Assembly (NCBI RefSeq): GCF_040938485.1
Contig: NW_027272185.1
Location: 310,001 to 374,000, forward strand
Length of the DNA stretch: 64,000 nucleotides
Source: Diadema antillarum
Taxonomy: Eukaryota
Direction: 5' to 3'
The position numbers and the translations under genes were made by a program. The number at the start of each line of letters is the position of its first letter. Positions within the stretch are counted from its first letter, which is position 1. This document shows positions 1 through 64,000 of this stretch, piece after piece. Below the pieces are notes generated by a model that saw only the letters and a program-made list of their open reading frames with translations, made no database searches and was not told the DNA's origin.

Positions 1-117
1 TTTGCTGGTTCTTGAGGCTGTACAGAAGCCAAAGTAAGTACTAAAAGACTTCCATAGGTTGTCAAATATTATTAAACAGGAGATATTGCAAATATGTCTA
101 GATGGATTATATGATAG

Positions 118-216
118 AGGTCTTGATGACCTAATAGATGAGATGAAGATGTTTATATTTTTGGTCTTGATGACCTTGGAGTTCTTGGATGTTGATGTTA
201 GTGGTCTTGATGACCA
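118..216. repeat. Three copies of the 13-nt hairpin GGTC-TTGAT-GACC
   Basis: Exact copies at 119-131, 163-175 and 203-215 separated by unrelated sequence. Confidence 0.75.
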
Positions 217-1069
217 GTGACCTTGCACTGATGATGCTATAGATTCTATGAATGTTTCAAGTTTACTTGATTCAATGTGATAGAATGTTTCTAGTATTAG
301 AAGAGAGGAAGATAATATGACAAGTCAATATTGCATTTCAGAATGATGCCATGGAAGATATTTTCGTTCGTAATGTGATTTCCAAGACGAGAGTCAGTTC
401 TGATGTATGCGCTTTTATACTGGCTTTATAATTCCAAATTTTATGCGAAGCTGTAAATTAAACATGGTTCAGGTCAAGCTGACAGGTAGGCCGACTGCCA
501 GTGGCGGCCGTGTTTCTTGGTCCATATTCGAGTCAAGGAGATCACAGTACGAGAATTTATGTCTAGAAAGTTATGAACAAATTAGTAGAAAGAACGGAAC
601 AAGTAAAATGATTCATAAGACTTATTTTCTTCACATTTATTTGACAACAAACAGCACCTAACCATGTGGAGGCATAGACGATGGAGGGTTAGGGGTGTTA
701 CGTAATTATTTGAATCTTTTGGCAATGTACCATAAAATACAAATACAATGAATTCTCAATAACATTATGGTACATTTTCTGACGTTATTACGTCAACTTG
801 CAAGTAAATTCATATGCCAGAGTATCTCAGGATAGGATATGTAGAGACAGGAATATAATTTGGAATTGTATACTGCATTGACAAAAATAGATTATTTCTA
901 GTGCACGCAAATTTTATATGTATTTGAGAGTACACGGTACTCAGTATCTGTCATTAGAAAATGACAGCACCTAGGTTGTGAATGATGAGTCAGTGATACA
1001 TTGTTAGATATCTCCCCCCCCCCCCGACCTTTACCAACATCCCGACTTATTACATTGTACGTGGACAAC

Positions 1070-1468
1070 TGTTCATCGTGAAGTAACAATCCTGAACAAG
1101 GAACGTTACTGGTACCTGTGCAGAGTTATATCTATCAACGGGTCATCGTGCATTATACAGTAACAATCCTGAACAAGGAACGTTATTCGTACCGGTGCAG
1201 AGTTTCCCGCCTGCATACACAAGCATCCATCGAATAGTCTTCATGTTCATACAATGACAATCCTGAATAAGGAACGTTATTTGTACCTGGCGTCAGAGTT
1301 ACGGTATCTCATCTAGTAAGCAGTGTTCATCATCCCTATTATAACAATCCTGAACAAGGAACGTTATCTGTACCGGTGTAGAGTTCTCTCATCTGACAAT
1401 GCCGCTGGTCAACATGCATCGTACGGTGACAATCTTGTGTAAAGAACGTCACTTGCATCACTTGTACC
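1070..1468. repeat. Array of five conserved 27-nt stem-loop units with divergent spacers (candidate structured ncRNA array)
   Basis: Hairpin cores at 1083-1109, 1160-1186, 1254-1280, 1341-1367 and 1426-1452; periods 77, 94, 87 and 85 nt; conserved tail GTACCNGTGCAGAGTT after units 1-4. The repeat is directly visible; function unknown. Confidence 0.85.
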
Positions 1469-2966
1469 TGACTTGTGCATTTTACTGTAACCCCTTTATT
1501 AGGTACCACTGTCTTCGTTATGAAACCTTTTGACCTTGACCTATGACTGAATTGACTTTCTCATGTTAAGATGAGAAATTGATGACATTTGATGTAGTCA
1601 TCCGAGTTATTCCCCCCCCCCCCATACATTTCGAGAGCATTGACTCTAGTTGTATTTGTAGTATTGCTATGGATCTATTCATTGAATTGTGCGGAACTAA
1701 AACGTGACTCGTGACAGAACAGAATAGTGTGAGATTATTATAATGAATTCTGTTCCTGGTATACAAATTTTTACGTATAGAAACAATTGTCATGGACCAG
1801 GTTGAACACAGAACGTTGTGCTAGGAATAAGCCTTTATAAGTGAGCAACACAGGAGGTAAAATCTCGAGGCTGTGTTTGCTTAGGAGAACGTATAAAATA
1901 CTGGTAGTTGTATCAGATCAACGGAACGACTGATAAACTCATAATAGTATTGGGCAGGAAGAGTGCCAGTTCGAATCCCAGTAGAGACGGTGGAGTGGTC
2001 GGGTACGAGTGGAGGAACGTAATATTATTTTTGGAGAACCGGTTAACTAGGTGCTGGCGCTTAAGTTGGAGAGAGAAGGTTTTGAAGAGTTATAGAGAAA
2101 CTATCCTAGTCACTTGGATTGAATTGTTCGGAAGACCGACGAGTATATGTAATAGGCCCCTCGGAGCACGGCAATGGTTATGAAGGATAGATACAATTTA
2201 GGTGAAAGTCACAAGCCCAAACGTTGATAGTGTCATTATTTATGTACGAGTCTATGATTTTGGTATTATTTCTTCTGAGTTCCATAGAGCCGAGTCACAA
2301 CCGCACTTAGGGTAAAGTAAAGTAGGTATTAAGTAAGTAAGAGTACTAAGATTTTGGAAGTTGTACATACAACTGTAAATACGTTAAACTGTAAATACGT
2401 TAATAAAGCACATTTGCATTGGATTGAGAATTACTCAAATTTTCCAGTTTCCAAACAGACAATTCTATCACTGTACTTGCCTGGTCATGCTGTGAGTGTG
2501 ATTGTTTGGTCGTGTGAGTTGAGAAGCCCATGTCTTGTGCTGTGTCAGTTGTATTGAATGCATGATGTGAAAGCATAAGAAGTAGTTTTAGTACGTACGG
2601 TATGGTAATTAATAATTTCAAGTACAAACGTTCGCCTTCAACGAACGGCCCCCCATCGAAGTTTGGATGCCTTGTCAAGTTACATGAGGAGGCTGTTGGT
2701 TAGGAACTAAGGAAATTCTATGCAATAGAGGAAAACAAGGGGAGCTGTCTGAGTGTGTGTTCGATTGGCAATGTGTGACGATGATGATGATCAGACTGCT
2801 CGATGTTCAAGCACGTGTGTACATATGCATGTGTGCATGAATGCGTGTGTGCATCTCGAGCATGTTCTGTTGAATCTAATGACTTATGCACGGTGAACAA
2901 TTAGTTATCATAGAATGTCAGATCGTGGTTGTCAAACATTAGCAACTTCTTAGAAACAGAACTCAC

Positions 2967-3200
2967 CATTTACTTGAACAGATGTATACTGCAAATTTTC
3001 ATATAATGGTTGAATTACGGTGAGTTAGCTCAGAAATTTGGCACCATGACGAGTTCGGCCGTAGTAGGTTCACACAGTCACAGCTACAGACCACAGATTG
3101 AATAGCTAGCACATGTATTAAAGGGCGCCAGCTCTAGCCAATCAGAGCACTTGTAGCATTGAGAGAGGTAAAGCTGAGTTTGGCGTTTGGCTATTGGTTG
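2967..3200 (-). promoter_or_regulatory. Putative promoter and first exon (ending in ATG) of a minus-strand gene running off the left edge
   Basis: CCAAT at 3138-3142, ATTGG at 3193-3197, TA-rich box at 3116-3122, consensus donor ATG|GTGAGT at 2967/2966, and a good acceptor (TACTTTGGCTTCTGTACAG) giving an exon start at position 17. Motif-based only. Confidence 0.3.
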
Positions 3201-3445
3201 AGCCTGTAGTTGCTATTCTAGCTGGATGACAACCACCCCCCCCCCCTCGTATTTGATTTCCTCAGAGTTTCTTTGTGTTGTATTGATTGACATTCACTTA
3301 TTGTCTTTCGATAAGGATTCATACCCCTGAAAAGTATGTGGTGGCAGCAAGTTACGAAAGGAGGTTTATTAATGGTTGAGTGGCTCATCAGACAATCTTA
3401 TTTCTTTACATAGGGGCCAACAACAAACCCCCTCCTCGCGTCACA

Positions 3446-3446
<1 letters not shown>

Positions 3447-3476
<30 letters not shown>

Positions 3477-3489
3477 TATATATATGTGA

Positions 3490-3528
<39 letters not shown>
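3447..3528. repeat. Compound (AT)n-(GT)n microsatellite; other microsatellites at about 11300-11385, 11805-11857, 18547-18612, 19370-19415, 27830-27871, 31918-31969, 57901-57975, 60176-60235 and 62765-62803
   Basis: Directly visible simple-sequence repeats. Confidence 0.95.
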
Positions 3529-3531
<3 letters not shown>

Positions 3532-5205
3532 ATTGTGGGTACCTAAGTAGACCTACTGAAAAAGGGCAAATTCATACTTCTCTTTCCAATACCTACCAGC
3601 CAAATGACGCCACTGAAACACGACTGCGTGTCGAAACTGGAGCGTCAATAACTGTCTATCTTTGACTACAAGGTAACACGATGTGGTAGTAAATTGCAGT
3701 AATGTACAGCGTGAGCTCTGTAGTCTCACAATGCTTGTGCATAGTGGTACAGTTGAATGTGTGTGTGTATGTGTGTGTCTGCGCGTGCGAGCGTGCGTGT
3801 AGATAGGGCTAAATGTGGCGTAATTTGTTGGGACAGAAGAATTGAATATCCGCCACATCCCTCCTCCACTTTGTATTAGAAGATATATATGAAGAACTGG
3901 TGCTATCATTTTTTTTTTTCATTTCAAATGATCTTCTCAAAAGTAAACATGCTTCGTCAGATGCAATTTTGCTGAATCTGTTGACGTGAAAGAAAAAAAA
4001 AAAGACCTGCACACAATGTATTCAGATACTTCTTCTTAGTTCACAATGGTTCCATTTTTGCAGTCAGGCCCAACAAGGACATTTAAATCGAAATGAACTT
4101 GAGCAAGAATTCAACGCATTCATCATTACGCTTGAACGACATTTCACAAAAACTCGTATTCAAATGTTTCAGAAGTACCCCTCTCTCATTCACTGTATCC
4201 AACATTCTTTTCACAGTAACAAGTGTGTAGGAAAGGAGGCAGCAAACACTCGTCATGATTGTTAAGTATTTTAATGCCGAACTGGGTTGAGGCACTGTTA
4301 CAAAAAGCAACAACAAACAAACAAGGTTGTAAGAAGTGTGTATGTTTGTTCCTGTTTTATTGTTTGACTTTTTTTTTCTTGAACACATATCACAAGAAGC
4401 ACACTTCGTAAGAGAAAAAAAAAACACCACATAATCTAATCTTATATACTGTTGTCAAGACCGTCTTTCTTTACACGACGAGGCGTTCCGAATCGCGTGA
4501 TTTTCATAAAAATCTACCATCATTATCGGCAGCATAGCGGCAAGGAACCCCTTGGTAATATCGGGCGGGAAGCCATGATGATTCAACTTATTCTATTCAC
4601 AATACACTCATTGTACGACGTGTTGTACGGAACGAATAACAGAAATGCGTAGTCAACATACAGCTCCAACGGTACAACATCTCCCTGTCTGGTCTGACAC
4701 CACATGACTAATCTTTATTGCTCTCCTCAAAAGTTGAAGTTGTGTTTAATCAGTGAGAGGGGTATGGAAGATGAAAGGAATTTCCAAATAATTTATTGGG
4801 TATTTGTGAAAATCTCATATACACCAGTTTGTTTGTATTTTCTGGTCCTTTCTATCTAAAGTAAGGTCATCAAGGGATCACTACATTGTATGTAACAATG
4901 ATTGATATGAAATATTATGTACTGCAGGGTGTGATCAATTGGTAGTAAGAAAGTTTATAGGAGCAATGGAAGATTTAAAACTTTAAAAAGAGCCTCTATA
5001 ACGATGACCAATCAAACAACAACAAAAGCTGTCTCCAAAACTGAGTAATTATAGCAGCATTCTCACTTGAGTAGCAATTCACAGTATTGTTTCTAAACAA
5101 TATTGTATTGTATATGATATGATATCGTACGCCAGTCGTACTGACCGCAGTAACATTGAAACATTCTGTCGAAACTTTGTTGGAAAAGGGCAGATGCATA
5201 TTCTG

Positions 5206-5636
5206 GGCCCTGTTGCATAAAACCCTTACCGCTCAGGGCCGGCGCACTGTTTTCAAAAGTGTGGGGGCCCACTTCCGGGTTTCATGAGCTAACAAGCAAA
5301 AAAAAAAAAAAAAAAAAGGTCCTCAGCTCATTCTCTCCCCTCCCATTGTAGTGCCTCTTACGTACTTCCGGGTTGAAAAAAGTGTGGGGGCCCAAAGTGA
5401 TGACACCTTATGTATTCCTTTGTATGGTGCACAAAAAGTGTGGGGGCCCGAGCCCCCACGGCCCCCACGGCCCCCACGGCTGCGCCGCCCCTGCCGCTGG
5501 ACTTACCGCTCCTTTCTAGCGGTAAGTCTTCAAATTAGCGGTAAATTTTATAATCCTTGATGCTGATTGGCTGTGATGCCTAATTTTGACGGTAATTACC
5601 ATTGAAATTCAATGGTAAGTTTTATGCAACGGGCCC
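5206..5636. mobile_element. MITE, probably PIF/Harbinger type, interrupted by a second element
   Basis: TIRs GGCCCTGTTGCATAAAAC.. / ..GTTTTATGCAACGGGCCC; 3-bp TSD CTG (5203-5205 and 5637-5639); subterminal TTACCGCT repeats. Confidence 0.75.
5234..5493. mobile_element. Short GC-cored non-autonomous element (CAGGG...CCCTG ends) nested inside the MITE
   Basis: Ends CAGGGCCGGCGCA / TGCGCCGCCCCTG; perfect 5-bp TSD CCGCT (5229-5233 and 5494-5498). Confidence 0.8.
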
Positions 5637-6159
5637 CTGATCTCTGTATTGCACCGTAGTGAAGTTTCATGTTATCGTTGCAATTCTTCACCATGTTTCG
5701 ATTCCTTTTGTCATTTAAGTTCATCGATTGTTTAGGCTTGTTTTTTCTAGAGCTTACCATGCGTCCCGAGTTTCAGTAAAGTAGGCCCTATGGCTCTCCC
5801 TTCAATTTAAATTCCGCCCCTGACCAAAAATAAAAAAAGCATGATAGGTGATCCAATATCACAAGCAGCGCCGTCCTTCACTGCAACGAAGACGCTGCAC
5901 ACACGGAGATTGTCGAACTTGAACCAATACATCGATGACGCCATGTTGATTACGAATTAATCAAGTTCTTCTTCTAGCGACACTTTTGGAGGCCTTCCCG
6001 ATTCACCCATTCAGATCCATTAGTCATCCATTTTATTTTTCATTTCTATTTCTTTCTTGATATGTGTAGCTTCCCAATTTATGGGGTCTCACCTCAGCTG
6101 CCACACTAGTCCTTGCCTTACCGGGAACATTTCAAAAGGTAACCTTAAGTCATATCTAC

Positions 6160-7264
6160 TTAGGAGAGATATTTCTCTGCGATCCTTCTGAGATCTGCTT
6201 CGATTAAGATCTTCTTCAGTTTCTCCCTGTTGTCGAGTCCTTGGCGATTCTTCCAGGCCTCCAGTGCCCGGTACGTGGCCTCCTCGGAGTCGTTGGCGCA
6301 GCTCATCAGGAACGAGTCCAGCTTGGCCTTCTCGAGTCCCAGTTTCAAGCCCAGCGGGATGTAGTAATTGTGCGGCACCTCACACGCCATTTCCCGAAGA
6401 GTCTGGGCGGGAACGTCGTTCGGTCGGTCGTCATCCTGTCCAGACGGGCTGCAGTGAAAACAACAGAAGCGGAAAAATACATCTCCGGACATGACGCGCA
6501 GATGAGATATGGGAATAAACATTTCTAGGGCTGATGACTACTAGCCAGATACGTAGGCGTATCCATATCAATGGAAGATCTTGTGTTCGAATTCAGGCAG
6601 GCGCGTACATCTTTGGACAATGCTTCTTTCTTTGTTTGTTTGTTTGTTTGTTTGTTCGCTGGTAGGTGGTATATAAATCTTGACTCAAATATTATAGACA
6701 ACGATCTGGCAACCACAGGGCTATGATAGCTGACCCTGTGGACAAACAGTGCCTGGACTCAAAGGCAGCCCAGGGAAAAGAAGACCATTATCATAATGCT
6801 GCAATAAATGACCACCGCTGAGTGGTTAAGGTCAATATAAGAGTCATGAGTATACGCACACGAAAACATATGCATTTTGTTTGTAAACCGTTATGTATAT
6901 GAGACATTTGCATTCATGGAGAAGCTACCATGTGCTTACTTCAAATCGTTTTCGTCGGTTTCTCGAGCGTGCGTTTAATCTTTGACATACACAAGAATCA
7001 TAATGTCATAAACAGTACCTAGTACGAACACACAGCATGGCAATTGATATGAGCATAGATTAAGATTAGTATACATCTATACCCGTTATGAAAAGAATAA
7101 GTGGGGAAAAAGGAAGTTATAGCAAAGGATAGGAATGCATTCATAATATGCCACGCTCGAGAGATTATGACAAGATACCGGAGTTTGCAGTACTCACAAT
7201 GCTCCTTCGCCCTCTACCGTTGGGCTCAGAAAAGAAAAACTACTTTGACTAGATGTCCTCCGAC
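6160..7264 (-). CDS. Coding exons 10-11: Ser-rich spacer (7198-7264) and C-terminal death domain (6160-6448)
   Basis: LREMACEVPHNYYIPLGLKLGLEKAKLDSFLMSCANDSEEATYRALEAWKNRQGLDNREKLKKILIEADLRRIAEKYLS* shows the death-domain pattern (LG..LGL....LD.....; L..WK......; L...L....LR.IAE). Exon 10 (phase 1-2) resolves the phase mismatch between exon 9 and the DD exon. Confidence 0.85.
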
Positions 7265-10200
7265 CTGGAGCAAAATAATGAAAAGACATTTCATCTTGAA
7301 TATCATGTGACGTTGTGCTATGTAATGATGTTATGTAATGCCACTTTATGAGATATATCGTAATAAAAACAATAGGATATCGTGAATAGAATGGTACGAT
7401 CCGACAATCCTTCGTTCCCCATAGCGAATCATGTTCATGTATAGCATTAAACCCACTGTCATATAAGTTACAGACATCATTAATTCCAACACAGAGTTCC
7501 TTGCACATACCATGTGCATGTTTCACTTGTTCTTATGATTGCAAAACTGATTGCAGAAAGGGGTGTCTAATGACGGGGGAAACATCGCTTAAAGGTTATC
7601 CGAATCTCGGAAGTAATGCATAGGGCGCCCTCCCTCTTTGAAGTTCATTCATAACAGCAACAGCTCTACTAAAACATGGAACTAGCAGTCATAGATCGAA
7701 AATGGTGCTTCTTACCGTGAGAAGGAATGTTCACGTGGCAGATCATGTCGACTGTCTTGGTGCCAAAGGTCACGAAGATTTTCACGTCCTTAGACTGGTG
7801 TCTGGTGCAGTTCACCTGAAAGTCCACGGAATTGCGGTGGAACTCAATGACGTCACACGTTGACAGAGTCTTCTCCTACGTACAGAAGATCGTTGCATAT
7901 TAGATTATGATCAATGGAGTAAGAAAACGTCTTTGTCGAGGTCGCATAACATTTCTTGAAGTTATAGCCAAAATCGTTTGATATCAATACTAATGGTAAT
8001 GATAAGTTGTAAAGGAAACTTATTTGACGACAATATTACGAATGGCATGAACAGTTGGAGAAAGGAGTGTTATATGATGACAAGACTACCAAATGAACAG
8101 AAAAAGGTTCCATCAGATCGTAAGGCTGGCGTCATACTGTCTTGAGTTTGACACAGGATGCTAATACGAATATGAAGCTTTGCAAGATCTTCGGTTTTTT
8201 TTTTTTTGGGGGGGGGGGGGGATGGGGTGGGGGTTGGGGCTTGCCGAAGATTTTGCAACGGCTCGAGAAGTTTCTGCCACAGCCTGGGAAGTTCCATCTC
8301 CGGTCATACAATGACTTAAGTAGCCTCACGAATGACCCGATGTTTATATACAATCAGAGCCAACATTTTGCATTTTCCTTTATCATGTATTTCCATCTTT
8401 GCTCAATGTTTCGGGAAATTGTTAGGCCTGCATGACTTAAATAAAATAGCCATCGAGGCCGGGTTGTCATCGGACGCGTCTTACCTCCACGCTTTCGCCA
8501 TCTTGGCATTTCACGACGATGTCATTAGTGTCATCCATGCGAAGCTTTAGGACGAAGTTCTTGCCGATGTGCGCTGGTTTCACGGCATAAGGGGAGGTGG
8601 CAGCCATGTCCTCCAACATCATCTATGCCACATCGAACAGTCGAGTAAATATAACAAAGAATTAAAATCGTGCTTTGTGTTCCTTATCATTACGGACTGG
8701 ATCCAGACCAACTGAAAGAAAGACTGATTAAGAATGATGATAACAATGAAAACGTAATTCCTTTTAACAGTTGTCATCACTAACGGCAGGATGTCTTAAA
8801 GTATTGAATTAGCATTTTGACGTGATAGTTCTTTGAGGCTTACGTGATATAATTTATCGGCACACCTAGACACCTCATCCCTATCGGATTTAGAAGACAT
8901 AATAATGTGATGCAAACGCGTGTTCACTTGTGCTGATTTATAATACCGTGATCATCAATCATGTGACCAAATTAAAGGAATATCCAAAAAAAATGTCACA
9001 TATATTTCATGACGATTTTCGGCTATTTTTCTTCAGATCACTGATATACGCCCACGAAAAAGTATTCCATGATTCTGTCAATGACATCAACTATCAGTCG
9101 CTGCTAAATTACTACGATTAACAAAAAACACTGGTATGCACCTTCCGGTAAACTCAGCTTAACTTGCATGTTTCCAGACAAGGTCTTTTGTTGATATATT
9201 ACTTACATGGAAACGTAGAATAAAGTGTTTCACAGTATAGCTTAGAAAGGGCAGAAACATTTCCACAGCGTGTTTCAAAATGTGCCACACTGTTGCCACA
9301 AGTGAAACAAACTTTACTTTCTTTTTGCAATAAAATTACGGAAACGGACAAAATTTCAATAATGAGAAGATGTAATGCGTAACAATGTCGACATGCACGC
9401 TGTGCTCAGCGCCATTCTTTCAGGAAGAAGCCCTGATGAGTCAAAAGACTTAGTTATCAGTGCAAATAAATTAAACAGACTGTTCATTAAATAACCTTGT
9501 CCATGCCTTCCGTGTGATCGTATATCATGACGTTGATGATTGGTTTCCTTGTCGCCGGCATCCATTTTGGGATGAATGGACGCAGAGACAACTTCTTGTA
9601 CACCTCGCTGCCCATGACCGACACGGAGTACTTCCCCGAGCGTTCCATCTCCAGTTCTAGCTTGTTTTCATCTATTGAACATCTCGCTGGGTGGATGAAA
9701 TCGAGGTGGGAGGACGAAAGAGGGAAGACATGCAGGTAGTTATTATGAATGCCGAGAACTCCCATTATCACCACTGTGGCTTCATTTACTGGCCTACACT
9801 ATGCTGCATTTTCAGTAATGTTTCATGCAAGAACATCCCACGAGTTCTCTCTCTATCTCTCAAGCAACAGGTATGCACAACGACCAGCACTGCAACTAAA
9901 GAATACAATAGTTCATTCTTCCCCGAAGAAGATACCTCTGGAGTCAAAATGACTATTCTCTGTAGAAACACTGCTTGTGTTTCATGCTTTGAAAACACTG
10001 TAGCGAATTTCCAATGGAACCCACAACAAATGCTCGCTTCCAAGTAATAGAAGTCTCTGTCTCTTCAAATCCAGGTGTTTTAAATTGCTCGAAGTTCCCA
10101 CTAGCATTCTGACTGGGTATTTACCCGCCGAGATATACAAGTGAATTTTATGACGTCAAAGAGAACAATTTGGTCACATGCCACCAACTGTCTGTAAACA

Positions 10201-11805
10201 TGACCAAGTTAGAACACCATGGTTCCACTGCAAACCTTTCCCTCTGGAGATGTAAACGATTCTTCAAATGCACACTCACACAAAAAGGAACTTTCTTTCA
10301 AAATTTTCTTGAAAAAGAGAAGAACGTTTGGTTCATGACTCCTAGTGCAAGAGGGTAGGATTCAGACACGAAAGGTTAAATTGGTGAAACCCTTATAAAT
10401 AATGTGACGCGAACTTACGCCGGGAAAGCCTCTGTGCTCCATTTCCGCCGGTCCTGACGGCGTCATCCTCATGGTGGACGAAGACCTCCATGTCCTGCGA
10501 CCACGAGCTGAGGCTGTGGGGTAGGGTCAGCGTGGCGGGCTTCTCCAGCATCATTCCCGCTGGAGTGAAGTGGACGTCGGGCGAAATGCAGAAGCCGCTG
10601 CCCGCCGCCGCCGAGCCGCCAGATTCTCTCGACAGCTCGACGCCGATCTTCTTCCTCTGACCCCGCGGGATGGCGCCTGGTGGTACCTTGAGAGAGAACC
10701 CGTACGTCTTGCTCGAGATCTCTCCACCTTCCGTGCCTATGTACTTGGATACGAAAACGGGACTAGCCCTCCCTGTGTTGTAATTAAGATATTTTTGGCA
10801 TAGATCAGATATGAAGCAAATACACTGAGTGTTTGCAACTTGTTTTCAAGGGTTATCACAACAACAGAAAGTGACATCATGGCAAATAGCTCAAGATCTA
10901 AAGGTTTTTAACCTTTAAACTTCGAGTAAACTTTTCGTCCCAAAAAGCAGAGAAAAGTCTTAGACTTAGTTATGTGTACAATATGGAGAAGAAAAGGATT
11001 TCTACAGCCATAGGCACGGTTGGTAGCGTCCAAAAAGCCCTTAACCCCGACAGCAAAAGCCACATAAACCATTTCTCATTGACACATGGCTGTTTCTTCC
11101 ACCATGACATCTTGACCATGTATAATGCATGTTGCAAAATACACTTAAGTTGTTGTTTGACGTCATAGGAGCAGGACTCCAAACACAATTGCTCCTTATT
11201 ACACTAATTGTTCCACAATCGAGTTTGATGATTCTGAAACCCATGAATAGGAGTGGGACCACCGGCTTTCGTCTCCAGCATTATCATATTGGGTTTTTTC
11301 TCTCTCCCTCTTTCTCTCTTCCTCTCTCTCTCTCCCTCCTCCTCCTTTTGCTCTCTTTCTTTCTCTCTCTCTCTCTCTCTCTCTGTTAAACACATGTACG
11401 CACATACAAACACGCACACACACAGACATTTCCGCAAGCACACAATGTCATGAACACACGGAAAGACAGAGTGCATGATAACCCCTAACATGTTTGACTT
11501 CACTTAAGGTTACCTGCTTCATTCCTATCCAACTCCAGAGGTGGGATCGTTTGTTTGGTTGCGATGGTCAATTTCTCTCCCATTTCTTGCGACAAGGTAT
11601 CCTGCTTTTCCCTCCCTGGAGTTCCTTGAGGACTACAAAACAGAGAGATAAGCTGAATGTAAACTTACAAAAACTCCACACTGTGTTATCCAATCCAGAT
11701 CTTTCTTCTTCTTTAAAATAATCTATTGGTTACTGACAAACTTAAGTGCTAATGCAACCTGGGCAATCTGCATAATACCTTTATCGATGTTTGGAAATAT
11801 ATCAC

Positions 11806-11856
<51 letters not shown>

Positions 11857-14800
11857 CATTCATATACATATACATAAAATTATATCATATTTATATTACC
11901 GTCGTTTTTCTGGTTTTTCTTTCGTCTCAAGTAGCACAGGTCCTGTGTCACTGCTGAAGCCGGTGGTGGGGCCGGGGCCGGGGCCCGGGCCAAAATGTTT
12001 TGAAGCACTTTTGTTAGAACTGTCCTTCTTTTGTTTTTCTCCCTCATTCTCCCTTTTCTCCTGTTCTTTTCCATTTCTTGTAAATAAAAACAACGAAACA
12101 AAGACAACATGATGTTTTCCACTTCAATAATCTTCGACAACCTACCTATATTGTCGGCTAGACAGCACAAAATATCTTACACTTTCTTATGAAACACCAA
12201 TAACTATGTATTGTTAAAATCAGAATGGAAAGATAGAGCACCAGAAAAAAAAAATGAAGCCTGTAGAATGTTTGTTGAAGGAGGCTTGTAGAATAAAGAA
12301 AGAATAGTATACCCACATTACCTTATTTCCTGCGACTGATGTGAAGCGACATCAATTAAATGAAACATACAGAGCTATTGTACTCAGAACGAAACGCCAT
12401 TTTTTTTTTTATGTGGTGACATTATAGTTTAAAGTGTGAAGACTTACATGTCACTTGAAGTTTGTGTTCTGTCGGGTTCTTTTGCGTCTTGGTTGGTCTC
12501 CACAAGAACAGGTCCAATGTTCTGTGCTGTCAAGGTCTCAGCTGGAGGGTCCTTGTCTTCTTTTGACTCAATTGGCGTTTTCTTCTCACTGTGTGGAGGG
12601 ATAAGCAATATGTACAACTCCTTTCAGTGTTGCCGAATTTTGTTCGTTGATTATTTTGTTTGCAGTGAAGGAGGATCACGCATATCGTTTTTTTATTTCG
12701 GAAAGGATTATCACAATCATTTACCTGGATCAAATTTCACTATTTACCAAAGTGGTCTATCTTAAACATGGTAGATTCACGTGTACAAGAAAAAAAAAGA
12801 GAAAACGTGCCATGAAACTCCGTAATATAGTATACAAGGCCGGCAATTTATTGCCGGCCAAATGAAACATAATACAAATTTTTCAAATTCATGAAATTCT
12901 TCCGTTGAGGTGTTTTCATTAGGCGTTTTCTCATCAGCCCGATGTTTCGAAATAGCGCGCTATTTTCTGACTTGGGAAATTTTCCCGATAGCGAAATAGC
13001 GCGCTATTTGATAATGTGAACACAAATTAGCGCGCTAATTGTGTCGCTCTGATCGAGAAAATTTCTCGAGTCCAACTCGGGAAATTTCTGAAATAGCGGG
13101 ATAGTAGCGCGCTATTTGATAATGTGAAAACGACTCGATTAAATTAGCGCGATGCATCCCATCATGCCTAGCGTGTGTGAACCGATCGATCGAGGCAAAC
13201 TGCACACAAATCATGAGGAATTTTTGAGAGGGCACACACATTACTGATGCTGTTTGCTCATACTCAGCTGTCGAATTAGCTCGACAAAAATTCGGGCTGA
13301 TTCTCTTCGGGCTGATGTGAATAAGAAATGAAATAGCGCGCTAACTCGCAATCGCGAAAAATTTCTCGAGCTTGGATTTACATCGGGCTGATGTGAAAAC
13401 GCCTAGTGCAACTGGTTGTCAATCAGTTGCAATGATAACACAAATTGTTATGTTTCATTTTTTGTATATTCTTTTAACTCTGCTGTGTAAAGATTATGCC
13501 TAACCATGACAGTCTTAAGAACAAACAGCATGATTGACCGCATAATTTCATCGGAATGATCATTGTGACGATTGCAACAATGGGAATTATAATGATAGTC
13601 ATTATGCATTTTCCCCTTGGTGGGGGTAGAAAACGCATTTTTTTTAGTTGAGATCTAATCGAAAATTCATTCACAGGAATCACAGAGTTGCATCCTCTAC
13701 ATCTCCGCATTTACTGTTACAAATCATATGAGCCAAATGTCATAGCTCCATGGCAAATAAGCTCTACAATAACGGTTTAACCATCTGCCTCTCCTGTAAG
13801 GTCATTTTTATATAGAGTCATTCCATGCCATGCACTGTCTGTTCTCATTCGCAGTGAGTCAAACGACTTACACTTGTTCTTGACTGGTATCTCGTTGAGG
13901 ATTCTTAGGGTCGGAGCGGACCGCGTTGTCGGCGAACAACTTCCTCCTCGGACGTTTACCACTTGCCTCTCTTCCGGGCGTTTTGCTTTTCCTGAAAATG
14001 TTACATCATTACTTTGTTTAAGAATGGACAACATTAATTTCTGGACAGGAAAGCAGTCTTCATGAGAATGGAAGGATTATTCTCTCAAGACACATATTTC
14101 ATGATTATCATTATGGCGTGTAAATCCTTCTGGCGTGTATATTTCATGGTTATCCTTATTGCATTTGCAGTCAGTAGAGTGCACTAGACTTGACTGGGTG
14201 CATTTCAACGACACCAAATTAGAATTGATACGTGTGTGTTAAACCGTCTTCATGCAACAGGTAACAGGCGTCCTTCCTAAGATTGTTAGTTTAATCAATT
14301 TCTGAAAGTCACTCCAATAATCAGGATTAAGACAATTTTCCAAGCAACGCTTTACATGCTAGCTGTTTACTGTGACAAGAGCCTTTGTTCATATCTTGTC
14401 TGACAAGACACATAGATATAGATCAATCATCATCTGTGGGAACAAACAGGCACTTTCTGAGGTTATGATTGACAAATTATATCTCTATGAAAGTCTTTGT
14501 ATTCAAAGACCACCAAAGAGCTGTCTATGATCTGATCTGATTTTCAAGAGAAACGATGTGTTGAGGTGTGGATAATCATTACATACATATTTAAAGGAGA
14601 ATACCACAGACTTCGCAGTGCAACACATCAAAGTGGAAATAAACGACTCACTTGAGTCCTTCCATCATGGATTTGTAGATGTGTATGATGTTGCCCATCT
14701 GTATGATGAGATAACCAGCTGAAGACGTGAACAACGCCCTCAAACTTAGGATTGACATGGTGTGTGTGATTTTTGTTCGCCGGATCTCTTCGTAGCTGTC

Positions 14801-15478
14801 GTCGAGCACGACGACTTCGAGCACCTTCGGCGTGATGCCCTTGACGAAAAGTACGTACACTTCGTCGTGAGGTCCTTTGACGCAAGTGTTGACGAGCGTC
14901 CGCCCGACTGTCATTACGGGAGTGGTGTCGACGCGAGGGTAGTTGTAGAAATCCATCGCGACAATGCGTTCCTTGAACCGCACGAGGATCAAGCCCGTAC
15001 TCACAGGGATGATCCCTTTCACCTTCTCGTCGACGGGCAGGGACATGGCAGCTTCCCCGGTGGCGTATTTCACCACGAGGATGTTTCCGTTGTAGCGTTT
15101 GAACTCGGCGACGAACACGACGTCATCAGCGACGGCGACGGCGGTGATCTGTTCAACGTTGGCAGGTTTGCCATTCTTGTTGATCGCGAAGTTGCTGACG
15201 AAGTGGCCGTTCACGTTGTACATAATCAATCGGTTCCCCGACTCGACATTGATGACTCTGTCGGGTCCGAACCGCGTGCAGTTGTCAATCACCGTATCCC
15301 CGGAGAAGCCGGCGATGTCGGTGTCCGTACCCTTGGCCACATTAAGCCTGCTGTAGAAATGTCTGTCATCTTTGCTACTATGGGTCAGCACCGTGTTTTT
15401 GTTCAAACTACACAGGATGTCACCCTTGTCCGAGACTTCTTCAACCTTCTTCAGCCACAGCTCTGGACTTTTGGCCAT
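6160..15478 (-). CDS. Multi-exon gene: beta-propeller-like N-terminus + charged linker + ZU5-UPA + death domain (cytoplasmic UNC5/PIDD/ankyrin-type ZU5-UPA-DD supramodule protein), about 860 aa
   Basis: Hand-spliced coding exons (minus): 14652-15478, 13872-13991, 12448-12588, 11900-12076, 11514-11632, 10419-10772, 9496-9686, 8485-8622, 7716-7875, 7198-7264, 6160-6448. All introns are GT-AG, phases chain consistently, and the total is 2583 nt = 861 codons with no internal stop. Domain calls are by motif recognition, not a database search. Confidence 0.85.
7716..9686 (-). CDS. Coding exons 7-9: end of ZU5 and UPA domain (9496-9686, 8485-8622, 7716-7875)
   Basis: RSGKYSVSVMGSEVYKKLSLRPFIPKWMPATRKPIINVMIYDHTEGMDK resembles the UNC5-type ZU5/UPA junction (K.L.L..F......Y.L.V....DT); the following exons are beta-rich and in phase. 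The exon 7 donor (GTTATT) is weaker than the others. Confidence 0.75.
10419..10772 (-). CDS. Coding exon 6: ZU5 domain
   Basis: Translates as RASPVFVSKYIGTEGGEISSKTYGFSLKVPPGAIPRGQRKKIGVEL...FCISPDVHFTPAGMMLEKPATLTLPHS, matching the ZU5 pattern (G..GG.L......L.VP.GA / SP.V...P.G..L.KP..L.LPH). Acceptor ACACAG, donor GTAAGT. Not in the ORF track. Confidence 0.9.
11514..13991 (-). CDS. Coding exons 2-5: low-complexity charged/Pro-rich linker (13872-13991, 12448-12588, 11900-12076, 11514-11632)
   Basis: Each has a pyrimidine-rich AG acceptor and a GT donor (GTAAGT, GTAAGT, GTAATA, GTAACC); phases 2-2, 2-2, 2-2, 2-1 link exon 1 to the ZU5 exon in frame. Confidence 0.75.
12922..13403. mobile_element. 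482-bp MITE in intron 2 of the ZU5-DD gene
   Basis: 24-bp TIR GGCGTTTTC(T/A)CATCAGCCCGATGT with one mismatch, TA on both flanks, and about six internal AAATAGCGCGCTA-type palindromic repeats. Confidence 0.85.
14652..15478 (-). CDS. Coding exon 1: about 275 aa beta-strand-rich domain, NHL/beta-propeller-like
   Basis: 276-aa ORF with GC-rich codons and repeated short hydrophobic strands (ITAVAVADDVVFVAE, NRLIMYNVNGHFV, EVYVLFV). Phase-2 donor AA|GTGAGT at 14652/14651; acceptor TTGTACAG upstream, exon start 15526. Exon is solid; the propeller fold is an inference. Confidence 0.75.
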
Positions 15479-17989
15479 TTCCTCAATCTTGCCTCAAGCT
15501 AACATGCCGTCACAAAACGGAACGTCCTGTACAAGAAGGAATAAGAATAAGAACTTGTGGATTGAGATTCTATATCAAATAAACTTATCTATACCTTCTT
15601 CCTTACGATGTTAATTGATAATCCATGTCTAACAAGAAATTTGCGTGGCCCCACAGACTAATGTGATAAAGTTATTATCAGACTTGAAAACAGCTAGTGA
15701 GTTAAATGTTCAGCACAACCAGACAACATTGTACGTACTTTATTGAAGATTGTGGAAATTACCTGGACCTGATTGAATCGATGAACAATATTTTCGCCAA
15801 CGATTGCTTAGAAGGTACATGTATCATGTAGGCAAATGTTGATTTACTGCATTAATAGGCCCGCAACAAAATATTAATGGCGACTAAATCTATCCATCAA
15901 TAGCCGTATCATCAAGCTACTTTACTTGCCTGTGATTAGGCCTATAACGATACATGCTAAACAAACATAACACGATTGTAAATCGCTCCTTCATAAGTGT
16001 CCCGTCTCAAAGAAAAACATATAACTGTTGTGCAATTTGAACTGTTAATGTATCTGTCAATATAAACTATTAGACTTTCATCACAGAGGAGAAATGATTT
16101 ACAATTCCATGTATTGCCGTACGTGATATGTGACACACATTCATAATGACTACACAAAGCTAAAAAATCCTGCCAAGTAACCAACCCATGCATTTATTGA
16201 GATTGTTTCAGCTGCATGATTAGTTCGTATTTTCCGTTCCGAAGAGTTATGATTTCAGCTTCCATATCCTAAAGCAGTTATGAAACCATGATTCAATAAG
16301 TATAGGCAAACACGGGAAAGACAGATTAAGGCACTTGAAATGTATACAGATAGCGCTAAGACTAATGGCTTTCTATTTCAGTGCTACTCTCTGAAGTGAA
16401 ACGAAAGTGACAAATGTGACAGCTCACCGCTAAAGAGTGACGATGGGGATACTTACGATGGTCACGCTCATGGAACTAAAAAGCAGCGCATGACCAGCAG
16501 GGCGTCGAAATGTCATACATATTTATCCTCACCAGCAGGGATATTCACGAGACAACCATTCGTTTGAAAACATAGCGGTTTAACCGCTATAAACAAACAT
16601 TAACGGCGTGATCTCCATGCGGTTTTGTGTAGAGAACTTCTACGGCTTCTCCCTTTAGATTGGCCAGGTGAGTGAAAGGGCTATCGATCTGCACGGAATC
16701 GATGAAAGAGAAGAAACCAGCCAAGAAGTCGTGCTCTATTCAGGCAAACACAATAGCGCTAACCCGTCTGCTTTTGGACATCGCAAGCAACACACCTCGG
16801 TCCCTATAGCCATCTTCATGTGCCGGAGACAGAGGGTTAATTCCGAATAGTCCCGTCTGCATTGATTGCCGTCAGCACAACAGACAATATTATCAACATT
16901 AAAGACTGCGATAAGCCTTTAGTCGCTCCTCCTTTTTCAGGGACGGGCGCCGGTAAACAGACAATGACGTAATCCGTAGATACGGTTATTTCCCATGAGC
17001 AGAACACTATTTTAAGCGAGCTCATGTCATTTATGTTTATACACAATTCACAGCAGTGTTTTTGACTAATATACTCTTCCCCTATTCGTATCTACTGCGG
17101 TGTGTATACTTTACCCCTTCCCCCGTGACCCATGACTTACAAATGTATGTCATGCACCACGCCATGAGATACATCATGTATTTTGAAAGCACGACTTCAG
17201 CTCCTTCTCGTTTTGCAGGGGGTTCAAAAGTCTTAGTTTCAGACCAGCTTTGTGTGACAGCATTAAATTGACCTCCCTCCTATCCAAAAGGACTATGCAC
17301 CTTCCCCCTCCCCCTTTTTTAACTTGGCGAATACTAGGATGTATGTAATCTACAATACTTGTACTTTGAAGCAATATCCACATTAAATTGATAGCAATAG
17401 ACGGCGAATATAGCCAAGATTACGCCTAAATACCAGACTATCTTCTCTTTTTTCCCCGGCTACCTCACGCGGCGTTGGGTTATCATCATAATGTTCATCG
17501 TTGTTATCATCACCATTGTACTGTTCAAAGACATTTTCAGTCTTAAGAATGGTTCGGGGTATTTCATCCTTTACCTGTAACACCGGAGCCTGCAAATGCC
17601 TGACCGTAGGGCACTGGAGATGTAATGGAGGCGACTCTACTATTGTCATATCTGATGACAAGGAAATATCCCCGTATGAGACGGGACTTCTTTTGTATCT
17701 TTACAAAGGGGATATCATAAACGCAAAGGTTTGCATTGTTCACTTACCTCCGTTTGTCATCTGCGGTGCAAGGGGCAGGCCCACGGAGCAGAGTTATGAT
17801 TTTTTGTTCCACGCACTTCGGATTCAGAGGGCGCTGTTGGATTGGTACTCTAGCCTGATGATTTCCGCTATCTCCGTTACGGTAATCGATGACGTATAAG
17901 TTATAGTAACTGTGTGAATCAAAATCATGCGGGCGCGTAATAAGGTTTGTACTTCCTAAGGTTCAATTGTACGCAACTTCTTGTCATTT

Positions 17990-18240
17990 CAGGATTAACG
18001 AACCTTTGAAATAACGAACCTTATTTCATTTTCTTCTTTTTTTAATTACGAACCTACGGAATAACGAACATTCGGAATAACGCTACAAATTATTGATTAG
18101 CTAAACGATTTTTTTTTTCGGATTAGCAAACATCTAGTTGTTTGGAATTTGAGCATGTTTTTTTAATAACTAACCTTTGAAATAACAAACCTTATTTTAT
18201 TTTACTTTTGGATTAACGAACCTTCAAAATAACGAACATC
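17990..18240. repeat. Cluster of about nine (A/G)ATAACGAAC(CTT)-like short repeats, probably a transposon subterminal relic
   Basis: Repeated ATAACGAACC / ATTAACGAACC variants with irregular spacing; no TIR pair found. Confidence 0.55.
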
Positions 18241-18554
18241 ACACAAGTAAAGCTGCAGCCTGTGCCATCTATTAATATGTCGGAAGCGACTCGAATACGG
18301 CTGTGGTAAGTCAACAGAGCCTATTACTGATCAGGATACTCTAACGGAGCACTTCTAAACTGTGTTCACAATCATGTGCATAAACATAGACGTTTATCCA
18401 GATAAATGGAATTTACGTAACCCTTAACAGGTTAAGGTCTTGCATGTTGCCGTGAAGGTACATCAGTAATAAGTGGCTTTATTTATTCATTTAACGTACC
18501 CGGATGAATGAATTTCTTGCACAAAATCTCTAACACAAACTGAAAACACACACG

Positions 18555-18605
<51 letters not shown>

Positions 18606-19370
18606 CACACCATCATCCATGTAGGCCTATCTTAGCACCCTCCACGTATAAACACCAAACACATGAAGTCTTACTCGTCATTATTTCTGCCCTCAATAAT
18701 ATGAATGGGCGACATCCGTAAGATTTGATTTGTATTTTTATGTTCTGACAAGAATATTTGAGGGGAAAACAAACAATTAATGCGAATTCGATATTACACA
18801 TTCTAGGCACACAATATCAAAAAAAAATCATCTAAATTCGCAATATTTTAGGTGCCTCCTTCCAAATAAACGCAAGGAAGTTTGAAATGCAACTGATTTT
18901 AGTGACTCAAGAGATTGCATCTTGCGTGGTAACATCCTATATAAATCAGATACATATAAATAACATACATGTACTTGCGCATTGATGAATAGGTCCACTT
19001 ATGTAACTTATGACAATCACAGCAGAATAAATTGGCAAATAAAGTAATGATATTGCACATTGATATATTGTACTGACATTCGGTTTCAAGCACAGAGAAA
19101 ATGTCAAAAGAAACAACTGATAATAAATGTGATTTTGCAACAATAATGATTACTGAATATGAAACTTAAAACGTATACACGTACAAAGTGATATACTAGT
19201 ATCGCAAACCTTATAACCATAAACTCAGCATCAGTTGGATGGTATTTTTGTATTCGATATATTTGTTTGCGAAACATATAATGGAAAAATATTCGCTGAA
19301 TGTTACTTATACAACTCGTGGAGAAAATAGTGCAATTTTTCTCTTTTCGCCGGCAACATGTGTATATATG

Positions 19371-19418
<48 letters not shown>

Positions 19419-20570
19419 TTTTGCACACAAATTTAAATGGAGACATCAGTGGTTATAATAGTTGCCATAAAATATCATTAGCATAAGACATCTTGCTCAC
19501 TTGCCTGCAAAGTTTACTATGGTATTGCTCTCTGTATTATACTTTCAGGAGATGGGGACAGTTATACAGTAGCTTAATGCAGAAAATGATTTATCTCATG
19601 TTGCAGAATATTTTAATGGACAGTAAGTGTTTCAGTCGCTCCTCTGTTGCACTGTTTTTTTTTTAAATGCCAGTAATCGACGAGCGCATAAGAGAGAGAG
19701 AGGATATGTGCTGTTAACTATGATTGTAGGATTCGCTAGGAAGGTAATCACCCCTATATATACCATGTATCCAGTCAACAGACGAAAATGTTGATATAAT
19801 CGTCGGCTCGTAATTACAAGTAATCGGCCACTCAGACTGATGGTTCTTACACCTGTCTCTATCGGTCTCATCCCAACATGGTGGATAATGACAAATGAGA
19901 GCTAGTATGAGCATGATCTGTGTATCAATTAATTATCACTGGTTTCTCCGTACATTTCGGCGACTAAGTATACGCAACAATGCAGTTTGATGTCATTCCG
20001 CCTAGTACACGGGTATACGATTCATATTTACATGTATCTCTTTCCATTGTCGACATCCATCGAAATAGTCATTTTACGTCACCTATAAATCAAAATCTAG
20101 TGGTATATTTTGCGTTCCCCCAACAAGTTCTTCACATGGGACAAGGTTATAAACACCATGCGTGTTCATAGAGTTTGATGACATGCTGACACATGCACCA
20201 AAAAAAAAAAAAAAAATCTCTTTCATGACAGCCATGATAAACAAAACACAGTGGCAGCTATGTGGCTCGAAGAGAAATACAGCAACTATGTTTCAGAATT
20301 AATCAGGGTCAGACTACGCACAGTAACGATTTGAATACATGGGATAATGCAAATGCAGATATTAATGATAGACTTATATAAACACACACGCGCACACACA
20401 CAAACACATGATTTTGTATATGAGAGTACAGGCAAGTATAGGTGCATATAATGAACAGGATAAATGCAGTTTGTGTGTGCGCGTGCATGTGTGTTATGTG
20501 TACATGTGATACACTAACAGGAACTAAGATTGAAAGTTTTCGATATTCAAAAACAAAAGGTGTTCATTCG

Positions 20571-23500
20571 TCAGTCGGGCAAAGTGCGGTGTCCAAAGGT
20601 TTCCCTGCGGCAGCACCTCACGTGGGGTAGAAGAATCACGGCCGCAGCTGCGAAATCCACCACCCCAGCGATGCAGAATGAGATGTTGTACGACCCCGTC
20701 ACGTCGAAAATGGCGCCTGAAGGAGAGGGAAGAATGATACATTGCGTACCTTGGTGTGACAAAGCATTTCCATCCGTTTCATCATACTCTTCCTTCGCAT
20801 ACCACACTCTCATTGCCCAATTGTTGTATCTTTGTATGTTTCTCTTGTATGTTCCTTTGTTCGTTCAAGGAAATTAATGAAGCCCAAAATCTATTATGAT
20901 ACCTTACCGCTTTTATATAATGGTACATGCATCCTTTTTGATGACATTGAGGACGTTGTTTTATATCAGGAATAAAGCCAAGTTTGGAAACAGACTGGCT
21001 TTTGTCCTCGGCGTAGATTACTAGATCTGTGATTATGCCGCAACTCAACTACAAGCACTAGACATGGTATAGATATTAACCTTTAATTAAAAATACTTGA
21101 CGTGTGTACAACATGTTCACATAGGAAGGCTAGGAATGCTCATGGAAGTCAAATGTGCCCGTCAATTGATTTTGAAATCCACCTGTCGATCGTTTATTCC
21201 ATCCGCTCCAAATTGTTTTAATTGCTTATCGTAGACTACATCAAGCTGTCTGTGCAGACAAAAGAAAGACCAAACAGCTGACGAGGAAAGGATGGAGAAA
21301 GGAGGCAATTCGAAGAAAAAGTAGAAGGAGAGAGCAACCCATCAAACGTCTGGGTCTCCATTACTCCAGATTATGTTTCCAATGTTTGACAGGAAAAAAA
21401 AAATCCTGCTTTCACTGCATGCACAATAAGTCAGAGCCGAACGTAATTAAGCAATCAAAGTATGACCTTTTGTCGGACGCACTCCATACCGTCGAGAAAT
21501 TGATAGGAAATGTCATTTTAAAAATCAGTCACAAAGATGAAGCTAAACAGAAATAGAGTAGTAGTTGATAGGTTGATTTCAGATAAAGTGGTCTAACTGT
21601 TTTCACTTGAATGTAAAAGTTAGTGTCAAAATAGTAGGAAATGTTTTTTAAAAAAGCCTGAATCAACTATTTAAACTTGAATCTTTCCATACATTCATCA
21701 GTAAGACCCAGGAACGTCTCAAATTAGAAAAATGCTTTTGTAACTTCACAAAACCGTTTGAATTTCACATATTTCTCATCAAGTTTTGCCAGAATTCTTT
21801 ATTTGTCTTCAATAACACTTCCATACATTAATTTATGAAAAAATTCAAAACATTCTGTTTCTTTCTTCTTTGCATGTAACCGATCATATCACAGAAATCG
21901 TTTTTCCGTGGTTTGGCGTTGTCTCTTTTTACTATGATTTGAAGTTTTCGTAGTTAGTGGCTCATAAAGTTTAGAAAGAACCCTCATTCAATGAAACCTT
22001 TTATAGTTTGATAGTGGTTGTTCTTGTCAGTTGCAGAATTTTTAAGAGAAACTTTTAAAAGCTATATCTATAACTGTCTCTTAAGTTAGCAAGATTCTTG
22101 AAGAGGACTAATGTTTCTGTTTCTCTCTCAAATTGGAACATTTTTGTGCATTTATTTCTGATTTTGTGTAGATTATATGAATTTAATCGTTTGATCTTAG
22201 TAGGTTAATCTTTGTCTAAGAGATCTGCAGTGAAATTCAAATGTGCCGATTAAAAGATGGCAAGATGATAGTTTTGTACCAAAATTCCCCCAGCACCTGA
22301 TGAGTAAATTGAAGTCTAGACAAACAATTAATTGCTTTCTCACCCATAACGATTCCACTGACAGGAGCACCGACACCACTGACGAAGAAAATGATGGACA
22401 GGGCCGCCTTGAAGCGGTCGTCGGGAATCTTGATTTTCACTAGGATGTTGATCAGGGTCGTCTTCACTCCGAGAGTGAAGCCGTTGAGGGCAGCAAGGAT
22501 TCCCAGGAACCAGAACGACGAGGCGAGGTAGTTGATGAGGAATGCCACTCCCGCCACGACGCTCATCACGACGTAGAAAGCATCGTTATCCATCCAGACC
22601 TTCTCCGCAATGAATCCGGCGACGAATCGGCCGGCGATGTCGGCAACGCCACCGATCGTCGCCAAGAAGACAGCCTCATCCGACGGAATGCCCTTGGCCT
22701 CGGCATTGGGGATGAGGAAAACAACCCAGGCGATGTAGGTGACGGCGTAGAGCACGACGTTGATAGAGAGCACGGTGAATACGAGAGGGAAATCTCTGTA
22801 GAGATAAAAATCGAATGACTTGAGGAAGGTTGTAAAGCCGCGTCTTGCTACCGGTGAACAACACGTCTGCGATTGTCGTTTGCACTGACCTTCGTATTGT
22901 AATACGACCGTCCTCGTGCGAGGGGAATGCCCCGTCGAATTTTGCGTAGATAATTCTACAAGTGACGACTTAGACATTATTGGCCTACCTCGCTCTGAAC
23001 TATCCATCGCCAAGAATAAAACTCTTGATGCCATATCTTCGCGTTTTGGTGAGCTTTGACTTTCAGATGCACAGCTGTCTTCACTTTCGTCATCTCTCGG
23101 TGAAACAGGAGCAATGGTGAAGTTTACACGATCCCCTTTCGAGATCGACGAGTAAGTACAATCGGCTTCATTCACTGACGACTCCAAAGACGAAGCAGAT
23201 ACGTTTGCTTCCATCGAGGGCGTTTGTTCTTTGTCCTCATCACACAGGCAGTCCTCGACCTCCAGAGAGGTTGCTATCGTACTGGAGTATGTTATGTTCG
23301 CGCTCACGAAAGAAGACTCGTTCCACTTGGCTTCCTCGAGGAACACCGGCTTGTAAGCGTGTTCGGGATTGTTACCAGCGACTCGCCCTTGAGGTTTCGA
23401 GGGCTTGATGAGGGCGCCGTACACGACGGAGTGGAGATTCAGAGCCCCTAGCATCAAGAGAGCCGACTTCCAGCCATAAGCGTCAGTGATTAACTGGGTG

Positions 23501-35469: not shown

Positions 35470-38400
35470 CCTACACAGCCCGCACGACACACGTCCAGTG
35501 ACAGTCTGTGACTGCAATTAGATATTGTTGGTCAGTTCCTAGACTGTTGGTTCAAGGCACCTTCCTTCTTGTTCATCCAAGTGATAACAAAGGCGAGAAT
35601 ACATTGATCCGCTGCCAATGCGGATGGCTCATTCCGGCGCCTCGCACGTCCTAAACCCGGCGCTCACAGGAGGTCTGTTCGTTGAAGTGTTAAAGGCTAC
35701 CCGTCTACAAGTATAGCTCGGATTAGTGTGTATGTGTGTGGGTTTTTTTTTCAAAAATACGCAACGTGACGTCTACCGCTTCCCCATAAGTTGAATCTTC
35801 CAAAGATTGGCATAATCACTTTAACTGCAGTGATAGTTCAAAAATGTCAAGCAAGCATTCCATTCCCATCATGAATAAGATACGGTGTATACTCAACCTC
35901 TTTAGCCGATCTGAGCTGTCATCTTGCCTTTAAGGCTGCCGGAAAAGATCCGAAGTCAAAAATCAATCCAGTAGTCAATCTGTAACAGACGATTTCAATA
36001 TGATATTTGTTGCAGTTATTCCTACCACCTACCCGAGAGATAAAGATCGAATGACGTAGGATTTAACACACCGTTTCGTTTAAGACGTTTAAAGTCAGTT
36101 GAAAAGTCGTATGACATCGCAAGCTGAGTGTGCGAACAGACACTTTGACCATGGTGTACTGAGCACTGCTCTTTTGGAGGGCTATCAGGGATGTGAGCAA
36201 AATGATATGATGAAAAACATGCAAACGACAAAAACAAAGACCAAAGGAAATCGTCGAGAGCGCCACCGATTTCAAGGGGCCAAAATTGCTTCACTGCTTA
36301 CACATTCCAGTAGCGTGTACGCGTGTGTGTGTGTACGCGTGTGAGTCTGTGTGCGTATGTGTGCGCATGTTTGTGTCTGTGCGTGCTTGATGTTGGGATA
36401 TATTTCATAATCATCATTTTCCGATTCTGATGTTTTTTTCGTAATGTATCTCGATGTATGGAGATCATTTTTGCAGGTAGTCGTTTTTAACTATCTTTTG
36501 ATGGCTGTATACACTTGAGAGATATTCCGATATTGTAATATTACGGTGGCACATTCAAGAAATACATGATTTATGGCATATGAACAGGCCCCTTATGCGT
36601 TTTAGTCTTGTGTATGCTATACTTTTATTCAATATACGCAAGTTGAATAATATGATCTACACTTATATGGCAGGGAATGGAAGCAAAATGATATATGAGG
36701 AGGGTCTTTCACCTATACTTCATGTGAAACATTGATCCTCGAGCAACGTTCATGATTTCCAGTGTCATTAACCCCTGCAAATGACAACATACAGAAAGAG
36801 CTCCTGTCTATATCCCCAGCCCCTCTCTGATCTCTTTATAGACATAGAGAGATCAGGCATGCTCCCCCCCCCCCTTCCGCCCACACATAATGGACCTGAA
36901 TACGTTGAAAAAAAAAAATCGGCATTGATGGCGTAGTGTACTTTTGCTCCTGATGTCATTATATCACATACGATTAAGTTCATTCACTGATGGAAAGAAA
37001 AAAAAAAAAACAATCCAAGCAACTCATCGTTTCTTTCTTCGAATTACGAAACACAGAGGGATTTCAAAGAGATTAATTTCATATTTTGTGATATTTCGAG
37101 CCAAAACGATATCTCGATAGTCGTTTTTACTGCCTCATCTATGCCAGAATAGATCTGCATGTATAAGGTATGCAGTCTTTTGACTTGATTTATTCTCTCG
37201 CCGAGCCCCGTGTGGTTGGTTCCTGTATTCCGGCGGGATTCTCCTCTGATTTTCCTTGATGAGAGGGAATTGGCCAAGATGAAATCCTTTCAGCCGATCA
37301 GCGGTTAATGCACGATGCTCGATCGTATCCTTACGTCGTACGCAAGTGGCGTACAAGAGCCATCAGCCTGCAGGCGAGCATTTCATACATGGGCCACGGA
37401 ATGTATTTTTTAATGTTTGTGTATGTGAAGGAAAGGTGGCATACAGGCTGGCTCGGGCGAGTTGGTGATGGAACCTTCTGTTGAACCCTGTGTTTTTAGT
37501 GGTTTGCAGTATATTTTTCTCTTGTATCTTTATTTTTTTCGCAATAACCAACATAGATATTTTTTTAATGCGCAGGAGGGGGAGGGGTGTGGCTTGAGCT
37601 GCAGCCCCCCCCCCTTTCCCCTTTGTGTAACCACTGTGATGTACTTTAACTTTACTTAGGCCACATCCTCCGCCATATCAGAACATCATCCAGTTATGTA
37701 TGACCGCAGCTATTTCATTAGGATGGAACAAGGAGCATGTGATCGACTATCGGACTTTTAGGGTCTATCACTGACGCCTTTAAGACTGTCTTGTGGTTTG
37801 CAACAGCAACAATGGCTAAGCTAAAAAACAAGAAAACATAGATACTCCACTCCATCATGGGCAAATTTACTTTAAAAATAGAGTACATTAAGGAAGGAAG
37901 GAGCTGTCAAACAACGGAAATAAAATCAAAGAGTTATGCCATGTAAGAATTTTGTATGTGCTAGCCAAAACTGACATTAATGAAGAAGTGATATTACATC
38001 ACCTGAAAACTCTTCGTTTGGTTTTGTGCGCGCGCATGGACACAAAAATATCACTGAAATAGTGTTTTTATCAATTATAACTACACAGTCCCAATGGAAA
38101 TAAATGCCATCGTAGCAGGTTAACACCGGATGACAATAATTCAAAGTGAAGGACATGATTTGTTCTTTTCGATTTCACATCTAAATAGGATCTCAATGTG
38201 CGAAGATCTCTGCAAAGGTTGGTGAGAGGTCTATGAGGAGATGACATCACCATTTCTCCAAAAGTGAGTGAGCGGTTAGAAAATGAACTGTGCACACATT
38301 GAAAATCCTATGACTTTCTTATCTTCGCATGATTTTACTCTATTCTGTAAAGGTCAACTTGAACGTAGGCAGGAATCGCAATTTGATACAATTCTAGGGG

Positions 38401-38789
38401 GAATATTCAAAGTTTACTATTTGATTAAAATTGGTTTTGAAATGACTGATATATCCAAAAACCAAGTACAACAAATTGGTCTCAGTGAAAGATGGGTCTC
38501 ACCTATTGTTAGGACCTCTTTGTTTTTGGATACACAATTTTCATTGAATAAACTTTGAATTCCTTTTAGAATTGTATGCTCTTTCATATCTTATAAGAGG
38601 TTTCTAATTATGTATTAAAAAAGTTGGAAACCTGAAGCCCCATCTCAACCAAAGCTATACCATCCCTTTAAGCTGTGTTATTACAAGGATCCACATGCTT
38701 TCAAAAAAGAAGGGGTAACGGAACAAGGGAGGGGCCGGGGTGGGCTGGCTTCAGCCCCTAACCCACACATTTGACTCTCAAATTATAAA

Positions 38790-38954
38790 NNNNNNNNNNN
38801 NNNNNNNNNNNNNNNNNNNNNNNNNNNNNNNNNNNNNNNNNNNNNNNNNNNNNNNNNNNNNNNNNNNNNNNNNNNNNNNNNNNNNNNNNNNNNNNNNNNN
38901 NNNNNNNNNNNNNNNNNNNNNNNNNNNNNNNNNNNNNNNNNNNNNNNNNNNNNN
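38790..38954. other. Assembly gap (N run)
   Basis: Run of N. Confidence 0.98.
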
Positions 38955-39957
38955 ACATGACTTTCCAAAGGTTAGGGGGGATCTCGACGGGCATTGAACC
39001 CTGACACAGCACTACGAGAACTACAAATCCCCCTACCCCACCCCAACGCAGGAAAAAAAAATCATCGTCCTCTTAAACTAGTGTTTTCACTTATAGATAC
39101 TTATAGATGAAGTGATTGTGGCATCGCCCTGTAATTTTCTGTTGAGCCTGCCACTCGGAGTTTCGCTGAATCAAACAAGGACAGTGCATCCCTAATTCTC
39201 GTAGGGTTAGTGTAAAGTTATGATGGCTTAGCAATGACGGTATAGTCGCTAATTAGGTATACGTATTTTTATGTGGAAAAAAAAGATAATTTTGTGAACC
39301 TGTCTATGTTTATGATTTACCAATTGTTTATGGTTTCATCATGTCGCCGGAATTTCGGATCGTTGTCGGCATCCCCATGAAATATAACCAAATCTATCAA
39401 ATTTGATACATGAAAACAATTAAAATAAGTTTATTTGACATTACTTTGCCCCTGCTTCTCGGCAAAATGTCGGAAAAAAGAGAGAGGTTACAAATAACCC
39501 GATAAGGGGGCATACTACCTGTGTGTCGTGCCCCTCAAACTTGCGCGTTATTCATCGTGCACACGTCAGAGCAACTACACAGAATGTTGATAACATCAAC
39601 ATGTATTGTGTGTATTGATTATGATGAAGGACGGAATCAGAATATGAAATCATTCTTTTCGAGTCTACGGATGGCACCAGCGTAAAAATGGTATTTCGCA
39701 TGTCTTGATACAGTGTAACCGTGCCGTTTTATTCAACCGCCTCCTAAGGCCTATCTCTCCCCCTCTCTTCTCGAGATCTCTCTCCCTTTTCTCTCTCCGG
39801 CTCGACATATCTTCTCTCTCTCTCCCTCTCTTGCGAGAATAGGAATTTTTTAATTCATAAATTGATAGGATCATCCACCGTCGCTGATACGCAAAACAGA
39901 ATTAAAAAGCGAAGAGCGCAGATTTTCCAATAAGTCCAACAAAATATCGTTGTGATA

Positions 39958-40046
39958 GTATCATTGGGCAACCGTACTCTTTGTTCTCCGACCTGTTCTA
40001 TTTTGAAGAAACGCCTTGTCCTAAGCCTAACTTTTTGCATGGCAAC
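39958..40046 (+). promoter_or_regulatory. Two RFX X-box-like motifs in the AK8 proximal promoter / 5' UTR
   Basis: GTATCATTGGGCAAC (39958-39972) and TTTTGCATGGCAAC (40033-40046) each contain a perfect GGCAAC half-site, within 125 bp of the ATG of a ciliary gene. Confidence 0.45.
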
Positions 40047-40082
40047 GACGTTCATCCGTGTATCAACAACTTGTAATAAAAT

Positions 40083-43000
40083 ATGGATCAAACCAAAAAG
40101 CCTTTGAGAATCCCTCCTCAGTTTGGAACGTATGCTGAAAGGCATGGCATATTTGAGCTTTACAAGGTAGGAGGTATACTTCCAAGATATCTGTTGTAAA
40201 AACTTGATAATTATTGAAGTTGTGCGTTGTTACTGTGTGTTGAGTGATATTACGGTCCCACCCGTTTAATACTGTGTGTGCTGTATTGTCATCGCAGCCA
40301 GAGTGGCTGGCCGTGGCTAAATCAAAGGCAGAGCCAAAGCCGTATCCCGAAATATCTGTTAATTAATATCAGACTATAGAACCCACTACCAAAATAAAAA
40401 TGAATCAGTAAAGATGTTTTTGAAAATCATAGTTTTGAAGTTTCCATTGGTTTGCAGAGCAGGCGCCGGGTTCTTTTGAGTAGAAAAGATGGGATAGATT
40501 TTACATAACACGTAAATTTATTATAGACTCTAACGTTAAATAATGGGGTCCATTAACTGTTACAATAGTTGTAGAATGATGACATTGTGGTCTGTGAAAT
40601 AGATAGGATCTAGACCATATTCTAGGGTCTAACAGGTACGGGTCTACCCCAAAATTAATGCCAAAAAAAAAAAAAAAAAAATGGAACATCTGCAGAATGC
40701 CCGTCACATCGTTGCACATAAATTTTAATATATGTGTGCTGGTTGCAATTACCATACCACTCTACACAGCTAAAATTGATTCTACCTTACCCTTGCTACA
40801 AGTGTAGCTTATGTATGGATGCACGTATGCATGCACCGCGCACATTCAGCTCATGACAGAATATTCTGCTTAGATATTCTGCAGTTAAGCCAAGAATTTA
40901 ATGTGACAATGACTGTTCACTTCAGATAATCAGAGTCAATCAGTCATGGCTCATGCTGTATCTGTTTAATGTTTAGCATTGGTAATTTACATACTATAAA
41001 TTTACCCGATATGGAACCAGCTGAAGTAGGTTTCTATATGTTGCTGCACATGTCCTGCTAGAGTCTACTTCTACTTCTACGAAGATACTCAGCAGGATCC
41101 ATAAGTCAGGATGTAGTGCTAAGATTTAGACAAGGTAGGGCCTATTAGCTTTTTAGTGTAAAAGCTGTTATTTTTGCTAGGGTTTAATTTTTGTGAATTT
41201 TGTGAAGCACTGTTGGTGTCGGGCCACTTATTTTACAACATGCAAAAATATCACCATGTACATGTATTCTACAGTAAAGTGGCAGAGTGAATGGACAGGC
41301 AGCAATTGCGCAATTACAATACATTACCCTTGGTGTCAGTTGAAAACATCAGTTTGCAAAAATGTCTGTGACCTCTTCATCCCTGAAAATATCTGTAGAT
41401 TGATGAAAAATTAAAATTTGTACAGTATATACACCCTTATAAGATTTAGCATTGTAAATAAATGTACATTACACAGCATAGATTGATGAAAAATTAAAAT
41501 TTTTACAGTATATACACCCTTTTAAGATTTAGCATTGTAAATAAATGTACATTACACAGCGTAGATTGATGAAAAATTAAAATTTTTACAGTATATGCAC
41601 CCTTTTAAGATTTAGCATTGTAAATAAATGTACAATACACAGCATCTAGATCTGACTTTGAATAGTGTCCTGTCAATGTTTCAAAGTGACACACCAATCA
41701 TTTGTCTCAATCTACAATAGACTGGCTATGTAAAAGCTTAGAAACGTCAGTATTATGCGCTATATAAGTGTTATATATTATTATTGAATTATCATTATCA
41801 ATTGAAAACATTTGAAATAATTCAATCTATAGATCTTTGTCAATCAAGACTATCAACTTCACTGATGTTCAGTCCTTTCTGTGAAAACATGAACGAGTGG
41901 ACAAGTGATGACATAGACTTCTGGAGATATTGTCATCCAGAAATGCAGTAGGGTTTAGACCGAAATATCATGTCTTGTCATGTATTGTTGCAATAGCTCT
42001 AAAGTAAGAATGACAATTTCTTACATTCTTTCTCCTTTCCCCCCTCTCTCTTTCTTGTGTATATGCCTACACACACCCTCTCCTTCAAATGTACATGCTT
42101 ACACTCATACAGCACTTGATCGAGGGACTGCTCGTAAGCAAACCACAGGATCCTCTTGAGTTCCTTCTCGAACAGCTGAAGAGAGACAACAATGACAGTA
42201 AGTTTATATTTTCTCTTCTCCTTCTGTGAATACAGATATACAGTGTATGTTGCTACCAAGTGATTATATGTGTTGAGTCATTGAGGGAAACTGTTCTTCT
42301 GTGTGACTTTTGTGTGATAAAACAAGAGGATAAATTGTCAGACCTGAACATATTATGTTTTGAGAGTGAGGAACATATCCATCTCATGATGTTCACAATT
42401 TTACAATTACCTCGGGATAATAGCCCGTGATCTAAAGGCAAGTGAAAGATATGCATACTGAGCGTAGCTTTTCATTTGTACGTGTAGAAAGCTACGAATC
42501 ATGTATATTTCGGTCTGTTACTTCTTACCTAACCTCTGACATGAGCCCACATTTGATTTTAACTGTTTTGATGTCAAGTGCTGTGTTCAAACAAATTTTA
42601 ATGAATGTACAAACCTTTCCAAAATAAATCTTGTCAAGAGGCCATACAATGTAAACAGTTTATGCAAAATATTGTCTCTCTTTCTCTCTGTGACTGCGAT
42701 GTTCTCGTAGCACCAGCAATCATCATTCATGGGCCCCCTGCCTCAGGGAAGACCACTATAGCCCGTATGGTGAGTGCCCAGCTGAGGGCGGCATACATCA
42801 GCAAGGAGACTCTGCTCTCAGATGATGTCTCGGCGGTGGCAGCCAAGGCCAAAGCCCACCAGGCAAAGGGAGAGGTGGGTACAAGTGTGGCTGAACTACG
42901 TCCTTGTCTCTGTTTGTCATCTTATTGCAGTGTCATGGAACATGCTACGACCCATTTTTTCTCTCTACTTTTCTTTTTCTTTGTAAAACAACAACCACGA

Positions 43001-46000
43001 CACATTCAAGTCTGTTGATAGAAGCATCATCTTCTGTCCAAATGTTTAAGACAACGTGTTGTAACTGGGGCTAGGACTTAGCTTGTAAAGTTTGAAATTA
43101 TGATCAAAGATGCCATAGGATAGCATTGAGTTTGGGATCAAGGGTGATGGTGACAGAAAGAAAGAGCAGAACGGACAGTGTTGTTTGTGATCAAACCATG
43201 TGTCTTCCCCCTTCTCCACACACTGGGATTTAGACTCAAAATTCAATGTGTTGAGAAGATAGAACTCTTCATAATGACAGTGTTACAAGGAATGTACAAG
43301 TGACACGTACGCAGTATTCGTCTCATGGTCCTTGCATTATGCAATCATCTACTTGTTCCATCTGTATGGTACTTGAATATCGCATGTGAATTAGGTAGGC
43401 TGCAAATGTATACAGTCACATGCTGAACTTGTTTAACTAGAAACTGGCCATCTTTTAATTTCCTTGTCAAAGAGATTCCTAACACTCTACCGCTTTCACT
43501 CATCTCTGACCTTTCAGCCTGTGCCAACGCCGGTGTGGGTGGAGTTGATCCAGAACCGGGTGAAGCTCTTTGACTGTGTGAGGAAAGGCTGGGTGTTTGA
43601 TGGGTTTCCAGACACAAGGGAACAGGCATTGGCCCTGCAGGAGATTGGTGTTAGCCCCAAGCACTTTGGTAAGGCTATCATTTGGTGACATGCCAAGTTT
43701 CCAGCTGCTGCAAGGCTGTATAGAGTACCAAAGTGTGACATCATAGCCATTCATTGCCATGGACTCTGGTTCTAAATAACCTCATGTAACCTGAATATCA
43801 GTGAACACAATGGTTGCTAACCATCCTCATACCTTGTTCCAACCCATTGCCTGAAGCCTTGTGCAAGGGTATTTCTTGTGGAACCAGCACTAAGTTCTAA
43901 CAAAAGACTGTCATTATCACTTTGGTACTCCATACCACCATTGTTCAGTTATTCACTTGACTTACCAGTGGCATATTTGATGGATTCACATCTTTCTGTG
44001 CACTGGTACATGTACAATGAGATTGGCTAGATGAATTTCTGTCAGCTTTCAATGCATAGTAATTTATTCCTTACTGTCCAGATAGGAGTGAGATGCATGA
44101 CCAACCAATAATGCACTACCCTTTGTGTACTGTGTATTAAGTAATATTTGAAGATTTGACTTCCTATTATCGTCTTGCTACAATTATAATCAGTTTGTGT
44201 ATATTATCACGGAACTATGTCATAATTTAGCAATGGTGCGTTTGCTGTCCCAAGTGCCACAATGTCTACAGAACTGTGAATATAAAATTGGTGCTCATTT
44301 TTGGATGTTTCACCAAGAATTTGTTGTGCTTAAATCATGTGGATGACGTTAAATATGTCACATTTCATTCAGTACCTGGATGAAAATGAGCTGTGTAAAA
44401 TGTCTATGAGGACATTTTTTAGATTTTTTTTTTTAATCAGGAAGCCAATTCTGCCTTTGAGTGGAAAATGGTGACATGAATTTATGCTAGAAGATTTACT
44501 TCATATTTTTTCCTGTCAGTTATCCTGGAAGCTCCTGATACAGTGCTCATTGAACGGCAAATGGGAAAGAGAATTGATCCAGAAACCGGAGGTTAGTAAT
44601 ATGTAGCGCTCAATTACATTTGTTTTCATCAATTCATTGCGGTGATATGGTAGGAGAAATATGTTTTAAAGTCCCATGACCACTAGTCAAATCCTTGTAT
44701 GGGAATGCTTTTGCAATATCATGCAGACCCATAGTGGTATCCTCATACATGTATGCATTATCCATTGCGTATCATTTGCGTCTCTTCTTTTCTTGTGTAT
44801 AACTTTAAACTTCATTTAGTGAACCTTTTGTTGCATTTGCTGCTGAATGGCATTGTTGGGAATGTGTCATCTTCAAATTACTGATGTGTCAAAATGGCCT
44901 TTGTGCCCAGCTGTTGCAGTTTTCACACTTTAGTGGCTTTGTCAAGCTTTTTTAACAGGTACATTATTATTTTGTGGGGGAAGGGGTAGCTAGCTAAAAG
45001 CATCTGAAATAGTTTGTAATTTTAATTGTATGCATTGGCTTTTTCATGTTTAACAGCAAAATTGAGTAAACGTACTTATCTTATTGAACAGAACCAGAAA
45101 TCTGTTTCTGAGATGAAATGTAACATTGTATGTGTCTGTCTCATTACCAAACGGAATTGTCCTCTTACCTCCTTCCCCTCTTTCACTTTCCATCTCCCAG
45201 ACGTGTACCACACAACGTTTGACTATCCAAGCAGTGCAGATGTGGAGAGGCGACTTGTTGAGCCCCCCGAAGGGTGCGGGGAAGCGGCCATGGTGGACCG
45301 TCTGGTCCTGTACCACCGATTCATCCCAGGGCTGCAGACAGCCTTTGAGAAGTACACCAAGGCCATTAACGCTGACCAGCCCAAAGCTGATGTTTACTCA
45401 CAGGGTATGGAGAAGAGCTATTGATTCACGTATTGTTCAGCGATTCACTTCACTTCCAGTAGTTCCATAGCAAGAATGAGCTTCCGTCGTTCTAGTTTAT
45501 AGCTTTAACAAAGAAGGTCTCAGATATTCAAAACAGGAGTTTATCTTCTGTTCCATATAAGTCACATTTTTCGTTTTCTGCAGCATGATGTATTTTGTTG
45601 ATTCATGATATCAAATAAAAAGAAATAGGCTACAAATTTGCTGAAGAAATGTCTCACCCCCTCCCCCAAAAAAATGAAAATGGAGGTGTCTTCAGTAAAG
45701 GTATCATGTTGCATTGACATTAATGAAGTAAATGTATATATTGATTTACATTATGGAATAGTAAATACCTGTACATTAATGACACTTGGTTAAAATCTGT
45801 TCAATTATTAGTAAGTCATCCTGTACCTTTTATGTGTATTCTCATGTTGTCTATTTTTCATTCCTCCCTGCAGTGACCACCTTCTTGAGCTCTAAGCCAC
45901 GGTCGCTGGCCCCTCACAACCCCCGCATCATTCTCCTCGGCCCCACAGGCAGTGGCAAGAGTGTCCAGGCTGCTCTCTTGGCCAGCAAATACAACATCAT

Positions 46001-48536
46001 CAATGGTATGTGAATCTCTTTCTCTCCTTCATTTTCCCCACTAGGTCTGTCTCAACACATAATGTACTGAGTAGCTGAGACCCACGTGTGGTGACTGGTC
46101 CGGCTCCAAATGACAATTCCTTCATAACTACTCGTGAATACATGCAATTCTTTTGTTTTCTCTTTTTTTTATCACTTTCCTCTTTTTTTTTTGCGATGCT
46201 TATGATAAGTGGCAATCATTTCACTCTATTTCACCATTATTTTGATATTCATGACTCCGTTGTGTCCCTTTAAGAGAAATTGAGGAGGCTATTGTCAGAG
46301 TCTGAATCCTAAGTTCCTTGGTCTCCTACTCCTTCCAAGGCCACTTCAAGCACTCAGTCCTCTCATTCTTTTCACTATTAAGCATTTACTTGCCCTGAAG
46401 CCATGTGAAATAAATCAAAACTCAATTATTTTCAGTTTAATTGTCCAACTTGCTACAGTTGACAGTGTTGAGGGACCATGCTGCATAATAGAAAGCACAA
46501 CTGACAACTGTTCTGCAAAGAATTTAGTGAGAATATACACAGCACAAGAACAGTGCTGTACATTGCTGATAAGTAATGATTTTTCAGTACTCAAATTGTT
46601 TTAATAGTGAAAACTTGACACTTAAAGTAAAGTAGCCTGTTTCTGTAGCTTTAGCTGTCTGAGCCACACAGTTATCATGCAAAAATTTCAGTAACAACAA
46701 ACGTACATCGAGTCAAGACTTGAACCTCTATATGCTCATGTATTTTTTATTGTCTGTTTGTCTTTCTAGTTTCCTCAGGACAGCTTGTCAAAGAAGCCAT
46801 CTCTAATGAGTCCAAGATTGGAGAGGCTATCAAACCATACGTTGAGAGGAACATGCTTGGTAAGTCACTATCTGTCGGAGGAATTAAGAATAAAAACATT
46901 ATTGAACGTTTTTGTTTTTGTCTTCTTCTTTTGCTCGTTCTGCTGACCAAACTGCTTGGCCAGTTTCCAAATGCCCTCAGTGGTGACTCGCCTAAAGATT
47001 TTAGTGCTTATGGCAATAACAAAGAAAATGAATGTCAATATCATTCTTCGACCAAGTACGTGAAATGGTTAAAAGAAAATGATTAAATGAAATGAATGTC
47101 TTTAAAAAGAGCACACACACAAACACACACACACACACACCAACAATCATCATCATACAGGCTGTGGATAACAGACAATAGTGTCTGGATAGGTTGTTTA
47201 AATGTAGTTGCCTCCAATTATCACTCTGCACCAATATGTCACATGGTTGATCAATGCAAAGAGGGTCATGTTTTCATCTTGCTCTCTCCCCTCACTCACT
47301 AGTCCCTGATAACCTGATGCTGAAAATCCTGGATGAGAGGCTGAGCCAGATTGACTGTTCCACACGAGGCTGGGTGCTCCGAGGCTTTCCACGGACGAGG
47401 GAGCAGGCAGAGAACCTCACGGCAGCTGGGCACGAGCCAAACCGGTGAGTTATGGAGTTGAGAAAGAAGCAAACTTTTCCTACTCCTATAAAAGAAGCAT
47501 GCTCTTGCAGCTACTACTGGCTAGGCTTAGTGTCAGAGATTTCGCTGTTCTATAATTTGCAATGACATGTAAATAAAGCAGGGCTCGACATTATCAATGG
47601 CCCGGGACCGCTAGAAATTGGTGTCAGGCCACCAAATTTCCACCAAGATCATCTTTTGGTGGCCTGGTTGGGCAGCTTAGATTCAAAATGGATTGTTATG
47701 TTTCTTTATATTATGTGCCAATACATTTCTTTCCAGGTCGTCAAAATTTTAAATTTAAGATTTGAGTGGCTCAAATGAGTCACTTGAGAAAAATATAAGT
47801 GTCAAGCCCTGACTAAGGTGAAAGAAAACTTCAATGAAATTACTGAGAATGACCTTGTATTCATCATCAGAGGTGTAGCACAATCTTTTTCTTCTTTTGT
47901 CATCTATGGCATAAATAATTTCAGATTATAGCTAAATGCCGGAAGTCAATATTCTTTCCTCCGCAAGTTCTTGGTATCAGAGTTGTGCATCATTTTCAAC
48001 AGCACAGATTGTTGTAGTAATTGTGTAGAGGGAAGAGCTGTGAAATGGTGACTAAAAGAAATAGTTGACTTTTTTTCAAGAAATATGAATTTTAATCACA
48101 TTCCATTTGTCCTAAAGCTATCTGAATGTGTAGTCTTCACTATCTCTGCCTATTAGAGGAAGGAAACTGATTTGTGTATTCCTTTCTTGACTTTCTTTCT
48201 TCACCCAGAGTGTTCTTCCTGGATGTCCCCAATGATTCTGTCTACGAGCGTCTGACCATGCGCTCCCTGGACGTTGTCACGGGCAACCGCTTCCATGCTC
48301 TGTACAACCCCGCCCCGACGTCGGACATCAAGGAGCGTCTTGCCCAGCACCCGACCGACTTTGAGGAGACTATCCGCAACCGCCTGTCTGCGTACTACAC
48401 CTATGCCGAGGAGATTGGCGACTTCTACGAAGACGCGCAGCACATCAACGCCGACCAGGACCCCCATACGGTGTTTGAGTCTGTGGAAAGCATGCTGGTC
48501 AGCCCGTTGCCACGGAAACTACCCGCTCAGGAATGA
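40083..48536 (+). CDS. AK8: Adenylate kinase 8 (two tandem AK domains, N-terminal docking/Dpy-30-like motif), 10 exons, 483 aa
   Basis: Exons 40083-40166, 42113-42197, 42711-42874, 43518-43668, 44520-44591, 45201-45404, 45874-46005, 46770-46859, 47303-47444, 48209-48536; 1452 nt in frame. Colinear with vertebrate AK8 as I recall it: [26 protein letters not shown], two P-loops ([18 protein letters not shown]), GWVFDGFP / [41 protein letters not shown]. Confidence 0.95.
41396..41644. repeat. Tandem repeat, 3 x 83 bp, in AK8 intron 1
   Basis: Units start at 41396, 41479 and 41562 (TAGATTGATGAAAAATTAAAATT...ACACAGC) and are nearly identical. Confidence 0.95.
47579..47811. mobile_element. Short TIR element (CAGGGCT[C/T]GACA ends) in AK8 intron 9
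   Basis: 14-bp imperfect TIR CAGGGCTCGACATT / AGTGTCAAGCCCTG; TSD not clear. Confidence 0.6.
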
Positions 48537-49935
48537 GAGGATGAGAGCGAGACCTGTGTGTTCTGTTCTCCTTCTCCCAGTTCCCATGATCCTAAGATGA
48601 ACTTTGATGAGATGCAGAAATGTTTGTCTCATCACAGACTAACACACAAATGGGCCAACCTCTCTTACGTCCCAGATGAAATGTGTTATCCTAGTTTTTT
48701 TCCTTTTTTTTTTTTTACAGTTGCTTTTATGCAAACTCAGATGAAACACGTTTTATGTATGTTGCTTCTGAGTTTTTTTAGACATTTAATACCTGGACCA
48801 GTCTCCCCTGAGTTATGGAATTTGTTTGCAACTTTCTTTTTTTCAATTTTGATTCAATTTTGGCATAAACTCTGAAGTATCAGGATGACTTTATCTGTAC
48901 ACAATGCAGTCTTTACCATGTGAATTTACCTTTCTGAGAAATATATGATAGAAAATAAGCAACACATGCTGGCTTTGTCTGGCTTTTCTTTCTGAGCCTA
49001 GCCCTCATCCAACTTTCTTTGGAAGTCATCAAACAATTATTTTATCTTTGTGGACTTGTCTTATATATGCCATCGCTCCTCATTGCCCCGTACATACCGG
49101 AGTGCATTGGATCAAATATGTTTTGACTGAGGTAGATATATCTCTTTGACATAAGGTGATCTATACTATTTTCCGTTTAAGAAAAACAAAACTTATATGG
49201 ACATTATATAGCCTGTTTTTAAGGGCTGCAAGTATTCATTTAAAGCATCGCAGGCTTGTTGAAAGTATTGCATAATGGACTGTCCTCTTCACTTGATACC
49301 CTTTTTGAGTGACACTTGGAATACAGTGCGGCTTCACAGATGACAAAATGTGTGGAAATCTACATGATACACACAGCACTCTCATGACTCGGCATATTCT
49401 CTAAATTGCCCCCTTCATGTGGACTGCTCTCCAGTAAATGAAACATCCCCGGTTTATATTTTCTGCATACAGTCCTCCGTGTACCAATGAGAAACAAAGA
49501 AAGAAACAATAATTCTTTGTAATGCCTTGGTTTTCATCACATTCTTTTTAATGCCTTGGTTTGGTTCAGCTCACATCATTCATAAGGAATGGTTTGTGGA
49601 TAAAAATAGTCCCTGATCCTGTAATGTAAAGATGACTAATTTTTTGTGTTTGTACAATTCATGGTTTGTCATGCAGTGACAGCAGGGGGAACTGTTTGCC
49701 CAATGTATTTTGCAAGTTTTAATTATATCAAACCTTTGTCAAATGTCTATTCTTATCTGTGAAACAATTGTAAATAACATCGATGTACAAAATGTATGTG
49801 TTTCTTCAAATGGTATTCCCATTTCCTTAGTTATGTGTTTCATAGACTGGTCAATGTTATGTTGTCTTCAGTGACAAAATTATATTATTTTCCTTGCAAG
49901 ATACAGGAAAAATATTTGTACAAATTTGTAAATGT

Positions 49936-49958
49936 AATAAAGTTAATACTTCATTAAA
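49936..49958 (+). terminator. Candidate AK8 polyadenylation signals
   Basis: AATAAA (49936-49941) and ATTAAA (49953-49958) at the end of an AT-rich 1.4-kb stretch after the stop codon, followed by GT-rich sequence. Confidence 0.4.
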
Positions 49959-50241
49959 TCTGTTTATGGTGGCAATCTCTGTGATGTATGTTGGTAATGG
50001 AGACTGTGTGTGTGTAGCCGGAGTTCTTTCCAACATCTTGACATGTATTTGTTTATTTATCTATTTTTAACAGAACAGGTGCTTTGCAAGTAATTTGAGT
50101 GACCTGCCTGTATGACAATTATGATACACATCAGCACTGAATAGGTGAATGAATGATGATATGGATAGATTAGCAAGTGAATATGTACATTACTGTATGT
50201 ATATATCATAAATTCATATGATATGCAGATATATACCCACG

Positions 50242-50565
50242 CAGAGACTCCAACCCTCCCGCTTTCGACTGGAGATCTCCCGCCGAAAGCCCATTTTGGC
50301 ACAATCTCCCGTTCTCCCCGCTTGAGATTTGATTTCTCCCGCCCTGGCTCTGTGTCTCCCGTTGGAAAGGATTTCTTACTTATTGCTATATCGTATGTTG
50401 AAAAATAAGCCTTAGATAGCACGAGAGAGCATCTAGAACCGTATACTGGACCCCAGCCGCAAGAAATTTCGCGCTTCGCGCACATCAACTTGCAATCTCC
50501 CGTTTACTAGGGGTTTCAGGCGGGAGAATCTCCAGATCAGAAGGTGCTTGGGGTTGGAGTCTCTG
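50242..50565. mobile_element. 324-bp MITE with a 6-bp TSD
   Basis: Perfect 14-bp TIR CAGAGACTCCAACC / GGTTGGAGTCTCTG; CCCACG duplicated on both flanks (50236-50241, 50566-50571); internal ATCTCCCG repeats. Confidence 0.85.
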
Positions 50566-52276
50566 CCCACGTGTAGATAGATTGATTGATAGGTAGATGG
50601 CGAGGTGGAAATAAATAGATGTACACAATGTACAATTCTTTTGACATTAATTTGTATGCTATTATATAATGTACATGTAATATACTATATATTTTGCATT
50701 GAAATCATTTGACTCATGTATTCATGTACAAATTTCAATTAACAATTCTTGAACTACTGCACATCTTTAAGACAATGCAAGTATATCATATTATAGGTGA
50801 TCACCTTTTGACCAGCTTTGAAACTGCAATCTCACTTGAGAGTTTTATACGCACTTACACACATACACAGATACACACAAAATATGCACACACCAAAAAT
50901 GCCCAATAAGATTCCATCTAGGCCTACTTGTGGAATACCTACTCCTACATACATAGTATGACTCCCCCCCCCCCCCCCCCGAAAAAAGAAAATATATATA
51001 CATATACATATTCCAAAGGTATACACAGTACTACTATTTTACAGTTACTGCCACCACAAGCACATCGTGTACTACTTAATCTACACATGCAACTATGTAC
51101 ACCCATTAGCCACAGGTACCGTCAGGATAACCGCCTTGTCGCGACTATGGACAGTGATTATGAAAATAAGAAGATAATGACGATTAATTAAAATAAACAG
51201 ACGTATGTAACATGCAAGTATGTTTATCCAGAATGAGAAGCTGGAAGTGCTCCTAGTTCCAACAAAAATAATAATGACGGCACGAAAAGTTTTATCTCAA
51301 AACCGGTTATGCAAAATTTTTAGACCTCAAAGTAAGTCTTTTATCAGATCAAATTAAAACGTTCGTTGTGACACCTCACTTGTTGATTGAGAAGGAACAT
51401 TCTTAAGGTTATTGATGAAAACATTCCATATTTTCTTATCATTGACTTTGGTTTTTTTTATGCAAACATCTCAAATTGACGCAAGTGGAGTTATTTCGTT
51501 TTGCCATCAAACTCTTCATATTTGCACCCTTTTCATAATCCGGAGGTTTTGTCAGTTCTTAAAATCATCAACAGTCGGAGAGGTCTGAAACAGGCTGGGA
51601 AATCCTGTTTAAGTGATAGCGCCATCTCTCCTACCGTCACCACGACCACACCTACAATCATCATCACCATCTACAGAATTTTGTTGACTACCTGGCTGTG
51701 ATCATGATGCCCCGCTGTCTTCACATTTACATGCTGGATGTAGCTGTTATCACGCACAATTGTTTGTTAAGCTGTTTTTCTGTTCTTGCTGGCTCGCATG
51801 GAAACCAGTGATGCCCTTTTAAGTGACATTCACAGCTCGTGAAATGGGGAAGATTGCTCGCAACTCTAATTCAGTGAAATTTGGAGTCTATTTCTGTTGC
51901 ATGTGTAGATAGGCCTATTTAAACAGGAACCACGTTTACAGAGCGCAGCTCGATTATCTGCGAGCCAGAATTCTTGTCTTATCACCAAAATATAAAGCAT
52001 GCACTTACTGTCAGACAGATAGACAGACAGACAGATATTGAAATACAAGGTTCCAAATATCATGACGAATTAGTAATTTCATTTACACTTACCTTACATG
52101 ATATATGGACGAGATGATGATGATGTGATTGAATCCCAAGTCTTTCATTTATCTGCAAACAACGCCTTACTGAAATTCCTTTTGATTCGAAGTGTTTCAA
52201 TGAATAAATATTCATAACTTGTCTTTTAAGATCTAGGTAAGCTACCAAATTATCAATGAAAATAATTTATGCAATA

Positions 52277-52443
52277 CAGGGGCGGATCCAGGAATTCTGT
52301 AAAGGGGGGCGTGACTATAATATTTCTGGTGGCACTTCCGGGTTTCATTTCATTCTTTTTTCTTTTTATTTCTTTTGTTTTTCACGAAAAATAAAAGGGG
52401 GGCGTGCGCCGGTTGCGCCCCCCCCCCTCTGGATCCGCCACTG
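52277..52443. mobile_element. Short GC-cored non-autonomous element
   Basis: TIR CAG(G/T)GGCGGATCCAG; perfect 5-bp TSD CAATA (52272-52276, 52444-52448). Confidence 0.85.
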
Positions 52444-53043
52444 CAATAATATTTTCCAGTATATGAAAACATCGTTTTGAATTAGTGAATTGATGGCACC
52501 ATCGCCTTGATTAATGTGGTCATCGCGAAAAAAACAAAACACAACACAACTAAACAAAGCATGTCAAAATAACTACCTAATTTCATGATTCTCTCCACTT
52601 CTCTGATCTACAGATAAAAGATTGACTGTTTATCGCTTGATCTCATCCCCATTAGAAACATCAGAATACAATGATAGTTCATGCTAAGACATGCACAATT
52701 TACACAGACATACGCAGGTAATTATATTCGCCGGAATAACACAATGCCCCCTTTACACCCCCCCCCCCCCCACACACACACATACACACACTCACACCTA
52801 CTCACATTAATACAAATTCACATAGTACACAAGCTGTGTGCACATTCGTATACACACAATCACACTCACAAATACACAAATGTAAGACTTGGATGCATAC
52901 AACTCCTTACCAATAAATTTAATTACAAATTTGATTTGCAATGGAAAATTACCCATATGCATTCTTTTCAGAGGACGCCATCAAAGTAAAACTCAAGTCG
53001 CCTAAGATGGCGATCTCCTAAATTTCTCTGTAATTATTGATTT

Positions 53044-53249
53044 CAGGGGCCGCGGAACGTTTTTCCGCTTAGACGGAAAGAATGTAGGGGCGGAATCTTT
53101 GGAAATTCAAATTCATGGGTGTTGTGATTTTTTTCCCCGATTTTTTCCCATTTTCATTTTATTTCTTTTTTACAAACCAAAAGTGAAGGGGGAGGGGAGG
53201 GGGCTGCAGCCCCCAGCGGCCCCCCCCCCCCCCCGTTCCGCGGCCCCTG
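53044..53249. mobile_element. Short GC-cored non-autonomous element
   Basis: Perfect 16-bp TIR CAGGGGCCGCGGAACG; flanks GATTT / GATGT (5-bp TSD with one mismatch). Confidence 0.8.
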
Positions 53250-54174
53250 GATGTATGTTAATGTCAATTAGTACATTTATGCATATTGTGTGATTTGTGT
53301 ACGCAATATCTAGTTATTATTCTTGGCAGAATTCACTGTAATGTAATCATTAATCTGTGAAAAATTCAGAAATAGATAAATCAAATTAAATCAAATCAAG
53401 GCTTGCTCCTTTTTTATCAGACGCAGCTTGAACAATGACGTGGGGTTTACCGAGTCTCATGATCCACTCTTTTATCATGCAAATCTATGGAAATGCACGT
53501 AAGGACATCTAATCTACCTGCTGTAGTTATACGCTAATAAGACTAGCGAGAAAGATATGACTTGACTACGATAACAACAATTTATTGAGGAGCTGGGGTC
53601 ACTGGTCTCGTTTCCCCTCAACAATAAAGACAGCCAACTAGCTGTCAGAAAGTTGTCAGAATGATGGATTTCGCCTATGATTACACACAAATACACCCCG
53701 CCGATACGCAAAAGAAAATAAAATTCAATTATGGGACGTTGGGAGTAGAAGTCTATATTGCCTTTCAAGTGGAATGACAGATAAAGATACCTGTATACAT
53801 ATATTATTTTATTATATTTATATTTGTATATTATAAGTAAATAGATGATAGTATGTAGCTATATAATATATTATAGATAATATGAATTGCTTTTGTGATA
53901 ATGTACATGCTTCTTTCTTTATTACACAGCATCTGCGCAAGCCATGCTGATACGTCGGGAATGAACAATATGTCACGTGATTTATACCTTTGTTTAGTTT
54001 GTGATGCATCGTCAGGTCTACAAATGGCATGATTAACATTGTAAAATGAGAGTCACTGTATTTTTTTATTTGTTGCAATTGGTTTGTTATACAGTGTAAC
54101 GCCATATTACAACAGGGGAAAAAAGAGTGTGACATCCTAAATGCTCACTGAAAATAAAAGAGACTGCTGTCGTT

Positions 54175-54338
54175 NNNNNNNNNNNNNNNNNNNNNNNNNN
54201 NNNNNNNNNNNNNNNNNNNNNNNNNNNNNNNNNNNNNNNNNNNNNNNNNNNNNNNNNNNNNNNNNNNNNNNNNNNNNNNNNNNNNNNNNNNNNNNNNNNN
54301 NNNNNNNNNNNNNNNNNNNNNNNNNNNNNNNNNNNNNN
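54175..54338. other. Assembly gap (N run)
   Basis: Run of N ending in a poly-G tract of a GC-cored element. Confidence 0.98.
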
Positions 54339-54780
54339 GGGGGGGGGGGGGGGGGTGCGTCGGGTGCGTACGCACCCCCCCCCCCCCCAAATTCTGAAAG
54401 GTCCACTTTTTCATAATAACGGTTTTTAGCAATTCTCAAGATAACAATCCAAATAAATATAAAGACACATTATATGCTACGTAAATGTGGAAGAGTACGT
54501 TTAACAATGTTAAAAATAATTGTACGAAACCCTTTTGTTGTATGAACCATCGGATCGTCCCCATGCACACAAACACAAATGTTATGTATCAATTTGTGCG
54601 AGCTATTATTATATTGGCACTGCATGCCATGGCCCTTGGCGCGTGTGACCGGTGTTTTTTTTTTTCCACTGGCCGCCCGAGTACGTGCGATTCGTGGATG
54701 ACATTGAGGTTGACACTTGCATTTTTTCACAGGAACAGAGGTAAGTGGATGAAAATCTAATAGCCTCAAGTTTACATATA

Positions 54781-55470
54781 ATGTGACCCTGCACCTCAAA
54801 ACAAACAAAAAGTCGCCAGACATGAATTTTTAGTTAAGACCATATTCTGAAAGAGCACACTTTAAGCTTTAAAATGATGTATAACTCAAATCAAATGGAC
54901 TCTCCTATTGGAAAGAAAGCACAAACTCAGGAAAAGTGTGAACTGAGAAAAGAGGCTCTTATTAAAGTACAGTGTCTATTCAAGCGCTTAATCTTTACCA
55001 AACCGTGCTAGCTGTGCGATGAATGAGACAAAAAAAAAAACAGAAAGTAAACCACCAGAGTAACAACAATGAAGGGATTATCAGATTAAACTGAAATTAA
55101 GCATGCCTCATTAACACATTCTGTCCATAATCAATGCCAACTTTCAAAGCGGTAACACTATCTTTTCAAAAGTTATAAGTTGAAAGTGAAGAGTGTGGAC
55201 AAGGTTTTTCAGAAATGAAAAAGGGATTCTAAAGACACACCTAACCACACTATTCTACCAAAAAAATGTTCGAGATAAACTGCTAAAAAACACAGTAATT
55301 CCTGCCCATTTTATGATACCAAATTTTAGCATAATGTAAAGGAAGACCCTCTCTTTCAGAAAATATGAAAAAGTCAAGTTCGGTTAGGTTGACCCACTTC
55401 ACTTATTTTCAGTCCTCACGCAAAATCAGTGTGTGCGACTTTATGTTCGTTTTGAGGTGCACGGTCACAT
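54781..55470. mobile_element. About 690-bp MITE
   Basis: About 38-bp imperfect TIR ATGTGACC[C/G]TGCACCTCAAAAC.AAC..AAAGTCGC. Confidence 0.75.
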
Positions 55471-55743
55471 ATGATAAAGATTAAAGAAATTTCCTCGAAA
55501 TTACTATAATCGAAAACCTGAGACATTTTATATCTACGTCTCACAAGGATATAGTACATGTACATATAAGTACATGTTGGCATGATAATGCCTGGGGATA
55601 GATTATTATGTCAACTATTTTCCATTATGAATGCATGCTCCAATCAAATTGTGAAAAGGTGGTCATGAATTAGCATTTCTTGCGAACGATCAGGAGAGAC
55701 AAAACAAAATGAAAGGCCTGTCTTACTCCAGTTCTCTATTAGT

Positions 55744-56697
55744 TATACATTTTCTCATGTTGTGACAGTTCGATTGGTTCTCATTTTGAAGTGAGCCAAA
55801 ACCTAAGAACATTCTCACTTATAATTTCCAAAGAGTATTATGCAGGCACGCAAACTCAATTTAGTTGTATTTCATTTAAATGTAATGGGTAAGAGGGTAT
55901 GAGAGAGAATGCTGAGCTATGAAGTAAAATGGTAAAGTAAAAAGTTTGTCAGATAGTATTACAAAAGCCTGAATATTGCAAGAGCTCCGGAGTAAAAACA
56001 GTCGGGGAAAAACCCTATGTATGATAACATTGTGAGAGCGTTAGACTGCATTGTGACGCGTTATTTAATTTACATTCTTTATTCATCTTTTTCATAAAAA
56101 ACACAGGTAATGAGCCGGATTGGGTTAAAATTCTTACTTACAGCTTTGTAGAAGTCTGAGTCAACAGTATCACACAGTACTTCAAGACGTATTAGTACAA
56201 ACGATTTCTTGAGCCTGCACCGTTTCAGGCTCTGTTCTGGATACGGCGGTAGAAACTCATTCTTTTTTGTTGTTTATTTTATCATTATTTACTAATCTCT
56301 TTTCTAACTTACAGGTAGCGGATTTCTTTGCAGGCCAAATTCGGAAATGTACTGTTGATTATTACTTATACATTTTCTCATGTTGTGACAGTTCTATTGG
56401 TTCTCATTTTAAAGTGAGCCAAAACCTAAGAACATTCTCACTTATAATTTCCAAAGAGTATTATGCAGGCACGCAAACTCATTTTAGTTGCATTTCATTT
56501 AAATGTAATGGGTTAGAGGGTATGAGAGAGAATGGAAAGTGCTGAGCTATGAAGTAAAATGGTAAAGTAAAAAGTTTGTCAGATAGTATTACAAAAGAAA
56601 CTCATTCTTTTTTGTTTGTTTATGTCATCATTATTTACTTATCTCTCTTCTAACTTAAAGGTAGTGGATCTCTTTGCAGCCCAAATTCGAAAATGCT
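55744..56697. repeat. Local mosaic duplication A-x-B-A'-B'
   Basis: A 55744-55967 matches A' 56367-56597; B 56251-56349 matches B' 56597-56697; copies are similar but not identical. Confidence 0.85.
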
Positions 56698-57199
56698 TAG
56701 AGACAGCTAGTAACCAAATATGCTACTATAATTATTTTAATAAATAAGAAATAACCATTCCAGTATGTATCTTAGTGTGCACAGTAAGACAGATCAAATC
56801 AAATAGGATAACATCTGAGCACTAAGCCTGAGGTCTGAATTTGCACTCAACTTCTTCCAATGGCTAACGGATGTTTAATTTTTGAATTTCACTGACCTCC
56901 AAATTTCACAAAGAAAACCTTCTTAGCATGATGGTTAATATGACATTTGACTGATATTGGAGATGTTTGCGAATCGGATCTACTACCTTTAATATTATTA
57001 AATCTAAAATGATTATTTGAAAGTTCGGAAATGCTGGAAATATCCTACCACAAGGAGACAAAATATAAATGGTTCACATTTACAATTCATTTTGTTTTAA
57101 AAATTTTCTTATTTATTTTCGTTTTTGACAAACTCGCATACCAACGGCTGATATACTGTATAGTAAAGTGAATGTTTCATCTTCCAAACAGCATCCAAT

Positions 57200-57525
57200 G
57201 GGATGGAAAACTCCAACTGAAAGGTGGACACCGTGACCATACTCGCTAAAGAAAACGCGTAATAGGGGTCGTTTTTTCTCACGGATCAGATGGAAAGTGT
57301 GATGTACGAGCGTATATAATCAAAGGGTATCAAAAAGGCCGAAATGTGGGAAAATGGTATATTGTTCAATCATGATGAAGTACTTCTTTAGGGTGCAGGA
57401 AACATTTAAGGAATACTTGTTTTTAAGGCCCAAAAAAAATCATATGATCATTACTCGTTTAGGGGCCATTTTGAAAGTCCATGTATGAGCATGGTGTCCA
57501 CCTTTTAATTGTCGCTACCCCTCCC
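57200..57525. mobile_element. Degenerate MITE
   Basis: Inverted AAAGGTGGACACC(G/A)TG..CATAC near both ends; outer termini eroded. Confidence 0.5.
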
Positions 57526-57898
57526 GGGACAGTATCAAAGGACCGTTTTGTTAATTAACGCAATCCCCCCTTCCTTTAAAAATCCTGGCTTCAGGCCTGC
57601 TAACGCGGGTATACAATAGAAAAAATAAAAGTTAAAACAACACCAGGAAAATCACTATTCTCAATTTTGCGGCGCGCTACGCGCGCAGAGTCTCGAACAC
57701 AATTAAACTTTGCAACTTCCTGGCAAAATGAGTTTTTACTATTTCCTAGATGAAATACCGTAACGCGATTGCATGCAACAGACAAAAATACAAATTTCCT
57801 CGAGACTTTAAAACGTCATTAAAACAGTCAAAGTTCACAATTTGCGGCGCGCTTCGCGCGCAAATTCTTATACAACTTTTGTAGTTCGGTCGTCCAAA

Positions 57899-57977
<79 letters not shown>

Positions 57978-59839
57978 ATCATTGGTATTGGTACCGAAGG
58001 TCCATTTTTTTAGTGACCGCACCCCCCCTTGAAAAATCCTGGCTACGGGCCTGTATATATATATTCAAACATGCATACTCCCCCCCCCCAAAAAAAAAAA
58101 AAAAAAAAAAATTAAAAAAAAATTCAGGACTAGTGATGGAGGCCTAGTGTTACAAAAGCCTTTAATTTATTCTGTACAGCTAAGTGCAAATCAATCACCA
58201 TCTTCAAATTACGCTGGATCATTCTGTTTGCCCGCTCCAGATATCATCGAGACGTTTATTTGATATGTAAAAAGGTATTTAACCTTTCCCGCCAAAGATG
58301 AGATCAATTTCAACGTCATTCCCAGCTTTCATTGTTTGCTATCATCGAGTCAGCACTATTGGCGCGGAAATTGCCAGCACTGCCAAAATGAACGGAAAGT
58401 CCAATGCAAGTGGAGTTACCATGACAAACGAATTTTTTACTTTCACTTAGCTGTTAATTCGCTTGGAAAAAAAAACCAGCATAAAAACAAATCAAAGCTG
58501 CAAAATGAAGAATGCAGATCATTTGGCTAGGCGTCTTTATATCCTTGACCCTATAGAGGGTACTGGAATTTTATTTTACTTAGAATTACGATACCAAAAT
58601 TAAAAACCGCTAGTAATAACTGTCTTGACTCGTAGATAAGTAATTGATTGAATATTAATGGTCATAAAACAGCAATTATGATACTGGCGATAATGATGAC
58701 AATAATAAAGATAACATTTTTATCATGATTGATATCATTATTCTCATTTCTTTTACTACTCAATAGTAACTGATACTCTCAGTATTCCTACTATCAGTAT
58801 GAATACTGTTCATATTTGATTTGATTTCGTATTTGATTTCACTTTGCTCATATGCATACATGTATGTATCTATATATTAGGCCTATATCATATACATACA
58901 TAATCACCATTAAATAAATGTCAAGCCATAGGGTGACATTTTTGTTCAGCTTTTCTTTTAGTTATTTTTTTTTCTGAACACATTCGGATTGATGTTAAGG
59001 TATAATATCCTGACGAGTTACGTCACAATGCCAATGGTCCGATACTCTACGGACTAAAAACAAGCCCGCAATAGGAATACCTTGAACATGCCCGTGCCAG
59101 TAGGCATTCATTACTGACTGCCTCTTGACAAGTTTACGCGAGGTGTTTGTCACGTGCATATATACAATCAATCGAAATTGATTTTGCATTACACATGGAC
59201 TAGTTTTAAACCCATACCTTTGTGAATTCTCGTGTGCATTACTTTGACCGAGATCGATCGAGTGATAAAAGCGGAGAGCGAATACTAGTGTATGCCTTTC
59301 TTTATGCGTTTGTTTGTTTGATTTTATTTTCTTCAACATAATTTCATACGTAAATCAAATGTCTTTTCTGTGATATAACATGAAACGTTGTTAAAATATG
59401 AGTGCATATGAAATCAAATTTGTGCAGAGAGAAAAACATATATGTAGGCCCATTCTTACCGAGAGTCAAATGATAATTGTTTCGGATGTTACTGAACATC
59501 TTTTTGATGTTTTTAAATTCATCTATTTTTTTTTTCAGATTGCAAGTACAATTGTGAAGCGGATGAAGAAGTTTATATAAGTTCATGAGAGGGAGCTCTA
59601 GACGCCATGTTCGAGCTGTTCTTCAAACAAATGCAAGTTGTCTCTATTTCTTGAACTTACCCACTAAATTTGGCATAGTGGGAGTATCTTTGATATATAT
59701 GAATGTCCTTTGATGATGATCGAGATAGCAAATCAAACTCAAAGATCGAAAAAATCCAGTCGGCTAAATGGGTGGTGGTCGCAACGTTCTTCGTAGAGCA
59801 ATGTTTTGATATTCAAAAAGTAACGATTCAAAATATAAC

Positions 59840-59905
<66 letters not shown>

Positions 59906-60173
59906 GGAGAGGGGGATGTGAAATCTGTTTTGCTCGATACTAGAAAGCCACGATATATTAAGACCGATATCTAAAGATACAAAATACCACCAACAACATT
60001 CGACACTTTTTATCCCTCGATTTCAAGCACGCAAATCGAATTTCAGCTCTGTATCAACTGTATATTTATAAAGCGTGTACGCTAGTCCATTAGATTTATA
60101 TACTCTTGAAAATTTCATTTGAATATCCTTTTTCATTGAATCCATCGAAATTACACCACCCCCCCCCCCCCCG

Positions 60174-60236
<63 letters not shown>

Positions 60237-61011
60237 GATCGTCAGATTCTTTAGTTATCTAGGGAACGGTGTATAGACTTGGGCGAAGCGGGAAAATGCA
60301 TACGTCAATATTAGCAGTAGGCTTGGAGTAGCTGGCCCATGTACACACAAATCGAGGATGCGTGCGTCCAAAATACAATAAATGGTTTTACGTTTGCTCC
60401 ACTCGTATCGTTTTCTATTTCTATGTGTCTAATCAATAAAATATGTAAGGGAGAGTCCTGAAACACTGATTTTAACACGGAGGAATGGATAACTAGTGAT
60501 CCCCACCCCCCACACACGGACACATGCTAGCAACAGGTACTTGTGGCAGACCCTGATGTACAATTCATTTCACTCACGTGACAGCCAAGACATATGTGAC
60601 TCAACAAATTTTCTACTTCTTTATTTATTTCATTGTCCTTTTATCCTGCTGGACATGAGAGCAGAACAATACTCATCTTGATACACCGCAACACGCATTG
60701 TGCCAAGAAACATTTTGAAGCGAAATTACATTCCACTAATAGAGTTATATCTAAATCAATTTGCAAGCGAAACGTCTGCAGTAAGGGACTATTAATATCA
60801 GTTGCTGTTCTTTTCTTCATTTTCAGTTTTCTCCTAATACTCTACCCTTATCTCACACACACACGCACACACATACATGCACATATATGAAATACCAAGT
60901 TGTGACTGATATGTGTGTGTGTTTCAACAAAGCACTGACAGTACTTTTTCTAATGTCAAATATTCCGTTTAGATAATGATGCATGCGAAATTTTCATGTT
61001 CGTCATAAACG

Positions 61012-62151
61012 TCAATGTCTATCAATAGCGCTATCATCTGAGATTGTAGAAGGTGTTGTTGAAGATTTCTTGGCTATTGAATCGATTGCATCTTTTGTTT
61101 CCTCCTGATGACGGGAAAATGTTTCAAATAGCGCCTGGCGATACTTAGCGTTGGTGGCGCCGTAAATATAGGCGTTGCTGGCAGAATTTATGTACATCAG
61201 TGTCTGGAAAACAGGCCAGTATGCCGATACCTCGCTGTGTAATGAATAGTACGCATCCGCTCCCAGCGTTCCCGTGATCGCAAAAACAAGAGTTACCACA
61301 TGGTATGGGGTGTGGAGCAGCAGGAACATCACGCCACTTACGACGAGCATGCGTGTTACGGTATTGCGATCTTTTGTGTAGCGACATCGATCGTTGTGTG
61401 ACGATAGATCGGTCTTAATGCGATCTGTGAGACTCCTTACGATGTTCGTGTAGAGGACGCAGTTCAAGAACAAGGCAATGAAAAATGGAATCAGTTCCAG
61501 TGCGTTTCCAAGGACTAAGAAAAAGGGCCATGGAGTTCCACAAGTGCCAGAAAGCGTTGGAAAATCGTCGTAACTGGGATCGTCTGGGTAGATCAGGCAC
61601 GTGTATTGTATGATACAACGACCGGGGACCAGCACCCCTGCTAGGGCAACACTGGCTGTCCAATTCAGAAAGACGATGCGACGCGTTCTCCTCCATGTAG
61701 TAATCTTGAGATGCCAGAACGGCTTGCAGATGGCGTAGTATCGTTCGATCGTCACGGCCGTGATGAGCAAAACGGACGCGTTGTAGGCGAGGTCTATGAC
61801 AAAAGAGATCGTTGGACACCCTATAGGACCTTTAGGAGTTTCGTCGTTGGCCAACGGTGATACCTGAAAACGCCACAGTTTCTCGCCTACACCGACCGTC
61901 AGGTAGATCAAGTCCGCCACAGCGAGGTTGACAAGGTACAAGTTTGTGATTGTCCGTATAGACGGGACACGAACCACGACGATAAGAAAGAGAATGTTAC
62001 CGAAAAGGCCGACGGCCAGCACGCAAGGGAGCACGTAGGCTTTGATGACCACTTCAACTTCGTTCGGAAGAAACTCCTCTTCATCAACTAGGGTCAGATT
62101 GCGTACCCCATCACAAACTTGGTCGTCGTTGTCGAAGAGTGTGTAATTCAT
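61012..62151 (-). CDS. Intronless rhodopsin-like (class A) GPCR, peptide-receptor-like orphan, 379 aa
   Basis: Seven hydrophobic segments; GN (TM1), NLAVADL (TM2), ERYYAICKP (TM3), W in TM4, P in TM5/TM6, NSASNAYIY (TM7); N-glycosylation sequons NYT and NLT in the N-terminus; in-frame TAA upstream of the ATG. Ligand family not assignable by eye. Confidence 0.93.
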   Translation of the reverse strand: MNYTLFDNDDQVCDGVRNLTLVDEEEFLPNEVEVVIKAYVLPCVLAVGLFGNILFLIVVVRVPSIRTITNLYLVNLAVADLIYLTVGVGEKLWRFQVSPLANDETPKGPIGCPTISFVIDLAYNASVLLITAVTIERYYAICKPFWHLKITTWRRTRRIVFLNWTASVALAGVLVPGRCIIQYTCLIYPDDPSYDDFPTLSGTCGTPWPFFLVLGNALELIPFFIALFLNCVLYTNIVRSLTDRIKTDLSSHNDRCRYTKDRNTVTRMLVVSGVMFLLLHTPYHVVTLVFAITGTLGADAYYSLHSEVSAYWPVFQTLMYINSASNAYIYGATNAKYRQALFETFSRHQEETKDAIDSIAKKSSTTPSTISDDSAIDRH

Positions 62152-63955
62152 GCTGGAAATCTGAATGATGACGTACGCTCCGTGGCAACTTGATTAAGAT
62201 TCAGTCGATAGCAGTTTGTAATCTTATAGAATTTCGCTGGCACTTCTTGTCCGACCTTGAATAAATCCAACTCAGGGACATTTTCCTGGTGGACTATATA
62301 CAATTTGCCCCAACTTTGTAAAACTGAATACTTGCCCTGGTTCAGTATGATGCTGCATATATTTGATTGTTGTTATCTTATCTTCGTTTTCTGTTATTGC
62401 TGTCTCACCCTGCTTAAAATAAAGGCCAGATTGTTTCAAGCAGTCCTCGTAGCTCCCGCTCACGATGAAGAAGATTTTTTTTTTCTGCTGACCTACTGTT
62501 CGATGGCTAGATTATCTGGTGGCTCATTTTTTGCGAAGGAGTCAACCAAATCTCAATCCCTCGGATAGGACATAAAATGGAGTTTCCGTGTATGAGAAAG
62601 TCACAACTCATGCACGTAAAAGATCCCGCTTCATTCATTCATCGCAAAGAGCAGGGTGTTTAATCCGGTGAAGTGGTCCCACCTCAATCCAACATGGACC
62701 CCATGGAAGACCAGCTTAACGTAACTGAATATGGGCTATCCAGCCATCTCCAAAGATGGAAATGAACAAACAAACAAACAAACAAACAAACAAACAAACA
62801 AACAATGTCTCTTGAAATTTGTGGTGAGCTGAAGAGGATTCTTTAGATCCCTCGTCTATTTGAAATATCAAAAATCAATCTAGAATTCCTTGTTCGAATG
62901 TGATGATTTGTTTAGTTGATCCGGGTCCACTTTCGTTACATCCTTCGTTTTGCCAAGTTGACGCACCGTATTTTTGAGCCGCTCTTGAAAGTTCGACTGA
63001 GCTATCGATCTATGATGTAGTTATTGTTAAGACGCCACTACATCAGAACTATGAAGTCAAGAAGTGTGTAGATGTTTGAGCTTTTCAAAGAGAAACATTT
63101 CCCTCTTTTTAGCTCCAGACGAGACAGCTATGGGCGGTAAAGCAGGTTATATCTGTACAATGTATGTAGATTTGTCCCGTTTGTCAGTATCAATAATATT
63201 TTAGCACAACTATCATCAAGCATTATCATCATTGCGAGAGACTTTCGATGGGGTACAATTTTCATTTACTACCTTGCCTTGGTGAAGTGTTTGCGCGACG
63301 ATGACTCTACTTCCTGTCGTTGATTTAGGTCCTTATACTCTTTGTTGGCTCAGACATCCTGAACAAAGGACGTGTCGCTTCAGCTCCACGAGTGACGAAA
63401 CCTGTCCTCTTGACAGACAATCAAACGTTAATGTTCCATTGGCTCAACTGTCGATCAAACTCTAATGTTCTGTTGAGTGTTCAGCAAACAAGCGCATACT
63501 TCACTTTTTTAATGAGCCGGAAAAACGGAGTGAATAATGTATACTTATACACACACATGGGCGTTCCATCGCAACGTAGCAAAATCTGACACTTTTCTGG
63601 TTCTGATTTTACCGTGATCACGATCTACCTAAACTGTCACACCACTTCGAAATGGATGTTTAAATAAGCTGTCGTTCCCAGCTGCTGAGACGATATGAAC
63701 GTGGACCGATCGGCTCAGGTCTGCTCGGGATTTTGCGAGTTAACTGGATTGCATCATCTGATATGCCCGGTTAGCTATTTGCTGCGGACTGGTCTTCCTG
63801 GGCAAAGCGATCGGACAATGCGATCGGTTCATTATTAATATTGGACGGGTACGCAAACAATACGCTCGCGTGACCAAGAATAGAGCATTGATCATCATGT
63901 TGGGAATGTACACAAATTTTGCTTCGCCAAGCTCAACGGACTGACGCCATACCAG

Positions 63956-64000
63956 CAGTGGCGGATCCAGAGGAGGGCTCAACGGGCGCGCGCACCTCTT
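63956..64000. mobile_element. Left end of another CAGTGGCGGATCC element, cut by the window edge
   Basis: Begins CAGTGGCGGATCCAG, the reverse complement of the right end of the 52277-52443 copy. Confidence 0.65.

Follow-up and report, generated by a model that had tools for sequence, protein, structure and literature searches.

A tandem array of conserved hairpin modules in the probable 3' long terminal repeat of a Ty3/gypsy retrotransposon of Diadema antillarum

The transcribed non-coding parts of retroelements are a known place of transport and packaging signals. Tandem repeats in retroelements also include ones that act as DNA, such as the enhancer direct repeats of retroviral U3 regions and the array of Su(Hw) sites in the 5' leader of Drosophila gypsy. 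The array from the sea urchin Diadema antillarum that is described here is similar to these DNA-acting repeats in its layout of (in our case putative) protein-binding cores and variable spacers, in its location in a non-coding part of a retroelement and in its variable copy number, but differs from them in that its stems appear to covary. Short tandem arrays in the non-coding 3' part of Ty3/gypsy elements are well known and have been attributed to replication errors (PMC7004042). Among these, the hypervariable 3' UTR repeats of the plant Tat/Ogre elements likewise comprise a few units downstream of the Ty3/gypsy coding region (PMC7004042), with a unit of tens of base pairs and a unit content that varies between copies, as in Diadema. 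The array studied here is distinguished from them by a conserved 45-nt hairpin core, saturated spacers and compensatory stem changes, as well as by its echinoderm host and its position inside the long terminal repeat (LTR) proper. In layout, the array also resembles the A-repeat of Xist, where about eight hairpin-forming cores, separated by spacers of 21–48 nt that diverge between species, make up an RNA platform for multivalent protein binding (PMC2796953). The two are not related in sequence, and the Xist spacers are U-rich and belong to a host lncRNA with a known function, whereas the Diadema array is known from DNA alone.

The stretch analyzed, referred to below as the window, is 64 kb long and belongs to the D. 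antillarum assembly GCA_040938485.1. Direct reading, a degenerate pattern of the core and an independent repeat search all recover the same five plus-strand units, with periods of 77, 94, 87 and 85 nt, in agreement with the original prediction. The core pattern has five matches in the 64-kb window, compared with 0.25 expected by chance; the program TRF did not detect the array. Each module is 45 nt long and consists of a 27-nt hairpin followed by an 18-nt tail, the hairpin being built, in all five units, of 5 bp, a 2x2 internal loop, 4 bp and a 5-nt loop. Both stems and the invariant AA/AC internal loop conform to the original description, as does the tail GTACCNGTGCAGAGTT of units 1–4. The tail of unit 3 carries a 2-nt insertion and unit 5 contains a 9-nt local duplication; in a degenerate sixth unit, about 11 unrelated nucleotides take the place of the hairpin (Table 1). 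Searches of the window for further copies with blastn, with the core pattern and with a covariance model (R1) returned only the five units, and a further hit at position 15733, which lacks a stem, was dismissed as chance.

Table 1. Coordinates of the array and of associated features; positions are those of the window, with negative numbers for sequence to the left of its first base.
Feature	Position	Strand	Remarks
3' LTR, Ty3/gypsy (probable)	-628 (L004:26107, L004 minus strand) to 3445	+	4,074 bp; TGTGGCG...CGTCACA
Second palindromic-core array, same LTR	119..215	+	three exact GGTCTTGATGACC copies, diverged spacers
Whole array: five hairpin-plus-tail modules in tandem	1070..1483	+	LTR positions ~1699-2112
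Hairpin 1	1083..1109	+	outer stem GTAAC/GTTAC, loop GAACA
Hairpin 2	1160..1186	+	terminal pair G.U on plus, A.C mismatch on minus
Hairpin 3	1254..1280	+	pair 3 is G.U; loop GAAUA
Hairpin 4	1341..1367	+	
Hairpin 5	1426..1452	+	most diverged; two compensatory pair changes; loop GUGUA
Conserved tails, units 1-4	1110-1127, 1187-1204, 1281-1300, 1368-1385	+	
Unit 5 tail, displaced and degenerate	1464-1479	+	
Degenerate sixth unit	1475..1520	+	pre-hairpin block and GTAAC...GGTACC kept
CCAAT box and inverted CCAAT box	3139..3196	+	~250-300 nt before LTR end; candidate LTR promoter
(AT)n(TG)n microsatellite adjoining LTR end	3446..3529		homology with the second locus copy resumes here

The context that decides what the array belongs to, an integrase, is located just beyond the edge of the window. 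The neighboring minus-strand gene, which was identified via its first exon, encodes an 804-aa protein (P0001) with ZU5 and Death domains, and the sequence of this locus with 10-kb flanks (L004; window position = 25479 - L004 position) extends the window leftwards by 3,840 nt. At window -3729 to -2398, this extension contains, on the plus strand, a 443-aa integrase ORF with Integrase_H2C2, rve and Integrase_p58_C domains, the closest relatives of which are Ty3/gypsy polyproteins. It is followed on the same strand by ORF3, 328 aa long, with two C2H2 fingers and a K/E/R-rich tail. At a distance of 737 nt past ORF3 there is the sequence TCGCTGGGACAGCGATT, then a purine run GGAGGGGGA, the trinucleotide caa and, at window -628, TGTGGCG; a conserved TCGCTGGG(G)ACAGCGATT motif and this polypurine-like tract are located directly upstream of the LTR start. 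From window -3840 rightwards, the order of elements is integrase ORF, two-finger ORF3, polypurine tract and LTR, and both features that mark a Ty3/gypsy element are found, namely coding domains upstream on the same strand and an LTR that runs from TG to CA behind a polypurine tract. The LTR begins 629 nt before the first base of the window, its part inside the window spans positions 1 to 3445, and the five hairpins occupy LTR positions 1712–2081. We conclude from this arrangement that the array very probably lies inside the 3' LTR of a Ty3/gypsy retrotransposon, which itself appears to be intact in the sequence examined, starting at window -3840, inside the integrase. The earlier remark that no reverse transcriptase ORF is adjacent to the array is accurate inside the window, but a Ty3/gypsy integrase ORF is present about 3.5 kb upstream of the array, just outside it. 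A search for the death-domain exon and exact protein look-ups of ORF3 and of protein P0002 gave no match.

At the protein level, the relatives of the integrase are sea urchin Ty3/gypsy elements with about 70% identity and the gene order gag, PR-RT-RH, INT, ORF3. One of them, in Strongylocentrotus purpuratus (L007), comprises a 6.5-kb interior flanked by two LTRs of 3,425 bp with 99.8% identity. Upstream of its 3' LTR are TCGCTGGGGACAGCGATTT and a purine run, and this LTR itself starts with TGTGACGG and ends with a C-rich tract followed by CCGTCACA. The Diadema and S. purpuratus elements have in common the motif before the polypurine tract, a TGTGNCG start and a C-rich...CGTCACA end. Since this relative with a pair of LTRs aligns with the Diadema sequence at both ends, the Diadema LTR can be delimited to window -628 to 3445. 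A relative in L. variegatus is arranged in tandem, with about 4.5 kb of non-coding sequence separating ORF3 from the next gag. The interiors of the LTRs do not align among the three species. With the covariance model R1, the relatives in S. purpuratus and L. variegatus gave no such hairpin, and their LTR or non-coding regions contain unrelated short repeats only; a search of related echinoderm sequence had been envisaged, and in these two relatives it was negative.

Within the LTR, about 1.7 kb separates the array from the start and about 1.7 kb from the CCAAT-box region, which lies downstream. The S. purpuratus LTR also has a CCAAT box, approximately 340 nt before its end, and C-rich tracts come after the CCAAT box in the LTRs of both species. 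A CCAAT box so near the LTR end suggests a long U3 and a short R-U5, in which case the array would most likely be in U3; the position of the promoter is predicted here from these motifs. There is a second promoter-like region, with a CCAAT motif, a GC box and TATAAATA, at window -250 to -90, and after it a donor-like AAG/GTAAGT site at window 34. A start site at this second region, if real, would place the array in R/U5 and have it transcribed as a leader. The array would accordingly be contained in the plus-strand transcripts of the element, be it as 3' UTR or as leader. The strand that is predicted to be transcribed is also the one on which all hairpin pairs hold.

The assembly contains the neighborhood a second time, on a different contig (L005). 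This second copy is 98–99% identical to the window over the MFS gene and the ZU5 gene, down to window ~3443–3530, and to the left of ~3443 it is unrelated to the window for more than 7 kb. The unmatched segment of the window ends with CGCGTCACA, directly abutting the microsatellite. The LTR segment is missing from the second copy, that is, the insertion is polymorphic for presence and absence, and no paralogous array is found beside that copy.

These observations bear on the possibility that the array belongs to the host and has no relation to the retrotransposon, be it a CRISPR-like array, a small-RNA or ribozyme array, or a part of a host lncRNA or intron. Such an origin could be suspected from the repeat–spacer appearance and from the donor-like AAG/GTAAGT at window 34, which lies downstream of a TATA-like promoter. 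We regard it as very improbable, given that the array is located between the mapped LTR ends, that the assembly annotation has no gene across the array interval, that Rfam gives no match on either strand, that there are no cas-like genes, that the repeats are non-identical and without another copy in the window, and that the entire segment is missing from the second copy of the locus. CRISPR arrays do share with the Diadema array the repeat–spacer layout, the hairpin-capable repeats and spacers of comparable length (32–49 nt here); in Diadema, however, the array resides in an animal LTR, cas genes are lacking, the repeats are unequal and the spacers are homologous to one another. The original prediction of a CRISPR-like array is not tenable for repeats that differ, spacers that are partly homologous and a sea urchin retrotransposon as context. 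A host small-RNA or ribozyme array, or signals that release the spacers, fare no better, with no Rfam match and an array inside the LTR of a transposable element. Assignment of the unit to a tandem repeat internal to a transposable element had been named in advance as an outcome that would refute the original interpretation, and this is the assignment reached here.

Several other searches and candidates gave nothing of relevance. A scan of window positions 1–4000 against Rfam 15 by E-value had, as its only match in the array at E <= 10, SNORD35 at E = 5.5, and a scan of 10 kb of L004 at the Rfam gathering scores, on both strands, was empty. No tRNA was found in window positions 1–6500. The array pattern was absent from the metagenome contigs scanned, and three lone matches in viral contigs, all without the outer stem, were attributed to chance. 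A literature search for the core sequence had no match. Poly-C tracts that flank the array like a direct repeat (1006 and 1605) were rejected as chance because the window contains 18 C or G runs with a length of at least 9. The idea of a DNA transposon was abandoned, there being no terminal inverted repeats around the array. The 3' UTR of the minus-strand ZU5/death-domain gene is an unlikely location for the array, since the first minus-strand AATAAA occurs about 120 nt past the stop codon and the LTR intervenes. Finally, none of the Sox, Otx, ETS, Myb and steroid half-site motifs considered fits all units.

Conservation is distributed very unevenly along the unit. Among units 1–4, the hairpins are 85–96% identical and the tails approximately 75–89%, and the hairpin of unit 5 matches the others at 18–20 of 27 positions. 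The spacers, which are 32–49 nt long, are 45–61% identical, compared with 47 ± 5% for shuffled spacers, and are as divergent as had been reported. Two residual blocks, TTCATCGT and ATCTCATCT, are still common to the spacers, which indicates that the units arose via duplication, as opposed to spacer acquisition, again in line with the original prediction. A minisatellite or VNTR is expected to diverge uniformly along its unit, and this is what is seen in a control from the same window, an 83-bp repeat at 41395–41645 that is uniformly 95% identical. The cores of the array are far more conserved than its spacers, and ordinary minisatellite decay, which had been listed as a possible refutation, does not describe it.

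Variation was assessed with contigs from public sequencing runs, none of the listed runs that contain the stretch being recorded as RNA. Organism A is represented by one tiled set of contigs with even depth, plus a minor contig that carries an extra unit, and organisms B and C have the stretch at about 96–97% identity. Several variant contigs cover positions 1384–1568, and the word depth over the array is 3–6 times that over positions 805–1006. In organism B, a different segment, 74 nt long, is found between the first and second hairpins. In positions 1269–1452, this organism differs from the window at seven sites, of which six are in spacers, one is in a tail and none is in a hairpin; the probability of finding no hairpin difference among the seven is about 0.045.

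On the basis of such variability, the array could be viewed as a functionless, minisatellite-like repeat of the LTR that originated when strand transfer or slippage went wrong as the element replicated, with chance, short-tract conversion or a hairpin-templated 'palindrome correction' accounting for its apparent core conservation and pairing. Variable tandem repeats are indeed common in the non-coding parts of LTR retrotransposons (PMC7004042), the edge units of the array are degenerate and have no hairpin, and unit content varies, as the extra unit in organism A and the 74-nt segment in organism B illustrate. We nevertheless consider this explanation improbable. It is at odds with hairpins that are 85–96% identical next to homologous spacers that have reached random-level identity; conversion restricted to the 45-nt core is unlikely; and palindrome correction would be expected to erase the asymmetry of the AA/AC internal loop, which is invariant.

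The hairpins were then compared with respect to pairing. On the plus strand, the same hairpin is predicted for all five units, with folding energies of -6.2 to -7.8 kcal/mol and z-scores of -2.5 to -3.6. In the minus-strand orientation, A.C mismatches disrupt outer pairs of units 2 and 3, and full pairing of every unit is a property of the plus strand only. In the five-row alignment of these related sequences, all 45 of the 45 stem cells are paired on the plus strand and three of the nine pairs have changes on both sides, which agrees with the claim that substitutions preserve pairing. The observed pairing was equaled in 14 of 500 column shuffles, a figure that pertains to five related sequences in which the covariation was noticed post hoc. 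In a neutral simulation over a plausible tree of the units, with substitution numbers as observed, all pairs were kept in 0.0002–0.03 of trials, depending on the transition bias. The RNAalifold consensus is the same hairpin, and no further conserved helix involving tails or spacers is predicted by RNAalifold on either strand. The one-sided stem changes (n = 2) are both G.T on the plus strand, none being A.C, and in organism B unit 3 reads ATAAC, with an A-U pair instead of the G.U pair.

The window provides a control for these patterns in the form of a MITE-like element (12910–13410) that contains 5–6 copies of the palindrome AAATAGCGCGCTATTT (12950–13347). One of the copies has a change in both arms (AATTAG...CTAATT), and two others have changes that break the arms. 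This comparison indicates that matched changes in the two arms are not unique to RNA and, equally, that unbroken pairing is not automatic. Selection maintaining a fold is plausible; of the proposal that selection acts on an RNA fold, what stands is the kept pairing together with the compensatory changes of unit 5, and the support is modest, coming from five related sequences.

The same LTR contains a second array with a palindromic core, the copies of which overlap or adjoin TGACCTTG motifs; there are five such motifs in the window, three of them within 1.6 kb in the LTR of the hairpin array. The core of this second array is a near-ERE palindrome, and its threefold repetition resembles DNA binding sites, which favors a DNA-level reading of the region. 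By that reading, the hairpin modules would be U3 enhancer repeats read as DNA: the 27-bp imperfect palindrome with its tail would be a simple or composite site for host transcription factors, the sites would drive the promoter of the element, and the potential to form hairpins would be a by-product of their palindromic nature. We judge this rather unlikely, after weighing a number of observations, although it is the chief competitor of the explanation that we prefer. The CCAAT-box region close to the LTR end lies downstream of the array, repeats in U3 are classically enhancers, and the LTR has the three exact GGTCTTGATGACC copies, with three of the five TGACCTTG motifs falling within 1.6 kb. 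The sequence of the internal loop does not vary, which fits a site read in DNA, haplotypes or copies vary in their number of units, which is common among enhancer repeats, and changes in both arms also occur in the DNA-transposon palindrome of the window. However, one protein binding all five units does not explain matched changes in both arms, and the retention of all pairs by chance has the low probability estimated in the simulation (0.0002–0.03). Moreover, the half-sites would span 11 bp, with an asymmetry (AA versus GT) that is permanent, the two one-sided changes are G.T on the plus strand and never A.C, and no known factor motif has been identified.

If the modules function as RNA, the apical loop would be a candidate for recognition. 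The loops GAACA, GAAUA and GUGUA all match the pattern G-N-R-n-A, a likeness that was noticed after the fact and that we take only as a lead. The GNRA-like pentaloops of phage boxB RNAs have one base looped out and are read by protein (PMC12550061). In boxB as in the Diadema hairpins, a short stem closed by a U-A pair carries a pentaloop of the G-N-R-n-A type (PMC12550061); the likeness is one of loop pattern only, and the Diadema hairpin belongs to a eukaryotic retroelement and has, in addition, the 2x2 internal loop and the outer stem.

A covarying pseudoknot between the loop and a complementary 5-mer upstream of the hairpin, which was part of the original prediction, did not withstand analysis. 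The upstream sequence TGTTC is part of an inherited block, TGTTCATCGT, and the complementarity in units 1, 3 and 4 consequently represents a single event. In unit 5, the partner TGCAT is 2 nt out of register with the TGTTCATCGT block and requires two G.U pairs, and in unit 2 only three of the five pairs can form. A fully complementary 5-mer is found within 25 nt upstream by chance in 24% of shuffles for unit 5 and in 20% for unit 3, that is, the complementarity is at chance level.

The explanation that we consider best is that the array consists of repeated protein-binding RNA hairpins that serve the retrotransposon, to which we assign a probability of roughly 0.45. The array would be an internal tandem repeat of the 4.07-kb 3' LTR of the element, and selection on the element would keep the 45-nt module while the spacers drift. 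That the module has been kept while the spacers drifted suggests that the retrotransposon uses it as a cis-acting element. The U3 would be copied into the 3' untranslated end of each plus-strand transcript of the element, and with the LTR region of the array presumably transcribed in the element RNA, a role as plus-strand RNA, serving the element instead of the host, is possible. The five stem-loops may form a multivalent platform for a protein that reads them via the AA/AC internal loop and the GNRA-like pentaloop, and the bound protein may act on the export, stability or packaging of the element RNA. A more specific form of this model, in which the hairpins are a boxB-like pentaloop platform bound by the zinc-finger product of ORF3 or by Gag, both from the element itself, is doubtful. 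Such a platform, which would represent a novel type of RNA cis-element in retrotransposons, would govern RNA export, packaging or stability, and the ORF3 product is highly charged and is conserved among these sea urchin gypsy elements.

What appeared to be a CRISPR-like array in an animal is explained by these results as a part of a mobile element. The element is an echinoderm gypsy retrotransposon that, as far as we could find, has apparently not been described; it is recently inserted and apparently intact, and it is notable for unusually long LTRs (3.4–4.1 kb) and for the conserved zinc-finger protein of ORF3. The unusual property of the array is the conserved, apparently covarying hairpin core within an LTR tandem array. 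If the modules are active as RNA, they would constitute a compact, testable transport or packaging signal of an echinoderm retrotransposon. If they are active as DNA, the element would scatter a five-fold enhancer cassette near host genes, here at a distance of 4.7 kb from a death-domain gene.

The MFS-ZU5/death-domain neighbourhood is present twice in GCA_040938485.1, on JBFRCO010001297.1 (locus L004) and JBFRCO010000147.1 (locus L005), with 98-99% identity between the copies, which represent either haplotigs or a very recent segmental duplication. What distinguishes L004 from L005 is a retrotransposon insertion at an (AT)n(TG)n microsatellite. Owing to differences between the gene models, the ZU5 proteins annotated in the two copies share only 85% identity. 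A foldback element was also noted in L005, the copy that lacks the retrotransposon.

Coordinates of the features discussed. L004 and L005, the two Diadema antillarum copies of the ZU5/death-domain locus; L006 and L007, the L. variegatus and S. purpuratus loci; negative positions lie left of window base 1.
Feature	Position	Remarks
Integrase ORF and ORF3	L004:26845-29208 = window -3729 to -1366	minus strand of L004, plus strand of window
Full-length related gypsy element	L007:2617-15922	S. purpuratus AAGJ06000842.1
Related element	L006:1-22083	L. variegatus CM031016.1
Hairpin-forming motif TCGCTGGG(G)ACAGCGATT	L004:26123-26140 (minus strand); L007:12470-12488	adjoins polypurine tract on upstream side
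Perfect foldback (hairpin) element, about 300 bp	L005:21960-22260	(AT)n on either side
Palindrome GGTCTTGATGACC, three exact copies	window 119-131, 163-175, 203-215	spacers between copies diverged
TGACCTTG (CAAGGTCA) motifs	window 171-178, 218-225, 1531-1538	same LTR as GGTCTTGATGACC copies
MITE-like element	window 12910-13410	in ZU5 gene region; terminal inverted repeats GGCGTTTTCTCATCAGCCCGATG and complement
83-bp tandem repeat, three copies	window 41395-41645	ordinary repeat, uniformly 95% identical

The 3' LTR of the inserted Ty3/gypsy element contains several short motifs besides the hairpin array, its five stem-loop units with conserved cores. The palindrome GGTCTTGATGACC differs by one mismatch from an inverted repeat of the oestrogen-response-element type, and three of the five TGACCTTG motifs of the whole window fall within this LTR; the copies of both motifs may be binding sites of the nuclear-receptor type. 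Further along, window 1594-1776 is part of a repeat family with copies more numerous than those of the rest of the LTR, since several short variant contigs cover this stretch in organism A's run. At about window 1965 there is a B-box-like GTTCGAATCC, but no tRNA was called by ARAGORN.

Elsewhere in the window, the 83-bp tandem repeat is evenly conserved, unlike the hairpin array, which is conserved unevenly, and the MITE-like element includes 5-6 irregularly spaced copies of a perfect 16-nt palindrome, AAATAGCGCGCTATTT. Mononucleotide runs of C or G, 9-21 bases in length and often situated beside A/T runs or CA repeats, number 18 in the 64-kb window and seem to be typical of the Diadema antillarum genome in general.

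Related elements are found in two other sea urchins. The LTRs of the S. purpuratus element are 99.8% identical and, at 3,425 bp, of unusual length among animal Ty3/gypsy elements. The small motif beside the polypurine tract is common to this element and that of Diadema, while their LTR interiors do not align, and may be a cis-element tied to plus-strand priming. In L. variegatus, the element forms a head-to-tail tandem with a period of 10.26 kb and 99.6% identity. Parts of both elements carry protein annotations: the S. purpuratus 'uncharacterized protein LOC115925941' is the integrase/ORF3 region, and the L. variegatus 'stress response protein NST1-like' is the integrase C-terminus fused to ORF3. 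In Diadema, the apparently intact integrase ORF (443 aa), located left of the window, is followed downstream by ORF3 (328 aa), which has a pair of C2H2 zinc fingers at its N-terminal end and a long tail rich in K, E and R. In the ORF3 of the L. variegatus relative the finger region is conserved: over 98 aa it is 30% identical to that of Diadema, and it retains the Cys and His residues. Because the fingers are kept in this relative, the env position of this gypsy clade is occupied by a zinc-finger gene.
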